Source: Candidatus Saccharimonadota bacterium
GTDB taxonomy: Bacteria; Patescibacteriota; Saccharimonadia; CAILAD01; BJGX01
Direction of reading: 5' to 3'
DNA length: 64,000 nucleotides
NCBI GenBank assembly: GCA_046350735.1
Contig: JAXLZU010000001.1
Coordinates: 574,297 to 638,296, forward strand
Positions 1 to 64,000 of this stretch are shown one piece after another. The position numbers were made by a program, and so were the translations under genes. Below the pieces are notes generated by a model, which worked only from the letters and a program-made list of their open reading frames with translations, did no database searches and was not told the origin of the DNA. The first letter of the stretch is position 1; each line of letters opens with the position of its first letter.

Positions 1-492
1 GGGTACATGATACAGATTCACCCAACGGCTCATTATCCAAAAAAGTTCTACACACATTAATGCCCAAAGGCTCGATAATAACTGTGGTGTGTTAGAAAAA
101 TCGAGCAACCATGTTATTGCCACAAAGAAGGTAAAAAGCCAAACCAGCAATAATACGATTGCTACTGGCCAATGCCAAAAAGCAATGAGTAGACTTGCAA
201 AACTAATACCAAGAAATACCAAAGCTAGAGAAAGTGTATTCTCAATAAGTACGTTTGGCTCGAGTGATATATCTTGCCAGATAATCACACAATAACCTCC
301 CATAATTAATACGCTTAAAAGCACAAACCAAACAATTGGTATTAAAAAGAGCAGATGGATTGTGTAAATATACCCAAAACTTACCAACAACCAAAGACAA
401 GGACGTATTATCTTGGCAAGTACATAGGTCTGTTTTTTGCTTATCAATATCCGTCGTAAGAGCAAATAATTTGCTGCAATAACTATTGGCAC
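1..492 (-). CDS. Partial polytopic membrane protein. The C-terminus runs off the window start. The frame is stop-free from 633 down to 1 and the start is undetermined (GTG at 492, or GTG at 288 preceded by GGGAGG).
   Basis: Manual translation of the minus strand gives about 211 codons without a stop and with hydrophobic TM-like segments (e.g. ...LLVSFGYIYTIHLLFLIPIVWFVLL...). It is absent from the ORF track because it is truncated by the window edge. Confidence 0.3.
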   Translation of the reverse strand, partial: MPIVIAANYLLLRRILISKKQTYVLAKIIRPCLWLLVSFGYIYTIHLLFLIPIVWFVLLSVLIMGGYCVIIWQDISLEPNVLIENTLSLALVFLGISFASLLIAFWHWPVAIVLLLVWLFTFFVAITWLLDFSNTPQLLSSLWALMCVELFWIMSRWVNLYHVP

Positions 493-613
493 TAGGAGTA
501 TTTGTAGCGTTGAATAGTACAGAAGTGCAATAATAACTACTACCTGTACAACACTAAAAAAGCCAATAAGTCGTTGGTCGCGACTACCTAGCTCAATACG
601 TTTTAGTTTATCT

Positions 614-2059
614 CTAAGGTTTATAGTTAGCTCCTACAATAATTGCTATATCAACGCCCGGTGCTGGAGCGGTCGAAGGATCGGCCGAAGTTGCGCTCAC
701 ACCAAAACGTCGCTGCAGATATTGTAGCGTATATGGTTTCTTGCCGCCAGTGTAATCGATAATCTGACTCGACTTGTGTGTCGTGGTATCGGCTGGAGTG
801 ACACTACTAATGGTGTAGCCATATGATTTGAGCAGATCGGCCGTAGCCTGCCCGCGAGTTGCAATAGCCGTACCATTTTCGATTGCCAGATTGGCTGCCT
901 CGGCCTTAATATACCCATCTACAAACAATTGACGTACATACGCCTGTATAGCGGAGTAGTTATTAATGCCAGCAGATGGAATTACAACACTGGCATCACC
1001 CACCATGGCTGTCTTTACCAAGCCATTATTACTATTGTCCAAAACGGTATTGGTAATTTTGGTAGTATCCACACCCTTGGCAATCTCTGCCAGACGTTCA
1101 ATCTCATTGAGTTGCAAATCAGTACGAACATTATTGCCAATTATCTGCAATACATCGTTAATTTTAGCTGGGTTAGAGAAGAAACTCAGGGTAGTAGCTT
1201 TTTGACGTAGAGCAACTAAAATATCTTGTTGTCGGCGCGCGCGACCAAAATCGTCTCCACAATCTCCCTTACGACAACGCACATACTTTAGAGCGGCACT
1301 GCCATTAAAGTGTTGGGGTCCCGCCATTACAGAATAGCCGCAACTAAGACTCTCGTTTTTCTCACACGGATATTCTGGGTCGACAAGCGTTTTTGGTACT
1401 ACTACGTCTACACCACCGACCGTATCAACAGCTTGTTTTAATCCAGTAAAATCTACGCGAATAAAATAGTGAATAGGAATACCAAGCACCTGACTTACCG
1501 TTTGCTTAGCTACTTCTGGCCCGCTGTCTTTCTTGTTTTGCTCGCCATAATAGTACGCGGTATTAATTTTTACCATACTACCATAGACTTTTACATAAAG
1601 ATCACGCGGGAGGCTAAGCATAGCCACATCTTTAGTCTTAGGATCGTAACTAGCTACCATAATTGTATCGGTCAAAGTTTCTCCTGCATGGCCAGGGTCG
1701 CCAATACCGAGTAATAAGATATTAACTCGCCCATCACCTTCACCTTTTAATTTTTCTGGAGCAATTGGTGCTGATTGCAATCCTTGCGCAGCTTCTCCGC
1801 TGTTTTTTTGAATGACTTTATGAATCTGAGCATATGTTCGATAAGCAAAATACCCCCCTACTACAACAAAAACTAGAAAGATTACCAAAACTACCCATGG
1901 CCACTTACGACGTTTTTTGTGTTTCTTCTTGTCTGGTGAGTCAATTTTTTGTTGCATAAAAGGCGGCATTCCATCTGAAGAATTGCTAGATTTAGTAGCG
2001 CTATGTGCTTCTGTGCTAGCCGATTCGGCTGTATTCTTTGGTGTGTCACCGTTATTCAT
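614..2059 (-). CDS. LytR-CpsA-Psr (LCP) family cell-envelope phosphotransferase with an N-terminal TM anchor
   Basis: It has an N-terminal basic segment plus TM helix and the LCP core NILLLGIGDPGHAGETLTDTIMVASYDPKTKDVAMLSLPRDLYV. Confidence 0.8.
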   Translation of the reverse strand: MNNGDTPKNTAESASTEAHSATKSSNSSDGMPPFMQQKIDSPDKKKHKKRRKWPWVVLVIFLVFVVVGGYFAYRTYAQIHKVIQKNSGEAAQGLQSAPIAPEKLKGEGDGRVNILLLGIGDPGHAGETLTDTIMVASYDPKTKDVAMLSLPRDLYVKVYGSMVKINTAYYYGEQNKKDSGPEVAKQTVSQVLGIPIHYFIRVDFTGLKQAVDTVGGVDVVVPKTLVDPEYPCEKNESLSCGYSVMAGPQHFNGSAALKYVRCRKGDCGDDFGRARRQQDILVALRQKATTLSFFSNPAKINDVLQIIGNNVRTDLQLNEIERLAEIAKGVDTTKITNTVLDNSNNGLVKTAMVGDASVVIPSAGINNYSAIQAYVRQLFVDGYIKAEAANLAIENGTAIATRGQATADLLKSYGYTISSVTPADTTTHKSSQIIDYTGGKKPYTLQYLQRRFGVSATSADPSTAPAPGVDIAIIVGANYKP

Positions 2060-2149
2060 AAGCTTTCATTATAGACCAGCCGGCCAAGTATGCAAAAAGA
2101 CGGCTATGTTTTGATATTTTTTGAGAAAATCTGTCTATAATGGAAAGAT

Positions 2150-3037
2150 ATGAATCCTAATGATCCAAAGCCCGAAAATAACGAAGAGCCAGAGCGAGTC
2201 TATCTTTCTGAAGAAGAATTGCCAAAACCCGGTGGCGTTATAAAACCTCAGACTGAAGCAGAAAAAGCAGCCCAAGAAGCGGCGGCCGCCCAAGCCGCGG
2301 CTGACAATACCAAGTACAATAAAGATATTGAGTCACTGCATGCACCGGCAAACGATGAATCTACTCAAGACGAAGAACCTAAGAAAAAGCACTGGTGGCA
2401 ATTTGGTGGTATCTTTGGTGAGCTAGTTATTTGGGGAATTATTACGGTCGCTATCGTTCTTATTATTCAGAATTTTATTTTCCAAGCCTTCTATGTATCT
2501 GGCAACTCAATGAACCCCGACTACCACAATAACGATTATCTAATAATTTCCAAACTTCCCATTACTTGGTATGACATTGCCAAGCTCTGGGGTACAAAAA
2601 ACATGGATATTAAAAGAGGCGATGTGCTTATTTTTCGCTACCCCAATGCACCAGAAACATTCTTTATTAAACGAGCTATTGCCCTACCTGGCGAGAGGGT
2701 TACGCTAAAAAATGGCGTTTACACAATTTATAATAAAGAGCACCCAGAGGGTTTTGTTCTCAAAGAAGATTATGTCGATCCTCAATATGTTACCGAAGGT
2801 GATATAGATGAGGTAGTAGAGCAACAGCACGTATTTGTATCGGGCGACAATCGCAGTCCTGGTGGTAGCTTTGATAGCCGTGCCTGGGGCCAGCTAGACC
2901 AAAAGTTTATTACTGGTTTTGCCAATGTGCGACTCTTACCAATTAACGCCTTTAAGTTACTCTTTCGCCCAGACTATAACAGTTCGAACCCAAATAATAG
3001 TACAAATTCTACTCAGCCAACAACCAATTCTCAATAA
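2150..3037 (+). CDS. lepB: Signal peptidase I (S26 family)
   Basis: It has a TM helix followed by the GNSMNP(D)Y Ser box, RGDVLIF, and GDNRSPGGSFDSRAWG (box E). Confidence 0.85.
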   Translation: MNPNDPKPENNEEPERVYLSEEELPKPGGVIKPQTEAEKAAQEAAAAQAAADNTKYNKDIESLHAPANDESTQDEEPKKKHWWQFGGIFGELVIWGIITVAIVLIIQNFIFQAFYVSGNSMNPDYHNNDYLIISKLPITWYDIAKLWGTKNMDIKRGDVLIFRYPNAPETFFIKRAIALPGERVTLKNGVYTIYNKEHPEGFVLKEDYVDPQYVTEGDIDEVVEQQHVFVSGDNRSPGGSFDSRAWGQLDQKFITGFANVRLLPINAFKLLFRPDYNSSNPNNSTNSTQPTTNSQ

Positions 3038-3043
3038 TCCGTA

Positions 3044-3949
3044 TTATTCTTTGCCCAATATTTGGTTATAGATTCTGCCAAGTTCTTCGTCGCTATAATA
3101 TTCTATTTGTAATTTACCCCCCTTAGCAGTACGCAACAAGCCCACCTTAGTACCAAGATATTTACCGAGGTCTTTGGTAATTTGAGTTTGTTGAGCTTTG
3201 GCTTCGCGCACCTTACTACGTTTAATCTCTACCCCGCCCTTAAAATCACGAGCAGCTTCTTCGGTAGCACGTACAGTAAGATCGTGCTTAATAATGTAAG
3301 CGAGAAAAGTATCTTGTGCCTCTACTGGCAAGGCTAATAGCTGACGAGCGTGGCCTTCAGTAATTTTACCCTCCTGCAATGCCTGCTTACCCTTTGGGGT
3401 TAGCTTGAGCAAACGAATAGAGTTGGTAATAGTAGATTCCGCTTTCCCGACAGAAGCACCAATTTTGGCATGAGTCATATTAAACTGATCTACTAATTTA
3501 GAATACGCTACCGAGAGTTCGAGTGGCTTTAGGTCTGATCGCTGTACGTTTTCCAAAATTGCTATCTCTAGCTGTTGCTGCTCGGTGAGAGTTCTAACTA
3601 CTGCTGGTACTTTTTTTAGTCCAGCGAGTTTTGCCGCACGCAAACGACGTTCGCCTGCTATTAATTGATAGCGCCAATCGTTTTCGGCAGTTACTACCAG
3701 TGGTTGTACAACACCATGTTTTTTTATACTTTCAGCTAACTGCGCAAGTTCATCCTCATCAAATTGCGAGCGTGGTTGGTGTGGATTGGTATCAATCGCA
3801 CTAATATCTATTTCATTAACATTACCAGAATTTAACTTGGCAGCTGCTGGCAAGCTCTCACTAGCAAAATCATCAATATGTTCTATTTCTGTAGGTATAA
3901 GTGCATCAAGCCCTTTACCTAGTCGATTCGAATTATTTTGTGCTGACAC
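3044..3949 (-). CDS. parB: Chromosome partitioning protein ParB
   Basis: It carries the LIAGERRLRAAKLAGL ParB box and an HTH region. It overlaps parA by 17 nt. Confidence 0.9.
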   Translation of the reverse strand: MSAQNNSNRLGKGLDALIPTEIEHIDDFASESLPAAAKLNSGNVNEIDISAIDTNPHQPRSQFDEDELAQLAESIKKHGVVQPLVVTAENDWRYQLIAGERRLRAAKLAGLKKVPAVVRTLTEQQQLEIAILENVQRSDLKPLELSVAYSKLVDQFNMTHAKIGASVGKAESTITNSIRLLKLTPKGKQALQEGKITEGHARQLLALPVEAQDTFLAYIIKHDLTVRATEEAARDFKGGVEIKRSKVREAKAQQTQITKDLGKYLGTKVGLLRTAKGGKLQIEYYSDEELGRIYNQILGKE

Positions 3950-4757
3950 GACTTGAAATCTCCTTACTCAAACGTTTATAGGCCATTGCGCCCCGGCAAA
4001 ACCTATCATAATACACAATTGGTTTGCCATGACTGGGTGCTTCAGCCAATCGTATATTGCGTGGTACTCTGCTGTCAAATACCAGTGCACCGAAGTGTTT
4101 TTTTAGCTCCTCGGTAACTTGACCTCCCAGACTAGTACGGCCATCATACATAGTTACCACTACACCAAGAATGTGTAGTTTGGGGTTAAGCATCTGCCGA
4201 ACCCGCTTAACTGTTTGTAAAAGCTGGCCTAAGCCCTCGAGAGCATAATATTCAGCCTGCACGGGTATTAAAAGCGAGTCTGCAGCTACCAACCCATTTA
4301 GTGTTAGTAGACCAAGAGAAGGTGGACAATCAATAAATATATAGTCGTAATCGAGTTTTTGCAAAACAGCCTGCAGGCTATACTCACGACGAGGGCGTGT
4401 GGCCAGCTCTACCTCGGCAGCTGCTAGGCTAGAAGTAGTAGGCAAAAGTGAGAGATTTTTAAATTCGGTCTGCACTATTACCCCTGCAGGGTCTGTGCCG
4501 CCAATCAATACTTCATAGAGACCATGTTGCAGGGCCGATTTGTCTATGCCAAGCCCACTGCTGGTGTTGCCCTGCGGGTCGAGATCGCAGAGCAACACAC
4601 GTGCACCGTTCTTAGCCAAATAAGCCGCCACATTTATGGTTGTGGTGGTTTTGCCTACTCCGCCCTTCTGGTTAGCAACTGCTATTATACGACTCAAATT
4701 CACCCTTCCTTTTGTCTTTGTAGTATAGCATATTTTGCGTATAGTTTCAGATAGCAT
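3933..4757 (-). CDS. parA: ParA/Soj partitioning ATPase
   Basis: It has the deviant Walker A motif IAVANQKGGVGKTTTTINVA. The true start may be internal to the track ORF. Confidence 0.9.
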   Translation of the reverse strand: MLSETIRKICYTTKTKGRVNLSRIIAVANQKGGVGKTTTTINVAAYLAKNGARVLLCDLDPQGNTSSGLGIDKSALQHGLYEVLIGGTDPAGVIVQTEFKNLSLLPTTSSLAAAEVELATRPRREYSLQAVLQKLDYDYIFIDCPPSLGLLTLNGLVAADSLLIPVQAEYYALEGLGQLLQTVKRVRQMLNPKLHILGVVVTMYDGRTSLGGQVTEELKKHFGALVFDSRVPRNIRLAEAPSHGKPIVYYDRFCRGAMAYKRLSKEISSRVSTK

Positions 4758-4869
4758 GTACGAATTTTACCCGAACAAAAGCGGAGGCTAAAATACTTTA
4801 CAGGTTGGTTGCTTTCTGCTACAATCAATAACTATCACTTAGATATAACAAGGACAACTTGAGAAAATT

Positions 4870-5178
4870 ATGAAAGCTGTAATCGAAACCGGTTCTAAAC
4901 AATATATTGTAGAAAAAGGCCAAACATTAGAGGTAGAGCTTTTGCATGCCGAAAAACCAACTGTCGAGTTTAAGCCACTCTTGCTTATAGATGGCGAAAA
5001 TATTACTGTTGGTAAGCCAATTGTTGATGGTGCCCTGGTAACAGCAGAGGTTGCACCAGAAACCAAGAAAGGCCAAAAAATTACTGTCTTACACTACAAG
5101 CCTAAAAAACGCCAAAGCGTTAAAACTGGTCACCGTCAGAAATATTCAGTTATTACTATAAAAGATATTAAAGCCTAA
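4870..5178 (+). CDS. rplU: 50S ribosomal protein L21
   Basis: MKAVIETGSKQYIVEKGQTLEVE... is the typical L21 N-terminus, and the length is 102 aa. Confidence 0.9.
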   Translation: MKAVIETGSKQYIVEKGQTLEVELLHAEKPTVEFKPLLLIDGENITVGKPIVDGALVTAEVAPETKKGQKITVLHYKPKKRQSVKTGHRQKYSVITIKDIKA

Positions 5179-5239
5179 TATCGAGTATTTGGCTCTTATA
5201 AAAAACCACTCTCACGATAGTGGTTTTTTTGTGTCATCA

Positions 5240-6703
5240 CTACTTGCAGTTGTTAGGCACCTTACCCCCAGCAATAAGTGTGTTCATCCAGGCAAGAGTA
5301 TCCTTAAAACTTGCATTCATGGTTTGGTAATGATCTACCAGACCAGTTGGATTATATGCCTGCACGGCAAATGGGCTTTTGTTGTAATTACGGTAGGTAA
5401 CACTATTGCCACTCGAGCAAAACCGTTTAAAGGCAGATTGGCTTTGGATGGGCAAAATTACATTGTCGTGGAGACCTTGATTAAGTAGCAAGGGTGTTGA
5501 CCTACCCACTGACCCAGTAATATTCTTAGCCATATCGGCAGCAAACTGTCGGTAGTTAGGGTCATTTGCAATATTACCGCTCTTGGCAGCAGCAATAAAT
5601 TCTGGTGTGTAGACCAGGCCCGAGCGATTGGTACCAATATTGTTGGGCCAAAATCTATCGGCTGTATCAATACATTCGCGTAATACATCGCTGCGCAGAT
5701 TCTGCGTCCACTGAGGCATAAGAATCTTGTCGACCGGGTAATTGTGCTTATACCAATCTTGATAACTAACCAGCACAAATGGTCCAAACCAATTAATATT
5801 GGCGTTGGCGGTAATTGCATCGGTAAGTGTCTGAGAAACATCGGTAACCGGGCCAAATCCTATTGCCCCGGCAAGGGATATGTCGGGCGCATAACTCGGT
5901 GCAATTTGGTTGGCCCAATATGCAGCATGTCCACCCTGGCTATAACCACCAACAAAAATTGCTTTATCATTTATATTACTCTTGGTAGCATCGAGATTAC
6001 GTAACGCCCTAACACTATCGAGCACCGCCTTGCCTTCGAGCTCACCCACCATATAATGATGAATCCTCGATGGGTCGCGCATACCCTCGTAGTCAGTAAT
6101 AACCACCACATAGCCTTGGCTAGCATACGCTGCCATCTTGCTATCATAATTTGCCCAGTCGCGTTTGGCAGGATTCTCGAGCGAGGCAGCGCAATCATCA
6201 CCTATCCCAGTTGTACCTGGTGCAAAAGCAAGTACTGGTAATGTTTTGCCAGTACTATTTTGTGGCCAATAGACTCGGCCATATATGGGCACGGTAGATG
6301 AGGTACCGTCAGAGCTTGTATAGCGAATAACTTGTTTTTGTATACCAACCGGTACAGGTATATCGAAGTTTTTATTCGTTTGTTTTATCAGAGCTAGAGT
6401 CTGTGAAGCATCATAACTAACAGGTGGGTCTGATGATACTATTTTGCCCGTCTCGGGTTGATTAGCAACCGGGGCTGGCTGGCTAGTTTGTGGTTGAGTA
6501 GCGGCTGGCTTGGGCTTATTAAGCCAGGTAAACAAAAAGACACCGCCTATTACCACAGCAAATGAAGCTACGAATATTAGTGACGCCAATATCCAATTAC
6601 GACGTTTTTTGGTTGGAAGATTAATTTGACTCATTGGCATATGTAGATTAATATCTGGCGGACGCTTTTTTGATGGTTTGGCTTTTTTCTTTGCATAACT
6701 CAT
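5240..6703 (-). CDS. Secretory-lipase (LIP) family alpha/beta hydrolase with an N-terminal TM anchor
   Basis: The GYSQGGHAAYWA nucleophile-elbow motif is typical of LIP-family lipases. It follows an N-terminal basic/TM segment and a Pro/Gln-rich linker. Confidence 0.55.
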   Translation of the reverse strand: MSYAKKKAKPSKKRPPDINLHMPMSQINLPTKKRRNWILASLIFVASFAVVIGGVFLFTWLNKPKPAATQPQTSQPAPVANQPETGKIVSSDPPVSYDASQTLALIKQTNKNFDIPVPVGIQKQVIRYTSSDGTSSTVPIYGRVYWPQNSTGKTLPVLAFAPGTTGIGDDCAASLENPAKRDWANYDSKMAAYASQGYVVVITDYEGMRDPSRIHHYMVGELEGKAVLDSVRALRNLDATKSNINDKAIFVGGYSQGGHAAYWANQIAPSYAPDISLAGAIGFGPVTDVSQTLTDAITANANINWFGPFVLVSYQDWYKHNYPVDKILMPQWTQNLRSDVLRECIDTADRFWPNNIGTNRSGLVYTPEFIAAAKSGNIANDPNYRQFAADMAKNITGSVGRSTPLLLNQGLHDNVILPIQSQSAFKRFCSSGNSVTYRNYNKSPFAVQAYNPTGLVDHYQTMNASFKDTLAWMNTLIAGGKVPNNCK

Positions 6704-7185
6704 ACTAGCCTCTTGTGCATAGAATACATATCAACTCCGGCAATATATTCTGGTAAGATTTTATCAAACTCAAAGCCTTGACGCTCATAAAAATGTTGCT
6801 GATTATGTGTAATAAGCGATAATCCATCAACCTGTTTTTTCTGCAGCCTTTCTTCTGTAAATAGTAATAATTTCTTGCCCAATCCCTGTCCCCGATAGTC
6901 CGAGCCTACATACATCCAAAATAAAAATGCAGTATTATTTTTTTGAATGCCACTAAGACTGTAGCCAATTAGCTCGGCTCTATTATACAAACCCAACACA
7001 AGTCGCTTGGGGTGTAGAGTGGCCAATTGTAAGCGCGAGGGACGATTGTTCTGTCTAACCTCTGCTCGGTATACCGGAGAAAAATAGGCAAAGTCGGTTT
7101 CGAGCGCATGATTAAAGAGATTACTTAATCGTCCGCTATGATGAATAGGTATTGTGCGTATACGAATATCTTGGTGAGTGGGCAT
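6700..7185 (-). CDS. GNAT family N-acetyltransferase
   Basis: The motif YRGQGLGKKLL...YERQGFE matches the acetyl-CoA binding motif A. It overlaps the upstream gene by 4 nt. Confidence 0.7.
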   Translation of the reverse strand: MPTHQDIRIRTIPIHHSGRLSNLFNHALETDFAYFSPVYRAEVRQNNRPSRLQLATLHPKRLVLGLYNRAELIGYSLSGIQKNNTAFLFWMYVGSDYRGQGLGKKLLLFTEERLQKKQVDGLSLITHNQQHFYERQGFEFDKILPEYIAGVDMYSMHKRLV

Positions 7186-7231
7186 ACTCTTTATTATACG
7201 TTTTAAAGACGGTGATAAGCAAAGTCTGTTA

Positions 7232-8794
7232 CTAAAAAAGACTAATTTGTTCTAGTTTTGTTGGCTTTGGCAGACTAAATTGCTGCAATACCTCAAAGAT
7301 TCGCACCATTGCATAGGTATCAAGCTGACAGTATTGACGTAAGTTTTCCATTATCTTATTGGTTTCGGCTTGCGAAAAAGCATTTTCGTAGACCGCCTGC
7401 ATCCATAGGCGCTGGGCACTTGCCCCTTCTTGAATATCCATATCACCATAACTCAGTTCTGGCGCTAATACCGGCAACACTTTTTTAATACTAGCAGAGC
7501 CGTAAAAGTCTTTATCGATATAATACCCTTTATCAAACGGCAACATCAAATCTACTACCCGGCTATTGACGTTACCAAGAAAGGTAGCATATTCTGGCTG
7601 CAATCTCCCCATGAGATCATTACACGACTTCTCAAAACCTTCGTACCATACCAATACTGTTCCACTTTCTCCTACATCTTGCTGCAACTGAGCGAGCAAC
7701 TCGGGCAATGGGTTGGTATCGAGCGTGTGCAAAAATTCTTTATGCTGCAAGTCTCCACCTGGCTTATCAATACTATGTAGCGAATACTGAAACGGCAATT
7801 GCTGGTATGGTTTAAGGCCGTCAAAAGGTGGTACCACCGAAGATAATGTTTCGTAATCTAAAAAATACAGTGGATATTGCAATGAGTCTACAAAACCACT
7901 AATTTTTTCGGGTTTAATAAGCGGTTCTTCTACCTTGGTGGCCTCTATCTGCCATTGCTGTTTCTTGCTCAGCTCAAAATTGTCTGGCACATCCTTAAGC
8001 GATGATATATGCATATCTTCTAATTGCCCTAACTGTTCTGGCGTTGGGCGGCAGAGCTTATAGATAGAATACGGGTCGTTATTAGGCTGCAAGGTTGCAA
8101 ATATCTCCAGCCATTCACGAAACGCACCTAGCTTAGCTCGGCGTGGTGTTGGGTCAGGCATTTCTTCTAGAGCAATTGTTTGCAGGGCTGCCAAAATAGT
8201 TCTATTGGTTTGCTCTAGCCGAGCTCGTACTTGGCTAGTAACATCTTGCTGAGCACTGAGCGATAATGCATCTATCTCACCTTGCCTAATATATTGATTG
8301 TTACAGTATATTACAGCAATATTGCGTACCGTATACCCAGATTTTTCTAAGACAGTTGCCTGAAAAGCAAGGTCTTCTATATGTTCTGGCTTTACCGAGG
8401 TAGAGCTTTTTATTTCGTATAGATCGAACACTTTGGCATCTACCCGCTCTATAACATCAACAATACATGTAATACTGTGCTCGCCAAAATCTGCCACAAA
8501 TCTACCTTGACTTAATTGATCTGCCCCATCTTGTATCGCCTTTTGTGTTCGCTCTGGCATAGATAGGTACTCGTCATAATTATTAAATCCCACCCGAGTT
8601 AGATTGTTAAATCGAGTCTCGGCATATTTCTCAAACAAGTTACCAGCATCAAATAATGCTTGCAAGTTAGCATCTGGCTCGGGGAGCTTCTTCTTATCGT
8701 GTTTTTTTAACCACAACCAAGCTGGATGTTTTAAAAACATTACATATTCAGATTTGCTGAGTTCGATTTTTGCCATTGTTTTATTATAACCCAC
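7232..8794 (-). CDS. DUF2779-like protein: N-terminal PD-(D/E)XK (Cas4-like) nuclease fold plus C-terminal RNase-H-like domain
   Basis: It has a DLYEIKSS (D..E.K) motif and the C-terminal YFLDYETLS motif characteristic of DUF2779 proteins. Confidence 0.5.
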   Translation of the reverse strand: MGYNKTMAKIELSKSEYVMFLKHPAWLWLKKHDKKKLPEPDANLQALFDAGNLFEKYAETRFNNLTRVGFNNYDEYLSMPERTQKAIQDGADQLSQGRFVADFGEHSITCIVDVIERVDAKVFDLYEIKSSTSVKPEHIEDLAFQATVLEKSGYTVRNIAVIYCNNQYIRQGEIDALSLSAQQDVTSQVRARLEQTNRTILAALQTIALEEMPDPTPRRAKLGAFREWLEIFATLQPNNDPYSIYKLCRPTPEQLGQLEDMHISSLKDVPDNFELSKKQQWQIEATKVEEPLIKPEKISGFVDSLQYPLYFLDYETLSSVVPPFDGLKPYQQLPFQYSLHSIDKPGGDLQHKEFLHTLDTNPLPELLAQLQQDVGESGTVLVWYEGFEKSCNDLMGRLQPEYATFLGNVNSRVVDLMLPFDKGYYIDKDFYGSASIKKVLPVLAPELSYGDMDIQEGASAQRLWMQAVYENAFSQAETNKIMENLRQYCQLDTYAMVRIFEVLQQFSLPKPTKLEQISLF

Positions 8795-8913
8795 CCCACC
8801 ACCTCAGCTGCACATAGTGCGATAAGTTTGTTATAATAATTGTCTACACTTCTCATTACTTAGTCTAATGAAGAAGAGATAAAGAGATAACCTTAGAGAG
8901 GAATACTAACGGG

Positions 8914-9840
8914 ATGAGTGAGAAAGTATACGACGTATTAATAATTGGTGCAGGGCCAGCCGGCTACACTGCTGCTATTTATACTGCTCGTGCTAATCTA
9001 TCTACGTTAATGATTGCTGGCGACACACCGGGCGGGCAGCTGTTGCTTACCTCTGAGGTAGAAAATTTTCCGGGATTTAAAGATGGTATTATGGGCCCAG
9101 AACTTATGGAAGAAATGAAAGCCCAGGCGGTGCGGTTTGGTACCGAGATGCGTACCGACTTTGTTACCAAAGTAGAACTCGAGGGTGATACTAAAAAAGT
9201 ATGGGTAGGTAACGACGAATATAATGCCAAGACGGTAATTATCTCTACCGGTGCATCAGCCAACTGGCTAGGGTTAGAAAACGAAACCAGATTAATGGGC
9301 AAAGGTATCTCGGCCTGTGCTACTTGTGATGGCTTCTTCTTTACCGACAAACACGTAGTAGTGGTTGGTGGTGGTGATAGTGCTATGGAAGAAGCCCTTA
9401 CCCTAGCTAAGTTTGCTAGCAAAGTTACAATTGTACACCGCCGTGACGAGTTCCGCGCCTCCAAAATTATGCAAGACAGAGTTAAAAATCACGACAAGAT
9501 CGATATTATCTGGAACAGCGAAGTAATAGATGTACTGGGTAACGATTTTGTATCTGGTGTAACCCTCAAAGATACCAAGACTGGCAATGAATCTAACTTT
9601 GCTTGTGAGGGACTGTTTGTAGCTATTGGCCATACTCCAGCAACTAGTCTTTTCAAGGATATTTTACCTACTAACGAAAAGGGGTATCTTGAAATCAATC
9701 ATGATACTTCTACCAAAATTTCTGGCGTATTTGCAGCTGGCGATGTTGCAGATAGTAGATACCGCCAAGCTATTACTGCTGCAGGTGAGGGCTGTAAAGC
9801 AGCACTAGAAGCCGAACACTATATTGAATCTAGCAAGTAG
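8914..9840 (+). CDS. trxB: Thioredoxin-disulfide reductase
   Basis: It has the GAGPAGYTAAIY FAD-binding motif, the CATCDGFF redox-active disulfide, and a second GGGDSA NADPH site. Confidence 0.9.
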   Translation: MSEKVYDVLIIGAGPAGYTAAIYTARANLSTLMIAGDTPGGQLLLTSEVENFPGFKDGIMGPELMEEMKAQAVRFGTEMRTDFVTKVELEGDTKKVWVGNDEYNAKTVIISTGASANWLGLENETRLMGKGISACATCDGFFFTDKHVVVVGGGDSAMEEALTLAKFASKVTIVHRRDEFRASKIMQDRVKNHDKIDIIWNSEVIDVLGNDFVSGVTLKDTKTGNESNFACEGLFVAIGHTPATSLFKDILPTNEKGYLEINHDTSTKISGVFAAGDVADSRYRQAITAAGEGCKAALEAEHYIESSK

Positions 9841-11661
9841 TTATTTTCGTTTGCGCTTGTTGGGATCGAGTTCTTTTTTGCGCAATCTAAGAGACTTGGG
9901 TGTTACTTCTAAGAGTTCATCATCTTCGATAAAGTCTATACATTCTTCGAGACTAAAAATAGTTGGTGGCATGAGTTGCACTACACCGTCAGAAGAGCTG
10001 GTACGCATGTTAGTAAGTTGTTTACCCTTACACACGTTAATTTCCATATCTTCCTGGCGGTTGTTAAGACCAATTATCTGGCCAGCATAGACTTTTACGC
10101 CAGGGCCAACAAAAGCAATTCCGCGTTCTTCGGCCTTTTGCAAAGCATATGCAGTGGTAGCGCCAGTTTCGAAAGAAATAAGTGCACCATTGCGCAATTG
10201 ACTAAGTGGTGAGCCCATTGGTTGGTATCCAGTCATAAGACTATTCAGTACCGCCTCGCCTTTAGTGCTGGTCATAAGTATTCCTCTTAGACCTAGCAAC
10301 GCTCGGGTTGGTAACTCGTATACCAATTTGGTAACACCTTTTGGGCTAGCAAATTGTTCTTTGAGTGTTGCCCGGCGTTGGCCTAGCTCCATCTGCACCG
10401 CACCAACATACTCGGCCGGCACTTCTACAATAAGTTCTTCTATGGGCTCCATCGTTACGTCATCTTCTTGTTTGGTAACAACTTGTGGACGACCTACCTC
10501 AAACTCGTAGCCCTCACGGCGTAATGTTTCGATAAGTACACTAAGGTGAAGCTCGCCACGACCACTTACTAAAAAGCCTACATCATGTTGTTCTACAAGC
10601 AAACCAACATTGGTTTCGAGTTCTTTTTGCAACCTATCGCCTATTTGGCGTCCGGTAGTAAAGTCGCCTTCTTTGCCTTTTTCTGGGCTAGTGTTGGGGC
10701 CAAGATAAATCTTAAGCGTAGGTGCCTCTACCTCGAGTACTGGTAGAGCCTCGGGTTTTTCGCTATCGGCAATAGTCTCACCAATTTGCGCTTCGCTAAT
10801 ACCGGTTAGTTGCACAATATTACCCGCAATACCAATGGTTGTTTCGGCGGTCTGTAGACCTTTGCTTTCAAAGATATGGTCTATGGCTGCTTTGGCCTGA
10901 GTACCATCCTTTTTGCAAAGTATCACACTATCACCTGGCTTCACTTGCCCTCGGTTAATTCTACCAATAGCATATTTGCCTTTATAACTATCCCAGCGCA
11001 AAGCGGTAACCAGCATTTGGAATGGACCTTCTAGCTCTACTTGTGGAGCGGGTACTTCATGCACAATTGCATCAAAAATTACCGACAAATCACCGGCAAT
11101 GCTTGGGTCGGCCGGAACTTCCTTCCAGGCTTTAGCCTCTCGGCCAATTGCATAATAGATAGGAAAATGTAGTTGGTCTTCGTGTACGGCAAGCTCTAAG
11201 AACAAATCGGCCAGCTCGTTTTCGACATCTTTTATTCTACTACCTGGTTTATCGATTTTGTTTATCACCACAATTGGCTTTAGTCCACCGGCCAAAGCTT
11301 TTTGCAACACAAACTTGGTTTGCGGCATGGGCCCTTCTTGAGCATCCACTAGCAATAGGCAGCCATCGGCCATATTAAGAGTGCGTTCTACCTCTCCAGA
11401 AAAATCAGCATGTCCTGGAGTATCGATAATATTTATACGATAATCGTCGTGCACAATAGCAGTGGTTTTGGCGGTAATTGTAATACCACGCTCGCGTTCT
11501 TGGTCGCCACTATCCATTATGAGTTCTTGGCCCATTTCGGCCTGGTTGTCACGAAACGTTTGCGATTGCTTTAATAGCCCATCTACCAAAGTAGTCTTAC
11601 CATGGTCTACATGAGCAATAATAGCAATATTACGAATTTTTTGGGGGTCTTGAGTAGTCAT
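9841..11661 (-). CDS. typA: Translational GTPase TypA/BipA
   Basis: It has AIIAHVDHGKTTLVD (G1) and DTPGHADF (G3). The likely start is ATG at 11661 (MTTQDP...), 60 nt inside the track ORF. It is convergent with trxB with no spacer. Confidence 0.9.
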   Translation of the reverse strand: MTTQDPQKIRNIAIIAHVDHGKTTLVDGLLKQSQTFRDNQAEMGQELIMDSGDQERERGITITAKTTAIVHDDYRINIIDTPGHADFSGEVERTLNMADGCLLLVDAQEGPMPQTKFVLQKALAGGLKPIVVINKIDKPGSRIKDVENELADLFLELAVHEDQLHFPIYYAIGREAKAWKEVPADPSIAGDLSVIFDAIVHEVPAPQVELEGPFQMLVTALRWDSYKGKYAIGRINRGQVKPGDSVILCKKDGTQAKAAIDHIFESKGLQTAETTIGIAGNIVQLTGISEAQIGETIADSEKPEALPVLEVEAPTLKIYLGPNTSPEKGKEGDFTTGRQIGDRLQKELETNVGLLVEQHDVGFLVSGRGELHLSVLIETLRREGYEFEVGRPQVVTKQEDDVTMEPIEELIVEVPAEYVGAVQMELGQRRATLKEQFASPKGVTKLVYELPTRALLGLRGILMTSTKGEAVLNSLMTGYQPMGSPLSQLRNGALISFETGATTAYALQKAEERGIAFVGPGVKVYAGQIIGLNNRQEDMEINVCKGKQLTNMRTSSSDGVVQLMPPTIFSLEECIDFIEDDELLEVTPKSLRLRKKELDPNKRKRK

Positions 11662-11781
11662 AATGTCCTTATATATAGAGTAAAAATAATAGCGCTTCGG
11701 TCTCAGGTGTGCTGATACCAAAGCGCTATCAATACAAAACTAATTATAGCATAGTTATGCGTAGATTACAATATACTTCTG

Positions 11782-12039
11782 TTACAAACCAAGTATTTGT
11801 TTTTTCTTAGCATCAAACTCTTCTTGAGTAAGAATACCCTCGTCTTTTAGCTGACCAAGCTTCTCGAGCTGAGCAATCTGATCGTCTTGGCTTGGCTGAG
11901 CAGGTGCAGCTTCTACGGCCTGTGCTTGTTCTTGTGCACCCCAACGCTGAGCCTGTCTACGACTAACATTATTTGATACCGCGGTGGCAGTACCGGCAAT
12001 TACGGCTGTTCGGGCCATTCCTCGTAATAATCCTGGCAT
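11782..12039 (-). CDS. Small SHOCT-domain protein
   Basis: The C-terminus LEKLGQLKDEGILTQEEFDAKKKQILGL matches the SHOCT consensus. Confidence 0.5.
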   Translation of the reverse strand: MPGLLRGMARTAVIAGTATAVSNNVSRRQAQRWGAQEQAQAVEAAPAQPSQDDQIAQLEKLGQLKDEGILTQEEFDAKKKQILGL

Positions 12040-12041
12040 TG

Positions 12042-12458
12042 TTATTCTCCTTTAGTATTTAATTCTTTTTCGGCATCTGGGTGAATGCGACCTTCGGCAA
12101 TCAACTCTCCACCGGCATCAATAATGGCTTTCTTTAGCCCTTTTGCCCAAAGGTGCTCTATTACCAATAGCCCAGCTGAGCTACCGTTCTCTAATAAATC
12201 CGCAACTTCGGCAATATCATCATCAGAAATCATGCCCGAGCTGATATTTTTGGCTTTGGCAAATTCTGCAATTACTGTGTCGTCAATTTGGCTCAGCTCG
12301 AGTGAAGTTACCTCGCCTTTAGCGTCTTTCATTACCAAAGCAAGATCGAGCACAGCTATAGTGCCGTCGCTAGTGGCTTTTTCGAGCGCCTTTAGAATAT
12401 CACCATTAAATTTGTTTTCTTTAAACCCGACAATAATAAAATCGATTGGTCCACGCAT
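12042..12458 (-). CDS. Hypothetical protein, possibly a NifX/NifB-like cofactor-binding fold
   Basis: The ORF starts with MRGPIDFIIVGF... The segment WAKGLKKAIIDAGGELIAEG weakly resembles the dinitrogenase FeMo-cofactor-binding fold. The family is not certain. Confidence 0.35.
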   Translation of the reverse strand: MRGPIDFIIVGFKENKFNGDILKALEKATSDGTIAVLDLALVMKDAKGEVTSLELSQIDDTVIAEFAKAKNISSGMISDDDIAEVADLLENGSSAGLLVIEHLWAKGLKKAIIDAGGELIAEGRIHPDAEKELNTKGE

Positions 12459-12514
12459 AAATTTCTCCTTTACGTTTATTCTAATATTATACCAGAGCAC
12501 ACTATCTATATGGT

Positions 12515-12552
12515 ATAAAAAAGACCTTTATCAATGTTGATAAAGGTCGTAA
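12515..12552 (-). terminator. Rho-independent terminator for gene 12561..13217
   Basis: There is a perfect palindrome gacctttatcaa/ttgataaaggtc at 12523..12548, followed on the minus strand by a TTTTTT run. Confidence 0.6.
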
Positions 12553-12560
12553 CGCAACAA

Positions 12561-13217
12561 TTAGAGAAGCTCTTGATTAACTAAGGCAAACCAAGCGGGA
12601 TGACTTAAGCCCATATCATAAATTGCAATAGTAGCAGTTTCATGAATCGAAAAACCAGGCACGTCACTCAATTTTTCACTCATAATTTTGTGGTTAGCAA
12701 TTGCAAAAAGCAATGATATACCACTTTCATCAAGTGGCATATTGTACCCATTTTCGTACAAAAATTCGAGATATGAGTTAGCTAAATTTCTCACCTGTTG
12801 ACTTAATTGCCGCTCAAGTGCTAGCTCTTCTTCAATTTCAGCAAGAAGTTCTTGCATATCAGCATCAGTTACAATCCCTGCACCAGAAAATTCTAGTTCT
12901 ACTAGATCTAGCCAGGGCCCGAAATTGAAATGTGTTCCAATAAGAAGCTTTTGAGCTTCTCTTTTTGGGTTAGGGTGTGGAAGCATAGACGTAATCAATT
13001 TCATTCCGGCCAAAGCATTACAGATTGTTGTGTTTTTCTCACGCTCAATAACTAGTTCTAGCGGCAAATCTGGGTTACTATCAAAATGAATACCATGACC
13101 GGCTAAAAATAGTTGATACTTACTACACAAATCTACATACTCAGTCTGATTAGCAACTCTATTTTGCAACTGCTGAAGACTCGCTTCAAACTCATCATCA
13201 TCTACTGGCATATGCAC
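12561..13217 (-). CDS. Hypothetical protein (218 aa)
   Basis: It is a long ORF with unbiased composition and no recognisable motif. Confidence 0.4.
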   Translation of the reverse strand: MHMPVDDDEFEASLQQLQNRVANQTEYVDLCSKYQLFLAGHGIHFDSNPDLPLELVIEREKNTTICNALAGMKLITSMLPHPNPKREAQKLLIGTHFNFGPWLDLVELEFSGAGIVTDADMQELLAEIEEELALERQLSQQVRNLANSYLEFLYENGYNMPLDESGISLLFAIANHKIMSEKLSDVPGFSIHETATIAIYDMGLSHPAWFALVNQELL

Positions 13218-13284
13218 TCCTCTAGGTTGGAAGGTACGAAAAAAGTAGTGATACTATATCATAAATTAATGTTTGGTACAAGCA

Positions 13285-14907
13285 TTATAGATTTGGTTCT
13301 AGAGCATTTGGCCCTGGCTTCACCTTGGGTAGCTTAACTGTTGCTACTAAGCCCAGAAGACTCAAAACACCAAACAACAAGAATACTCTACTTAGAGCCG
13401 TTTGCCTGGCCTGAGCATTAATTTCTACCACTTCGTTTGAGAGATCTGGCGGCAAGCTAGCTGTAGCCGCTTCTACTTGTGCATTAGAAGCAATTTGGGC
13501 ATTTTGCTGATACGCCGCAGTAAGTTGAGCCTTTTGGGTATCATTTAGTTGCGTATTTTGGTTAATGAGCTGAGTACTCACCCCAAGAAGAGAGATAATA
13601 AGCAACACACCGCTAAGTGCGGTACCAAGACTCATACCAAGATTCTGAAACGTTGCCATGAGCCCCGATGTTTCTGAAGCATCTTTTAGCTCTACCGAGC
13701 TTTGTACCAAGTTTTGCAACTGCGACATAATAATACCAATACCTGCACCGGCTACCGCAATGCCAGGAACCAACGCCCAGCCAGAAGTTGCGTTCTTGCC
13801 AAATAATCCTAGTAAGACAGCGCCAATAAATACCAAAATAAAACCACCTCGTACAATATAGCGTGGTGCAAACTTGGCTGCCATTATGGCACCCCGGCTA
13901 GCCAAAATCATAATCATTATTGACATTGGCAACAATGTAAGACCAGACAGAATAGCACTATACCCTAAGTTAACCTGGGTGTAGAGTGCCATAGCATACA
14001 TGGTGCCACCCATTATTAAATAGAGAGTTAAAATAGAGCCAAGGCCAGACTGCACTATTTGGTTGCCAAACAATCGTAAGTGTACCAGTACGTCTTTTTT
14101 GGCTTTTTGACGATGTATCTCCCACAGTACAAATATTCCAAGTATTACCAGCCCTCCCAACACAAACAGGATAGATGGCGAAACTTGCCCGGCCTGCAGC
14201 ACAACGTCGTTACCTATAGAAAATGGTACTCGTGCCCTAAAGAACCCATAGGTATTAGCGAGCAATATACCTTGCACAATTACAAACATACCTGCAGCGG
14301 TTAGGCCAGCACCCAGCCAGTCGAGCTTGGGCTTTTTACCTACTAAGTGAGCATCTTGAATAGTCTTATTATTTATAAGAATAAACAGCACAATTAGTAC
14401 TTCGCCGGCAAATACATATCGCCAACTGGCATATGTAGTGAGCAAACCACCAATAATTGGCCCGATTGCAGCACCTATAGCGGCCATCGCCGCCAAGTTG
14501 CCATAGGCTTTTACCCGTTTGGGGCCTTTCTCGAAGTTAGCCGAAATAAGCGAGATCATCGCTGGCACCACTAATGCTGCACCCAACCCTTCTAAAAACG
14601 ACCAGCCAAAGGTAAGCACCTGAATATTTGGAGCCAGCGAGGTAATAAGCGAGCCAGTACCATAAATACACAGACCAATAATAAAGGCTTTTTTGCGGCC
14701 AATAATATCACCAATTTTTGCCCCAGCTATCATAAAGGCCGCCATTACCAAGGTATAGAAGGCTATTGCGCTCTGTACGGCACCAACAGTAGTATTAAGG
14801 TCTTTTACAAGCGTGCTTATACTGACGTTCATTACCGTCGAGTCGAGCGTAAGTATTAGCTGCGCCATAGCCAATAATAATAGTACTTTTTTCTCTAGTG
14901 GCTTCAT
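13285..14907 (-). CDS. MFS transporter, DHA2 (EmrB/QacA-like, 14-TM) family
   Basis: It has many TM segments and typical MFS motifs (GxxxDxxGRK-like IGDIIGRKKA). Confidence 0.8.
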   Translation of the reverse strand: MKPLEKKVLLLLAMAQLILTLDSTVMNVSISTLVKDLNTTVGAVQSAIAFYTLVMAAFMIAGAKIGDIIGRKKAFIIGLCIYGTGSLITSLAPNIQVLTFGWSFLEGLGAALVVPAMISLISANFEKGPKRVKAYGNLAAMAAIGAAIGPIIGGLLTTYASWRYVFAGEVLIVLFILINNKTIQDAHLVGKKPKLDWLGAGLTAAGMFVIVQGILLANTYGFFRARVPFSIGNDVVLQAGQVSPSILFVLGGLVILGIFVLWEIHRQKAKKDVLVHLRLFGNQIVQSGLGSILTLYLIMGGTMYAMALYTQVNLGYSAILSGLTLLPMSIMIMILASRGAIMAAKFAPRYIVRGGFILVFIGAVLLGLFGKNATSGWALVPGIAVAGAGIGIIMSQLQNLVQSSVELKDASETSGLMATFQNLGMSLGTALSGVLLIISLLGVSTQLINQNTQLNDTQKAQLTAAYQQNAQIASNAQVEAATASLPPDLSNEVVEINAQARQTALSRVFLLFGVLSLLGLVATVKLPKVKPGPNALEPNL

Positions 14908-14955
14908 ATTCTTATAGTATACCAGATATCAAATAATTTTTACCAGATACATTAC

Positions 14956-15723
14956 CTATGGTCTTAGCGTACCGGCAAATACTTGCCAGGCCAGAGCCGA
15001 CTTAGCTACCAAGCTAAGAATAATGTATACTCGCTCGCCAAAAAGGTAGTTCTTCCATGGTCCCCACTTTTTGTATTGCAAGAACATATTGAGAGCAAAG
15101 CAGTTAAAGAAGATAAAGATACTTACATATATCCAGTAGACAAAGGTTGGAATCTGTCCGCTTCCATACGCCGAGCTAGCCCAGAACGACAAACCAATTA
15201 CTACCCATGGCACAATACCAGCAATACAGCCCACAATATAACTTATCCATTTGGTCTTCTGAGTAGTCTGATTATGAATTTCCATAACAAGACCGCAGAG
15301 GTTCATAACAGCTACCAAACTAAAGAGCATTATAAGGCTTCCGAGGTCGTAAATACCTACTAGCATAGCAATAGCCACTATCATGGTAGAGGCTGAGACA
15401 CTGTATTCTATCCATCGTGCCCTATTCATACCCTTGCTAAGGTCTTTTTTGTACTTGGGGTACCAAATAGTAGATATTATTAGATGCGCTGTCATACTCA
15501 TCAGTAAGAAGCCAATTATCAACCAAGCAAGTGGTAAATTATAGATTACCTTGGTGGCCGGCTCTAGGCTCTGAGTGAGCCGATTAAATGTTAGGTAACT
15601 TACCGATACCGGTAGGGTAAATTTCTTGGCCAGTAACCACATGGCTAGGGCTTGCAAGCCAAATATTGGCACCATTATGGCATTAAATTTACGTAAGCTT
15701 TCTGCAGTAATCTTCTTACTCAT
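14956..15723 (-). CDS. Heliorhodopsin (7-TM retinal-binding photoreceptor)
   Basis: It is 255 aa with 7 TM helices. RWIEYSVSASTMIVAIAML (TM3 with Glu counterion), CIAGIVPWVVIGL and GERVYIILSLVAKSALAWQVF (TM7 with Schiff-base Lys) match the heliorhodopsin signature as I remember it from 48C12. Confidence 0.75.
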   Translation of the reverse strand: MSKKITAESLRKFNAIMVPIFGLQALAMWLLAKKFTLPVSVSYLTFNRLTQSLEPATKVIYNLPLAWLIIGFLLMSMTAHLIISTIWYPKYKKDLSKGMNRARWIEYSVSASTMIVAIAMLVGIYDLGSLIMLFSLVAVMNLCGLVMEIHNQTTQKTKWISYIVGCIAGIVPWVVIGLSFWASSAYGSGQIPTFVYWIYVSIFIFFNCFALNMFLQYKKWGPWKNYLFGERVYIILSLVAKSALAWQVFAGTLRP

Positions 15724-15762
15724 GGCTGTCCTTTTTATATTAATTCTTATGCTTATTATAGC

Positions 15763-16263
15763 CTATAGTGTTCGACTATCATAGGCCCAATGCAACAATG
15801 CCTGGCGCTGCACCGGACGGCAATTGAGCTCGCCAATAGGACAGGCTTTTTGTAGTTGCACCACATGCCGGCGAATATTGCGCCAGCGCCCAATTTGCCA
15901 GGCATCGTATTCTGGAATACGTCGTCCCATATAATAGCGGCAATACCACTGAAACCATCCTCTTGGGTCGTACTCTTCGCGTATCCACCCTTTCTCGAGC
16001 CACACCTGTCTTGGCTGGCTGGCTTTAACACCAAAGTAATTAAGATCTTTATTATAGGTTTTACTCAGCTTAGCCTTAGCCCACCAGCTCTTTGGCAAAT
16101 CACTCGGTGTATCGGCAAAATACTCGCCACCAAATACACCTAGCTCTAACATCTCTTTTGGCGTTAGCTGTGGCATAAACTCGGCAGCAAAGTTTTTGCC
16201 TTCTGGCTCGCTTAGGGTATACCGAAACTCTCCAAATTTGTCCGTGCCCTCAATGTGCTTCAT
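15763..16263 (-). CDS. Conserved hypothetical protein (166 aa) with a Trp/Arg-rich motif
   Basis: It carries YFGVKASQ...GWIREEYDPRGWFQWYCRYYMGRR...WRNIRRH. It looks like a conserved domain but I cannot name it. Confidence 0.4.
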   Translation of the reverse strand: MKHIEGTDKFGEFRYTLSEPEGKNFAAEFMPQLTPKEMLELGVFGGEYFADTPSDLPKSWWAKAKLSKTYNKDLNYFGVKASQPRQVWLEKGWIREEYDPRGWFQWYCRYYMGRRIPEYDAWQIGRWRNIRRHVVQLQKACPIGELNCRPVQRQALLHWAYDSRTL

Positions 16264-16820
16264 GTACGTAAGCCTTTATAAAACTGTCGAAACGCCGGAT
16301 TCTTTTCGAGCAAGCCAGTTTCTTCTACACACCATTCCGAATACGCATTTGGCTGTTTTACTTCTGCCACAAAATCAGCCCAATCTACCCAGCGAGTGGC
16401 TGCTACTTCGTCAGCATTCGCTTTTGGCTTGGCATCTGTTTGTACTACAAATACCGGGCAAAATTCGTGTTCTACTACCCCCTTGTGCTCATAGCGATAC
16501 ATATAGCTTGGTTCAAAAACAATAATGTCTTTGCTATTAAGTGCTATACCAAGTTCGTAGTTGGCTCGGCGCACCGCCGCAGCCTGCGCAGTTTCTGCCT
16601 TTGCTGGGTGACCACATACCGAATTACTCCAAACACCTGGCCACGTCTTTTTACTCATAGCGCGTTGCTGCAAGAGCAACTGCCCTCGCGAATTAAAAAT
16701 AAATAGCGAAAACCCTCTGTGCAGTGGTGTATCATTGGTGTGCACAGTGGCTTTGTCGGCCAAGCCGAGTTCTCTATTTTGAGCATCTACCAAAACTACT
16801 TGTTCTTTTGGTGCTTTCAT
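16260..16820 (-). CDS. idi: Isopentenyl-diphosphate delta-isomerase, type 1 (Nudix fold)
   Basis: LHRGFSLFIFNSRGQLLLQQRAMSKKTWPGVWSNSVCGHP ... EHEFCPVFV matches the Idi-1 active-site region. Confidence 0.85.
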   Translation of the reverse strand: MKAPKEQVVLVDAQNRELGLADKATVHTNDTPLHRGFSLFIFNSRGQLLLQQRAMSKKTWPGVWSNSVCGHPAKAETAQAAAVRRANYELGIALNSKDIIVFEPSYMYRYEHKGVVEHEFCPVFVVQTDAKPKANADEVAATRWVDWADFVAEVKQPNAYSEWCVEETGLLEKNPAFRQFYKGLRT

Positions 16821-16925
16821 ATTTTTTTAGTATAGCATGTATACTACCTAGTTGATGGTTAAATAATATTGCCAATATATACCATATATGCTATAGTACC
16901 TCGAGTTGTACCTAGAGGAGATGAG

Positions 16926-17420
16926 ATGGACGAAGAAGAACCAGAAGAATTAACATTTACTGATATCATTGAGTCGTGCTTCTTTAATGTCGTTATCGAT
17001 TTTCCAAACAAACTTCTACCAAGAATTCGTATTTTTACCTACGAAGACGATGACGACGGCGTAAAGGTTCCGTTTTTGCTTTATCAGATGGGCGAAGAAC
17101 TCAACAGCAAATTTGCGCTAAGCCGTCCTCATCTACTATCGTCGGCTCAAGCACGACGGTACGAAAGCGCCGCACAGCCAGTGAGTGAGTTAGCACTTGG
17201 TGTAGCATCTGCTGCAACCATTGTCTATGAGTGGGCCGAAAAGTTCGAGCAAATCATTGGCGAGCCGTTGTTTCCTACACCAATATCAATTTCTCATATG
17301 GTTATCAACAACGTTATGGCAGAAATGTGCTTTGCTCATGGTATTTTCTACGTCAAACGCAACCTTAGTGTTACCGTCACAAAACCCGAAGAAGAATACC
17401 GCCCTGGTATTTACCTCTAA
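16926..17420 (+). CDS. Hypothetical protein with an acidic N-terminus
   Basis: The preferred start is ATG 16926 (MDEEEPEE...), preceded by AGGAG at a 7-nt spacing. There is no recognisable domain. Confidence 0.4.
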   Translation: MDEEEPEELTFTDIIESCFFNVVIDFPNKLLPRIRIFTYEDDDDGVKVPFLLYQMGEELNSKFALSRPHLLSSAQARRYESAAQPVSELALGVASAATIVYEWAEKFEQIIGEPLFPTPISISHMVINNVMAEMCFAHGIFYVKRNLSVTVTKPEEEYRPGIYL

Positions 17421-17428
17421 CCATAACT

Positions 17429-17452
17429 TCCCCCGCCACCGGCGGGGTTTTT
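17429..17452 (+). terminator. Rho-independent terminator
   Basis: The stem cccgcc/ggcggg with loop acc is followed by TTTTT immediately after the stop at 17420. Confidence 0.7.
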
Positions 17453-17481
17453 ACATATCTTTTAGCTTGCGCAAAGCGCTA

Positions 17482-17898
17482 ATGTTTGCCACCATAGTAG
17501 GTATGAACAATAGCCTTGGCATGGTACAAAAGATTGGCGCCCTAGTAGATTTATTAGGAGCTATTACTATCGCTCTTGGCATTCTTATCTCTACTCTTGC
17601 CGTGGTATGGCACTTTATACGCCGCATGCGCGGCGAAAAACTCTACGATGGGTACCGCAAAGACCTGGCCCGCTCTATTTTGCTTGGCTTAGAGTTTTTG
17701 GTAGCTGGCGATATTATTCGCACCGTATCTAGCCAAGTAAGTATTGCCAGTGTGGTAGCACTAGCCGGCATTGTAGCTATACGATCGTTCTTGGGTATGG
17801 AGTTTGAGATGGAGCTAACCGGCAAGTGGCCATGGCAGCGCAAGATTACCAAAGTAAAGAGACGCAAAAAGCCAGTTGCTAAGAAGAAGCGTCGCTAA
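17482..17898 (+). CDS. DUF1622-like small membrane protein with a Lys/Arg-rich C-terminal tail
   Basis: It has two TM helices (GALVDLLGAITIALGILISTLAVVWHFI...) and a KVKRRKKPVAKKKRR tail. The upstream part of the track ORF lies in the terminator region, so the start is placed at ATG 17482. Confidence 0.45.
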   Translation: MFATIVGMNNSLGMVQKIGALVDLLGAITIALGILISTLAVVWHFIRRMRGEKLYDGYRKDLARSILLGLEFLVAGDIIRTVSSQVSIASVVALAGIVAIRSFLGMEFEMELTGKWPWQRKITKVKRRKKPVAKKKRR

Positions 17899-17901
17899 GC
17901 C

Positions 17902-18282
17902 TTAGTGACTTGCATGCTCGGCTTCGGCAGCTTCGGCATCGGCCTTGGTTGCGTGTACTGTGCCGGCAGGATGATGTGGTGGGCTATAAGTAGTAATTAT
18001 CTTCATTGGCGCATCGCCTACGGTAGTAAAGTTGTGCTCGGTGCCAGCTGGTACTAGCACAGCATCGCCTTCGTTAAACTCACTTTTTTCGCCATTTAGC
18101 ACTACTTCACCTTTACCACTAACAAGGTAGAGAACTTGGTCGTTATCTGGGTGGGTCTCGAGGCCAATATCTTCGCCCGGATTAATATGCATTACCACTA
18201 TCTGCGTGTGCTTACCATTAGCCAATACTGTACGAAACGTTGTGTTGTTAAGAGCTTGTTGTTTGAGATCTTTAAGATGCAT
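17902..18282 (-). CDS. Cupin-domain protein
   Basis: It carries the cupin motifs G(x)5HxH-like GEDIGLETHPDNDQVLYLVSGKG ... GDAVLVPAGTEHNF. Confidence 0.65.
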   Translation of the reverse strand: MHLKDLKQQALNNTTFRTVLANGKHTQIVVMHINPGEDIGLETHPDNDQVLYLVSGKGEVVLNGEKSEFNEGDAVLVPAGTEHNFTTVGDAPMKIITTYSPPHHPAGTVHATKADAEAAEAEHASH

Positions 18283-18360
18283 ACTACTTCTCCTTGTTTA
18301 TAGTTCTATTATACACCCCGTATCAGTTGTATAGCGAATTGGCTAACTAATACAAGAAAA

Positions 18361-18990
18361 CTATTCTATATTTTTTGAGGACTCAAAAATTTTAGAAACT
18401 AAACTTTTTCGTGCGTAAAATGCCCGACTAACGGAACCGTGTCCTGGTCCTTTAGTCCTAGCCTGAATCCATTTACCATCCCTACCTGTTAACGATTCGA
18501 AACCCTGTTTAAGTAATTTATTTCTAATAAACTCATAATCTTCTTGGATTTCCTTAATCAAGTCATCATCCTCTAAAAAATCCATACTAGTCACATCTAA
18601 CAAGATTGAATCTTCAGCATTTTTACCTGTCCACTCTACCGCACAAAAAACTAATGATTTTAACTTTGCCCAGCAGTGACTATCAAAAAAGGGATCAGTT
18701 GCAAGTTCAGAGGGATTAATCATAGTTATAGCCATAGTTTCTTTCGGCACAAGCTTACCTTTTACCCTGTAGAAGCTGACAGATTTTAATTCATAAGATA
18801 GGCCATTTGGTGCTTTATGCGAATTATTTGTTAAACCTGCCAATCTTTCAAGTACAAGTCCTTTCCAGCCTTTATTCTGATTTCCGGTTTCGAAAGTAGT
18901 AATACCTAATTCTAGAGCTAATTCTCTGAGATTTTGATTTATATACTTTCTAAGATTTTCAATCGCAACTGTACGAGTGACAATTTTCAT
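18361..18990 (-). CDS. Type II restriction endonuclease, MutH/Sau3AI family (probably GATC-specific)
   Basis: NQNKGWKGLVLERLAG...LSYELKSV aligns with the MutH core KGWIGVLLEIWLG...GVELKT. It overlaps the adjacent methyltransferase by 4 nt. Confidence 0.65.
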   Translation of the reverse strand: MKIVTRTVAIENLRKYINQNLRELALELGITTFETGNQNKGWKGLVLERLAGLTNNSHKAPNGLSYELKSVSFYRVKGKLVPKETMAITMINPSELATDPFFDSHCWAKLKSLVFCAVEWTGKNAEDSILLDVTSMDFLEDDDLIKEIQEDYEFIRNKLLKQGFESLTGRDGKWIQARTKGPGHGSVSRAFYARKSLVSKIFESSKNIE

Positions 18991-19829
18991 AACGTTTTTG
19001 CTTCCAAGAATCTTTTTTTAGACAAATCTAAATATTCTTTTTCTGTATCAATCCCAATAAATTTCCTATTGTACTTATTTGCAACTATCCCTGTAGTAGA
19101 GCTTCCCGTAAATGGATCTAATATTAAATCATTTTCATTACTTGAAGCTAAAATAATTCGCTCCAAAAGCGCTATTGGTTTTTGGGTTGGGTGTTTACCA
19201 AACTTCTTTTCGCTTGGCCCCGGTGTAGTAATTGACCAAACACTACGCATCTGTTTATCAGGCTTCTTTATAAAATCATTGTCATGCCAATTTCCATGTT
19301 TCATATCTTTATAATTGTAAGTATGTTTACCATTAGGATCTTTTCTTGCCCATAATAAAGTTTCATGACTAGCAGTAAAATACCTACCACTTAAGTTGGG
19401 TGCAGCATTCGGTTTAAACCATGTTATATCATTTAAAATTTTATATCCAATTGTCTGAATTGCATAACCACATTGATAAATTGAGTGATAAGTACCACTC
19501 ACCCATATTGACCCGTTTGGCTTTAAAACTCTATAGCATTCAGTAAGCCACTTAAAGTGGAACTTAAAATCCTCAACTACACCATTGCTTTTATCCCAAT
19601 TACCCTTATTTACACTTACCCTTTTACCCGCATGCACTGTAAATCCGCCATTAGAAAGATTGTATGGAGGATCCGCAAAAATCATATCAATTGAATCAGA
19701 TTTTAAGTTTCGCAGAAACAACAGTGAATCAGCATTGTGTAGCTCGAAAAAACCGTCTTTAAAATACGCTTTCTTGAAAGTTTTATGAAACTTAGAATCT
19801 TTTTTTGATGTTAACTCTTTTATATTCAC
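18987..19829 (-). CDS. DNA methyltransferase, beta-class N6-adenine/N4-cytosine (DPPY)
   Basis: IFADPPYNLSNGGF is catalytic motif IV. A downstream FxGxG-like motif ILDPFTGSSTTG (motif I) gives the beta-class order. Confidence 0.85.
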   Translation of the reverse strand: MNIKELTSKKDSKFHKTFKKAYFKDGFFELHNADSLLFLRNLKSDSIDMIFADPPYNLSNGGFTVHAGKRVSVNKGNWDKSNGVVEDFKFHFKWLTECYRVLKPNGSIWVSGTYHSIYQCGYAIQTIGYKILNDITWFKPNAAPNLSGRYFTASHETLLWARKDPNGKHTYNYKDMKHGNWHDNDFIKKPDKQMRSVWSITTPGPSEKKFGKHPTQKPIALLERIILASSNENDLILDPFTGSSTTGIVANKYNRKFIGIDTEKEYLDLSKKRFLEAKTL

Positions 19830-19940
19830 TATTGCCTACCACCTTCCATTGATTCACTTAGATAATTGATTATACATCCTCTTTATTCAATTATATACCG
19901 AACACTATACGAATACAAGAAACCTCGTTCGATATTATAA

Positions 19941-20453
19941 TTATTCAATATCGAAAAGTAAGTTTTGAACATCACTATAGTCCAAAAAAGACATTATGGC
20001 GTTTTCTTCTTTGAAGATGGTAGTATTACGAACTATTTCCGATACATCTTCTAACATTAGTAACACTGAATTAACATCGCCTCTGAGAGAATGAAAGGTG
20101 GCTAATGATAAGTTATTTCCAATATGTGCAATAACAAGATGTCTCCAGTCTTTAATGTTTTTTAAGGTCTGCTGATGTTTGTCTATGATAACCCTTAAAT
20201 TACTTATTAGTTCATCCTTTTCTTGGTATTTTTTTGTTTCATTGAGGTATTTCTCTATATTATATTGAGACTTATCCCATATCTTATAGGCGTTAATATA
20301 CATTGTTGTTATAGTACAATTTGAAAGGGGATTTGATAATTTATTCTTTGGATTTGAATTTATCACTTTTGCAATTTTTGCGGCGTTTGTTGCAAAAATA
20401 ATGCTAGAGTAAAAAAGCGTATGCCTGTTTTTTCTATCTTCAACGCTCATCAT
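19941..20453 (-). CDS. Hypothetical protein in an AT-rich island, with a possible HEPN-like Rx5H motif
   Basis: The motif WRHLVIAHIG gives R-x5-H. GC content is well below that of neighbouring genes. It sits beside the R-M pair. Confidence 0.35.
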   Translation of the reverse strand: MMSVEDRKNRHTLFYSSIIFATNAAKIAKVINSNPKNKLSNPLSNCTITTMYINAYKIWDKSQYNIEKYLNETKKYQEKDELISNLRVIIDKHQQTLKNIKDWRHLVIAHIGNNLSLATFHSLRGDVNSVLLMLEDVSEIVRNTTIFKEENAIMSFLDYSDVQNLLFDIE

Positions 20454-20557
20454 TGTTTACTAAGGACCCTTACTTACCTGTATTATAATTTAATGTTTAT
20501 GAAAATATGATTCTAGATACCAATTTTATGATCATTTATGCTTCATAGTAAATTAAT

Positions 20558-20586
20558 ATAAAAAAAGACGGCTATTACACCGTCTA
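20558..20586 (-). terminator. Rho-independent terminator for gene 20612..20992
   Basis: The stem agacgg/ccgtct has a 9-nt loop and is followed on the minus strand by a T7 run. Confidence 0.6.
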
Positions 20587-20611
20587 AAACTTTCATCTGT
20601 TACTGCTCTAG

Positions 20612-20992
20612 CTAAGCGTTGCTGGCATCTTGGCTCTCCTCTACCTCTTTGATGGTGCTGCTGCTAATAGCTAACTCGTACTCGCTGCCGTCAGTAGCAA
20701 TTACTCTAATACTATCTTCGCGACTTTGATACGTCTCGTTAAAGTAATAAAACACTGCGGTTACAAGTACCGGCTCGTGGTTAAGAAATTTGCGTCTACC
20801 AAAATCGGAATGAATAGTACCGCCAGAAATTGGCGAAGCACTGCCACTAATTCGTATGCGTCTACCTACCAAATACTTCTTAACTGCCTCGTCGGCCTTG
20901 TTGGCAGCTTCTTTGGCTGCGCGGGCTTGGCGCCAGGCTTCTTCGGCAGATTTAATAAGATCTTTAGCAGTTGGTGTAGTAGTAGTTGTCAT
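20612..20992 (-). CDS. Hypothetical protein (126 aa)
   Basis: It has a Thr-rich N-terminus, a helical Ala/Lys-rich segment and an unknown C-terminal domain. Confidence 0.35.
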   Translation of the reverse strand: MTTTTTPTAKDLIKSAEEAWRQARAAKEAANKADEAVKKYLVGRRIRISGSASPISGGTIHSDFGRRKFLNHEPVLVTAVFYYFNETYQSREDSIRVIATDGSEYELAISSSTIKEVEESQDASNA

Positions 20993-21105
20993 TGCCTACT
21001 GCCTCGCTTGGGGCTAGAAGGTACATGGAACTACCAGATTATACAACCCTACTAGAATAAGTACAAATACCGGTGTGGCAGAACGTGCAGAGTAGCAATC
21101 TAGTG

Positions 21106-21912
21106 TTATGCTTCTGGCGGGTTTTCGAAGCCCTCTACCAAGAATTGGTTTTTGCCCAATTGCTTGGCCCTGTACATTAACTTGTCGGCGTGGTTTTGTA
21201 AGTCTGCGCTGCTCATACCTTCTCTAAAATGTACAAACCCAATACTGAGTTCTATTTTTCTCACCCCATTATGACTGCCTAAGGCGGGTACCAAGCGGCC
21301 GTCTTCTGCTACCCCTACCCCATTTACCGTCTCTAGAATGGTCTCGGCAATATCTATGACGCGTGCTTGGTTGGCACCATCGATACCCACCAAAAACTCA
21401 TCTCCACTTCGGCGCGCAGCAATATCTTGGTTTTCTCTAACAACGCGCTCTATAAGCTTGGCAATAAATTTTAGTACTTCGTCGCCAACATTATGGCCAT
21501 ATCTGTCATTAATCTGCTTAAAGCCGTCCATGTCTATAAACCCAATAGATAGTTCTTGAGGGCGTTGCTTAATTTTTTGCTCTAACCAGTTATCGAAGCT
21601 TTCTTTATTGGCCAGGCCCGTAAGGCCATCTACTGTGCTATTATGCTGGGCTTCGTTACCTTTATTCTTTTCGGCGTGCAGCTGCAAATGCGACTCTACT
21701 AACTTAGATTGTAATTCTTCTAGGGTATGCTCTAGCCAGGCAGCATCGGTCTCGGCGGCAATTTGTTCTTTGCTGGGCTCTAGCACGCGCCAAGAATGTT
21801 CGTTTTGTGCCTCAATAACTTCGTCTTTGGTAAGTGGCTTTGGTTGGCGCTCTAGCTGAATGCCCTGCATGTCTTGGGGCGATAAGCGCAAGCTGTCGTT
21901 AAATTCGCTCAT
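21106..21912 (-). CDS. GGDEF-domain diguanylate-cyclase-like protein with a coiled-coil N-terminus; the A-site reads SGDEF
   Basis: It has LTGLANKESF, GFIDMDGFKQINDRYGH and ARRSGDEFLVG. The canonical form is RxGGDEF; here the first Gly is replaced by Ser. Confidence 0.75.
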   Translation of the reverse strand: MSEFNDSLRLSPQDMQGIQLERQPKPLTKDEVIEAQNEHSWRVLEPSKEQIAAETDAAWLEHTLEELQSKLVESHLQLHAEKNKGNEAQHNSTVDGLTGLANKESFDNWLEQKIKQRPQELSIGFIDMDGFKQINDRYGHNVGDEVLKFIAKLIERVVRENQDIAARRSGDEFLVGIDGANQARVIDIAETILETVNGVGVAEDGRLVPALGSHNGVRKIELSIGFVHFREGMSSADLQNHADKLMYRAKQLGKNQFLVEGFENPPEA

Positions 21913-21961
21913 AGTACTTATACTAGCGGGTTTTATATATAAACTCTAGCTCTGTTAATAT

Positions 21962-21991
21962 ATAAAAAACGACTCTTAAGTATAAGAGTCG
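21962..21991 (-). terminator. Rho-independent terminator after cdsA
   Basis: The palindrome cgactctta/taagagtcg is followed on the minus strand by T6. Confidence 0.6.
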
Positions 21992-21996
21992 TAAAA

Positions 21997-22689
21997 CTAA
22001 CTGGGTACGAGTACCCACAGAATAATTACTGCCACTGGTGCGGCTGCCAGTAGACCGTCGTTGCGGTCTAGCATGCCGCCATGGTCGCGCAGTAACAAGC
22101 TAGAATCTTTTACGTCGGCTTGGCGCTTTAGCCAGCTCTCGAGCAAGTCGCCCGCCATACCAACAATAGCTAGACATAACGCCAGGCAATAGAGCACGCC
22201 CGGGCTAATGCCAAAACGAAAGGGCAGCATAATGCTTGTCCAGAGTGCTGCTCCTAGCAAGCCAGTAAACACACCCTCCCAGGTTTTACCGGGCGATATG
22301 CGCACGGCTAACTTGTGTCCACCAGTTAGCTTGCTGAGAGCCTTGCCACCATAAAAGGCACCAACATCACTTACAAACACGGTACCTATTAGCCAGACGA
22401 GTGCAGATTTGCCGGCGATAATTTCTACCAAGATAATACAAGATGGAAAAAGCATTATCAGCACCCATTCTATGGCCCATGGAAGCCGTTTGGTGTTATG
22501 TGCTCTCTCACTAGCTCTATCTACCAGGTGTGTAAGCTCGCTTGCAACGATACCAATAATGCCAACCAAACAGATTAGTGCAAGTGGCCATGGCAAAATA
22601 ACAATAACTACCACACCCAACACAATCCATAGTGCCGGCACTATTCGTGTAGAAAAGTGGCCCGCCTCTACGCTGACCGCCATACTCAC
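21997..22689 (-). CDS. cdsA: Phosphatidate cytidylyltransferase
   Basis: It has SPGKTWEGVFTG and the C-terminal DHGGMLDRNDG motif, and it is polytopic. Confidence 0.8.
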   Translation of the reverse strand: MSMAVSVEAGHFSTRIVPALWIVLGVVVIVILPWPLALICLVGIIGIVASELTHLVDRASERAHNTKRLPWAIEWVLIMLFPSCIILVEIIAGKSALVWLIGTVFVSDVGAFYGGKALSKLTGGHKLAVRISPGKTWEGVFTGLLGAALWTSIMLPFRFGISPGVLYCLALCLAIVGMAGDLLESWLKRQADVKDSSLLLRDHGGMLDRNDGLLAAAPVAVIILWVLVPS

Positions 22690-22793
22690 CCCTTTCTTGG
22701 TGGGTTTTCTAGGTACAAATCTTGCACTGAGTGTAGCAAAAACACAATCAAAAAGCGATACTAAGCAACAAACATTTGTGTAATATAAAACCC

Positions 22794-23855
22794 TCAGCGA
22801 TGCCGCTGAGGGTGAACATTTTTAGGAAAACGTTTTGGTGTGGCTCTTACGAGACCGGTCTGAGTACAATCGCCAGACTGAGGCCATGTTTGGTTACCAA
22901 ACCCATCAATCTCACAAATGTAATGCTGGTGCTTAGTACAAACAGGAATGTAATATTCCCACTCATTAGGGCTACTGAAGAAGTAGCGACGCATAGCTAC
23001 TGCGGGCTCGCCACACAGCCGGCACTTCTGGCCATCTGGGCTATTTTGGAAGTAGTGTCTAGTTTGGCGCATCTTTACGATCTCTTCAGTAATGCCTTCT
23101 GCCCCATCGTGCATGGCATTAACACACAGTGCAGAGATCAAACCAATCAGCGCAAGTAAGTTAATCTGAAAATTATTACGATTAGCAAGAAACAAAATCA
23201 AACCGATAGTCAGGCTCAAGCCGGCACCGACCCATAGCGGCCCACTGCCCTCTGTAGGCCGGGTCTCTATGCTATGTGTATTAGCGCGGTAAACAACTAC
23301 TAGCCAACACAAAACAGATGTAGCCATGCCGATCAGTGAGAGCGACGGCTCGATACTATCTTTTGCCAAAAATAGCAGAAAACTGTAAATCAACCCGGTA
23401 AGAAAAGTCATACCTGCAATCTTAATGCCAACACCAATCCAGAAGCCTACATGGCTAGGTTCGCGCCCGTCAAGCACGAGATACTTAACAGGCTTGTACT
23501 TTGGTTTGGGCGGTTCTGGTGTTTTCTTCGCCTGCACAGAAGTTGACTGCGAAACTTGCTTGATGACAGTACTGGACGTGAATGGTCGAGTGGTCGTCAC
23601 AGGAGTAGATGGCGTAACTGGTACTGGTGCAGTTCGATACGCGGTCTGAGCCCGATAAGCCATCTCGCGATCGTGCGCCAAGGCGGCGTCGCGAGCACTC
23701 TCGTACTCGGCTCGAGTTTGAAAACTCATAGGATCAACACCTGGTGCCTGCATGGGCATGTCGCCCCTGGGGTTCAATGGCTGATCCCACTGATGAATAT
23801 ATGTGGCGGGGTCTCGCCCCGGATTCGGCTCATACATTCGAGGGTCGTAAGGCAT
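22794..23855 (-). CDS. Membrane protein with a Pro-rich N-terminal region and a C-terminal Cys/His zinc-ribbon-like tail
   Basis: It is Pro/Thr-rich, has 4 predicted TM helices, and the C-terminus reads CRLCGEP...CTKHQHYIC. Confidence 0.4.
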   Translation of the reverse strand: MPYDPRMYEPNPGRDPATYIHQWDQPLNPRGDMPMQAPGVDPMSFQTRAEYESARDAALAHDREMAYRAQTAYRTAPVPVTPSTPVTTTRPFTSSTVIKQVSQSTSVQAKKTPEPPKPKYKPVKYLVLDGREPSHVGFWIGVGIKIAGMTFLTGLIYSFLLFLAKDSIEPSLSLIGMATSVLCWLVVVYRANTHSIETRPTEGSGPLWVGAGLSLTIGLILFLANRNNFQINLLALIGLISALCVNAMHDGAEGITEEIVKMRQTRHYFQNSPDGQKCRLCGEPAVAMRRYFFSSPNEWEYYIPVCTKHQHYICEIDGFGNQTWPQSGDCTQTGLVRATPKRFPKNVHPQRHR

Positions 23856-23995
23856 CTTTGGGCCTTTCGATGAAGGGTTAAGGAGCGAAACAATTGCTTG
23901 TTTGGTGACTACTATACCACTTTATTATTAAAAGAACAATTATCTTACATCTGCTATACAGGCACAGATAGCTTAAACGGCTACCATGAATTGCA

Positions 23996-24481
23996 CTAGA
24001 TCTTCGAGATATACCAATCGTAAATTCTGTGCTTTGGCCTCGCTAGTGGCTTTACGAGAATTGTTGTAATGCCTGCTCTATTTGCAGCCACAATATCATT
24101 AAGAATTCTATCGCCTATCATTACAACATTCTCTGGTTTAGCCCCGATAGTCTGTAACAATCGTTGATAGAAGTGTTTTCTGGGCTTAAACGATACTATT
24201 GTCGCTTGAATAGTTTGGCAACCAATCTTTTTTGCAATCTTAGAAATATCGCGTCTTGTATTGCTACCAATATATACTTTCAATCCTTGTTTTTGCATAG
24301 ATTTTATATGCTGCATAAATTGAGGCGATACAGTATTGGTTTTTCTTGGCAGTAGTGTTTCGTCGAGATCAAAAACAACATAGAGTATTCCTGCTTGTTG
24401 TAGTGCTACACCGTCTATTTCTCGTAACGATTGAGCAGTATAGTCAGGAAAAAAGGGTGAGTTTTTGTTAACTTTTTGCAT
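23996..24481 (-). CDS. HAD-superfamily phosphatase, YqeG-like (HAD-IIIA)
   Basis: VVFDLDETLL carries motif I DxD. YIGSN and GDRILND supply motifs III/IV. Confidence 0.6.
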   Translation of the reverse strand: MQKVNKNSPFFPDYTAQSLREIDGVALQQAGILYVVFDLDETLLPRKTNTVSPQFMQHIKSMQKQGLKVYIGSNTRRDISKIAKKIGCQTIQATIVSFKPRKHFYQRLLQTIGAKPENVVMIGDRILNDIVAANRAGITTILVKPLARPKHRIYDWYISKI

Positions 24482-24542
24482 ATACTATTCAAATACAATC
24501 ACTACATGCTACATTGTGCTGTAAGTAACCTTGCTAGGTAAT

Positions 24543-24737
24543 TTACACTCGCTCTGCAGGGCGAATAACGTAGGCAACAATTAAGGCTGCAGGGAAGAAT
24601 ATAAGGCTAAAAATAAAGAACCAAAAGAAGCTATGACCTTTACGAGCCGCAACTCGGCTTGGCCAAAAAGCAATGGCTATCCAGATAATTAAACCAATAA
24701 ACCACCAAACAAAACCTATTACACTATTAGGAAACAT
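24543..24737 (-). CDS. Small 2-TM membrane protein
   Basis: It is a 64-aa protein with two hydrophobic helices separated by RVAARKGH. Confidence 0.4.
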   Translation of the reverse strand: MFPNSVIGFVWWFIGLIIWIAIAFWPSRVAARKGHSFFWFFIFSLIFFPAALIVAYVIRPAERV

Positions 24738-24827
24738 CGTAAATCCTTTCTTTATAAAATGTAGTATACCATTAAATGTAGAGTCTTTGTTCTATGAGTA
24801 TCATTGCTATGCTAAAATACTAAGACA

Positions 24828-25544
24828 ATGATAACGGTAAAAGATGTAACGAAAACCTATGGCAAGGGCGAGAGCTTATTTACTGCACTCTATAATGTGA
24901 GTGCTGAAATACCTACAGGCTCCACAGTAGCAATTGTCGGCAAAAGTGGTTCTGGTAAATCTACTCTAATGCACATAATGAGTGGGCTCGACCATGCCAG
25001 CTCTGGTGATGTAGTAGTGAATGGCACAAGCCTTGTAGGAATGAAGCCTAAGCAGATTGATAAATTCCGTTCTAGCGAAATGAGCTTTATCTTTCAGGCA
25101 TTCTTTGTTGAGGCCAACCAAACATGTTTTCAGAATGTAATGTTGCCTCTCGAGATAGCTAAAGTAGCTAGACGCGATCGTAAAAAACATGTACTTGAGG
25201 CACTAAAGGCCGTGGGGCTCGAAGACAAAGCCGGTAGTCTTGCCAATAACCTCAGTGGTGGACAAAAACAGCGCTTAGCTATTGCTCGAGCAATTGTAAA
25301 CAAACCCAAACTATTATTTGCCGATGAGCCTACCGGTAATCTCGATAGCTCTACTGGAGAAGTAGTAATAGACTTACTCTTTGGGCTTAATAAAGAGCGA
25401 GGCATTACCCTTGTAGTTGTAACGCACGATCAGGAGCTAGCCGATAAGTGTGATATTCAGTTACATATGAAAGATGGCGAGATACTAGAAATACTAAAAA
25501 AGCGGGCCTATAAAAAAATGTCTGCAAAAAAGAGGATGACGTAA
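24828..25544 (+). CDS. ABC transporter ATP-binding protein (MacB/LolD/FtsE-like)
   Basis: It has Walker A GKSGSGKST, the signature LSGGQKQR and Walker B LLFADEPT. Confidence 0.9.
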   Translation: MITVKDVTKTYGKGESLFTALYNVSAEIPTGSTVAIVGKSGSGKSTLMHIMSGLDHASSGDVVVNGTSLVGMKPKQIDKFRSSEMSFIFQAFFVEANQTCFQNVMLPLEIAKVARRDRKKHVLEALKAVGLEDKAGSLANNLSGGQKQRLAIARAIVNKPKLLFADEPTGNLDSSTGEVVIDLLFGLNKERGITLVVVTHDQELADKCDIQLHMKDGEILEILKKRAYKKMSAKKRMT

Positions 25545-26888
25545 ATGTATTTAACCGATCTAATACGACGAGCAGCCCGAAGTCTGCGTAGCGCTAAGGC
25601 ACGTACCTTACTTACCGCTCTAGCTATTGCAGTAGGCGCATTTGCACTAACTCTTACTCTTGCTGCAAGCAATGGGGCCCAAAAGTATGTACAAAAAATT
25701 ATTAGCGATAATTTTGACCCTGCAGAACTTATAGTGGCAAATGACAGCGCAGTGCTTGGACAGTCTGATACCACTAAGCCAAAGGAATACGATGTAAGTA
25801 TAGGTACTGCTACCTCTAATGCCGGGGCATCTACGCAAATAAAGCGCATTACCGATGATGATATTGCAAGAATTCGTGCTATTTCTGGTGTAGAACAAAT
25901 TAGACAAAATATTACAGTAAATTTGCAATACATTACCCGCCCTGGACAAAAGAAATACGTCGGAACAATTGCGGCAGTAAACCCTTTTCAGAAGCCAGAG
26001 TTATTAGCTGGCAAGATAGAAAATCCCCTTGGCTCTAAGCAGCTATTGCTACCTGAGGGATATTTAGATAGTCTTGGTTTTGATTCTGCGCAAAACGCAA
26101 TTGGTAAGACCGTAACAATTTCTGTGGTAGAGCCAGCCACCCAACAAGGTGTGGCTACATTCGGACAAGTACCAACTGTCGCTCAAAATTCTGTACAACA
26201 AGAATACCAGATAGCTGCAGTACTCAAAAAACCAACTACTTCTCAGCCTGGCACTGAATTATATATGTATACTAGTGCTGCCGATGCACAAGCCCTAAGT
26301 GATATAACTACTGCCGGTACAGCCGACTATCATAAGTATGCCTACATTAACGTACGTATAAAAAATGGCGAAGATGCCGCAACGCTAAAAGAAGCTCAAG
26401 AAAAAATAAAAGCACTTGGCTATACTGCGCAAAGTGTAAAAGACACCCAAGAATTTTTAAACCAAATAATAGCCGTGTTACAAGGTATTGTTATTGGTTT
26501 TGCACTCATTGCTATTGTTGCCTCTGTGTTTGGCATTATTAATACTATGTATATTAGCGTTATTCAGCGTACCCGTGAGATTGGTCTTATGAAAGCCCTG
26601 GGAATGCGCAAGCGTGATATAGGTCGTCTCTTTCGATTTGAAGCCGCATGGATTGGCATTTTAGGAGGGTTAATTGGTGCTGGTACTGCAATTATCTTGG
26701 GTACAGCAATTAACCCTTGGCTTACCACAAAACTCAGTCTTGGCAACGGAAACAAATTACTTATTTTTGACCCATTACAAGTAGGAATTTTGCTTCTTAT
26801 TCTTATGGTTATATCGATTTTTGCTGGATGGTTGCCATCGCGTAAAGCTGCCAAACTCGACCCTATAGAAGCTCTACGAACTGAGTAG
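25545..26888 (+). CDS. ABC transporter permease, FtsX/MacB-type with a large periplasmic domain
   Basis: It has an N-terminal TM helix, a ~250-aa extracytoplasmic domain and a C-terminal 3-TM FtsX core. It starts 1 nt after the ATPase stop. Confidence 0.85.
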   Translation: MYLTDLIRRAARSLRSAKARTLLTALAIAVGAFALTLTLAASNGAQKYVQKIISDNFDPAELIVANDSAVLGQSDTTKPKEYDVSIGTATSNAGASTQIKRITDDDIARIRAISGVEQIRQNITVNLQYITRPGQKKYVGTIAAVNPFQKPELLAGKIENPLGSKQLLLPEGYLDSLGFDSAQNAIGKTVTISVVEPATQQGVATFGQVPTVAQNSVQQEYQIAAVLKKPTTSQPGTELYMYTSAADAQALSDITTAGTADYHKYAYINVRIKNGEDAATLKEAQEKIKALGYTAQSVKDTQEFLNQIIAVLQGIVIGFALIAIVASVFGIINTMYISVIQRTREIGLMKALGMRKRDIGRLFRFEAAWIGILGGLIGAGTAIILGTAINPWLTTKLSLGNGNKLLIFDPLQVGILLLILMVISIFAGWLPSRKAAKLDPIEALRTE

Positions 26889-26985
26889 TATCTGTTTTTA
26901 AGTAAAGAATATGTAAACAGCCTACTTTGGGTGTATAATAGCCATTATGATTCAATTTTTGCAATCTTCTGTAACTAAATATTCT

Positions 26986-27010
26986 TACCGCGCTTACGGC
27001 GGTATATTTT
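26986..27010 (+). terminator. Hairpin plus T-run downstream of the ABC operon
   Basis: taccgc / gcggta stem with a 7-nt loop, followed by tatttt. Confidence 0.45.
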
Positions 27011-27045
27011 GTTATCGATAATCTATTACTAATCAATGCACAAAC

Positions 27046-27073
27046 CTACCGCCTTAAAAGGCGGTTTTTTTTA
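27046..27073 (+). terminator. Strong terminator-like hairpin plus T8, 24 nt upstream of the tyrA start (possible attenuator)
   Basis: The stem accgcctt/aaggcggt is followed by tttttttt. A 12-codon uORF (27036..27074, MHKPTALKGGFF) overlaps it. Confidence 0.5.
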
Positions 27074-27096
27074 ATTAACATGCAGGAAATAATAAT

Positions 27097-28113
27097 ATGA
27101 ACAATCAACTTAATCAGTTACGCACAGAAATAGACACAATAGATAGTCAGCTTCTAGAGCTACTCAGCAGAAGGTTTGCTGTTACTCGTAAAGTAGGACA
27201 GCTTAAGACGCAGTCTAAGCTACCTACAGTAGACCCAAATAGAGAGAATCAACAGATGCAGCGTATAGCTCAATTAGCTCAAAGAGAAAATATTAACCCA
27301 CAGCTCGCTCAAAATATACTGCGCACTATTATAGACGAGGTGGTAATAGAGCATCAGGCAATTCAATCATCTTACTCGGCTAGTAAGATTACCGCCCCCA
27401 CTATCGGTATTATTGGCCTTGGCGACTTTGGTATGTTTATCGCAAAAACCCTAGCCAAGTATGCCCGGGTAAGCTGTTTTGATAGCCAAGACAGCAAAAC
27501 AGGAGCATCTAACTATGGCGCCAGCCTAAAAGCCGTATTACAGGCTGAATACATTATTCTTGCGGTACCGTTTGAGGCGCTTAATTCTACATTACTTTCT
27601 ATAAAGTCATACCTCAAACCAACAAGCACAATAATTGACGTATGTTCGGTAAAAATACACAGCGAGAAGGCTATAAGAAAAATACTTCCAAATCACAAGA
27701 ATGTAGTATTTACTCACCCGTTATTTGGTCCACAATCAGCTAACAAACAACTTGCCGGGCATACAATTGTTTGTACTAACTCAAATACCGCTGCCAGCAA
27801 AAAGGTGCTTAGCTTCTGTCGTTCTGTGCTGGGTCTACGTATTGTAGCTATGAGTGCAAGAGAACACGATATGGCAATGGCCGAGATTCATGCCCTAACT
27901 TTCTTTGTTGCACGTGGCCTGCATATGACGGGCATTACTAAGGGAGAGTTTCAAACTCCATCGTTTCAGATGTTGTTAGACCTAATAGCGCTTGATACGT
28001 CACAAAGCGAAGAGCTCTTTCGCACTGTCGAGCTAGCGAATCCTTTTGCCGCAGGGGTACGTAATACATTTCTTACACAACTACACAGCCTAAACACCAA
28101 ACTAAATGCATAA
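27097..28113 (+). CDS. tyrA: Bifunctional chorismate mutase / prephenate dehydrogenase
   Basis: The N-terminal AroQ-type chorismate mutase helix is LRTEIDTIDSQLLELLSRRFAVTRKVGQLK. It is followed by a GxGxxG Rossmann fold IGIIGLGDFGMFIAKTL and a PDH core. Confidence 0.75.
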   Translation: MNNQLNQLRTEIDTIDSQLLELLSRRFAVTRKVGQLKTQSKLPTVDPNRENQQMQRIAQLAQRENINPQLAQNILRTIIDEVVIEHQAIQSSYSASKITAPTIGIIGLGDFGMFIAKTLAKYARVSCFDSQDSKTGASNYGASLKAVLQAEYIILAVPFEALNSTLLSIKSYLKPTSTIIDVCSVKIHSEKAIRKILPNHKNVVFTHPLFGPQSANKQLAGHTIVCTNSNTAASKKVLSFCRSVLGLRIVAMSAREHDMAMAEIHALTFFVARGLHMTGITKGEFQTPSFQMLLDLIALDTSQSEELFRTVELANPFAAGVRNTFLTQLHSLNTKLNA

Positions 28114-28198
28114 TTGTTTGTAAATGAAGACCCCACCAACTGTTGTTGGTGGGGCTGGCGGCAGATTTTGCCGCAAGGGTGATCTGCCGCAAGGCTGA

Positions 28199-28711
28199 TC
28201 AGTAGTCGAGCTTGCACAGCTCGGGCAGACCCGAGCCGAAGCCGCGCACACCGGCCATGTTGGCCAGCCCTGCCAGCTCGGTGTCGCACGGGCCACCCAT
28301 GAAGGTGGCCAAGCCGGCCTGGCTGCTGACGCCCTGATGCACGCGCGCCGAGGCGCGCATGGCAGGCCTGGGGCCGGGGATGTCGGCGCTGGTGATGACC
28401 GGCAGTGCCACCTTCAGCTTGGCGTTGGCGGCGGGCAGAGGGCCCGGGATGTCGTCGACATCGATGATGCGGCTGTGGCGACCGCCCTCCTGACGGGTCA
28501 GCATCGTGCGGACGTTGACGAGGATGACACCCATGAGGGTGCGCACGTCCTCGGCGACGCTCTCGCCCATGAAGGGCTTGGCGAGGATGACGTAGTCGGG
28601 GTCTCGGGCATCGAGCTCGAAGACGGTCTCGACGCCGTCGATGGTGGCGATGGCCTCGCACAGCGAGAACTCGAAGGTGGCTTCGGTGTAAACGAGCAAT
28701 ACGGTTTCCAT
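28199..28711 (-). CDS. Hypothetical protein encoded by a ~68% GC insert (foreign, actinobacterial-like composition)
   Basis: It is a 170-aa ORF with balanced composition and a perfect AGGAGG SD 6 nt before the ATG. The GC shift coincides exactly with the gene borders. Confidence 0.45.
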   Translation of the reverse strand: METVLLVYTEATFEFSLCEAIATIDGVETVFELDARDPDYVILAKPFMGESVAEDVRTLMGVILVNVRTMLTRQEGGRHSRIIDVDDIPGPLPAANAKLKVALPVITSADIPGPRPAMRASARVHQGVSSQAGLATFMGGPCDTELAGLANMAGVRGFGSGLPELCKLDY

Positions 28712-28810
28712 GTATTACCTCCTGGGGTGCTATCTGATGTATCTCATCAGAATCCGACTTACTATGTTAGCATAAAAAGCATAGAAAGTCAATATTATTA
28801 CGTAGATAAT

Positions 28811-29599
28811 TTAAAGTAATTTGAGTGTAATAAAGCCACTTATGGCAGTAATAATTTGCTGTTGGGCATGTTCTTCAGTAATTTCTGCACTATTATCTCC
28901 TGGTTGAGTCTTGGCAAAACTGCCAAACAGTGTGTGGTTACCTCCCTCTATTACTACAAACTGTGTGTTGGCCGGTAACGAGTTTTTGCTATCGAGAATT
29001 TTTTGTGGCGTCGCTAAGCCGTCTTTGCTAGCAGAGATACTTACTACCGGAATACCAAGCTGGGTAGCATCGCCATTACAATAACTTGCCAACAGTATAA
29101 GACCAGATAGCTTCTGTTGGTGTGATTTAGCATAATCACACGCCGCCACGCCGCCCAAACTATGTCCGGCAACATACCAGTGTGTAATATGGGGGTTTTC
29201 GCGCATAATTCTATCGGCTCGGTTTACATCGAGCAGAGCAAAATGTAGTGGGCTGCGAATAATGAATACCGCAATGCCCTTTTGGGCAAGCTCGGCATAA
29301 CGGGCAATATACGCCGAAGGTTCGGCAAAGGCACCGGGGTAAATTATTACCGCAGAGCTAGCCTGAGTAGCTGTAGGCTCTATAGCGTAGTAACTACCAT
29401 TACTACTTACCTGAATAGCCGGGTTGGTCTGGGCTGCATGTAGTTGCTGGGTATTACTCGGCAAGCTGTGTGTGGCGTTCCACAAAAAATAGCCAATAAA
29501 TAGCAGAGCTACTCCAGCAATAAAAATACCGATAACAATCAGTATTCTCAGCCAGGCGCGAGGCCGAGTGTTGGCTGTAGTGTGTGGGGTAGTCTTCAT
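28811..29599 (-). CDS. Alpha/beta hydrolase (esterase/lipase) with an N-terminal TM anchor
   Basis: It has the YVAGHSLGG nucleophile elbow and an N-terminal TM helix. Confidence 0.7.
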   Translation of the reverse strand: MKTTPHTTANTRPRAWLRILIVIGIFIAGVALLFIGYFLWNATHSLPSNTQQLHAAQTNPAIQVSSNGSYYAIEPTATQASSAVIIYPGAFAEPSAYIARYAELAQKGIAVFIIRSPLHFALLDVNRADRIMRENPHITHWYVAGHSLGGVAACDYAKSHQQKLSGLILLASYCNGDATQLGIPVVSISASKDGLATPQKILDSKNSLPANTQFVVIEGGNHTLFGSFAKTQPGDNSAEITEEHAQQQIITAISGFITLKLL

Positions 29600-29698
29600 A
29601 TACCCTAGTATAACAAAACTGTAATCGTTAGTTTCGAATAATCAACTAAAGTGCTATAATAGGCGCGATCTTGTACCATACCAGCCAGTGGGGGTAAG

Positions 29699-30037
29699 AT
29701 GACGATAGAATATATTCCCCTTGCAGAATGCCAACATGGCGGACTCTACTCTGTACTTTCTCAGCACTTTACTCTAGCAGTCTATAACGAAGAAGATCAG
29801 ACCTTTGTGGGAATTCGCCATAAGCTAGGCAAACATTACTTGTTTAAGATTCATCATATAGATTACGACGAGATGCTCGGCGGTGTATGCCCTATTGCCT
29901 TCCTCGAAAAATGTCCTCTACACGATCTTTCTACTGATCATAGTCGTGGTACTCGTTATGTAGAAAACCACGCCCTAATGGTGTATTTGCAAGATGCACG
30001 AATGCAATATTCTCATTTATTTGCCGGCTCAGAATAA
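29699..30037 (+). CDS. Hypothetical protein (112 aa)
   Basis: It is an ORF with Cys/His residues and no recognised family. It is followed by an imperfect hairpin at 30070..30105. Confidence 0.35.
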   Translation: MTIEYIPLAECQHGGLYSVLSQHFTLAVYNEEDQTFVGIRHKLGKHYLFKIHHIDYDEMLGGVCPIAFLEKCPLHDLSTDHSRGTRYVENHALMVYLQDARMQYSHLFAGSE

Positions 30038-30122
30038 CTTCTGAGCTTTTTATTTTAGTAAGTCTCGACCCCGGCTGGAGGGGATAATACCCCCCTCAGC
30101 CGAGTCTACAAATCAATCGGTA

Positions 30123-30791
30123 CTATGGTAGCGGAATAGTAACAGTATTACTTACTGCATTAATAGCGTTTGTGGCGTCCACTATTGAGTTGCTATTGTT
30201 TGAGTCAGTAGTAGTGTTGTTTGAGTTATTGGTGTTGTGAGAATCTGTCGAGCTTGTTGAACTTACAACACTGCTGGTGGTGGTTGTAGTGGTGTTGTTA
30301 GAATCGCTAGTGTTGTTACTGCCATTACCATTATTACTACCATTACCATTGTTTGCGTTGTGTAGTGAATTATCAGTATTAGTAGTGGTGGTAGTGGTGT
30401 TAAAGCTTCCGCTATAACTGTAGTTATTATTGGTTGTTGTGTTGGTTTCGGTGCTGTTTTGAGTATTGGTGTTAGTGTAATTGCCTGGTAAAACTGAAGC
30501 TAATACACCCAATACTTGGCCATTAAAGGCTAGTGGAGCTCCTGAGCTAGCACCGGCTACTGCAGCTGGACACATACCGCTACCAGTTGCAACTAAAGCA
30601 TAGCCAGCTGGTACTTGATATGATGGATTAGCATTGTTGGTTTGTACAGAGTCAGCTTTGGCCAGACGTGGCACAAGCAATGCAAGAGTAAGTACAAAGG
30701 TTGCAGGCACGGCAAGTGCAAGAGCAGCCATTGTTCCGAATAGTGTTTTTGTGTTTATTTGTAGCGTGACGCTTTGTGATTGTGAACTCAT
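30123..30791 (-). CDS. Secreted or anchored Asn/Thr/Ser-rich low-complexity surface protein
   Basis: It has an N-terminal signal-anchor and a ~50-aa globular part, then long N/T/S/G-rich repeats (NGNGSNNGNGSNN). The DNA shows short tandem repeats around 30290..30360. Confidence 0.5.
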   Translation of the reverse strand: MSSQSQSVTLQINTKTLFGTMAALALAVPATFVLTLALLVPRLAKADSVQTNNANPSYQVPAGYALVATGSGMCPAAVAGASSGAPLAFNGQVLGVLASVLPGNYTNTNTQNSTETNTTTNNNYSYSGSFNTTTTTTNTDNSLHNANNGNGSNNGNGSNNTSDSNNTTTTTTSSVVSSTSSTDSHNTNNSNNTTTDSNNSNSIVDATNAINAVSNTVTIPLP

Positions 30792-30981
30792 TGTATAGTT
30801 CCCCCCTTTTAAATTTATTATATTTGCACGTTACGCCCTTTGTAATTTAGCATGCAAGCATAAGTCTGTTACTTTTTTTAGTGGCCATCTGGCATAATGC
30901 TTATACTAAAAAACTCCGCTTATGTTTACATAGGCTTACAATATATACACACAGCGAAGAATATAAAAACCTAATAAAGAA

Positions 30982-31245
30982 TTATTGAATGTGTTTGGGG
31001 TAAAGATAACTAAGACTTACTACTACAGCTGAGAGACCAACACCAAAGGTGGCACCGCGCCAAAAAGCGTCGGCTGGTGCAAACCAACCCACCAACATGG
31101 CGCACAATCCTACTACTAGTAAGATCCAGCCTGTGGTAACTTGTTTTTTTAGCTTGCCAGTGTGTTTGGTTTTAATTTTGAGGGCCATAGATTCCTTTGT
31201 TTTATTCTTATGTTTAATTTTAACCATAAACGAAATGATTGACAA
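30982..31245 (-). CDS. Small membrane protein (87 aa)
   Basis: It has a Lys-rich N-terminus and two TM helices. Confidence 0.3.
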   Translation of the reverse strand: MSIISFMVKIKHKNKTKESMALKIKTKHTGKLKKQVTTGWILLVVGLCAMLVGWFAPADAFWRGATFGVGLSAVVVSLSYLYPKHIQ

Positions 31246-31259
31246 GTTCTACAAATAAA

Positions 31260-31886
31260 CTATACGGTTTTCTTTTTGAAGACTGGTAAACGCAATATAA
31301 GCGGTATTAGCAAGAAACCAAAGAATGCCATATTGCCTAGCGGAATTATTGCCAAACAAACAAGACCAGCCACAATTAAAAAGACTAGACTACGATTTTG
31401 ACCAGCCCGAATATTGGTCTCACTATATTCGCGATAAAATTCTCTGTGCCGACTAGCATATACGCCCTGAATATAGGTTACCAATGCAAGCAAAAACAGG
31501 TTTAGCGGGTAAAAAATTTGTCCAATTATTAGATTTGGATAGTGACCATTGAGACTCGTAGTAAATGGTATAAGCACCACGATAAAGAGTCGCGCAGTAT
31601 TGAGTACAACTAACGTGTCGTTTACTTTGGTAATATACTCAAACTGGCGCGTATGCACTGACCACATTAGGCCCAAAATAATAAAGCTCAGGGTAAAGCT
31701 GATAAAATTAGATGATAACCCCTTAAGTGCCTCTAATAGCACACCGTCACTAACCACACCGCCAATTTGTGGCACAACCAGATCGAGCACCAATAGCGTC
31801 ATGGCAATAGCAAACACACCGTCAGTAAGATTTTCTATACGACGGGTAGAATACAACTCGCCTTTAGTTTGACTAGGTAATTTCAT
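31260..31886 (-). CDS. TMEM175/DUF1211-family putative K+ channel
   Basis: RIENLTDGVFAIAMTLLVLDL matches the RxxxFSDGVFAIAITLLVL signature helix of DUF1211/TMEM175, and the protein has 6 TM helices. Confidence 0.65.
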   Translation of the reverse strand: MKLPSQTKGELYSTRRIENLTDGVFAIAMTLLVLDLVVPQIGGVVSDGVLLEALKGLSSNFISFTLSFIILGLMWSVHTRQFEYITKVNDTLVVLNTARLFIVVLIPFTTSLNGHYPNLIIGQIFYPLNLFLLALVTYIQGVYASRHREFYREYSETNIRAGQNRSLVFLIVAGLVCLAIIPLGNMAFFGFLLIPLILRLPVFKKKTV

Positions 31887-31925
31887 ACGTAAGCTTTATT
31901 ATAGCAAATTAATTGGCTATAAAAT

Positions 31926-33110
31926 TTGCTACAATATATATCCATGGAGAAATATAGTAAAGACCAGGCTGAGGCACTTACCACCATTGGTCGGTGGCTA
32001 AAAACGCCAGAGCAGCAGTACTTAACTTTGGGTGGATATGCTGGTACTGGCAAAACTACCCTGCTGGCCGCGTTTCGCAAAATTCTCTTCGATAACAATC
32101 CGGACAAGCGTGTGGCCTTTGCAGCTTTTACCGGTAAGGCTGCCCAGGTATTACGTACTAAACTGCAAGACCAAAAAGTATTACAAAAAGCTGATAGTTG
32201 CTCTACTCTACATAGCCTAATGTATTATTCCGAAGGCAAAAAAGATGCCGCACCCCAGTGGCGCAAGCGCGAAACCTTGCCGTACGACATTATCGTGGTA
32301 GATGAAGCTTCGATGGTTTCGGAAGATATCTGGAATGATGTGCTTAGTTTTGGAAAACCGGTTTTAGCAGTAGGTGATCACGGTCAATTACCACCCATTA
32401 ACTCTCAATTTAATCTAATGGCAAACCCAGATATACGGCTCGAGAAAATATGGCGACAAGCAGCCAATAGCCCAATTATTCAAGTAGCCACCATGGCTCG
32501 GCAAACTGGCCAAATACCAGTTGGTGAATATGGTAATGGTGTGCAAAAGCTCTCGCGTTCTTTGCCAGAGACTGGTGATGTTATCGAAGAAATATTGCGT
32601 GGACCAGCCGATGAACGGTTGGTATTGTGTGGATACAATCACACTCGAGTAAAACTGAATACACATATTCGTGAGCTGAAAGAATTTGATAGCCCCGAAC
32701 CGGCTCGGGGTGACACGATAGTATGTTTACGTAACAGTCGTGAGAGTGGTTTGCACAATGGACAGTTAGGCGTAATAGAAGCAATCGTCCCGGCCGAAAA
32801 CGACCCAGAAAATATTTGGTATTATATTGTGGCAAATTTTGATGATTTGCGATTTGAGGGCTATGCACCGCGTGAGCAATTTGGTGCCGCTACTACCCTA
32901 ACTCGTCCACCTCGCCGCGCCAAAAAAGATATTGTGGGGCTGTTTGATTTTGGCTATGCCCTTACGGTACATAAGGCTCAGGGTAGTCAAGCATTAAAGG
33001 TGTTGGTCTTTGAAGAACGCTTTGCCAAAATGAGCGACGACGACTGGCGCCGCTGGCTCTACACCGCCGTAACCCGAGCAGAACAAGAACTCATTATTGT
33101 CGGATATTAA
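31926..33110 (+). CDS. RecD/TraA/PIF1-like SF1 DNA helicase (AAA_30 plus UvrD_C_2)
   Basis: It has Walker A GGYAGTGKTT, VVDEASMV (Walker B/II), AVGDHGQLPPI and the C-terminal YALTVHKAQGSQ. Confidence 0.8.
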   Translation: MLQYISMEKYSKDQAEALTTIGRWLKTPEQQYLTLGGYAGTGKTTLLAAFRKILFDNNPDKRVAFAAFTGKAAQVLRTKLQDQKVLQKADSCSTLHSLMYYSEGKKDAAPQWRKRETLPYDIIVVDEASMVSEDIWNDVLSFGKPVLAVGDHGQLPPINSQFNLMANPDIRLEKIWRQAANSPIIQVATMARQTGQIPVGEYGNGVQKLSRSLPETGDVIEEILRGPADERLVLCGYNHTRVKLNTHIRELKEFDSPEPARGDTIVCLRNSRESGLHNGQLGVIEAIVPAENDPENIWYYIVANFDDLRFEGYAPREQFGAATTLTRPPRRAKKDIVGLFDFGYALTVHKAQGSQALKVLVFEERFAKMSDDDWRRWLYTAVTRAEQELIIVGY

Positions 33111-33114
33111 TCTA

Positions 33115-33621
33115 TTATTTTGTACCGCCAGTTTCGGCAATCTTTACAAATCGTTTGCCATCGCTTAGGTAATAATCCGCAATGTTATAAAGCTCAAACT
33201 CTGGTAAACGAAACCGAGAGGCAATATCGAGAAGTTCACGAAAAGTTGGTGGCTCTGTATCGAGTAGCGAAAACACCAATACCGTAGACACACTATACCG
33301 GCGCCAATGCTTAAACAGTTTGTTTTCGAAAAACACAGCTATTTTATCACTACGTTCCTTGCCCTCTAGCTTGGTAGGTAGATTTATCTGACACATTGCC
33401 TCATCAAAATAACAATCAATCGTGGCTTGGTCTGGCGAAATTATTACAGAGTCAAATCCTATTTCTTTACTGCCGTTAGAGTAGATCATGTCGGGATTTT
33501 CGCTAAAACGCACAAAGCTATAGCCATCGTAGTCATGACAAATCTGTAAAAACTGCTCTATTAGCTGAAATTCACGCTGTTTTTTGTCTTCTGAGAGCGA
33601 GCTGTGTAATGGTGAGTTCAT
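33115..33621 (-). CDS. Hypothetical cytoplasmic protein, translationally coupled to the upstream nuclease
   Basis: It has a 4-nt overlap with the nuclease gene, no signal peptide and no known motif. Confidence 0.4.
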   Translation of the reverse strand: MNSPLHSSLSEDKKQREFQLIEQFLQICHDYDGYSFVRFSENPDMIYSNGSKEIGFDSVIISPDQATIDCYFDEAMCQINLPTKLEGKERSDKIAVFFENKLFKHWRRYSVSTVLVFSLLDTEPPTFRELLDIASRFRLPEFELYNIADYYLSDGKRFVKIAETGGTK

Positions 33622-34184
33622 TGAGTTACCGCCGCCTGCTTCGTATTACCATTGCACGTAGCTGGGCTCCAGAAGCCTTTCTGAGCAGCTTTGGCATCTG
33701 CCTCAGCCATTTTAAACTGGTCCTGATATTTATAGGTCTGCTTGTTATAGGTGTACTCGTGAGCAAAACCATCAGCAATCATTGTTTGATTATACAGCGT
33801 ACCATCAGGCAAGAATACATATCCCAACGTACGACCGTACTTGTCTAATTCGCCTACGAGCGGGTCGGTCTCTATCTTAATATTTTGATTTTCGAGCAAT
33901 TGATGGCCACGGGCACTAGCCTCACGACCAAAACACTGTACAGGTTTGCGTGGGTCTACCACCTCTGGAGTATCCATTCCAATCAGTCGTATGGTTCGTT
34001 TTTGGCCATTCCAATCTACAACTACAGTATCGCCATCATCTACTTTTACGACTCTATATGATCCACTACTAGTACTGCCGGCCTGGCTATGATTACGATA
34101 TATACCTGCGTATATCAGTAATGCACCAATAATAATTGCTAGTAAGCTTAGGCCAAAGGCATTGGCGCTACGCCGTCTACTCAT
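33618..34184 (-). CDS. Membrane-anchored thermonuclease (SNase/micrococcal-nuclease fold)
   Basis: It has an N-terminal TM helix. VVKVDDGDTVVVDWNGQKRTIRLIGMDTPE and GRTLGYVFLPDGTLYNQTMIADGFA are the SNase catalytic-core motifs. Confidence 0.8.
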   Translation of the reverse strand: MSRRRSANAFGLSLLAIIIGALLIYAGIYRNHSQAGSTSSGSYRVVKVDDGDTVVVDWNGQKRTIRLIGMDTPEVVDPRKPVQCFGREASARGHQLLENQNIKIETDPLVGELDKYGRTLGYVFLPDGTLYNQTMIADGFAHEYTYNKQTYKYQDQFKMAEADAKAAQKGFWSPATCNGNTKQAAVTQ

Positions 34185-35304
34185 ATACTTCTTTGCTTCC
34201 TACGGTTAACGTGCGGCGCCGTGCATACACACTTTCTAAAATACCTACCGAAACAAGAGAAATAAGCATACTCGTCCCACCAGCCGAGATAAACGGCAAT
34301 GGAATACCGGTAACTGGTAAGATGCCTATGTTCATGCCAATATTAATAACTACATGAAACGCAAACATGGTGGCTATACCGATAGCCAAAAAAGTACCAA
34401 ATCTATCAGAAGCATTTTTGGCTATCCACAACGCACGAATTACCAGTACACAATACAAGGCAATACAAACTATTGCACCCATAAAGCCAAGTTTTTCTGA
34501 TAATACTGCAAAGATAAAGTCTGTATGCTGTGAGGGCAAGAAATTACCTTGCGATTGCGACCCAGAGCTAAGACCTTGGCCAAACAACCCACCCGAGCCC
34601 ACAGCGATAATAGCTTGATTAACATTATACCCCGTCCCCGTTGGGTTGGCCGTTGGCTCAAAAAACGTGGTAATTCTCTGTCGCTGATATGGGGCCAGAT
34701 GTGGCAACAAAAGTGGAATTGCAACTATAAAGGCTACTGCGCCGGCTACGAAGTATCGCTTTTTAATACGCGAACACATTGCCATAGCTAGCCAGATAAC
34801 AGTCAACACCATTCCTGTACCAAGGTCGGGCTGGGCTACTACCAAAATAAGTGGCGGTAGTAGATATAAAATAGAATATATTAGGTACTTAAACTTATCA
34901 CTCTGGTCGTAATTAACTGAGAAGAATTTTGCCAAAACAATCGTTAGGGCCAGCTTGGCAAACTCTGAAGGTTGAAACTGAAAAAACCCGAGATTTATCC
35001 AGCGAGTGGCACCAAGGCGAGTAGCCCCAAAAATCTCAACAATTAATAGCAGTACTACCATTACAATATAAATAACACGGCTATAATTTTTGAGAATAGA
35101 ATAATCAGACCTTGCAAATAACCAAAGTAGGCCAAACCCAACTACTACATAGAGTATTTGCTTGCTAGTATCGAGCTGGTTACCTCCGGCATTTTGTATT
35201 CCCGAAGAATACAGAATCAGCAACCCTAACGCCGCTAACAAGCCGGTGGCTGCTAATAATATTAAATCGGTCTTGCGAAATTGAAATCGCAGGCGATTCT
35301 GCAT
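34177..35304 (-). CDS. SEDS-family peptidoglycan glycosyltransferase (FtsW/RodA)
   Basis: It is a polytopic 375-aa protein with the conserved C-terminal PLPFISAGGTSM. Confidence 0.85.
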   Translation of the reverse strand: MQNRLRFQFRKTDLILLAATGLLAALGLLILYSSGIQNAGGNQLDTSKQILYVVVGFGLLWLFARSDYSILKNYSRVIYIVMVVLLLIVEIFGATRLGATRWINLGFFQFQPSEFAKLALTIVLAKFFSVNYDQSDKFKYLIYSILYLLPPLILVVAQPDLGTGMVLTVIWLAMAMCSRIKKRYFVAGAVAFIVAIPLLLPHLAPYQRQRITTFFEPTANPTGTGYNVNQAIIAVGSGGLFGQGLSSGSQSQGNFLPSQHTDFIFAVLSEKLGFMGAIVCIALYCVLVIRALWIAKNASDRFGTFLAIGIATMFAFHVVINIGMNIGILPVTGIPLPFISAGGTSMLISLVSVGILESVYARRRTLTVGSKEVYE

Positions 35305-35307
35305 GTG

Positions 35308-38211
35308 CTATGCCTTTTGCAAAGAAATAGTTAACTTCATACCCTCAATTGTAACATCCTTTGTAAATGCATGGTTCTGAGATTTTAGATCTAATGTTGT
35401 AGCTAATACCTCGTTTTTTAGTAATTTTTCGAACTCGCTAATTGCAGTTTTGAGTGTATTTTCATCGGTCTGCAAAGCAAGCTCAATACGGTTATCTACT
35501 TCGAGTTCTGCTTCTTTTCTGGCCTGTTGAATATTTCTAATTACCTCACGTACCCATCCCTCGTTTTGCAGAGTTTGAGTAATTTTTGTATCCAAAGATA
35601 CTTTTAGGATATCGGCTTTTTTTACAACAATGCTTTTGGTGTTCAACTCATCGGTAATTATCGAAGCCAAGTCTTTAGAAAGAGCTTTGGGGCTTTGCAG
35701 AGTTACTTTGGCGAGAGGTTGGCGTACCTTAATACCTGCACTCGCACGAGCTGCCAAACCATCATTAACCACCTGTCTAACTAGAGACATTTGCTCTAAG
35801 ATGCTCGTTGCTTGGGTAGAATCTGATGTTGGCCATTGACTGAGATGCACAGACTCTGGTGCCTTAGTAATATCGGCTACCAAATGTCGATAAAAGTAAT
35901 CAGAAGCAAATGGTGCATAGGGCGCCAATAGCTGACAAACCCTTACCAGTGCCCAATGAAGCGTTCTATACGCATCTGCCTTGTCATTATCGTCTTCGCT
36001 CTTCCAGAAACGTCGTCGACTACGACGTATATACCAGTTAGACAACTCATCTACTAACTCATAGACTGGCCAACTTGCCTTGGCAAGGTCGTAATTTTCG
36101 GCGGCATCTGTACAGACAGTAACTGTATTGTTTACCAGTGCCACCAGCCAGATATCGAGTGGGTTAGATAGATTGGTTGGCACTTCTAGACCCTCTGGCT
36201 TCCAGCCATCAATCTCGGCATACATCGATAGAAACGATACACTATTCCCAAGGGTCATAAATAGATTGCGATTAATGTCACGTAGGGCTGTTCTGTCAAA
36301 GCGCATATAATCGGCCGTTACTGCTGGAGTACTAGAGAGCAAATAAAATCGTAAGCTGTCTGCACCTTCGGTAGCAAAAACATCTTCTATAGGCGGGTAA
36401 TTCTTAAGTCGCTTGGAGAGCTTTTGGCCGTCTGCTGCCATTATCATGCCATTAACTAAAACATTCTTATATGCCGGTTTATCAAATAGAATGGTCGAGA
36501 TAACATGTAACACATAAAACCACAATCTAGTTTGATCAAGCCCTTCACCAATATAGTCAGCCGGAAAACTCTGCTCAAACTGCTCTTTATTATCAAACGG
36601 AAAGTGTTTCTGCGCATATGGCATAGAGCCAGACTCAAACCAACAATCAATCACTTCTTCAACCCTTCGATAGGTCTTGCCGTCTTTTTTGATAACAACG
36701 TCATCAATATAGGGACGATGCAAGTCACTTAGATCTGGTGAGCCTTCTGCTAATTCTTGCAACTGCTGTATGCTCTCAATAACAATATAGTCAGTCTCAT
36801 CACTCTCATTTACCCAAATAGGTACGGGTGCTCCCCAGTATCTATTACGACTAATTGCCCAGTCTCTTGCGCCCTCTAGCCATTTACCAAAACGTCCAGT
36901 GCTAATGTTTTCTGGTGTCCATCTAATATCTTTGGCAGAAGTAAGCAGCTGATCTTTTATCTTCGATACCGCAATAAACCATGTGTCAATAGCATAGTAG
37001 AGTAGCGGTGTATCACAGCGGTAACAGAAAGGATATGTGTGCTCGAGTTTCTCAGCAGCATACATAGACCCCTTTTGGGTTAACTCTTCAACAATTATAT
37101 TGTCGGCTCCCTTAAAGAATTTACCTTCAAAACCATCCAAACCAATTCCCGATTTGATTTTTCCTTCGGTATCTACCGTCTGTAATACCGGAATATCATT
37201 GGCCTGCCCCAGAGCTAAATCATCCTCCCCAAAGGCCGGAGCAACATGTAATACACCCGTTCCATCTTCTGTACTTACAAACTCAGCTGGCCAGATTTTG
37301 TATAGATTATCATTTTGCGGGGTATTTTGTAGTCTAAATACTGGTTCGTATCTGCGTCCTACCAGGTCTTTACCACTCATCTTTTCGAGTACTTCAAAGG
37401 TATCGCTATTGAGGCTCTCTAGTCGGGTCTCGGCCAAAATAAGCACTTCACTCTTCTCATCGTCATCTTTGAGCTTCACTTTTACATAGTTGGCATCAGG
37501 CTTAACTGCAAGAGCTGCGTTGCCAGGCAAGCTCCATGGGGTGGTTGTCCAGGCCAGCATGTATTCGTCACTGTCAATCAACTTAAATTTAACAAACACA
37601 CTTGGGTCGAGTACGTTATCTTTATACCCTTCATTTACCTCAAAATTACTCAGCGGCGTGGCACAACGTGGACAATATGGCATGCTTTTGTAGCCTTTAT
37701 ATATGAGTCCTTTTTGATGAATTTGCGCAAACACCCACCATACTGATTCGGTAAAGCTGGTGTCGATTGTAGCATACGCGTGTTCTTTGTCTGTCCAGCG
37801 ACCGATTCTATCAAAAAAGTCTTCCCAGTCTTTTTTGTAGGTAAAGACCGACTCTTTGCAGGCAGCATTAAATTTATCAATACCATACTCAGCAATCTGC
37901 TTTTTACCAGAAATTTCGAGTTTTTTTTCTATCTCGAATTCTACCGGCAAACCATGACAATCCCAGCCATTACGGCGCTCTACATATCGGCCGCGCATAG
38001 TCTGAAACCGACCAATACTGTCTTTTATACTTGTTACTAGACTATGACCAAAATGTGGCAAGCCATTAGCAAATGGGGGGCCATCGTAAAAACTAAATGG
38101 CTCACCCTGCTTGGTCTGCTCGAGAGAACGCTCGAAGATACTGTTTTCTCTCCAGAAAACGAGCATTTCTTCTTCGACTTGTTTGGCATTATATGGAATA
38201 AGTTTTTTCAC
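35308..38211 (-). CDS. ileS: Isoleucine--tRNA ligase
   Basis: It has the HIGH motif PFANGLPHFGHSL and the KMSKS motif KLSKRL. The likely start is GTG 38211, preceded by AAGGAG; the track ORF begins at an upstream TTG. Confidence 0.95.
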   Translation of the reverse strand: MKKLIPYNAKQVEEEMLVFWRENSIFERSLEQTKQGEPFSFYDGPPFANGLPHFGHSLVTSIKDSIGRFQTMRGRYVERRNGWDCHGLPVEFEIEKKLEISGKKQIAEYGIDKFNAACKESVFTYKKDWEDFFDRIGRWTDKEHAYATIDTSFTESVWWVFAQIHQKGLIYKGYKSMPYCPRCATPLSNFEVNEGYKDNVLDPSVFVKFKLIDSDEYMLAWTTTPWSLPGNAALAVKPDANYVKVKLKDDDEKSEVLILAETRLESLNSDTFEVLEKMSGKDLVGRRYEPVFRLQNTPQNDNLYKIWPAEFVSTEDGTGVLHVAPAFGEDDLALGQANDIPVLQTVDTEGKIKSGIGLDGFEGKFFKGADNIIVEELTQKGSMYAAEKLEHTYPFCYRCDTPLLYYAIDTWFIAVSKIKDQLLTSAKDIRWTPENISTGRFGKWLEGARDWAISRNRYWGAPVPIWVNESDETDYIVIESIQQLQELAEGSPDLSDLHRPYIDDVVIKKDGKTYRRVEEVIDCWFESGSMPYAQKHFPFDNKEQFEQSFPADYIGEGLDQTRLWFYVLHVISTILFDKPAYKNVLVNGMIMAADGQKLSKRLKNYPPIEDVFATEGADSLRFYLLSSTPAVTADYMRFDRTALRDINRNLFMTLGNSVSFLSMYAEIDGWKPEGLEVPTNLSNPLDIWLVALVNNTVTVCTDAAENYDLAKASWPVYELVDELSNWYIRRSRRRFWKSEDDNDKADAYRTLHWALVRVCQLLAPYAPFASDYFYRHLVADITKAPESVHLSQWPTSDSTQATSILEQMSLVRQVVNDGLAARASAGIKVRQPLAKVTLQSPKALSKDLASIITDELNTKSIVVKKADILKVSLDTKITQTLQNEGWVREVIRNIQQARKEAELEVDNRIELALQTDENTLKTAISEFEKLLKNEVLATTLDLKSQNHAFTKDVTIEGMKLTISLQKA

Positions 38212-38232
38212 AATTTCTCCTTTACATAACAA

Positions 38233-38460
38233 AAAACACCGCTCTACTCGCCACTTGGCGAAGCGGTGTCAGGGCTCGGGTTGGTTACCGAACGGTACCA
38301 CCTGACTCTCTCTTAACAACAAGAGAAAACTTCATTTACCGTCTTTACGAGACTTATTACGTCGGGGTCTACTTACTCTTAATACTAGAGGTTCTTCCCG
38401 CTGCTTCGTGGTTGATAGCCACTCATCTGCCAATAAGCAGAGTGCATGTATCTAAGATTT
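38233..38460 (-). promoter_or_regulatory. T-box riboswitch leader upstream of ileS
   Basis: On the minus strand, AGTCAGGTGGTACCGTTCGG matches the T-box consensus AnnnGGGTGGnACCGCG. It is followed by the terminator hairpin ACACCGCTTCGCC...GGCGAGTAGAGCGGTGT plus T6, directly before the RBS. Confidence 0.55.
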
Positions 38461-38492
38461 AGTATACAATACCAACTTATTTCAATCAAGTA

Positions 38493-38753
38493 CTAGACTC
38501 TACCTAATGCAGCAGATATCTGACTAACCTGTGGCAAACTATGCTGCCAAGTATGCACAGGGGCGCCATCGGCACGCGTTACCACAACTGCCGGAGCATC
38601 TAAGATATCAAGCACCTCAGCACTAGCAGCTGCTTCTGGCTCGTCAACATTAAAGAGAGAGTATTCCATACTAGCCTCACTCAGTTGATCGAGTAACAAT
38701 TGGAGTTCTTCGGTAATACCGGTAGAAGCAGTAAAGAATATTTTGATTTGCAT
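38493..38753 (-). CDS. Thioredoxin-fold, NrdH/glutaredoxin-like protein lacking the CxxC motif
   Basis: The pattern IKIFFTASTG...EYSLFNVDEPEAA...APAVVV..DG follows the NrdH/Grx layout, but the active-site Cys pair is ASTG. Confidence 0.35.
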   Translation of the reverse strand: MQIKIFFTASTGITEELQLLLDQLSEASMEYSLFNVDEPEAAASAEVLDILDAPAVVVTRADGAPVHTWQHSLPQVSQISAALGRV

Positions 38754-38859
38754 ATTTTCTATTTTGGGCTACTTTATTCATATTCGCAAATAATATATAA
38801 CTAATAGACCTATAATTAGGTATAATTTAGTATTTCTGTATACATTATTTGTGCTATTG

Positions 38860-39327
38860 CTATTTCTGTGGTTTTTGGCGTTTCTTGAGCCGATAAAATT
38901 CTTTTTCGAAACTTTCTAGATCTGTAAAACTACGATAAACACTGGCAAAACGCACATAGGCAACATCATCGATTACTATAAGTTCTTTCATTACCATTTC
39001 GCCCAGTTCCTGACTAGTAATTTCTTGTTTGTTACCCGAGAGTATTGTCTGCTCTAGTTTGGCTAACATTTGCTCGACAACTTCAGCAGAAACCGGCCGT
39101 TTTTCGACAGCACGATAGATTCCTCGGGCCAATTTCGCCCTATCATAACTTTCTCTCTCTCCACTCTTCTTAATAACCATAAGATGAGGAATCTCGATAC
39201 GCTCGTATGTAGTAAAGCGTGCACCACATTTGGCACACTCGCGACGACGCCGAATAGAAACATCATCGCTGCCATCGCGCGACTCTAAGACCCGGATATC
39301 GGTATGATTACAAACCGGGCACTTCAT
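38860..39327 (-). CDS. nrdR: Transcriptional repressor NrdR
   Basis: It has the MKCPVCNHTDIRVLESR...CAKCGARFTTYE zinc ribbon plus an ATP-cone. Confidence 0.9.
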   Translation of the reverse strand: MKCPVCNHTDIRVLESRDGSDDVSIRRRRECAKCGARFTTYERIEIPHLMVIKKSGERESYDRAKLARGIYRAVEKRPVSAEVVEQMLAKLEQTILSGNKQEITSQELGEMVMKELIVIDDVAYVRFASVYRSFTDLESFEKEFYRLKKRQKPQK

Positions 39328-39341
39328 ACACCACTAACTAT

Positions 39342-40784
39342 TTATAACTTTCGTTTAATAAACGATGGAATATCGTCATCACTACCTTGGCCACTAACCT
39401 TTTTATTGTGACGTAAGAATGCAGGCTTATCGAGATTGTCCTCATCTTCTTCTGAAAAACTTGGCTCTACAGTTTCCACAATAGGCTCGCTTTTATCGAG
39501 TTTGGGCTGCTCACTCTCATTGTGTAACATGTTTTCATCAAGCTCAAACCCAATTAGTTCTTCATCAGCAGGAGGTTCGCTCACTTCAGGCTCAGTTGGT
39601 TCGGCTTGTATCATAGGTACGGTGTCAGTATCTTCGATAGGCTGTGGCTTTTCTCTCCGCAAGAATGGAACTCGCAAATTACGTTCTTGGTGCTGTTTTT
39701 CATATTCTTCAGCAAGAGTAGATTCTTCGCGCGCACCGTTTTGTGTGGGAGAACTTTGAGAACTTGGCACACTAATAGGTGGTAATTCATCACGACTATT
39801 AGCACCAAAACCTAACATAGAACCAAATCTATCGCTTTCAAACCCAGTAGCTACTAGGGTAACTCGTACTTCACCTGTAATATTCTCATCAATTACGGTA
39901 CCAAAGATAATATTTGCTTCTGGGTCAACCGCATCATGAACCAGCTTAGCAGCTTCTTCGATTTCGTGCATACCCATATCTCTTCCGCCTGTGAAGTTAA
40001 TAAGTACACCCTTAGCACCAGTAATAGATACTTCGAGTAGCGGTGAGTCCATGGCCTGTTTTACTGCATCAATTGCACGAGTATCGCCTGCTCCCTGGCC
40101 AATACCCATAAGTGCCGAGCCGGCATCTGACATAATAGATTTAACGTCAGCAAAATCGAGATTAACCAAACCATTTACCGTAATGAGATCGGCAATACCT
40201 TGCACACCCTGCTTGAGAACATCATCGACGGCACCAAAAGCATCAAGTAATGAAGTTTTACGATCAATAATCTGCAAAATGCGATCATTAGGAATAACAA
40301 TAAGAGTATCAACTTTATCACGGAGTTCTTCTATGCCCTGTTCTGACACTTTACGTCGGCGATCGCCCTCGAAAGTAAATGGTTTAGTAACGATACCGAC
40401 AGTAAGTGCGCCAATCTCCTTAGCAATACGGGCCACTACTGGTGCAGCTCCTGTACCAGTACCACCACCTGTACCTACAGTAATAAAGACCATTTCTGAG
40501 TTTTTGAGAGCTTCGTAAATATCAGCTTCTGATTCTTCAGCGGCTTGGCGACCAATATCGGGGTTGGCTCCTGCACCTAGACCCTTAGTGGCTTCTTTGC
40601 CGATATGAACCTTTTTGTTAGCTTGGGAGTAGTGAAGCGCCTGAGCATCGGTGTTTATTGAGACAAAATCAATACCGCGCAGTTTCGATTGAACCATGCG
40701 ATTTAGTGCGTTACCACCACCCCCACCAATACCAACAACTTTAATGCGGGCAAATGTTTCTATTTCTGGCAAAATTTCTGCCAT
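39342..40784 (-). CDS. ftsZ: Cell division protein FtsZ with a long acidic C-terminal linker
   Basis: It has [17 protein letters not shown] and [13 protein letters not shown]. Confidence 0.95.
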
Positions 40785-40825
40785 AGAACGTTCTCCTTAT
40801 CTAATACAAATTGTAATAATTTCTT

Positions 40826-40854
40826 CTAAAAAGGCAGGCCAGAGATGGCCTGCC
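40826..40854 (-). terminator. Strong hairpin plus T-run in the ftsA-ftsZ intergenic region, about 45 nt upstream of the ftsZ start
   Basis: The 8-bp stem ggcaggcc/ggcctgcc is followed on the minus strand by TTTTT. Confidence 0.5.
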
Positions 40855-41069
40855 AGAACAGGATAAAATCCTTGCCACACACTCTTGTTACGCTTCAAGA
40901 GATACTATTAGTATAGCTAGTTGTAGTGGCTAATACAATATATTTGTTCAAGTTTTTTTAAAAAATCTTATGATTAAAAAATGTGTTCAATATATGTATT
41001 AATGTATTCGTTTAGACAACAAAAAAACGCCTGATTGGCGCATTTACTTACAAATGAGTAATGTATCGA

Positions 41070-42314
41070 CTAAGGCAAAAGTCCTTTAATAATCGAAACC
41101 GCCTTAGCTGAGATAGTATGCAAAACGTTACTATGTCCTATTCTCTTGGTATTTTTTGGTTGTTGCATGTCTTCGAGCATCAAGCCAATAGCCGATGCAT
41201 AGGTTGGGTCAGAGATATGCTCAGCAACACCACTAATATGAGAAACTTTGGCTACCGTAGAGGGGACCTTAAAAACCTCAGTAGCATACCTTCCTAGTTC
41301 GGTAATATTTGCCCCTCCTCCACTAAAAACAATCCCTGCGCCGAGAACTTTAGGGTCTTTAACTACCTTTATAACCTCTTCTTTGGCAAGCGTGAGAATC
41401 TCTTCGAGACGAGAATGTACTATGGTGTCAATATCATACTGATATACATTACCGGCCGAGCCATAATCTTCGAGATTGATCTTTTTATTTGTCTTACCCA
41501 TTGGTCGTCCGGCAATAGCATGATCGAGCTTGATCTTTTCGGCTACTTCTGGAGTAGTACGCAAGCCATAGACCAAGTCTTTGGTAATATTGTTGCTACC
41601 GATTGGCAAAATAGAGGTGTAGCTAATCATGCCATCCTGATAAATTGCTATACCGGTAGTCTCAGCACCTATATGTACAAGTGCCACCCCTGCTTCTTTT
41701 TCACTAAGCTTTAGTATGGCCTTTGCGGCCGCTAGCGGTGTGGGTAGTTGAGAATTAATAGCAATACCTGAGCGAAAAACTGAATTGTGTAGGTTTTTCA
41801 TTGCTGGTATAGAAACTGTTAAGATATGGGTATCTACTTCTAGCTTAATACCATTCATACCGACCGGATCTACCACATTTGTCTGGTCGTCTACCGAGTA
41901 TGAACGAGGTATAACACTCAGAAGCTGGCGATTGGCATTGAGAGTAATGGCACTAGCGGCTTCTTCGGCTCTGGCGAGGTCTTCGAGTGCAATCTCGTGA
42001 TCAGCCCTTGCTACTGCTACAACACCCTTAGAATTCATACATTGCACCTGCACACCATCGACATTAATTGTAGCGCGCTCGATAGCTACCCCACTCATGC
42101 GTTCGGCTTCTTCTAGGGCTGCAGTAATAGCACTTACAGTTTCTTCGACGTCATTCACCACACCTCGACGCACGCCACTAAGAGGTGCAACACCAAGCCC
42201 AATAATACTAGGGGTAGCCGACTCAGCCTGGGCCAGACCAACCACACAAACAACTTTGCTGCTGCCAATATCTAGCCCAACATATGTGGCTTCGTGTTTT
42301 TGCTTTGTGCTCAT
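41070..42314 (-). CDS. ftsA: Cell division protein FtsA
   Basis: It has the actin-fold phosphate-1 motif YVGLDIGSSKV and FtsA-like subdomains. Confidence 0.9.
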   Translation of the reverse strand: MSTKQKHEATYVGLDIGSSKVVCVVGLAQAESATPSIIGLGVAPLSGVRRGVVNDVEETVSAITAALEEAERMSGVAIERATINVDGVQVQCMNSKGVVAVARADHEIALEDLARAEEAASAITLNANRQLLSVIPRSYSVDDQTNVVDPVGMNGIKLEVDTHILTVSIPAMKNLHNSVFRSGIAINSQLPTPLAAAKAILKLSEKEAGVALVHIGAETTGIAIYQDGMISYTSILPIGSNNITKDLVYGLRTTPEVAEKIKLDHAIAGRPMGKTNKKINLEDYGSAGNVYQYDIDTIVHSRLEEILTLAKEEVIKVVKDPKVLGAGIVFSGGGANITELGRYATEVFKVPSTVAKVSHISGVAEHISDPTYASAIGLMLEDMQQPKNTKRIGHSNVLHTISAKAVSIIKGLLP

Positions 42315-42365
42315 ATGTAACGATTATACCTGTTTTGAGCTTATGATTGCAAACAGCAAAAATGC

Positions 42366-43118
42366 TTATGGCAAGGTAAGAATTTCGGCACCGTCCTCGG
42401 TAATAAGTATGGTGTGCTCAAATTGTGCCGACAGGCTTCCGTCTTCGGTTACGTACGTCCAACCATCGTCTGCTAGATAGGTTTCGTGCGTAGAGAGTGA
42501 CGCAATTGGTTCGAGAGCAATAGTCATGCCAGCTTTAAGCGCTTGGCCTGTACCCTTGGTGCCAAAGTTGGCAATAAAAGGATCTTCGTGAACAGTGTGA
42601 CCAACACCGTGCCCACCTAAAGCATCAATAACTTTTAGTCCACCTTCCTCTAGGGTAGCTTCTATCTGAGCGCCAATACTACCCACTCTTACACCATCTT
42701 TGAGAATACTAATAGCATCATTAAGTGCTTTTTGCGTGTAGGTAAGCAGCTTTTGGGCGGCTGGGCTAACTCTGCCAACTGCTACAGTAACCGCCGAGTC
42801 TGTGATCATGCCATTAAATTCAACGCCAAAATCAAGCCCGACTAAGTCACCCTCTTGCACAACTTTTTCACCAGGAATACCATGCACAATTTCGTTGTTA
42901 ATAGATATACAGATGTTAGCTGGAAAGCCATTATACCCCAAGAAAGCTGCTTTGGCCTGACGTTTGGTAAGCTCATCGGCCGCAATAACATCGAGCTGAG
43001 ATGTAGTTACGCCCGGCTTAGTTGCAGCTGCCACGATTTGTAATATTTCACCAAGGATACGCCCACTTTGGCGCATATTCTCTATCTCTTCTGTTGTTTT
43101 TATCTGTGTCTTCATCAT
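42366..43118 (-). CDS. map: Methionine aminopeptidase type I
   Basis: It has the pita-bread fold with the metal ligands D..D..H..E..E (GHGVGHTVHE). Confidence 0.9.
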   Translation of the reverse strand: MMKTQIKTTEEIENMRQSGRILGEILQIVAAATKPGVTTSQLDVIAADELTKRQAKAAFLGYNGFPANICISINNEIVHGIPGEKVVQEGDLVGLDFGVEFNGMITDSAVTVAVGRVSPAAQKLLTYTQKALNDAISILKDGVRVGSIGAQIEATLEEGGLKVIDALGGHGVGHTVHEDPFIANFGTKGTGQALKAGMTIALEPIASLSTHETYLADDGWTYVTEDGSLSAQFEHTILITEDGAEILTLP

Positions 43119-43687
43119 CGTTTCGGTAGGGTTAGTTTTTTGTTAAGTTCTGCATCGAGCTGAGTAAAAATTTCTTTAGGTGACTTACTGGCGTCAATCT
43201 CTATAAAGTTTGTAGGGTATGTGAGTCGAAAATATTCTTTTACTGGCTCGGTAAACTTTTTAAACTCCTTAAGCCGCTCAAGTACCGCATCTGGTGCATC
43301 ATCATCACGGGCACGTAGCTTAAGTCGTAGGCGCACATCTGCATCAGAGACTGCAAAATATACCACTGCCGCTAAGTGAGCATTGGCTTTGGTTAAGTAC
43401 CTCTCGAGTGTATGGGCTTGCTCACTGTGTCGGGGGTAACCATCACTTACAAAAATAGCATCTGACTCTAACGTATGTATCTGCTCGACCAGTAGTCCAT
43501 CTACAATAGAATCTTCTACTAGCTCGCCATGTTTTAGCGTATCTGCCACTACAGCGTCACTCTTGGCGCGAGCACGCACTAAATCACCAAGACGAATTAT
43601 CTCGACAGCGTATTTTTCAGTTAGTAAATCGGCCTGCGTATCTTTACCCGAGCCAGTCTTACCCAAAAAAACAATACACTGCTTCAA
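43115..43687 (-). CDS. adk: Adenylate-kinase-family nucleotide kinase (short form)
   Basis: It has the P-loop GKTGSGKDTQ and is 190 aa long. It overlaps map by 4 nt. Confidence 0.7.
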   Translation of the reverse strand: MKQCIVFLGKTGSGKDTQADLLTEKYAVEIIRLGDLVRARAKSDAVVADTLKHGELVEDSIVDGLLVEQIHTLESDAIFVSDGYPRHSEQAHTLERYLTKANAHLAAVVYFAVSDADVRLRLKLRARDDDAPDAVLERLKEFKKFTEPVKEYFRLTYPTNFIEIDASKSPKEIFTQLDAELNKKLTLPKR

Positions 43688-43688
43688 G

Positions 43689-44060
43689 CTATTTACCCAC
43701 TACATGCATAATAATATCGAAAATTTTAGGAACAAAGATTACCGTAGCTACAATAATTGCACTAATTGCCGTTATCAACACACCAGCAGCAGTCATGTCT
43801 TTGATAATCTTTATCAGTTGATTATTTTCTTGACTAATCAGATCGAGACTTTTCTCGATAGCTGTATTGGTAATTTCGGCAAAAAATACCAATGCTATAG
43901 ATACAACAATAAACAACCATTCTTGTAAATCTATCTTAAGCACAATACTCAACAGTAGAGCCAAAATAGCAAAAAAGATGTGAATTCGGGCGTTACGCTC
44001 TGAGCTAAGCACCATACGTAAACCGTGGGCTGCATAGCGAAAACTCTTAAGGGTTACCAT
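43689..44060 (-). CDS. dgkA: Diacylglycerol/undecaprenol kinase (DgkA family)
   Basis: It has the NxRIH motif NARIHIFFA, the TNTAIE motif and 3 TM helices. Confidence 0.75.
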   Translation of the reverse strand: MVTLKSFRYAAHGLRMVLSSERNARIHIFFAILALLLSIVLKIDLQEWLFIVVSIALVFFAEITNTAIEKSLDLISQENNQLIKIIKDMTAAGVLITAISAIIVATVIFVPKIFDIIMHVVGK

Positions 44061-44509
44061 GGCATATTCCTTGCAGTAAGATTGAGTTTTTTCATAATTG
44101 CATTTTGGGCTTGTTGATACTTTTGCTGATCTTGCAGAGTCTGGTGGTCATTGCCAAGAGTGTGCAAAAGACCATGAACAAACAGTAGACAGATCTCTTC
44201 TTGCAGACTTACATTATACTGCTTGGCTTGAAGGCGTGCAATTGGTGTACAGATAATTATCTCTGCTGCGGCCAAACCTTTCTCGTGTTTTTCTACCGGA
44301 TAGCTCAAGCTAAGCACATCGGTAGGATAATCATTGCCGGTATTACTACTATTAATGTGCCGCGACTCTGCTTTTGTAACAAACGATACGTGTACTTGGC
44401 CATCTAACTGGGCTTTTTGGGTATCAAACGTAACCTCAAGAGCACGTTGCAACAATGACAAAGTAATACCTTCCGGAAGTTTAGTATTCATAACAATCCG
44501 ATTATTCAT
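44054..44509 (-). CDS. ybeY: rRNA maturation endoribonuclease YbeY
   Basis: It has the HGLLHTLGNDHQ (H..H....H) zinc site. Confidence 0.85.
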   Translation of the reverse strand: MNNRIVMNTKLPEGITLSLLQRALEVTFDTQKAQLDGQVHVSFVTKAESRHINSSNTGNDYPTDVLSLSYPVEKHEKGLAAAEIIICTPIARLQAKQYNVSLQEEICLLFVHGLLHTLGNDHQTLQDQQKYQQAQNAIMKKLNLTARNMPW

Positions 44510-44523
44510 ATATAAAGCAGTTG

Positions 44524-45006
44524 TTACGACAGGCGTGATTTTACTATGGCGCTTAACTGTGCACCATCTGCGGCACCTGCAGATTTTTTCTGGGCAACAC
44601 CCATCACCTTACCCATATCGGCCATCGAGGTGGCACCTACTTCGGCAATTGCCTCGTCTACCAATTTTTCGAGATCAGCTTGGCTCATTTTGGCGGGCAA
44701 ATATTCATCGATAATTTCTAGCTCAGCGGTTTCTTCTTTTACCAAATCGTCGCGGCCAGCACTTTTGTATTGCTCGATAGAGTCTTGGTGTTTTTTAGCT
44801 TCTTTTTGTAAGACCGACATTATCTGTTGAGGAGAAAGGTCTTCACCTACTTCTATTTTATAGTTGAGCAATGCTGTTTTTAGCAAACGAAGAACAGTTA
44901 GGCGAATCTGGTCGCGAGCTTTTGCAGCCTCGGCTAAATCAGCCTCAAGCTGAGAAAGGTCGTTTAACGACTTAGCATTCTCTTCTGGCTGCACAGCGTT
45001 TGACAT
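44524..45006 (-). CDS. GatB/YqeY-domain protein
   Basis: LKTALLNYKIE...DEYLP matches the YqeY family. Confidence 0.8.
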   Translation of the reverse strand: MSNAVQPEENAKSLNDLSQLEADLAEAAKARDQIRLTVLRLLKTALLNYKIEVGEDLSPQQIMSVLQKEAKKHQDSIEQYKSAGRDDLVKEETAELEIIDEYLPAKMSQADLEKLVDEAIAEVGATSMADMGKVMGVAQKKSAGAADGAQLSAIVKSRLS

Positions 45007-45009
45007 ATA

Positions 45010-45219
45010 CTACCGAATTCCTAATATTTCGCGAGTTTTAGCTTCTTTACGGATTCGTTTGCGAATAGCCACCTCGCGTGCCTCACGTTTACTTAAGGGT
45101 TTTTCGAAATATCGCTTTTTACGAGCTGTGGCGACAATACCAGATTGAATGACTTTCTTATTAAAACGACGAACCATACTTTCGGTAGATTCACCTTCTT
45201 TGAGAGTAACTTGTAACAA
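45010..45219 (-). CDS. rpsU: 30S ribosomal protein S21
   Basis: It is a 69-aa basic protein: MLQVTLKEGESTESMVRRFNKKV... Confidence 0.9.
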   Translation of the reverse strand: MLQVTLKEGESTESMVRRFNKKVIQSGIVATARKKRYFEKPLSKREAREVAIRKRIRKEAKTREILGIR

Positions 45220-45452
45220 AAGTTGTTTCCTTTCTTAAATATAATCAGCAAAATTGAACTAGAGCGTGGCTATTTTTGTGGCCTCGCTAAATGCTTGCCT
45301 TATTATAGCGAAAATCTACTGTTATGGCAAGATAATTATCAGATAAACTACTGGTGTACATTTTGGAGATAGGGTGAATACATATATTTTTACTATTCTA
45401 AATAAATAAATACTTTATTTAGAGTATTTTTTAGTGTTTTTGTATACATATA

Positions 45453-47180
45453 TTATTCTTTTTTATTTGCTGTAGTAATTATTACATCTACCAATTCCAA
45501 TTGGATTTCGCGCACCCCCTGCCACTCATTTTCGTTTATATAATAGGCAAAGTCATACTTCTCGCCAACTTTTAGCTCTTTCCAAGCTATAGCTTTAGAG
45601 AAAGCAATTGCTGAGAATATCTTGTTATCACCACGTAATTGTAACTTGAGATGATTTAGATCTTTACCAATAGGTCGCAGGCTAAAAATCTCTAGAGTAG
45701 AGGCAAAAAGTGGCTGAGGATGAGCATTGCCATATGGAGCCAGCAACCTAATCTCATCGTATGATTCTTTACTAATTGTGTCTGGGCTAAGAACAGCATC
45801 TATGGTATATGTTTTTAAGATATCCTCAACATTAAGGTTTTTCATACCATACTGGTTAATGGCATGGCGGAAGGCTGGAATATTCTCGGTAGGTAACGTA
45901 ACCCCAGCTGCAAAATGATGCCCGCCAAACTTATCCAGATACCCGCTAGCTGATTCTATTGCCTCAATAATCGAAAAGTTACCCAAACTTCTTGCTGAAC
46001 CCTTGGCGCTCTCACCAAGTTCTTGCAAAAGTATAGTGGGTTTGCGTAGCTTCTCGGAGAGATTAGAAGCAACAATGCCAACGGTTCCGTGTGACCAATT
46101 CGGATCAGAAAGCACTAAAATACAGTCTTGTTTGTGGGCTCTAGCTTTTTTGCTCGCAGAAGCAAGTATCTCTGCGGTAGTCGCTTGACGCTCGGTATTA
46201 AGTAATTGTAACTTTTGAGCACAATCGTCAGCCACAGCTTCTGTCTCTGCTAATAATGTTGCTAGACCAACTTTGGCATGGTCTACCCTACCAGCAGCAT
46301 TTAACCTTGGTCCAAAACGAAAGCCAAAATCGGTTTCACTTACCTTGTTTAGATCTGTACCGCTTACCTTGGCTAGAGCTCGAAATCCTGGGCGACGTCC
46401 TTTTTGTGCAACCATTAGCCCATAACGCGCCAAGATTCTGTTTTCGTTAATGAGTGGCACAACATCACAGATAGTACCAAGAGCTACCAAATCGAGAAGC
46501 CATTTTTCTTGGCCTTCTGGTACTATGCCTGGGTGGAGAGCTATAATCGCACGCACCAGCGCAAATGCCACACCCACACCAGCCAGCTCTTTAAACGGAT
46601 ACTCTTGGCCTGAAAGCTTTGGGTTAATAACTGCCAAAGCACTGGGTTTTTTGCCAATTGGCTCGTGATGATCGGTAATAATTAGGTCTAGCTGTATTTT
46701 TTTGGCATAGTCTGCCTCTACTGCCGAATTTACGCCGCAATCTACCGTAATTACCAGATCTGCAGCTTGGTCTTTCAATTTTTTTAGAGCTGATTTGTTA
46801 ATACCGTAGCCTTCACTAAATCTATCTGGAATATATGTTTCTACAGTGATGCCAATTTGTGTAAAAAAATCGTATAACAATGCAGAAGCAGTAATACCGT
46901 CTATATCATAATCGCCATAAATAACCAGTTTTTCTTTACTCACTCGAGCTTGCATAATACGCTTTACGGCTGTCTTCATGCCACTAAGTAGCAATGGGTC
47001 GTTAAGGCCTGTAGTATAATTGGCATTTGTAAAATACTCTGCCTCTTCTTTAGAAAACCCACGGCCAAACAAAATCTGCTCTGCTAACGTTGAGCTGTCT
47101 TTTACCTCGGGCAGGTATTGCCAGTGTGTCTTCATACCATCTATTATAACGGGTTTATACTTCAGGAGTGAGAGTATCAA
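45453..47180 (-). CDS. recJ: Single-stranded-DNA-specific exonuclease RecJ
   Basis: It has the DHH motifs (YGDYDIDGITASA, ITDHH) and a DHHA1 domain. Confidence 0.9.
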   Translation of the reverse strand: MILSLLKYKPVIIDGMKTHWQYLPEVKDSSTLAEQILFGRGFSKEEAEYFTNANYTTGLNDPLLLSGMKTAVKRIMQARVSKEKLVIYGDYDIDGITASALLYDFFTQIGITVETYIPDRFSEGYGINKSALKKLKDQAADLVITVDCGVNSAVEADYAKKIQLDLIITDHHEPIGKKPSALAVINPKLSGQEYPFKELAGVGVAFALVRAIIALHPGIVPEGQEKWLLDLVALGTICDVVPLINENRILARYGLMVAQKGRRPGFRALAKVSGTDLNKVSETDFGFRFGPRLNAAGRVDHAKVGLATLLAETEAVADDCAQKLQLLNTERQATTAEILASASKKARAHKQDCILVLSDPNWSHGTVGIVASNLSEKLRKPTILLQELGESAKGSARSLGNFSIIEAIESASGYLDKFGGHHFAAGVTLPTENIPAFRHAINQYGMKNLNVEDILKTYTIDAVLSPDTISKESYDEIRLLAPYGNAHPQPLFASTLEIFSLRPIGKDLNHLKLQLRGDNKIFSAIAFSKAIAWKELKVGEKYDFAYYINENEWQGVREIQLELVDVIITTANKKE

Positions 47181-47683
47181 TTATTGATTTGCCATGGTCT
47201 TTAGAAATGTTTATTGCCGCATACGTCTCTTTGTCTACAAAATATACTTCAATACCTGCTTCTTTCATAGCAACCAAACCTGAAGAATAATCTTCTTTGC
47301 CAATTGGCTTTACCGTAGTTTTGGATGTCCATTCTAGATTTCCCATATTCTTATGGGGGTCAAAACTAAAATCCTTGGGATCTAACCAGTAAACGGTGCC
47401 GCCAACATCTGCCTCCTCGAATCGATGTCTATCACTTATAATTATGTGCCAAGGCCCAACCCTACCACCATCAGTGTATCTACCAAGTGTCGTCCAGTCA
47501 TCACTGGTTCGCACCAAGAAAAGTTTTGCATACACTTTATCTGGGGTGGCAAATACTACTGGACCTTCATAGAAATCTCTATAATGTTCTTTACTAGGGA
47601 TAAATTCTAAAATATTTTTGTTTTGAGAAGCATGATAAAGAAGTTTGGGAGCTTTAGTCTTGGGGATATAGAATTGTTTGTCC
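47155..47683 (-). CDS. Hypothetical protein overlapping the recJ start
   Basis: It is a 176-182-aa ORF with no recognised motif. It overlaps recJ by 26 nt. Confidence 0.35.
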
Positions 47684-47985
47684 ATGCACGCATTATACGG
47701 CAAGCTTGCACTATTTGTTCGACTTATCGATAGTTACTCAAAAAATACGATGAGCTACTGCGTGTTTTAAACCCCATAGGGGTTGTCGGGACACCAAAGC
47801 TGCGTCGGTTTTGCAAGTATTCTTGTGTCTTTGCAAGCTTATCGCGTCTTTGCTCGGCAAGTTGGTGGCTACTTTTGCGCGAAAACGGACTAAATATTTT
47901 TTTTGCTTTTTGTATCATTGTTGTTACTACCTTTTTTATTGTTTTTTATTATTTTTTTTCGAAACTGACCGGCTAGTTTAGTGCA

Positions 47986-48294
47986 TTACGCCCTCTTGTT
48001 GGATGTCTTTAATACCATGCTCTGTAATTCTTTAAATAAGAGAAATGTCTGATTGGCCCAATAAATCTTGGTATTACCGTCTTTAGACGATCGCACATAG
48101 CCAATCTTCTCAAGCCGTTGCAGCTCGCGCGCTATATTGCCGGGATCTTCCTTAATGATTTTCGCCAATCCACGAATATGTATCTTATAATCGGGATATT
48201 TCGAAAACAACATAATAATTTTTCGACGAGTCTTAGATGTAATAAAATATTGCAGCATTTTTATCTTGGTTTTCCCCTCTTTTTTCTCCCTCAC
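47986..48294 (-). CDS. Small winged-helix (ArsR-like) transcriptional regulator
   Basis: IRGLAKIIKEDPGNIARELQRLEKIGYV is an HTH followed by a wing. Confidence 0.5.
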   Translation of the reverse strand: MREKKEGKTKIKMLQYFITSKTRRKIIMLFSKYPDYKIHIRGLAKIIKEDPGNIARELQRLEKIGYVRSSKDGNTKIYWANQTFLLFKELQSMVLKTSNKRA

Positions 48295-48411
48295 TTGTTG
48301 TCTCTAGTATAACGTAATAAATGTCACAATTACAACACTTTTTTGAAAGTTTTTATGCTATACTATTATTAAATAAGTAAAATAAACAACGAAGATAAAA
48401 AGTAGCTATTT

Positions 48412-49011
48412 ATGAACGTCGAATATTGCCCAGAATGTAATACCGAGCTAACCCGATCGATAGTCGGTTATCTTTGTCATGGTTGTGGATCAGTCTATGG
48501 GTTCGAAAAGGTTGCCAGTATGCCAATTTCGAGCTCTGCGCCCTCCAAGCACAAAAAGAGTGTTCATTCTAGGCATTCTAAGTTTGCTGTCGTACAGCCA
48601 GATATGCACCCCGAGAAGATAGAGGCTACTAAAAAACCTGGCAAGATTCGTCATAAGGTAAAAAAATTTGTGGTTCCACAAATTGCCGAGATAAAATCGC
48701 TAGAGAACACTGCGGAATTACCTGCCCCACCTATAGAAGTAGAAGAGCAGGGCCTGCCAGCAAGGCTAGCCGAAGCTGCCCCACCACCCAAACCTAGCCC
48801 TACTGACATGCCTGTTATGCCTCCAGAAGAAACCTATGCCGATCATCATTCTGAATACAATCCACACCTTACAGAAAAAGCCTTAAGCGAGTTAAACAAA
48901 GACTATTCACCAGTTACCACAGAGAGCAATGCTGGTAGTTACATCTTACCAGCGCTTGCCGCGCTCTTGGTAATAGGCGCATTAATTATTGCCTATATGG
49001 TAATTCGCTAG
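48412..49011 (+). CDS. Zinc-ribbon protein with a C-terminal TM anchor
   Basis: The N-terminus is CPECN...CHGCG. It has a Pro-rich middle and a C-terminal hydrophobic helix. Confidence 0.45.
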   Translation: MNVEYCPECNTELTRSIVGYLCHGCGSVYGFEKVASMPISSSAPSKHKKSVHSRHSKFAVVQPDMHPEKIEATKKPGKIRHKVKKFVVPQIAEIKSLENTAELPAPPIEVEEQGLPARLAEAAPPPKPSPTDMPVMPPEETYADHHSEYNPHLTEKALSELNKDYSPVTTESNAGSYILPALAALLVIGALIIAYMVIR

Positions 49012-49052
49012 CACATTTCTGAATTAAAAAATCCCTCTAGTTTGTAGAGAGA

Positions 49053-49631
49053 TTAGCTGTAATCATTGAGATTAATGGGTCTTTTTGTAGATTGATCTGG
49101 AATATACCACTGAATACCTTCTATGCGCTTTTTTAGGAGCCACAACGTAGCTTCTTCGGCAGGCAATACTACTCCATAGATCCAATACAATTCTAAATTG
49201 GGATGCGGTAGATGCTCGAGAGTATACCCACTATATTGTAAAACAGAGCGCGTGTTAGGGTTATGGCTGCAATTTTGTCGATTATCCCAAAGCACTCTTG
49301 CTCGTCTGCTATTTGGAGTAAACCCCGTCGATACCAACTTACCTACTATAGAATGAGAGCAAACAACTAGCACATCTACCGTAAAGAGCTGTCTATATCT
49401 ACCACCATTATGATAATACCCGCAATGAGGACACATATAAACAGCTGTGAGACTTCGATGTTCTCCTTTTCTTGCAAGATCGGCCCTGAAATTTTTATGA
49501 TCTTTTGCTAAATTTGTCTTAAGAGCATGTGAAATACTACGAAAACGTGTTTTACCCTGACAGCGTGTATTTTTTACCCAAGCAAAATTGTTATATGGTT
49601 GAGCTGTTTGTTGCGACCAACGCGAACTCAA
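49053..49631 (-). CDS. Hypothetical basic Cys/His-containing protein
   Basis: It has CPHCGYYHNGG and further Cys/His residues. It is Arg-rich, has no confident family, and could be a degraded gene. Confidence 0.3.
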   Translation of the reverse strand: MSSRWSQQTAQPYNNFAWVKNTRCQGKTRFRSISHALKTNLAKDHKNFRADLARKGEHRSLTAVYMCPHCGYYHNGGRYRQLFTVDVLVVCSHSIVGKLVSTGFTPNSRRARVLWDNRQNCSHNPNTRSVLQYSGYTLEHLPHPNLELYWIYGVVLPAEEATLWLLKKRIEGIQWYIPDQSTKRPINLNDYS

Positions 49632-49692
49632 AGGATAACCTCCTGATAGCTGCCAAAAGCCTAAAACACTATACCACTTTTTGTATCAACTA

Positions 49693-50625
49693 TCAACTAC
49701 TACTTGTTGTTGTTGTTTTCTTCTTCTTGGGAGCTTTAGCGTTACGTTTTATCTTCCAATTGTTATAGACCACAAGTAATGGCGCAGCGTTAAAGATAGA
49801 TGAATATGTTCCAGAAAGTACACCTATTAAGAGTGCGAGAATAAAGAACTTAATAGAGCCACCACCAAAAAGGAAGAATGCCAGAAGAACAATAAGCACG
49901 GTTAGTGAGGTGTTAATTGATCGCGCAAAAGTCTCAAGAATACTTTCATTTACAACCACCTCAAATGGCTTGTTGTAGCGTCGTAGATTTTCGCGGATTC
50001 TATCATAGACAACAATAGTATCGTGTACCGAGAAGCCAATGACAGTAAGTACGGCTGTAACAAATAATGCATCTATTTGTACGCCCAAGAAGTGGCCAAG
50101 TATGGCAAATACCCCAAGTACCAACAATGCATCATGCAAAAGCGCGATGACTGCCGTTACCCCAAAACTCCACGGGCTAACCGGTGGAGGAGTATTACGA
50201 AACGCAAAAGCTATATAGAGAACAATCGCTAACGCCGCCAAAGCTACACCCAATATTGCATTTCGGGTAATATCTTTACTAACCGCAGGACCAACCGAAT
50301 CAAAAGAAGATTCTATGTAGCCTTTCTGGGCTAATCTTGCCTTTATGTCTTGATGTATCTGTTCTGAATCACCCACTCCCTTATCGCTATAACGAATAAG
50401 CAATTTGTCTGAGCCTGAAGTGGTGACGGTTATATCTTTTACGCCAGTAGGACTAATAATACCAATAACCTCGGTTTGGTTTTGTCCACCACTTACTTCC
50501 ATAACTTGTCCACCAGTAAAATCTATCCCTGGTTTTAGTCCCCAAAAGTACAGTGCCAAAAGCCCAGGAACAAGAATAAGTAGCGATATTGTAAACCAAA
50601 TTTTTCGTTTACCTACAATATTCAT
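49693..50625 (-). CDS. secF: Protein translocase subunit SecF
   Basis: It has the SecD/SecF 6-TM topology and a C-terminal KK-rich tail. It overlaps secD by 4 nt. Confidence 0.9.
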   Translation of the reverse strand: MNIVGKRKIWFTISLLILVPGLLALYFWGLKPGIDFTGGQVMEVSGGQNQTEVIGIISPTGVKDITVTTSGSDKLLIRYSDKGVGDSEQIHQDIKARLAQKGYIESSFDSVGPAVSKDITRNAILGVALAALAIVLYIAFAFRNTPPPVSPWSFGVTAVIALLHDALLVLGVFAILGHFLGVQIDALFVTAVLTVIGFSVHDTIVVYDRIRENLRRYNKPFEVVVNESILETFARSINTSLTVLIVLLAFFLFGGGSIKFFILALLIGVLSGTYSSIFNAAPLLVVYNNWKIKRNAKAPKKKKTTTTSSS

Positions 50626-51941
50626 TTGGCACTCACCTTCTTAGGTTTCTTACTGGTCTTATGTAGATAGCCGTACCAGCGTTCTTGGCTACCCCAATCA
50701 GTACGTATCACCATTTCGAGTAACGTGCGGCTTACAGTAATGGCAGTAAACATACTTACCAATACACCAATTGCTAATGTAACGGCAAAGCCCCTAATAA
50801 CTGTAGAGCCGGTATAGTACAAAATTACACAAGTTATTAGCGTTGAGATATTTGAGTCACGTATACTGCTCCAGGCGCGTTTAAACCCAGATTGCAGGCC
50901 AGCTTGCAGACTAGCGCCGCCACGAACTTCTTCTTTCCATCTCTCAAAAATAAGGATATTAGCATCCACCGCCATCCCGATACTCAAAATAAACCCAGCA
51001 ATACCAGCCAAGGTAAGAACAATGGGCAAGCCAACCATTCCGCTCAGCTTAAAGATATCGATGTTAATTATAGTGTATACACCAAGCGCCACACTGGCTA
51101 TTACACCTGCCAATCGATAATAAGCAATCATAAAGAACACAACCGCCACAAGACCAATTATTCCTGCTATCAGACTTTTACTAACTGATTCACTCCCCAG
51201 GCTCGCTCCAACAGTTCGTTGCTGTACCAAGCTAATTGGTACTGGCAGGGCACCAGCATTAAGAAGTACAGTAGTCTGCTGAGCATCCTTAATGTTTTTA
51301 AATCCTGTCATCTGTCCACGACCGTCGGTAATTGGCTGACTTACTGTACCATTAAAGAGCGGCTGATCATCGAGGACTATAAGTAGTCTGCCACCAGACT
51401 GATTTATTTTAGTTGTAAGATCGGCAAACTTTTGGGTTGCTTCAGATTTCATTGTAAATGTAATAATTGGCTGACCTGTTTGAGTATCTATATCCGCTGT
51501 AGCATTATCAAGATCTTTACCAGTTATATCTGTAGGTGTTAGGGTATTATCGGTAGAGACTGCATAAAAATTCAATTGCGCTGTCTTACCAATTAATGAA
51601 ATTGCTTCTTCAGTATCTTTAATACCAGGTAGTTCTACCAATATTCTATCTCCGCTTGCCTGCTGAATAACTACTTCTGAAGTACCTGTTACATTTACTC
51701 GTTTGTTAATTACATTCACTACGCCATCGAGAGCCTTTTGTCTATCGGCTGCATTGGTCTTAGATAGATCTGCCTGGTATAACAAGCTCGCTCCACCCTG
51801 CAAATCGAGCCCTTCACGTACTTTTGGTGCAGTATCTTTGATACCTAGGGCAGAAAGAATCTTGTCTTCGCGCGGCAAAGCAAATAGTATTGCCACAAAG
51901 ACAAATACGCATAATAAATAAAACTTTGTTTGTACCTTCAC
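50622..51941 (-). CDS. secD: Protein translocase subunit SecD
   Basis: It has a large periplasmic P1 domain plus a C-terminal TM bundle (GLDLQGG..., AGIAGFILSIGMAVDANILIFER). Confidence 0.9.
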   Translation of the reverse strand: MKVQTKFYLLCVFVFVAILFALPREDKILSALGIKDTAPKVREGLDLQGGASLLYQADLSKTNAADRQKALDGVVNVINKRVNVTGTSEVVIQQASGDRILVELPGIKDTEEAISLIGKTAQLNFYAVSTDNTLTPTDITGKDLDNATADIDTQTGQPIITFTMKSEATQKFADLTTKINQSGGRLLIVLDDQPLFNGTVSQPITDGRGQMTGFKNIKDAQQTTVLLNAGALPVPISLVQQRTVGASLGSESVSKSLIAGIIGLVAVVFFMIAYYRLAGVIASVALGVYTIINIDIFKLSGMVGLPIVLTLAGIAGFILSIGMAVDANILIFERWKEEVRGGASLQAGLQSGFKRAWSSIRDSNISTLITCVILYYTGSTVIRGFAVTLAIGVLVSMFTAITVSRTLLEMVIRTDWGSQERWYGYLHKTSKKPKKVSAK

Positions 51942-52050
51942 GCTCGAGCTCGCTTTTTCATATAATCAGTATACTATCAGATTGCACACTTTTTATGCAA
52001 CTAACCACACGAATTGTATTTTAGCGAACAAAAGACGATATAATAGATAT

Positions 52051-53979
52051 ATGAAGCCGACGTATTTTGTGCGAGTGGACACAGCAAATTATACCGGCCA
52101 AGATGGTAAAACGTTTTGGTATAACTCTGATACTTTATTGCACGTGGGTCAGATTTGCGAGGTTCCGTTTGGTAAACGTTCGAGTCTCGGGGTGGTACTA
52201 CAAGTTAAAAAGACTCGGCCAAAAAACATTGTCGGGTTAAAGTCAATTAGTAAAATATATGATCACATACCTGTTCTGCCACACTATCTGCTCGAAACTG
52301 CCCAGTGGCTAAAAGAGTATTATGTGGCCAGCCCATACTCTGTTTGGACAACATTATTACCCTCTGGACTACGCGCCAAACCAAGAAAAGTACCTGCCTC
52401 TGCCCAGAAGAAAAAAACTAAGCCACTTAATATTCTCAACACCGAACAACAGGCAGCTTACCAGCACATTGTGCAGTCTAACAAACCAACTCTACTAGAA
52501 GGCATTACCGGATCGGGCAAGACCGAAGTGTATCTGCATCTTATAGCTAATGCTCTCAATAATAAGCAATCGGCGATATTGTTGGTACCAGAAATTATGC
52601 TTACCACCCAACTCGCCGAGAGACTATCTGAGCATTTTGGTGAGCTCTATATTGTGCATTCTGGCCTGAGTGTTGCCGAGCGCAAACGCATCTGGCTAGA
52701 GTGTAGCAGCACCTCGCAGGATAGCCCTGTAATAGTAGTGGGGCCGCGCAGTGCGCTATGGATGCCACTTTGTAACCTCGGGCTAATAATTATTGATGAG
52801 GAACATGAGCCAAGCTACAAGCAAGAATCATTTTTACGCTACAGCGCCCTACATGTTGCTGGGCATATTGCTACAACCAAACCAGCCCAGCTGGTAATGG
52901 GCAGTGCTACACCACAGGTGACTACCAAGTTTTTGGCCGACAAAAATTTCTTTTCTGTGGCAAAGCTGCATCAACGACACAATAGTAGCTTGCCCCAAAT
53001 AACCATTGTAGATAAGAACACGTTTACTGGATTGCTCTCACCCCAACTTACCGGGGCTATCCAGACAACGTTAGATGATAACAAACAGATACTTTTATTG
53101 CTCAACCGACGTGGTAGTGCAAGTAGTCTTATCTGTGAGCAGTGCGGACAAGCCACGCTCTGTCCTAATTGTGACATTGCACTGAGTTTTCACGGCGACA
53201 TTGCGCGGTTGCTATGTCATTATTGTGATTATAAACACCTGCCACCTACTAGCTGTAGTAACTGTGGTGGTCAAGTAAAATTTGTGGGAAGTGGCACACA
53301 AAAGCTCTTTGACGAAATTTCTCATCTATGGCCGCATGCCCGACTAGCCCGGCTCGATAGAGACAATGCTACCTGGCAAAATATGCAAACTCTGTTTGGC
53401 AATTTGCAGAAAGGCAAAATAGATATTGTGGTTGGTACCCAGATGATTAGCCGTGGTCTTGATATAGCCGGCTTGCGGCTAGTGGGTATCGTTGATGCCG
53501 ATACCAGCCTAGCAATACCAGACTTTGCTAGTAGTGAACGCACTTATCAGCTACTTGCCCAGACAGCTGGCCGAGCAGGCCGTCGCCAAGAATTGGGTAC
53601 GGTAATTATTCAAACACGCAACCCAAAGCAAGTTGCAATTGTCGCCGCTGCCACACACAATTACCCGCTATTTTATCAGCACGAGCTTGCCACTCGCAAA
53701 CACTACGCTTACCCTCCTTACGTTTATCTGCTAAAATTGTGGTATGCACATGCCAACCCCTCACTTGCCGAAAAACACAGTGCAGAATATATAACATCTT
53801 TACAAAAAAACCGCGCTATTCGCGCGCTCGGCCCTACCCCGGCTCTGCAAAAACGTCAAAGCGGAAAGTACATTTGGCAAGCAATTATTAAGGCCAGGTC
53901 TCGCGCCGAGTTAATAACAATTGTTGGCAATTTGCCACGGGGCTGGCAGGCTGAGTTAGACCCCGTTAGTATAATGTAA
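52051..53979 (+). CDS. priA: Primosomal protein N' (PriA helicase)
   Basis: It has Walker A GITGSGKTEVY and the DEEH box, with a Cys4 zinc finger (CEQCG..CPNCD...CHYCD...CSNCG). The start is ATG 52051 (MKPTYFVRVD). Confidence 0.9.
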   Translation: MKPTYFVRVDTANYTGQDGKTFWYNSDTLLHVGQICEVPFGKRSSLGVVLQVKKTRPKNIVGLKSISKIYDHIPVLPHYLLETAQWLKEYYVASPYSVWTTLLPSGLRAKPRKVPASAQKKKTKPLNILNTEQQAAYQHIVQSNKPTLLEGITGSGKTEVYLHLIANALNNKQSAILLVPEIMLTTQLAERLSEHFGELYIVHSGLSVAERKRIWLECSSTSQDSPVIVVGPRSALWMPLCNLGLIIIDEEHEPSYKQESFLRYSALHVAGHIATTKPAQLVMGSATPQVTTKFLADKNFFSVAKLHQRHNSSLPQITIVDKNTFTGLLSPQLTGAIQTTLDDNKQILLLLNRRGSASSLICEQCGQATLCPNCDIALSFHGDIARLLCHYCDYKHLPPTSCSNCGGQVKFVGSGTQKLFDEISHLWPHARLARLDRDNATWQNMQTLFGNLQKGKIDIVVGTQMISRGLDIAGLRLVGIVDADTSLAIPDFASSERTYQLLAQTAGRAGRRQELGTVIIQTRNPKQVAIVAAATHNYPLFYQHELATRKHYAYPPYVYLLKLWYAHANPSLAEKHSAEYITSLQKNRAIRALGPTPALQKRQSGKYIWQAIIKARSRAELITIVGNLPRGWQAELDPVSIM

Positions 53980-53983
53980 TCTT

Positions 53984-54535
53984 ATGATAAAAAAACTTGT
54001 TACCATACCCAATAAAGTCTTACGTATGAAATCGCGGCGGATTGGTTTTGTGGATGACTCAATTAAAAAAATGGCATCTGATATGATAGAGACCACGCTT
54101 AATTGGGATCACGACAGCGAAATTGGCGCGGCACTTGCGGCTATTCAGATTGGTGAGCCAATTAAATTAACCGTGGTACGCAATGATTTTGAAGACCGTA
54201 AGAATCACGACTTTACCACCCTAATTAATCCAGAAATTGTAAAACACAGCAGTGAGAAGGTTGGTGATGTAGAGGGCTGCTTGAGTGTTCCGAGTATTTA
54301 TGGCCGGGTAGATCGCTACCTTAAGGTAAAAGTAAAAGCAGAAGATTTAGAGGGCAATGAAATTCGACTTACGCTAGAAGGATTCCCGGCACGAGTGTTA
54401 CAACACGAAATTGATCATATGAACGGGGTAATTTTTTTAGATCATATTAAGAGCGCCAAAAATCTCTTTGCCATGAACGAAAACGGCAAACTTTCTCCTT
54501 TAAGTGGTGATAAGCCCAAGGTAGATGAAGTCTAA
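53984..54535 (+). CDS. def: Peptide deformylase
   Basis: It has GCLSVP and the QHEIDHMNG motifs. Confidence 0.9.
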   Translation: MIKKLVTIPNKVLRMKSRRIGFVDDSIKKMASDMIETTLNWDHDSEIGAALAAIQIGEPIKLTVVRNDFEDRKNHDFTTLINPEIVKHSSEKVGDVEGCLSVPSIYGRVDRYLKVKVKAEDLEGNEIRLTLEGFPARVLQHEIDHMNGVIFLDHIKSAKNLFAMNENGKLSPLSGDKPKVDEV

Positions 54536-55453
54536 ATGAACAAGGCAAATGCTCAATCTTTGGTTTTTTTTGGCACCGGGCAAACTAGCCTAGATGCCTT
54601 AAGGACACTGTCTGAAGAGTTTGAGATAGAAGCTGTAATTACTAAGCCAGATGATACCAGACATTCGAAGGCTCGGCCAAGCGAGGTGGCGGCATGGGCA
54701 AGACAAAATGCTATTTCGGTCTACAAGCCCACCAACAAACAAGAACTTTCCACCCTCGTGGCCGAAAAAAAGTTTCACTCTCAACTGGGTGTAGTACTCG
54801 ACTACGGAGTTATTATTCCCGAAGATGTTATTGATTCGTTCGAGCATGGAATAGTCAACAGCCATTTTTCGCTCTTACCTGCCTGGCGCGGCGCCGACCC
54901 CATACGTGCAGCTATTTTGCATGGTGATGCAGTTACCGGTGTAACAATTATGCTGATTGTTCCTGAGCTAGATGCTGGGCCAATTTTAAGTTGGGCTGAG
55001 GTTTCTTTGGATGATACCACTAACGCAATCGATCTGCGCAATCAACTCTCAGAACTAAACTGTGCCTTGTTGCCCGAAACTATTCGACTCTACGTAAGTG
55101 GCGATATCGAAGCTGTGCAGCAAGACGAAGTAGCTGCTACATTTACTACAAAAACCCACAAAGAAGATGGGTTGCTCAACCCAAATTTACATGCCAAGCA
55201 GCTGGTTCGACAAATTAATGCCTTCATTGGTTGGCCAAAGAGCTATTTTGACTGGAATGATAATAAAGTAGTTATTACCAAAGCTCTTGCCTCTACGCAC
55301 GCGGCACCCCTTGGCACACTATCGGCAGATACCAACAAACTCTACTTTGGTTGCAAAGATGGCAGTTTAGAAATTGTAGAAATCCAGCCAGCCGGCAAAA
55401 AGCCAATGGATGCCAGAAGTTTTATTAATGGGTATAAAAATTTGTTACATTAA
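54536..55453 (+). CDS. fmt: Methionyl-tRNA formyltransferase
   Basis: It has HFSLLPAWRGADPI (the SLLP motif) and the start is adjacent to the def stop. Confidence 0.9.
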   Translation: MNKANAQSLVFFGTGQTSLDALRTLSEEFEIEAVITKPDDTRHSKARPSEVAAWARQNAISVYKPTNKQELSTLVAEKKFHSQLGVVLDYGVIIPEDVIDSFEHGIVNSHFSLLPAWRGADPIRAAILHGDAVTGVTIMLIVPELDAGPILSWAEVSLDDTTNAIDLRNQLSELNCALLPETIRLYVSGDIEAVQQDEVAATFTTKTHKEDGLLNPNLHAKQLVRQINAFIGWPKSYFDWNDNKVVITKALASTHAAPLGTLSADTNKLYFGCKDGSLEIVEIQPAGKKPMDARSFINGYKNLLH

Positions 55454-55487
55454 AAACCCCAGAAATTTCCTTTCTGGGGATAATCGT

Positions 55488-56294
55488 TTAGTACGATAAA
55501 GTAGGTAGTACACCAACTACATATCCACGATAGTCATTTGCTACAAAATAAGCATTGAATCCCGCCTGCTCGAGAGCTTGCAAATACTCTTCTTTACTGT
55601 GCATCATCAGCAAATGGCGCTCGCGAAAGTGAGTTGGAGCATCATCATTACGTCGCAAAAACAGATAATGCATATCTAGCACCGACATTCGACCCTGGCT
55701 ACTACTACGGTTCATACGCACTAGCTTTAGCTCGGAGGTATCGATAACTTGCATATGCATCTCACCATCTCGCCAATCCTCGGGCAAGATCCATGGTTCG
55801 ATAATGACTACACCACCTGGCACAAGATGTTTAGCTATAGTGTTCGCTACATTACACAAATCTTGGTAAGTACGTGCGTAGCCAATCGCCGAAAACATAC
55901 ATGTAATAACCTCAAACTTGCGACCAAGAGAAAAGTTATGCATGTCGGCCCGGTGTAATGAAACACCAGGCAAACGCATTTTAGCGATAGCTAGCTGATT
56001 CTCACTAAGATCAAGACCCTCAACATGAGAAAACATCATCCTGAAATGCTCTAGATGCAGTCCAGTACCACATGCCACATCGAGCAATCGAGTAGTTTGT
56101 GGCCAAGGCCAAGACCAAGCATCGCTAAATTCTTGGGCAATGGCAAAAGCTCGCTCTGACTCAGCTTTGTAATCTTTCATAGCAGTATAGATAACGTCAT
56201 AAAACTCCGCAGAGCTAATATAGCTATCTGTAGACATACTCTGCCTTTCTGTTGAAGGTACCTCTGAGTGAGGTTCCTGAAGAAAAATTACCAA
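55488..56294 (-). CDS. Class I SAM-dependent methyltransferase (TylM1/DesVI-like)
   Basis: It has the LLDVACGTGLHLEHF SAM-binding motif I and a YDVIY N-terminal motif. Confidence 0.6.
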   Translation of the reverse strand: MVIFLQEPHSEVPSTERQSMSTDSYISSAEFYDVIYTAMKDYKAESERAFAIAQEFSDAWSWPWPQTTRLLDVACGTGLHLEHFRMMFSHVEGLDLSENQLAIAKMRLPGVSLHRADMHNFSLGRKFEVITCMFSAIGYARTYQDLCNVANTIAKHLVPGGVVIIEPWILPEDWRDGEMHMQVIDTSELKLVRMNRSSSQGRMSVLDMHYLFLRRNDDAPTHFRERHLLMMHSKEEYLQALEQAGFNAYFVANDYRGYVVGVLPTLSY

Positions 56295-56433
56295 AATATT
56301 TAGTAACTTATTACCAAGAACCTACACACTTACACTAACGTTAAACATATATTCTCCTTATTGGATTAGTTTGTTGATTAACAAAAGCAATATTACCATA
56401 AGCATTTGCCTAAGTCAATAAATTAGTAGGATT

Positions 56434-56802
56434 TTATTTTAAGAATGGTTGGAGTTTTTCGACCACCTGAGAAGGTGTAAGATCGGTCTTTACAATATAG
56501 TCGCGTGCGCCAAGTTCTTTGGCCTGCTCGATAGTTTGAGGGTCCATTACGTTAGTTAGCACGATTACTGGCAAGTCTGGAGTAAGATTCTGCTTCTTGA
56601 GAGACTTTAGCACATCTATACCATTAACGTTGGGCATCATAAGATCGAGTAAAACCAAGTCTGGTTTGTGCTCACCAATTTTGTCGAGGGCCATTTGGCC
56701 ATCGACTGCTTCTACAACCGAAAAGTCTGCCTTAGCTAGTTTTAGCTGATACATATTTCGAATAAAATCGTTGTCTTCAACAAGTAGTACTACTTTGCTC
56801 AT
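56434..56802 (-). CDS. Stand-alone response-regulator receiver (CheY-like)
   Basis: LLVEDNDFIR...DLVLLDLMMP...K has the conserved Asp and Lys. Confidence 0.85.
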   Translation of the reverse strand: MSKVVLLVEDNDFIRNMYQLKLAKADFSVVEAVDGQMALDKIGEHKPDLVLLDLMMPNVNGIDVLKSLKKQNLTPDLPVIVLTNVMDPQTIEQAKELGARDYIVKTDLTPSQVVEKLQPFLK

Positions 56803-56833
56803 ATATACATCATACTTTCTTTTTGTACCTTAC

Positions 56834-56881
56834 GTCAATCATTAATTGCCCGCTTTAGCATGTCTAGCGGCAACTTTGGCG
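56834..56881. repeat. Direct repeat copy A (~48 bp, ~83% identical to 58091..58138)
   Basis: gtcaatcattaattgcccgctttagcatgtctagcggcaactttggcg aligns with the HK 3' end copy at 58091..58138 with 8 mismatches. Its minus-strand translation ends ...AKVAARHAKAGN*, mirroring the HK C-terminus. Confidence 0.75.
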
Positions 56882-56901
56882 AAACATACCTATATTAAAA
56901 C

Positions 56902-57414
56902 CTACAGTTTAGGCTCCAGAGTTATTCTACAACGATAACCACCATCATAATTTTTATCATGGATAATGCGGTTAGGAAATAGCCTGATTATTTCGTCCCA
57001 CTCAACACTAATAGAAGTGTATTTATCACTATATTTATCTTTATATTGGTTGTAGAGTACAGGTGTAATGATAATTATACGACCCTCTTTTGTCAGTAAA
57101 GACTTCACCTTATCGAGAAAGGCTTTTTTGTCTTCCATAAAAGCAATTACTAAGTTAGCAGTAATAAGATCATACTTTTGTTTACCAAAATCGTAACTCA
57201 TAAAATCACCAACTATATCTGGCTTGGCAGCTTCCGCTAAGTCTATACCTGTGGTTTTATAACCACGATCTCTCAATTGTCGCATTAACTCACCCTCTCC
57301 ACAGCCAACATCAAGAGCAAGTCCGCCTCTAAGTTCGAGTTTGTCTAACACAATCTCACTCACAGGGGCGTACTTACTACCCTCTATATAATATTTGTTC
57401 CAATCAATTTTCAT
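56902..57414 (-). CDS. Small class I SAM-dependent methyltransferase (TehB-like)
   Basis: ALDVGCGEGELMRQL is motif I. The start is ATG 57414 (MKIDWNKY) with an AAAGGA RBS. Confidence 0.65.
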   Translation of the reverse strand: MKIDWNKYYIEGSKYAPVSEIVLDKLELRGGLALDVGCGEGELMRQLRDRGYKTTGIDLAEAAKPDIVGDFMSYDFGKQKYDLITANLVIAFMEDKKAFLDKVKSLLTKEGRIIIITPVLYNQYKDKYSDKYTSISVEWDEIIRLFPNRIIHDKNYDGGYRCRITLEPKL

Positions 57415-57468
57415 AATAATTCCTTTTTTGTCAGGGGGTAACTCACTCGAGAAACCCCCCAACAAAAG

Positions 57469-58008
57469 TTAGCTGCACTTGCCGAAGCCTCCCCCGCAGC
57501 TCTTGCAGTTGCCACGACCATCATCGCAGTCTGCCCCAGCCATCTGGTACTGAAGCAGGTCACCGAAGTCGTAAGGAGGTTGAGTATTGGCAGCAACCTC
57601 ACTCTTACAACCATCATTACCCCCACCGCCACGTACATCACAGAAGAGGGCAGTACCCCACAGCTGCGGATCATAGACGATACCGTTGGCAGCCATGAAC
57701 TCGACCGTAGCTTCACTACTAACAGCAACGGCTTCAAGTTCGGGCGTGTCGGTAGGACAGTGATGAATAAACTCGCCACACACCGCATTGCAGTACGCGG
57801 CGTACTCACGAGTGTAGAGAATGAATGTATGCCAGCCGATATCAACCAGCGCACTGGGCGTTGATGGGCAGGCAGGATTAGTACCAACCATATTCAGGAA
57901 CACGAGCGTCTCTCGAAGAATGGCCTCTGCCGTCTCACGAGGAAGCTGATGCTCCTTGCACATTCGTGCAATTATGCGGTCACCTAGTTCTTTGCTGATG
58001 GGTTGCAT
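57469..58008 (-). CDS. Cys/Gly-rich protein in a GC-rich (~52%) insert, possibly DUF1399/GRDP-like
   Basis: DIGWHTFILYTREYAAYC resembles the WHTH motif of glycine-rich-domain proteins. The C-terminus is GGGGNDGC...CDDGRGNCKSCGGGFGKCS. Confidence 0.35.
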   Translation of the reverse strand: MQPISKELGDRIIARMCKEHQLPRETAEAILRETLVFLNMVGTNPACPSTPSALVDIGWHTFILYTREYAAYCNAVCGEFIHHCPTDTPELEAVAVSSEATVEFMAANGIVYDPQLWGTALFCDVRGGGGNDGCKSEVAANTQPPYDFGDLLQYQMAGADCDDGRGNCKSCGGGFGKCS

Positions 58009-58090
58009 GAATTCTACCTTTCCGGTAGCGTTTGTAGGTGCAATCCAGCGTGTGCTAGATTAATAATATCTTATCACTAAATAACTTTTT

Positions 58091-58138
58091 GTCAATATCT
58101 AATTCCCCGCTTTAGCATGGCTAGCAGCTACTTTGGCC
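58091..58138. repeat. Direct repeat copy B (HK 3' end, includes the HK stop codon)
   Basis: This is the partner of 56834..56881. Confidence 0.75.
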
Positions 58139-60303
58139 CCAATCTTCTTACTTTCTTCTAATACTGCTTTTGGAATCCCACTTAGAGGTAGCTTAAATCC
58201 AAAGGTAGACCCCTTACCTTCTTTGCTCTCAAACCATATCTCACCGCCTTGTTGCTCTACTACACGCTTTACCAAATAGAGCCCTAGGCCGGTACCGTCT
58301 GGACGCACGCCTTGAGCGTTGGGGGCACGGAACATCTTAGTAAAGAGTTTCTTTTGCACTGCTTCTGGCACACCAATACCGTCATCAGCCACCCAAAACT
58401 CCACAAAATCACCATTAAGAACCAAGCTAACCTTTACATGCCCGCCACCATTCGGTGGGGCGCTATAATGCAAGGCGTTGTCTACAAGGTTCATTACAAC
58501 TTGGCGGGTCTTATTTTCGTCGAGTAAGATAACTGGAATCTTTTGCTTGGGAGGCTCGTACGTTAGCTTAACATTCTTGCCTTCGGCAAAGCTTTTTAGC
58601 TGCTCGAGCTCTTCGGGTACAAGTTTGTTTAGGTCTACCTGATTACCTTCTAAAAAGAATCTATTAGCATCCATACGACTTACATTAAGTAAATCGTCTA
58701 TTAAGCGGGCCATACGATTAGAGCCATCGAGCGTTTGCTCGACAATCTTAGATTGCTCTTTGGTAAGTTTTCCAAAATCCCCTTCTTCTAACATACTGGC
58801 ATAGCCTTTAACGGTAGTAAGAGGTGTACGTAGCTGATGAGAAGCCATACTAATAAATTCATCTTTGGCTTTATCGAGCTCTTTTAGCTGATCGTTAGCA
58901 TGGCGCAGCTGAGCAGTACGTTGCCTTACCTTCTCGGCCAATGTTTCGCTAAAGAGTTGGATTTCTTTATAACTTAGTGCATTAGCCATAGCTACACTCA
59001 CTTCGTTGGCAATAATCTTAAGTACCGCCAGGTCTTGGTCGTTATAAATATCGCCACTCTTCTTTTCGCCAAGTAGCATATAGCCAATAAATTTCTCACT
59101 AGTACGCAGGGCTAGGCTAATAGTAATGCCGTATTTTTGCATTAGCTCTTTTCTTTCACCGCTTTGCAAATCGTCTACAACTAGCATTACTCGCCCCAAC
59201 TTACTTAGCTCGTTTGGACTTATTTTGCCATCACCATTTTTAAAGACATTGTTCTCATAAAATAATTGATTCTCACCAAAAACAACAATTTCTGCTTTCT
59301 CAATCTTTATTTGTTTACTTAGCTCACGCAAGACTCGCGAGCTAACTTTGTCTAGGTCTATTTCTGAAGCTAAGATTCGTCCAATCTCATTTACCAACGC
59401 TTGGCTATCATATCTATCACGGTAAAAAATCTTGTTAGAAATACGCTCGAAGAATCGCCGCAGCGGCGCAAAAGTAAAGGCAAAAATGACAGTTAGAATT
59501 ATATAAAATCCCTCTTGTAGTTGTGGATTTATCTTATTTAGAAAAATAGAAGAAACCCTAAAAGCAATTAATCCATACAAGAGTGCAATCACACCAATTG
59601 TGAGTGAGTATGTAACTGCCCTAACAGCAACAAGACGAATATCAAATAACCGATGTCTTATAATAGCAAAGGCAATAATTGCTATGAAAGCTAGAATAGA
59701 TAAAATAATTGCATACTGTGCTACTGCACTAGACGAATAGAAAAATAAGATGATGAGATTAATTACTGTAGCTTCACCAAAACCAAACATAATAAGATAG
59801 TTTGTTGCTCGCTCGTTTTTTGGTTTTTTTATAGTATTTATAATTAAAATAACGAGGCCATAAATTACATATACCCCTAGAAGCAAAAGAAGAAGAACAT
59901 ACGATATTGGCATATCATTAACTGAAATACCTAATGCAGAAACCGCTACGTCATTTACACCATAAGCTGTAAGGTTTATAACTGCCAGTATTAAACAGGG
60001 CAATAACAGTATTATTTCCCATATGTTGCCTGTCTTCTTGTTTGTAAATCCCCTAAAAAATAATAAAAGAAAATAGCCAATAAAAATTGATGTAGCAATA
60101 GAGAGTCGAATAAATATAACATTTAAGCTAGGATTAATATTTAGTTGAGCCAATGCCTGCCAACTTAACCAGATTGCAGTAGTGAATGTGGTTAGGAAAA
60201 AGGCAGTTACACCAGGTGATTTTCTTCTTAGATAAGTTAAGCCTCCTATAAAAAAGAGGGCAATAATCATCGGCACATATAGAAGCGTTTGAATGACATA
60301 CAT
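58099..60303 (-). CDS. Sensor histidine kinase with a multi-TM N-terminal sensor
   Basis: It has about 9 TM helices, then HisKA (ISMASHQLRTPLTTVKGY) and HATPase_c (N, G1, G2 boxes: DDGIGV, GTGLGLYL). Confidence 0.85.
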   Translation of the reverse strand: MYVIQTLLYVPMIIALFFIGGLTYLRRKSPGVTAFFLTTFTTAIWLSWQALAQLNINPSLNVIFIRLSIATSIFIGYFLLLFFRGFTNKKTGNIWEIILLLPCLILAVINLTAYGVNDVAVSALGISVNDMPISYVLLLLLLGVYVIYGLVILIINTIKKPKNERATNYLIMFGFGEATVINLIILFFYSSSAVAQYAIILSILAFIAIIAFAIIRHRLFDIRLVAVRAVTYSLTIGVIALLYGLIAFRVSSIFLNKINPQLQEGFYIILTVIFAFTFAPLRRFFERISNKIFYRDRYDSQALVNEIGRILASEIDLDKVSSRVLRELSKQIKIEKAEIVVFGENQLFYENNVFKNGDGKISPNELSKLGRVMLVVDDLQSGERKELMQKYGITISLALRTSEKFIGYMLLGEKKSGDIYNDQDLAVLKIIANEVSVAMANALSYKEIQLFSETLAEKVRQRTAQLRHANDQLKELDKAKDEFISMASHQLRTPLTTVKGYASMLEEGDFGKLTKEQSKIVEQTLDGSNRMARLIDDLLNVSRMDANRFFLEGNQVDLNKLVPEELEQLKSFAEGKNVKLTYEPPKQKIPVILLDENKTRQVVMNLVDNALHYSAPPNGGGHVKVSLVLNGDFVEFWVADDGIGVPEAVQKKLFTKMFRAPNAQGVRPDGTGLGLYLVKRVVEQQGGEIWFESKEGKGSTFGFKLPLSGIPKAVLEESKKIGAKVAASHAKAGN

Positions 60304-60340
60304 AAACTAAACCTTTATAATACATATTAACATCTTATTT

Positions 60341-61261
60341 ATGAAAGACCTAAATACATTTCCAGAATTTAAACAGTTATCTTTTAGCGATGCAGAATGG
60401 TACCAAAATTACTATAAAAATTTTCCCCCATATGCAGATCATTATTTTGGAAACCTATTTGCTTGGCTAAATTTTCATGACGATCTAAATATTTCAACTT
60501 TAAATAATAATATTCTTTTTCGGTATATGGATGTATTTGACCCATCCAACCACTCCTTTTCATACACAATCATTGGGGATAATGAGCCAGAATCTACGTT
60601 TGATACTTTTTATAGTCAGAATGACAATAAAAATGTTAAATTCCATATGGTACCAGAGATGTTGGTGAAAAATATAAATCAAACACTATATCAAGTTTCT
60701 GAGGACAGAGATAGTTGGGATTATATCTACAATATAGAAAATTTTATCCATCTAGATGGCCCCGAATACCGTAGGCTTAGATATCAAATCCGTACATTCG
60801 ACAAAGAAAACGGAAATAATTCATCACTAATTTCTTATAATGTCGAGGACGAAAAAGATAACCCTGTTCTTCTCTCTACATTTAAATCTTGGAAGAATGT
60901 TTATCAATTTGGTAATGACCCAGAAGAAATAGAGACGCATGCAATGCAAGAAAGAATACTTAATTATCAACATATACCTTTTAATTGTTTGCAGTATTTT
61001 TATAAGAACAAACTAAGTGGTTTTGTAATATACAGTTACCCGCCACAGAATGAATACGCTATTATTCATCATTTAAAATGTAGTTATGAATTAGAATATA
61101 TGTTTGACTACATCTTTTTCGAAGCACTCAAGCTGTTTCACAAGGATGGTAAAAAATACCTAAATCTAGAGCAAGATTTGGGCAAACCAGGACTGAGAAA
61201 ACATAAAGAACTCCTACGTCCAGAACGATACCTAAAAAAATACATAGTAAAAAAGAGCTAG
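60341..61261 (+). CDS. Hypothetical protein in an AT-rich segment, possibly DUF2156/LPG-synthase-C-like (GNAT fold)
   Basis: It is a 306-aa Asn/Tyr/Phe-rich protein. The family assignment is only an impression. Confidence 0.3.
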   Translation: MKDLNTFPEFKQLSFSDAEWYQNYYKNFPPYADHYFGNLFAWLNFHDDLNISTLNNNILFRYMDVFDPSNHSFSYTIIGDNEPESTFDTFYSQNDNKNVKFHMVPEMLVKNINQTLYQVSEDRDSWDYIYNIENFIHLDGPEYRRLRYQIRTFDKENGNNSSLISYNVEDEKDNPVLLSTFKSWKNVYQFGNDPEEIETHAMQERILNYQHIPFNCLQYFYKNKLSGFVIYSYPPQNEYAIIHHLKCSYELEYMFDYIFFEALKLFHKDGKKYLNLEQDLGKPGLRKHKELLRPERYLKKYIVKKS

Positions 61262-61274
61262 TACCGACTAGCTC

Positions 61275-62465
61275 TTAACCATTTGAAATGGAATAACATG
61301 CATATAGGGTCACATCTACCCGTTTTGGCTCGCTAACTGTAAGTTTTCCGGTCTCTTCAGCATACTGTTTAACAAGTGCTGGTATGTACTCTTTAGACCT
61401 ATTCGTACTCTCAAAACAAACTTTGTAATTTTTGCCCGTGCGAAAAGCAAATTCAGTAGCCAACTGGAGTGTTGGGCGAGAATAACCGCCAATGCCATCG
61501 GCTCTTGCAACAATCTCTGGGAAGAAAAGTAATGATTCATCATCGGCAATCTCCAAATTCTCAGCATTGAAAAATTTAGGATTCAACCAATCGCACTGAT
61601 CCATATCGGTAAGAAAACACATCCAACAAACTGGTTCTCCATCTACAAAATACACACTAAATGTGGTGTCAGGATTGTCTAGCTTGGCTTCAAAACCAGA
61701 ACGTGCTTCTTCCATAACTATTGGATGGTATTCACCAAGATCTTGAAATCTATCGAGATAGAGTTGCCACATCTTTTCTCGTAAGCCCCCCGGAATATCA
61801 CTTCCCTTTAGTAAGCTCGCCCCGTTTTCTGGCAAAAGCTCGTACTCACCCGATTCAACCGACTCCCGAAACTGACTATAGATAGTAGGGTCTGCACCCA
61901 CAGCTTTAGGCTGCTCTATTTGTCTAACCGAGGTAACGTAAAGCTCGAGGGCCGCTTGGAGATTATGCTCTTTGTCACCAACAGTATGATCAAATAATGG
62001 AATAGAACTAACTTCCTTGCCAAGTGTACTAATTAATGCTTCAAATTCAGTTTTAACCAAACTTTGCTTTGCATCATAGTCGAAAAACACACAAATATCA
62101 TGTGGTTTTTGAGCTTTTAGTAATTCGGCTATTACTGATTTTATATCTGTGCTAGCCATATCTGCAGGTAGTGCATAATAATAGACTTCTTCTGCATTTT
62201 TGCCATTTTGTGTAACAATTTGCTTAGTACGTTCTGCATCGTATCCTTCAGCATATTCAATTGGAACTAATACAGGAAATTTGATTCCATCGATAGTTAC
62301 AACAATTGTTCTCGGATCTCTTAATGCAGTTTCGGCTAGTTCTTTATCAAGCAACCCAAGTCGGCGAGCGCCTTCAGTATGTGCATCGCAAACAGAACGG
62401 TAGTATTCAAAATCGAAATCAGCAGGTGTCTTTTGCTCTTGTGAAGTTATAGGTTCGTTATCCAT
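61275..62465 (-). CDS. Hypothetical protein (396 aa), possible acyltransferase-like C-terminal half
   Basis: It is co-operonic with the decarboxylase (a 9-nt gap). ADGIGGYSRPTLQLATEFAF resembles an acyl-CoA-binding motif. Confidence 0.35.
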   Translation of the reverse strand: MDNEPITSQEQKTPADFDFEYYRSVCDAHTEGARRLGLLDKELAETALRDPRTIVVTIDGIKFPVLVPIEYAEGYDAERTKQIVTQNGKNAEEVYYYALPADMASTDIKSVIAELLKAQKPHDICVFFDYDAKQSLVKTEFEALISTLGKEVSSIPLFDHTVGDKEHNLQAALELYVTSVRQIEQPKAVGADPTIYSQFRESVESGEYELLPENGASLLKGSDIPGGLREKMWQLYLDRFQDLGEYHPIVMEEARSGFEAKLDNPDTTFSVYFVDGEPVCWMCFLTDMDQCDWLNPKFFNAENLEIADDESLLFFPEIVARADGIGGYSRPTLQLATEFAFRTGKNYKVCFESTNRSKEYIPALVKQYAEETGKLTVSEPKRVDVTLYACYSISNG

Positions 62466-62474
62466 GGTTGCCTC

Positions 62475-63626
62475 CTAGATAAACTCTTGCTGAGGTACTG
62501 GGAAGTCATTAAACGGCGCCCCATAGACAGTAGTATAAGATCCGGCGCTTAAAAAGTACACCTTGTCACCAATTTCTAAATTGCTCGGTAAAACAACATT
62601 AGACATTATTGTGTCATAACTATCACAACTTGGCCCTGTAATTGTATATTTTTTTGTCTTTACCCTAAGTCCGAAATCTTTAGACGAGAGTAATGGATAC
62701 CGTAAACCTTCTGACTCAAACATCTCAACAAATGCCTGAAACCTTCCTACATCCAGGTAAATCCAATCTCTATTTTGGCGTGCTACTTTACCAATAATTG
62801 TTGCGCCAATTATTCCGGACTCGCCAACAAGATATCTGCCAGGTTCACATTGTAATACCAAATCGTTCAATTTGTGTTTCTCGAGACTTTTATGAATTAT
62901 TTGGGTAATTTTTTCTATTGAAGGTAGCTTGTCTGCGTATTGTATCGGAAACCCACCACCAATATTAAGTTTTGTAATATAAATATTTTTCGCCTCAAGT
63001 TCATTGCGAATGCTTTTCATTAGCTTCATAGCATTATCCCAGGGTGAAAGTTTTTCAGACTGAGAACCAACATGAAACGTCAGACCGATTGGTTGTAAAC
63101 CAAGTTTTTGTGCCCTTACCATTAGAGAAACTGCATCTTTATGATGTGCACCAAATTTGGATGATAAATTTACTAGACTGCCCAGATTATCCACAAAAAC
63201 CCGCAAGCAAACTTCTGAGTTGGGTGCGTAGATAGAAAGTTTTTCTAACTCTTCTGCAGAGTCAAAGGCATATTGCTTTACTCCTTTGTTAAATGCAGCT
63301 TTTATGTGTTCAGCTGGTTTGACGGTATTACTATAAATGACCGTTTTGGGGTCTATACCAATCTTAATTAAACGTTCTAGCTCGCCATATGCTGCAATCT
63401 CAAATTTTGACCCGTTCTGATGTAAAATTCTGAGAATTGGTTCTGCAGGATTACATTTAACGGCATAGTGAATATCAAATTTAGGCATCAACTTCGAAAA
63501 GTCTTGATAGGTACTGGCTATTCTTTGTGTATCAATGACTAAATATGGTGTTTTGTATGGCAATTTCTCGAGAAATTTAAGGGTTTGTTTATTTTGTCCA
63601 GTAAGTTTGATTGTCTTTTTTGCCAT
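62475..63626 (-). CDS. PLP-dependent decarboxylase, Orn/DAP/Arg decarboxylase family (fold III)
   Basis: It has HYAVKCNP (the PLP Lys), GGGFPIQY, EPGRYLV and GPSCDSYD. Confidence 0.8.
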   Translation of the reverse strand: MAKKTIKLTGQNKQTLKFLEKLPYKTPYLVIDTQRIASTYQDFSKLMPKFDIHYAVKCNPAEPILRILHQNGSKFEIAAYGELERLIKIGIDPKTVIYSNTVKPAEHIKAAFNKGVKQYAFDSAEELEKLSIYAPNSEVCLRVFVDNLGSLVNLSSKFGAHHKDAVSLMVRAQKLGLQPIGLTFHVGSQSEKLSPWDNAMKLMKSIRNELEAKNIYITKLNIGGGFPIQYADKLPSIEKITQIIHKSLEKHKLNDLVLQCEPGRYLVGESGIIGATIIGKVARQNRDWIYLDVGRFQAFVEMFESEGLRYPLLSSKDFGLRVKTKKYTITGPSCDSYDTIMSNVVLPSNLEIGDKVYFLSAGSYTTVYGAPFNDFPVPQQEFI

Positions 63627-63723
63627 ATTGTATTCTTCTTAATTTATTCTATTATATCTGTACTTGCTAATATATTACAATAAAGAAAAAGGACTCAACA
63701 TGTTGAGTCCTAAAAATATCTAA

Positions 63724-64000
63724 TTAGCGGCTAAAAATCCAGCCAAAGAGGCCAGAGTACGTAGCACAGAAACCAACCGAGAAAATCAGCGAGCTAACGG
63801 CGGTCAGTCGCTTAAGATTGTCAATCTTAGTACTGTAATTGATCAACAGAATTGTGATAATCGCACCAAGAAAATAACTTGCAATCGCAAAGCCGACAAA
63901 ACCACCAGTCTCGGCAAGCCGCCAGAAGAAGCTCTTCTTACCATCCTTGAGGTTGTGCTCGCGCTGCGTCTCAACCCAATTGGCAGCCCGACTGGGCTTA
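63724..64000 (-). CDS. Partial membrane protein; the C-terminal ~91 codons and stop lie inside the window and the 5' end lies beyond the window edge
   Basis: Manual translation of the minus strand gives a stop-free frame ending ...AVSSLIFSVGFCATYSGLFGWIFSR*. It is hydrophobic. Confidence 0.35.
   Translation of the reverse strand, partial: KPSRAANWVETQREHNLKDGKKSFFWRLAETGGFVGFAIASYFLGAIITILLINYSTKIDNLKRLTAVSSLIFSVGFCATYSGLFGWIFSR

Follow-up and report, generated by a model that had tools for sequence, protein, structure and literature searches.

The 170-aa protein encoded at positions 19941–20453 (minus strand) of the window, by which we mean the whole 64,000-nt stretch of Candidatus Saccharimonadota DNA analysed here, belongs to the AbiU2 family of HEPN proteins and is small, with a single domain. 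Its gene lies beside a type II restriction–modification (R-M) pair in an AT-rich insertion. We presume, with a probability of roughly 0.55, that this AbiU2-type protein, a predicted HEPN RNase, serves in abortive infection or as a second line of defense in support of DNA restriction. The protein is a divergent new member of a known family and does not represent a new kind of system.

Family assignment of the 170-aa protein

The 170-aa protein matched the Pfam family PF18734 (HEPN_AbiU2) with an E-value of 5e-8 and a score of 33.1 bits, above the gathering cut-off of 26.8 bits, and this was the only domain match in the protein. The initial annotation had taken it for an unannotatable orphan, a description that the Pfam match overturns. 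An exhaustive HMMER search of 1.84 billion representatives retrieved ten clusters, comprising nine true homologous clusters and the protein's own; an eleventh match, the repetitive 523-aa P0011, was set aside as a false positive. With the addition of P0015 and the protein from locus L006, both of which came from other searches, the subfamily amounts to 12 members. The homologs align over their full length with E-values down to 1e-20. The members are 24–36% identical to the window protein and 17–50% identical among themselves, and PF18734 was matched by all 10 of the aligned members (best E-value, 1.7e-13) and by the L006 member (37.9 bits). Among organisms, only a Candidatus Microsaccharimonas MAG has been named for this subfamily, which is apparently associated with Saccharibacteria. 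No PADLOC model matched the HEPN protein, and NCBIfam and PHROGs also gave nothing for the 170-aa ORF. Likewise, nothing was found by tblastn against plasmids and phages or in genome and metagenome scans with the A2 profile and with P0013, and no homolog was found in IMG/VR.

The segment WRHLVIAHIG, which had been singled out as an R-x5-H motif in the initial annotation, is present as residues 103–112, and R104-H-L-V-I-A-H110 (codons at 20124–20144, minus strand) constitutes the predicted catalytic Rx5H motif. The motif alone is no evidence, because shuffling the 170-aa protein yields R-x(4-6)-H in 41% of cases; a second, unconserved copy is located at R87. Variation of the arginine and the histidine among homologs, which had been named beforehand as evidence against the assignment, was not seen: R104 and H110, together with N54 and D60, are invariant in 12 of the 12 subfamily members.

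The AF2 model built with the alignment is confident and all-alpha (pLDDT 86.8, pTM 0.84). Helix 1 spans residues 4–33, helix 2 spans residues 40–59 with N54 and D60 at its end, and a helical insert (66–92) is followed by helix 3 (94–110), a loop (111–116), and helices at 117–142 (helix 4). According to the published description of HEPN domains, the motif is placed at the end of helix 3, an acidic residue is placed in helix 2, and an insert is placed between helices 2 and 3 (PMC3710099). The predicted layout, in which helix 3 ends in the Rx5H motif, matches this description. A prediction from the single sequence had a pLDDT of 37, and the alignment-based model was used in its place.

The fold searches yielded no statistically significant match. 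Foldseek searches against PDB and BFVD gave generic helical-bundle matches only, among which the best-probability match was the HEPN toxin HepT (6m6u_H; probability 0.93, TM 0.47/0.58, and a non-significant E-value of 0.7). When a trimmed profile was compared with PDB sequences, the motif aligned with RNHCVAH of the solved integron-cassette HEPN protein 3jrt, at a sub-threshold E-value of about 0.05. The matches of the full-length profile to de novo coiled-coil designs and adhesins among the PDB sequences were treated as compositional artefacts. The initial guess that the protein belongs to the HEPN group was borne out by evidence independent of the motif's mere occurrence, namely the Pfam score, the invariance of the arginine and the histidine, and the position of the motif in the AF2 model.

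That the ORF and its Rx5H arose by chance in AT-rich DNA is effectively refuted. The frequency of the motif in shuffles would be in line with it, as would the weak and distant ribosome-binding site of the HEPN gene (AAGGG, about 14 nt upstream), but a chance ORF accounts neither for full-length homologs sharing four invariant polar residues nor for a Pfam match above threshold and a confident AF2 model. In addition, an identical ORF is present in an independent assembly (L001).

The AT-rich insertion and its type II R-M pair

The three genes for the HEPN protein, a DNA methyltransferase (MTase), and a restriction endonuclease (REase) form an islet within a 2.2-kb AT-rich insertion (18319–20556, no strand assigned). 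The GC content of the insertion is 0.325, compared with 0.44–0.45 in the flanks, and no other 2.2-kb block in the window has a lower value (mean GC 0.421, sd 0.028 for blocks of island size). The values for the individual parts are 0.304 for the 170-aa ORF, 0.332 for the MTase, and 0.351 for the REase. In the syntenic relatives L002 and L003, which lack the three genes, the terminator and the cupin promoter are 14–25 nt apart, against 2.23 kb in the window, indicating a clean insertion. The breakpoint matches in these relatives correspond to window positions 20557–20586 for the terminator and 18290–18322 for the cupin promoter, and the insertion fills precisely the interval that separates a host terminator from the next promoter of the host. 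The GC content and the synteny breakpoints together identify an acquired cassette. The slot in relatives is filled by other cargo, an 83-aa ORF and HNH.

These results correct the locus map. The AT-rich segment recognized in the initial annotation is real, with a GC content of 0.28–0.31 along 19830–20600, but the MTase does not bound it, and the block continues through the MTase and the REase to about 18319. The notion of defense-island cargo holds for the 170-aa gene, which is inside an insertion absent from syntenic relatives, but not for the host-like 126-aa gene; the foreign unit is therefore the three-gene HEPN, MTase, and REase islet. A wider defense island is contradicted by the neighboring genes, which are of the housekeeping type (cupin, DUF1622, NUDIX, heliorhodopsin, GGDEF, and CdsA); the GGDEF gene (21106–21912) is upstream of the HEPN and 126-aa genes. 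No tRNA genes or Rfam elements, such as could serve as integration sites, were found anywhere in the window. A second AT-rich patch at 59.5–61 kb was rejected as an island; what it encodes is the 7TM portion of a histidine kinase, along with a protein resembling LPG_synthase_C.

Both ORFs reported at the outset exist on the minus strand. The one for the 126-aa protein (20612–20992) is a conserved hypothetical gene with a GC content of 0.465, similar to that of the flanks, and its orthologs in L002 and L003 (69% and 64% identity, respectively) are found in the same synteny from GGDEF to cupin. It is a vertically inherited host gene outside the island, unrelated to the HEPN gene, and it is not the AT-rich cargo that it had been taken for. 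The 126-aa protein had no match in Pfam, NCBIfam, PADLOC, and PHROGs, and nothing was found for its family in the genome and metagenome scans or in the IMG/VR scan. A terminator of its own had been ascribed to each of the two genes. The 126-aa gene does possess an intrinsic terminator (20566–20585, minus strand), a hairpin AGACGG-TGTAATAG-CCGTCT with a 7-bp stem followed by T7. It is host sequence, 97% identical to positions 3112–3141 of L002, where it is downstream of the HNH gene. No terminator was found after the 170-aa ORF, and the RNA folding of the intergenic region was no better than that of shuffles (z=0.20).

The MTase (18987–19829, minus strand) is a beta-class N6-adenine DNA methyltransferase with the catalytic DPPY motif (PF01555, E-value of 1e-62; PADLOC MTase_II, 9e-98), and among solved structures CcrM and DpnA are closest to it. 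The REase (18361–18990, minus strand) is a MutH/Sau3AI-like type II restriction endonuclease, as judged from matches to the NCBIfam Sau3AI family (2e-13) and MutH (1e-10), PADLOC REase_II (4.5e-10), and MutH in PDB (1e-6). The two genes are co-oriented and translationally coupled as a type II R-M pair, the stop codon of the MTase gene overlapping the start codon of the REase gene by 4 nt. The REase, of the PD-(D/E)XK type, carries asparagine where MutH has D70 (P-N-x4-E-x-K). The idea of a dead gene was rejected, since the same asparagine is kept in three homologs with 39–59% identity, making it a family trait rather than a lesion. On indirect evidence, the R-M pair probably recognizes GATC. 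Of the 16 four-base palindromes, none is as depleted in the window as GATC (O/E 0.72), the closest REase homolog (L014, 59% identity) is paired with a Dam-class D12 MTase, and DpnA is one of the solved MTases nearest to the window enzyme. A tblastn search with the REase against plasmids found nothing. Homologs of the REase and the MTase are present in four viral contigs (L014–L017) with no AbiU2-like gene, so that the association of the HEPN protein with a type II system is a single observation.

The HEPN and MTase genes are 111 bp apart. The spacer (19869–19936, minus strand) contains one copy (A) of a direct repeat, imperfect and about 65 nt long, and ends in an extended -10-like, promoter-like TGTATAAT (19869–19876). 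Copy B (18308–18372, minus strand) extends from the REase stop codon to the cupin promoter GGGTGTATAAT, and its right end is host sequence common to L002 and L003. The two copies align with a score of 39, whereas 2000 shuffles gave 16.5 ± 2.6, and nowhere in the window is there a better non-self match. The repeat brackets the R-M pair only, which suggests separate acquisition. The 111-bp gap with its promoter-like element, the repeat, and the viral contigs are signs that the HEPN gene and the R-M pair are separable. The HEPN gene has an AT-rich upstream region of its own with a -10-like TTATAAT. No antitoxin partner was found: the HEPN gene, whose neighbors are the MTase and 126-aa genes, is flanked by no ORF of 20 aa or more that shows coding potential. 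A TRF analysis of 18200–21100 detected no repeat-RNA array, its one match being a 19-nt unit in 1.9 copies within the MTase gene.

Homolog contexts and the probable function

A check named beforehand was whether homologs recur beside R-M genes. They do so in five of the 11 homolog loci with known context, an association that was called enriched. Four relatives are placed between hsdS and hsdR of type I R-M operons. This placement, with 4-nt overlaps, is seen in L004, L006, and L009-11; in L007, where the gene is likewise part of a type I operon, the homolog directly precedes hsdR and is itself preceded by a separate, unfused AAA_15/AAA_21 ATPase gene. The four hsdS–hsdR homologs have diverged to 36–47% identity with one another, and their retention in type I operons with such overlaps points to selected co-expression with the restriction subunits at the level of the family. 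Four or five of the 11 homologs instead follow the glycine-tRNA ligase gene (glyQS) directly, sometimes overlapping it, with no R-M gene in view (L005, L012, L013, the P0006 contig, and probably P0013). In a neighbor-joining tree, the R-M-linked and glyQS-linked members are intermingled.

We infer that the 170-aa protein is most likely an RNase that needs no metal and serves as an effector of abortive infection or second-line defense. The protein would probably dimerize to create the predicted metal-independent endoRNase site, in which the invariant R104 and H110 would be assisted by two further invariant residues, N54 and D60 in helix 2. During infection, the predicted RNase may cleave tRNA, rRNA, or mRNA of the host or the phage. 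PrrC, associated with EcoprrI, is an anticodon nuclease of the HEPN type whose gene lies within a type Ic locus (hsdM-hsdS-prrC-hsdR), and by analogy with PrrC and EcoprrI the window protein would provide a second-line backup to DNA restriction, a role already proposed for HEPN proteins linked to R-M systems. To our knowledge, CPR bacteria are largely devoid of CRISPR and few antiviral systems are known in Saccharibacteria. A divergent AbiU2-type HEPN branch is here added to the short list of defense-type genes, in a genome that is probably of the latter lineage.

A rather less probable reading keeps the defensive role but not the coupling: the AbiU2-like protein would sense infection and cut RNA alone, and its adjacency to the R-M pair would reflect a shared variable slot. 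The upstream region of the HEPN gene, the 111-bp gap with its separate TGTATAAT, the repeat around the R-M pair only, the viral R-M modules free of an AbiU2-like gene, and the alternative cargo in relatives are all consistent with this. So is a single-gene integron cassette of Vibrio mimicus with a HEPN AbiU2 domain, which was reported to confer resistance to T4 and T7 (bioRxiv 10.64898/2026.03.17.712381). The four diverged homologs located directly upstream of hsdR in type I operons argue in the opposite direction, and their hsdS–HEPN–hsdR placement with overlapping stop and start codons offers a concrete, testable case for the long-standing proposal that small HEPN RNases may be second-line partners of R-M systems.

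It is unlikely that the protein has no part in defense and is instead a housekeeping or regulatory factor for RNA binding or processing, for example in tRNA metabolism or translation, or a negative modulator like the lactococcal AbiU2, with the R-M adjacency being incidental. Such a role would suit the homologs directly downstream of glyQS, which is a stable, non-island context. Evidence for defense from the name-giving L. lactis AbiU2 is also weak or contrary, in that it decreased the resistance mediated by AbiU1 instead of conferring any (PMC13064643) and was non-toxic alone in E. coli (PMC3985639). The window copy, however, occupies a foreign, AT-rich, strain-variable insertion and no conserved housekeeping locus, and the R-M-linked and glyQS-linked members do not separate in the tree. 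HEPN versions without the motif are likely non-catalytic RNA binders (PMC3710099), and the window protein, with its invariant predicted catalytic arginine and histidine, does not resemble such binders.

A more speculative extension of the second-line reading, which we regard as doubtful, is that the subfamily is a minimal, ATPase-less counterpart of PrrC, in which the HEPN RNase would be kept inactive, by HsdR in the type I operons and by the MTase or the REase in the window, and released when a phage disables restriction. If so, CPR bacteria would possess a compact module that guards R-M, and the glyQS-adjacent paralogs would hint at a target in tRNA or translation.

Comparison with known systems

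In type III toxin–antitoxin systems (ToxIN/AbiQ-like), a tandem-repeat RNA antitoxin array is a distinguishing element that is missing upstream of the window gene. HepT of the HepT–MntA (HEPN–MNT) system is a HEPN toxin of similar size and the best-probability structural match, but the window gene has no MNT or other small partner gene beside it. The integron-cassette HEPN proteins (3jrt, Vpc_cass2, and the V. mimicus HNPBCG_15845) resemble the window protein in being solo small HEPN proteins carried as mobile cargo, and the 3jrt motif K-x-RN-x3-AH aligns with the window family, although the sequence similarity is sub-threshold (E-value of about 0.05). The integron proteins are encoded in attC cassettes, whereas the window gene is part of an intergenic insertion together with an R-M pair.

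The link between AbiU2, as a HEPN family, and R-M operons has been known since 2013. In the HEPN census of that year (Anantharaman et al. 2013, PMC3710099), AbiU2 was described as conserving Rx4-6H and as being present in R-M operons, and the logic proposed for R-M-linked HEPN proteins was that an RNase stands by as a reserve to DNA restriction (PMC3710099). The window protein shares with the AbiU2 family (PF18734) its small, single-domain, predicted all-alpha architecture, the conserved Rx4-6H, and a documented R-M context. It differs from other AbiU2 proteins in belonging to a very divergent and rare branch and in having no Sel1-repeat partner, and from its own type I-linked homologs in adjoining a type II system.

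In comparison with PrrC, the window protein consists of 170 aa in one domain, with no N-terminal ABC-ATPase regulatory domain, and its gene is upstream of a type II MTase–REase pair rather than embedded in a type I operon. Nevertheless, both contain a HEPN Rx4-6H domain, and four homologs of the window protein hold the same operon position as PrrC, between hsdS and hsdR.

Extent and boundaries of the AT-rich island

On the reverse strand, a GGDEF diguanylate cyclase gene (21912–21106) is followed by a conserved hypothetical 126-aa ORF (20992–20612), a 170-aa ORF encoding an AbiU2-family HEPN protein (20453–19941; PF18734), an N6/N4-type DNA methyltransferase (MTase) gene with a DPPY motif (19829–18987), a MutH/Sau3AI-like endonuclease (REase) gene overlapping the MTase gene by 4 nt (18990–18361), and a cupin gene (18282–17902). 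The coordinates of both small ORFs and the motif WRHLVIAHIG (residues 103–112 of the 170-aa protein) agree with the initial annotation, and the ORFs and motif are therefore real. That annotation also took the AT-rich unit to be the pair of ORFs lying between the MTase and GGDEF genes. The AT-rich block does exist but had been misplaced: the GC content drops to 0.28–0.35 from approximately 18300 to 20600, with values of 0.304, 0.332, and 0.351 for the 170-aa ORF, the MTase gene, and the REase gene, respectively, whereas that of the 126-aa ORF (0.465) is similar to that of the flanks (0.44–0.45). Therefore, the foreign-looking unit comprises the former three genes and excludes the 126-aa ORF. 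The GC content of the 2,234-bp block (0.327) is the lowest of any block of the same size in the window (mean 0.421, sd 0.028). Another AT-rich patch (59500–61000, GC 0.31–0.32) falls on two genes, one for a histidine kinase (58099–60303; its 7TM N-terminal part) and one that is LPG_synthase_C-like (60341–61261), and no signs of a defense island were seen there.

Orthologs of the 126-aa protein (69% and 64% identity) are encoded on L002 and L003, two contigs of assembly GCA_009613035.1 that keep the order of GGDEF, 126-aa homolog, cupin–DUF1622, and NUDIX genes. Between the 126-aa homolog and the cupin gene, an 83-aa ORF and a 137-aa HNH endonuclease gene replace the HEPN, MTase, and REase genes. 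DNA comparison showed that the window terminator (20557–20586) is 97% identical to L002 3112–3141, and that the cupin promoter region (18290–18322) is 91% identical to L002 3156–3188. The terminator and promoter are separated by 14 nt in L002, about 25 nt in L003, and 2.23 kb in the window; therefore, the island corresponds to 18319–20556, with a host terminator on one side of the insertion and the next host promoter on the other. An independent assembly (L001) shows the same arrangement at 99.8% identity.

The 126-aa gene is thus a conserved hypothetical gene outside the island. Its promoter-like box, GGTTGTATAAT (21038–21048), and its strong terminator (20566–20585) are parts of host-type sequence. 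No terminator was found 3′ of the 170-aa ORF, and the proposal that each ORF has its own terminator holds for the 126-aa gene alone. In L002 (2066–3141) and L003 (2963–4040), the 126-aa homolog overlaps the 83-aa ORF, the HNH gene follows, and the terminator hairpin after it is the same as that of the window, which lacks both that ORF and the HNH gene. The profile of the 126-aa family (three sequences) gave weak PDB matches (best E = 0.014), nearly all to eukaryotic ribosomal protein eL22. The extended −10-like box GKKTGTATAAT occurs four times in the window (6982–6992, 18308–18318, 21038–21048, and 26929–26939) versus 0.2 expected, two of the copies being directly upstream of the cupin and 126-aa genes, and is probably a local promoter consensus.

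The 111-bp spacer ahead of the MTase gene contains TGTATAAT. The MTase–REase pair is flanked by the two copies of a direct repeat, imperfect and about 65 nt long. One copy lies in this spacer (19869–19936), the other (18308–18372) spans the interval between the REase stop codon and the cupin promoter, and each extends from just past a stop codon up to the TGTATAAT box. The alignment score of the repeat, 39 versus 16.5 ± 2.6 in shuffles, is the top match across the window. The repeat may mark a stepwise assembly of the islet, in which the MTase–REase pair and the HEPN gene were acquired separately.

Family and predicted structure of the 170-aa protein

The 170-aa protein, previously regarded as unannotatable, matches Pfam PF18734 (HEPN_AbiU2) with 33.1 bits, above the gathering score of 26.8 bits. 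A word-indexed search found no homologs except the protein itself. When 1.84 billion representatives were searched exhaustively with HMMER, 11 proteins scored at E ≤ 1e-3: one represents its own cluster, one (P0011) is a repetitive protein set aside as a false positive, and nine are true homologs. Two more members were P0015, from a profile search, and a protein of a Candidatus Microsaccharimonas MAG (L006). All of the 10 aligned members match PF18734. Because 41% of shuffles contain the motif and R87 begins another, unconserved R-x5-H, its presence by itself is no evidence; what matters is its invariance. N54, D60, R104, and H110 are invariant in 12 sequences with 17–50% identity, and the conservation of the Arg and His residues on which the initial annotation depended was thereby borne out (12 of 12). 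In a neighbor-joining tree, the window protein forms a deep branch. By its profile match, invariant motif residues, and predicted helix order, the 170-aa gene encodes a new, divergent member of the AbiU2-family HEPN proteins.

The predicted topology is also HEPN-like: in the published description of these domains (PMC3710099), the motif closes helix 3, helix 2 carries an acidic residue, and an insert separates the two helices. The AF2 model (10-sequence alignment; pLDDT 86.8, pTM 0.84) is all-alpha, with helices 4–33 and 40–59, a helical insert (66–92), and helix 94–110, which terminates in R104 and H110 and is followed by a loop and helices 117–142. The trimmed family profile picked up the solved structure 3jrt, an integron-cassette HEPN protein, pairing WRNkliaH with its KKLRNHCVAH at a sub-threshold E-value of about 0.05. 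A Foldseek search against the PDB gave no significant match, the highest-probability one being the HEPN toxin HepT.

The restriction-modification pair

CcrM and DpnA are the closest relatives of the MTase, and MutH and Sau3AI those of the REase. In the REase, Asn replaces the catalytic Asp of MutH/Sau3AI (D70 in MutH), giving P-N-x4-E-x-K; this Asn is kept in homologs with 39–59% identity and is thus a family trait. The homologs of the window REase (18361–18990) are found on four IMG/VR viral contigs, including L014 (4001–4654), L015 (2488–3102), and L016 (3995–4594), and in a 595-kb uncultured-phage record (LR756511.1, 475766–476365). The partner is a beta-class MTase, as in the window, in L015 and L016, and a Dam-class D12 MTase in L014. 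Among the 4-bp palindromes of the window (1–64000), GATC shows the strongest depletion (116 observed versus 162 expected, O/E 0.72), whereas GANTC is undepleted (O/E 1.03). The similarities of the two enzymes, the Dam-class partner in L014, and the GATC depletion together point to GATC as the probable specificity of the pair. No AbiU2-like gene was found at the REase loci of the IMG/VR contigs, so the HEPN gene and the MTase–REase pair are separable modules, and the window is the one instance of type II linkage.

Genomic contexts and comparison with known systems

AbiU2-like genes (X) are embedded in type I R-M operons as hsdS-X-hsdR (L004 and L009–11), hsdM-hsdS-X-hsdR (L006), and hsdM-DUF4145(HEPN)-hsdS-AAA_15/21 ATPase-X-hsdR (L007, 3–5789), and X overlaps hsdR by 4 nt at every one of these loci. 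The hsdM–hsdR interval of L007 thus contains three accessory genes, the DUF4145 HEPN, AAA_15/AAA_21 ATPase, and AbiU2-like genes. L006 also encodes a heliorhodopsin (PF18761; 3763–4527) that is 60% identical to a 255-aa protein of the window (14956–15723, reverse strand), a similarity suggesting a Saccharibacteria-like genome as the origin of the window. R-M genes adjoin 5 of the 11 loci of known context, the window included (the context of L008 was uninformative); the suggested recurrence near defense genes is thereby supported, and R-M enrichment is evident at the family level. In a second recurrent context, the homolog lies directly downstream of, and at times overlaps, the gene for glycine-tRNA ligase (glyQS; NCBIfam PRK04173). 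This arrangement occurs on at least four diverged contigs (L005 1–1331, L012 230–2051, L013 4117–5995, and the contig of P0006) and probably also at P0013; it may be a hotspot or may point to a connection with tRNA or translation. The R-M-linked and glyQS-linked members are not cleanly split in the neighbor-joining tree. The minimal R-M-embedded HEPN protein and its glyQS-linked paralogs, in a lineage that is probably saccharibacterial, are the one thread worth following.

The 170-aa gene is of foreign origin, and its product combines AbiU2-family membership with invariant catalytic-type residues. The protein would be expected to dimerize and to act as an RNase, and might back up restriction as a second-line or abortive-infection effector, a role that follows the hypothesis of Anantharaman et al., derived from PrrC and EcoprrI (PMC3710099). 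A defensive role is favored by an integron cassette whose single gene encodes an AbiU2 domain and which reportedly protects against T4 and T7 (bioRxiv 10.64898/2026.03.17.712381). Against over-confidence in this role, lactococcal AbiU2 reduced AbiU1 resistance (PMC13064643) and was not toxic alone (PMC3985639), nearly half of the relatives lie beside glyQS, and the type II linkage is a single case. Other identities were considered for the 170-aa gene: neither the small partner ORF of a HEPN-MNT module nor the repeat-RNA array of a type III toxin-antitoxin module was found at the gene, and both were rejected. The protein also differs from the PrrC type because it is without an ATPase domain. 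AbiU2 was already included in the 2013 HEPN census, with a conserved Rx4-6H and occurrence in R-M operons (PMC3710099).

Follow-up and report, generated by a model that had tools for sequence, protein, structure and literature searches.

The window, which is the whole 64-kb stretch of DNA that was analysed, contains a Saccharibacteria two-component operon. The sensor histidine kinase (58099..60303, minus strand) is an intact protein of 734 aa with a 7TM sensor, HisKA and HATPase_c (Pfam matches HisKA_7TM, HisKA and HATPase_c). It ends in ...SHAKAGN-TAG, and its homologs are named Candidatus Saccharibacteria. The response regulator (56434..56802, minus strand) is a stand-alone receiver domain of 122 aa (Pfam Response_reg, E 4e-26). 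Between the two genes lies a unique insert of 1203 bp (56881..58083, minus strand), which alignment showed to be missing at the empty sites of relatives.

The insert carries two genes, both on the minus strand. One encodes a UCP032817-like protein of 179 aa with a Cys/Gly-rich tail (57469..58008). PF27765 ('UCP032817-like') was listed in the precomputed Pfam hits for the exact 179-aa protein and for all 120 listed homologs, and this family is also labelled 'glycine-rich domain-containing protein'. The protein comprises a conserved helical N-terminal domain, in which W59, H60, H82 and H83 are invariant and C73 and D87 nearly invariant, followed by the disordered Cys/Gly-rich tail. The conserved motif is PSxLVDIGWHTFILYTREY...FIHHxPxD. 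The gene has a GC content of 53.9% (GC3 53.3%) in a window of 42.1% GC. The other gene encodes a small class I SAM-dependent methyltransferase of 170 aa (56902..57414, GC 36.5%), which matched Pfam Methyltransf_23 (E 6e-14), _31, _11, _12 and _25. A stable hairpin (57426..57467, minus strand; fold -26.1 kcal/mol, z -3.8) lies between the two genes, and its sequence is the same in the window, in the chromosomal locus L091 and in the phage-like contig L176. A preliminary description of this locus had placed a SAM methyltransferase and a GC-rich Cys/Gly gene of foreign composition between two repeats, and the Pfam match and the GC values agree with it.

The repeat search returned one outstanding direct-repeat family only, namely 56827-56880 and 58084-58137, with a length of 54 nt, an identity of 81% and a spacing of 1257 nt. 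The direct repeats of about 83% identity reported earlier (56834..56881 and 58091..58138) are real, with 39/48 identical positions there, and their true extent is slightly longer. A degenerate 47-mer built from both copies occurred exactly 2 times in the 64-kb window, whereas 100 shuffles gave an expectation of 0.00. Within 56300-58400, ungapped direct repeats scored 26 at best, compared with 10.8 ± 1.0 (maximum 14) in 200 Markov-simulated sequences. Each copy comprises the last 12 codons of the kinase, the stop codon and, beyond it, a TTGAC box that is the -35 element of a promoter-like site. In the proximal copy (58084..58137) these are located at 58102-58137, 58099-58101 (TAG) and 58090-58095 (TTGACA). 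Read on the minus strand, ...AKVAASHAKAGN-TAG, it forms the genuine end of the kinase ORF (734 aa). The distal copy (56827..56880) comprises an orphan 12-codon kinase tail at 56845-56880, TAA at 56842-56844 and a TTGACG box at 56833-56838. On the minus strand it reads AKVAARHAKAGN-TAA, it starts 27 nt past the methyltransferase stop codon, and no kinase sequence lies in front of it. The preliminary description had likewise taken the right copy as the authentic kinase 3′-end and the left copy as a kinase tail with no gene in front of it. The flanking repeats, as coding sequence, showed no significant fold (z +1.3 and +0.4). The duplication at the insert is about 45–54 nt and at least 31 nt in length, and a 31-nt stretch is identical between the two copies in L091.

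Two promoter-like sites were found by the consensus scan. The cassette site, TTGACA-16-TAAGAT (58068..58095, minus strand), is TG-extended and a consensus match only (10/12), and it is located upstream of the Cys/Gly-tailed gene with its -35 box inside the proximal repeat. The native site of the regulator, TTGACG-18-TATGAT (56809..56838, minus strand), has a -10 box ending 6 nt before the ATG. Empty loci have this site too, and there it begins 5 nt past the kinase stop codon. It had been proposed that the insertion uncouples the kinase from the regulator, and this was overstated, since the regulator at the empty sites already has its own promoter-like site, which the insertion leaves intact in the distal copy. 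The kinase would keep its full-length tail and the regulator its own predicted promoter. The cassette may be transcribed from its own sigma-70-like predicted promoter, possibly together with read-through from the kinase gene.

The comparison of relatives revealed the empty site that the preliminary description had proposed to look for. In L093, L096, L195, L196 and L200, the kinase stop codon is followed by 39–45 nt and then by the regulator, with one repeat copy. Further empty sites with one copy are L099 and L191, and the regulator directly follows the kinase in the contig of P0009. In the empty-site relatives a single kinase is connected to the regulator by precisely the repeat sequence, and no relative was found to have two kinases. 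Empty sites occurred only in lineages other than that of the window (80–89% nucleotide identity). Occupied sites with both copies were found in L091, L197 and every contig of the species to which the window belongs. L097 and L098 also contain the cassette genes; these loci end before the kinase, so that the distal copy alone is visible. Relatives with both genes at the locus (L091, L097, L098 and L197) carry the repeat structure, and none had the genes there without it. Among the displayed loci of independent assemblies with identical proteins, all occupied ones that include both ends had both copies, so the repeat structure is not an assembly artefact. Occupied and empty loci share an identical regulator protein. 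A larger element at the kinase-regulator site was found in no relative, and all occupied lineages have the same minimal two genes. Neither gene was present in any of 156 more distant kinase- or regulator-anchored loci. The empty one-copy sites, the occupied two-copy sites and the 156 distant loci without the genes identify the module as a gain polymorphism. It is a derived insertion between kinase and regulator, and its presence varies among related lineages. The data support an insertion that duplicated the kinase 3′-end. This gene-gain polymorphism is real but fairly ordinary, and it does not overturn current ideas.

The module is also carried by phage-like contigs, which the preliminary description had missed. 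The same gene pair was found on two phage-like contigs and at one other chromosomal site, and no flanking repeats surround the module at these other sites. The insert core (57983-56993, 991 nt of the window) was 82.7% identical to the phage-like L176 over 1036 aligned positions (blastn). The genes of L176 and L177 include RusA, a Cas4-like exonuclease, a CHAP endolysin and a Laminin_G tail-fibre protein, and those of L180 and L181 include tail, HNH and CHAP genes. The module is located between early genes and lysis/tail genes in L176 and L180, and a promoter-like site (TTGACA...) is located upstream of it in L176 too. The window methyltransferase had 85% amino-acid identity with the L176 copy; at the nucleotide level it was about equally near the phage copy (82.5%) and the chromosomal L091 copy (81.7%). 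The homologs of the endolysin of the phage-like contigs are all from metagenomic contigs. We infer the host of the phage-like contigs only from the DNA in common and from GC contents that match.

The Cys/Gly-tailed gene is GC-rich wherever it was found. Its GC3 was 70–74% in the phage-like contigs, 68% in L091, 53% in the window and 44% in L178, whereas the backgrounds all have 41–42% GC. Neighbouring genes had a GC3 of about 30–42%, compared with 53–74% for the UCP032817-like gene. The deviant GC3 and the phage copies indicate that this gene was acquired from outside. Its remoter relatives are from Actinobacteria and Streptomyces phages. Actinobacteria are known to serve as hosts for Saccharibacteria, and the high-GC gene with such relatives hints at gene traffic across the epibiont-host-phage triangle.

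Mobility genes were searched for at several levels. The insert had been described as lacking an integrase; neither an integrase nor a transposase was found in it or in the ORFs of at least 120 aa across the 64-kb window. No integrase or other recombinase was found in the ±5 kb examined of the phage-like contigs. The kinase-tail (attP-like) sequence was absent from the partial loci L176, L177, L180 and L181, and a kinase-tail pattern scan of IMG/VR gave 0 matches. No inverted repeats were detected at the cassette ends by the repeat search. A donor arrangement, that is, kinase and module without the remnant, was absent from the occupied, empty and distant loci compared. A transposon or insertion sequence was rejected on the lack of inverted repeats at the insert ends and of a transposase in the cassette and the 64-kb window, and on the duplication of at least 31 nt. 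An integron gene cassette was rejected on the lack of an integrase and on the repeats, which are coding sequence without significant fold.

The repeat copies are hybrids of host and cassette sequence. Their outer parts match the empty-site allele of their own lineage, which is HAKAGN-TAA-TGATTGACG in lineage A and HAKSGT-TAG-TAATTGACG in lineage B, and the right part of the distal copy does not differ from the one copy that L195, L196 and L200 have at their empty sites. The inner parts, AATTAGATATTGACAAAAA and AAAGTTGCCGCTAG, are common to the window and L091. AATTAGATATTGACAAAAA is the downstream part of the proximal copy and runs on into the cassette, and AAAGTTGCCGCTAG differs from the host alleles at synonymous sites only. 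The central 14–15 nt are lineage-specific in parallel in both copies, being CATGCTAAAGCGGG in the window lineage and CATGCAAAATCTGG in the L091 lineage. Identity along the locus forms a mosaic: between the window and L091, fmt-def is 97.5% identical and the kinase 82%, and kinase windows range from 82% to 99%. This mosaic indicates a recombining population.

Capture of a phage or foreign module by general recombination, followed by allele exchange in a recombining population, is in our view the best explanation, with a somewhat better than even chance of being right. The module would have been captured from phage or foreign DNA through short or no homology and without an integrase or transposase of its own. 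One route would be homology-facilitated illegitimate recombination following DNA uptake. Another would be the entry of a circular fragment by a Campbell-type single crossover, perhaps with the aid of phage recombination functions. In either event the kinase tail of the recipient may have been left beside the regulator as an orphan copy. Later, the occupied and empty alleles would have been swapped by frequent homologous recombination among naturally competent bacteria, and the outer parts of both repeat copies overwritten in the same way. The repeats would also permit precise loss of the module. Natural competence is described for Saccharibacteria in literature on the group, not on the present organism (PMC10187176, PMC10633639), and a model has been described in which homology-facilitated illegitimate recombination leaves the 3′-ends of genes orphaned (PMC5361080 and references therein). 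Several points count against capture. Sequence by itself does not allow the founding event to be retraced, the illegitimate route requires a donor with the module already beside a kinase tail, a single old insertion needs later conversion or homogenisation to give the parallel central 14–15 nt, and the phage-like contigs may carry an integrase beyond the ±5 kb examined.

Integrase-mediated integration, too, classically leaves behind a duplication of 45 nt that restores a gene's 3′-end. A temperate phage or integrative element with its attB in the kinase tail could have used a tyrosine or serine integrase, replaced the 3′-end and made attL and attR; the element would then have decayed to two genes, or a mini-element would have been mobilised in trans. 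We consider this rival weaker than recombination-based capture and unlikely. The direct repeats flank the insert and rebuild the 3′-end of the target gene with the kinase ORF intact, as in integrative elements and prophages at 3′-ends, which also share with this locus direct repeats of about 45 nt restoring the reading frame, empty sites in relatives and hybrid host/element copies. The 31 nt identical in both L091 copies, the phage-borne module, the attL/attR look of repeats with host-specific outer and travelling inner parts, and the host-type central regions parallel in two lineages all fit this reading. Unlike such elements, however, the insert is 1.2 kb long, and no integrase was found in the cassette, the 64-kb window or the visible parts of the phage-like contigs. 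No attP-like kinase tail was found in the phage loci or IMG/VR, no larger element occupies the site in any relative, and the module occurs at other sites without repeats. A reciprocal crossover alone cannot give a host-type central region in both copies. The preliminary description had proposed either site-specific integration or repeat-mediated cassette capture; capture is nearer to the data and integration is unproven, and the decayed attL/attR element it had suggested found no positive evidence in these searches.

The parallel central 14–15 nt would be directly accounted for by repeated homology-guided insertion. We speculate that the module may be an integrase-free 'homing' cassette, a small circle with the kinase-tail arms AAAGTTGCCGCTAG ... 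AATTAGATATTGAC that shuttles between Saccharibacteria phages and chromosomes and re-inserts repeatedly at the kinase-regulator junction by short-homology recombination, with the GC-rich gene coming ultimately from the actinobacterial hosts of the epibionts or the phages of those hosts. This would explain the lineage's own central sequence in both copies, and we regard it as rather improbable.

It is improbable that the whole clade inherited the cassette from its ancestor and that the 'empty' sites are secondary precise deletions between the repeat copies. Direct repeats of 45–54 nt permit such deletion, empty and occupied alleles occur side by side within both lineages, and the window-L091 divergence of the cassette (about 82–85%) resembles that of the flanks. 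Against this, the genes are missing from all more distant relatives (L099, L191, the contig of P0009 and the 156 distant loci), and both the deviant GC3 of the UCP032817-like gene and the phage copies speak for acquisition. Secondary loss may still account for some individual empty sites.

A long target-site duplication, made by staggered cleavage by a transposase-like or casposase-like enzyme in trans, is very improbable. The fill-in would give host-type central 14–15 nt in both copies and both lineages, as found, but neither terminal inverted repeats nor, in the cassette and the 64-kb window, a transposase was detected, and a duplication of >30 nt is atypical for transposons. The inner arms are clear kinase-coding sequence (AAAGTTGCCGCTAG, synonymous differences only), hence not element ends, and the other module copies were found without 14–17-nt duplications. 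That the left repeat is all that remains of another kinase gene, decayed after the two-component system was duplicated in tandem, is hardly credible: its orientation and its position directly upstream of the regulator are right, but only 12 codons are left, 27 nt past the methyltransferase stop codon and with no further kinase similarity, the empty-site relatives join one kinase to the regulator through exactly the same sequence, and no relative has two kinases.

The inserted module can be compared with known systems. Phage 'morons' are autonomous accessory modules exchanged with host chromosomes. The present module resembles them in its small size, promoter-like site, deviant base composition, position between functional modules of phage-like contigs, variable presence and DNA-level sharing with host chromosomes. 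Unlike morons, it is free-standing in a two-component operon outside any prophage, and the host of the phage is a putative one. In homology-facilitated illegitimate recombination of naturally transformable bacteria, and in the effector loci of Rhs, CDI and T6SS with their arrays of 'orphaned' 3′-ends (PMC5361080 and references therein), new DNA also lies downstream of a conserved gene segment and the former 3′-end is pushed downstream as a direct repeat with the new 3′-end, in organisms that are, or here may be, naturally competent and with no dedicated mobility gene. The 12-codon tail at 56845-56880 has this arrangement, being downstream of the new DNA and a direct repeat with the functional end. 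The present orphan differs in having only 12 codons, a histidine kinase anchor, no toxin/immunity logic and no donor found. Integron gene cassettes are likewise small, integrase-less and in the same orientation as their neighbours, but here IntI, attI and an attC-like imperfect palindrome are lacking, two genes with their own promoter-like site are present, and the flanks are duplicated target sequence instead of attC.

The locus provides a useful, sequence-resolved case of genes passing between phage-like elements and the very small genomes of Saccharibacteria (CPR/Patescibacteria): the occupied and the empty allele are known, as are the two junctions and the counterpart carried by a phage-like contig. 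It suggests that accessory genes can enter reduced genomes without a dedicated mobility gene. Genetic work on Saccharibacteria might draw on it for natural insertion sites and for short homology arms. The kinase-regulator-fmt locus is a small hot spot where methyltransferase-containing inserts are gained and lost. A second methyltransferase (55488-56237), also missed earlier, represents another independent insertion or deletion at the same locus.

The two-gene cassette between the histidine kinase and its response regulator is a module that also occurs in phage-like contigs. Its insertion here is derived, and duplicate copies of the kinase tail and −35 box lie at its two ends. The window has a GC content of 42%. 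The kinase, whose homologs are annotated as Candidatus Saccharibacteria, is a 7TM protein encoded on the minus strand (60303–58099). It is followed on the same strand by the cassette, which encodes a 179-aa Cys/Gly-tailed protein (58008–57469; PF27765, "UCP032817-like", in the precomputed Pfam annotation) and a 170-aa SAM methyltransferase (57414–56902). The regulator, a 122-aa stand-alone receiver protein (56802–56434, minus), comes next. A second methyltransferase of 249 aa (56237–55488, minus) lies between the regulator and fmt, and fmt, def, and priA lie beyond it on the plus strand.

The repeat search confirmed direct repeats that duplicate the kinase 3′-end. The two 54-nt copies (56827–56880 and 58084–58137) are 81% identical and spaced 1257 nt apart. 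A degenerate 47-mer made from both copies occurred exactly twice in the 64 kb against zero expected, and the top direct-repeat score in the region was 26, compared with 10.8 ± 1.0 in simulated sequences. The kinase gene genuinely ends in the right, proximal copy, AKVAASHAKAGN-TAG. The left, distal copy is the orphan that it had been taken for, AKVAARHAKAGN-TAA, located 27 nt past the stop of the methyltransferase gene and not preceded by kinase sequence. In both copies, the repeat includes a TTGAC box beyond the stop codon. This box forms the −35 element of a promoter-like site, namely TTGACA-16-TAAGAT ahead of the cassette (proximal repeat) and TTGACG-18-TATGAT ahead of the regulator (distal repeat). 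RNA folding of the repeats gave no significant structure, and Rfam gave no match. The two-copy arrangement was found again in independent assemblies from many samples and is therefore not an artefact. One public gene call (L010, 2152–2724) lengthens the methyltransferase from 170 aa to 190 aa by reading across two TAG codons and on into the orphan kinase tail, which is most likely a gene-calling artefact. The orphan remnant is in frame with the methyltransferase in the window's lineage and out of frame in L091, a related locus.

Relatives were found by looking up identical proteins and by scanning metagenomes with the regulator. Empty sites, in which the kinase is directly followed by the regulator, have 39–58 nt from the kinase stop codon to the regulator. 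They were found in L093 (kinase 70% identical), L096 (kinase 93% identical over residues 267–733), L099, L191, and, with a regulator protein identical to that of the window, L195, L196, and L200; the contig of protein P0009 is empty by gene order only. L093, L096, L195, L196, and L200 each have the repeat motif just once, as expected if the DNA between kinase and regulator had been inserted. L091 and L197 carry the same two genes and both repeat copies. L097 and L098 are also occupied, and being cut before the kinase they show the distal copy alone. Relatives with the same genes at this locus and no repeats were looked for and not observed. A set of 156 more remote loci, anchored on the kinase or the regulator, contained neither cassette gene; together with the empty relatives, this indicates that the insertion is derived and varies among related lineages.

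Comparison across lineages showed that the repeat copies are hybrids. The right part of the distal copy is each lineage's own empty-site allele: CATGCTAAAGCGGGCAATTAATGATTGACG in the window, L195, L196, and L200, and CATGCAAAATCTGGTACATAGT(A/G)ATTGACG in L091 and L098, the same as in L093 and L096. The window and L091 have the same right part of the proximal copy, AATTAGATATTGACAAAAA, which runs on into the cassette, and they also share the left 14 nt of the distal copy, AAAGTTGCCGCTAG. The inner arms differ from the host kinase alleles at synonymous positions only. This marks them as true kinase-tail sequence, so that about 45 nt of kinase tail were duplicated or imported in the founding event. 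In both copies, in parallel, the central 14–15 nt are lineage-specific, which needs either later homogenisation or repeated insertion.

Sequence identity forms a pronounced mosaic along the locus. In 150-nt windows, L091 is from 45% (sensor domain) to 99% identical to the window, and fmt-def is 97.5% identical whereas the kinase is 82% identical. The fmt-def tract (window 53955–55457, L091 9934–11433) indicates recent homologous recombination between otherwise diverged lineages. The N-terminal 7TM sensor region of the kinase (59500–60303) is hypervariable, with 40–56% nt identity among relatives, and the catalytic half is 82–99% identical in sharp mosaic blocks, which suggests that the sensor part is under diversifying selection or subject to allele swapping. 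Each repeat copy would have its outer part replaced by incoming alleles as far as the homology edge, and the hybrid repeats are the pattern predicted by such replacement in a recombining population.

The module is present at the locus in some lineages and missing in others, no recombinase dedicated to it was seen, and its other sites lack repeats. We lean slightly towards capture of the module by general recombination. One route would be homology-facilitated illegitimate recombination after DNA uptake, for which an orphaned-3′-end model has been described (PMC5361080); Saccharibacteria are naturally competent (PMC10187176, PMC10633639). Another would be a Campbell-type single crossover with a circular fragment. 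Homologous recombination may afterwards have spread alleles, evened out the repeat copies, and occasionally led to loss. The preliminary description had read the duplicated kinase end as a sign of site-specific integration or repeat-mediated cassette capture. The insertion and the duplication stand, but integration by an integrase, with either later decay or mobilisation in trans, is unproven, and at present we disfavour it as rather unlikely. The insert has no integrase, as described earlier, and no integrase or transposase family matched among the ORFs of at least 120 aa in the 64-kb window, which were housekeeping, type I restriction-modification, and heliorhodopsin genes and a few without any family. 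The kinase-tail sequence is absent from the phage loci, and its pattern had 0 matches in IMG/VR. An ancestral cassette, with empty sites produced by secondary deletion, is less probable still in view of the empty relatives and the distant loci. A long target-site duplication by an unknown enzyme is very doubtful; the cassette ends have no inverted repeats. That the left repeat is a relic of a second kinase is the least credible reading.

The phage connection is newly found here. The closest homologs of the Cys/Gly protein beyond this locus are in phage-like contigs, again paired with a methyltransferase. Its amino-acid identity is 74% in L176 and L177, which carry RusA, Cas4-like exonuclease, CHAP endolysin, putative holin-like, and Laminin_G tail-fibre genes, and 53% in L180 and L181, contigs with tail, HNH, and CHAP genes. 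Window 57983–56993 shares 82.7% DNA identity with L176, and the window methyltransferase is equally close to the phage copy (82.5% nt) and that of L091 (81.7%). Outside the module, the phage loci have no DNA in common with any Saccharibacteria locus. In a third context, L178, the gene pair is convergent and lies between rpsT, holA, fpg and polA, rpoD. No flanking repeats surround L178 or the phage copies. The cassette would belong to the known kind of phage-shared accessory modules that are captured by recombination.

A hairpin lies between the cassette genes (57426–57467, minus; −26.1 kcal/mol, z −3.8), at the boundary of the GC-rich and AT-rich genes. Its sequence is letter-for-letter the same in the window, L091, and L176. 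The three also agree fully over about 80–95 nt around it, with flanking coding DNA at about 77–85% identity. This conservation reflects either strong constraint (RNA processing, attenuation, or a translational-coupling element) or recent exchange of the segment.

The foreign composition attributed to the Cys/Gly gene was borne out, as it is GC-rich in every context where it was found. Its GC3 falls from 70–74% in the phage-like contigs through 68% (L091) and 53% (the window) to 44% (L178), against backgrounds of 41–42% GC. Such a gradient fits a gene that came from a high-GC source and was then ameliorated. Remoter homologs, with approximately 40–49% identity over the N-terminal domain, occur in Actinobacteria such as Amycolatopsis and Streptosporangium, where they are named "glycine-rich domain-containing protein", and in nine IMG/VR contigs, seven of which have 66–70% GC and none an adjacent methyltransferase. 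Streptomyces phages such as Kromp have homologs at 29–37% identity. The known hosts of Saccharibacteria are Actinobacteria. Some Saccharibacteria phages are co-targeted by actinobacterial CRISPR spacers (PMC10746230). A route of the gene through the triangle of epibiont, actinobacterial host, and phage is plausible.

The N-terminal domain of the Cys/Gly protein is a confidently predicted helical fold, for which no solved structural relative was found. W59, H60, H82, and H83 are invariant, and C73 and D87 nearly so. The tail is disordered and Cys/Gly-rich. The low-GC versions of the gene are consistently paired with a small-molecule-type methyltransferase, which suggests that the two proteins may act together. 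The module did not match known defence systems.

The uncoupling of kinase and regulator proposed earlier is probably modest, because the regulator appears to retain a promoter-like site that empty sites also have; the full-length kinase tail also seems to be retained. A gap of 6 nt separates the −10-like box of the regulator, TATGAT, from the ATG, and nothing resembling a Shine-Dalgarno sequence is seen there (56803–56838), so the regulator mRNA may be leaderless. Unlike the regulator, the two cassette genes have AAGG-type ribosome-binding sites. Transcription of the cassette could both start at its own promoter-like site and read through from the kinase, since no terminator-like site was found after it.

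The second methyltransferase and the spacer 56238–56433 represent a separate insertion or deletion, around which no direct repeats were found. This gene is missing in L091, L093, L096, L196, and L200, where the ends of the regulator and fmt overlap. It is present in L195, which lacks the first cassette, and L099 has a 50% identical homolog at the same position. In L091 (1–1899), a nitroreductase-family gene and then a YcaO gene, an azoline-type peptide-modification pair, lie approximately 4 kb upstream of the kinase, with no equivalent at that place in the window; a tie to the Cys-rich tail protein is speculative. A 396-aa ORF without a Pfam or NCBIfam family (61275–62465, minus) adjoins the ornithine/arginine decarboxylase gene. 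Its gene order is kept in relatives, with a 399-aa ORF at the same position in L094. Unrelated to the cassette, the stretch at approximately 3300–24900 (L202) contains a type I restriction-modification system (HsdS, HsdR) into which an AAA-ATPase gene is inserted, as well as one heliorhodopsin and one sigma-70 family gene.
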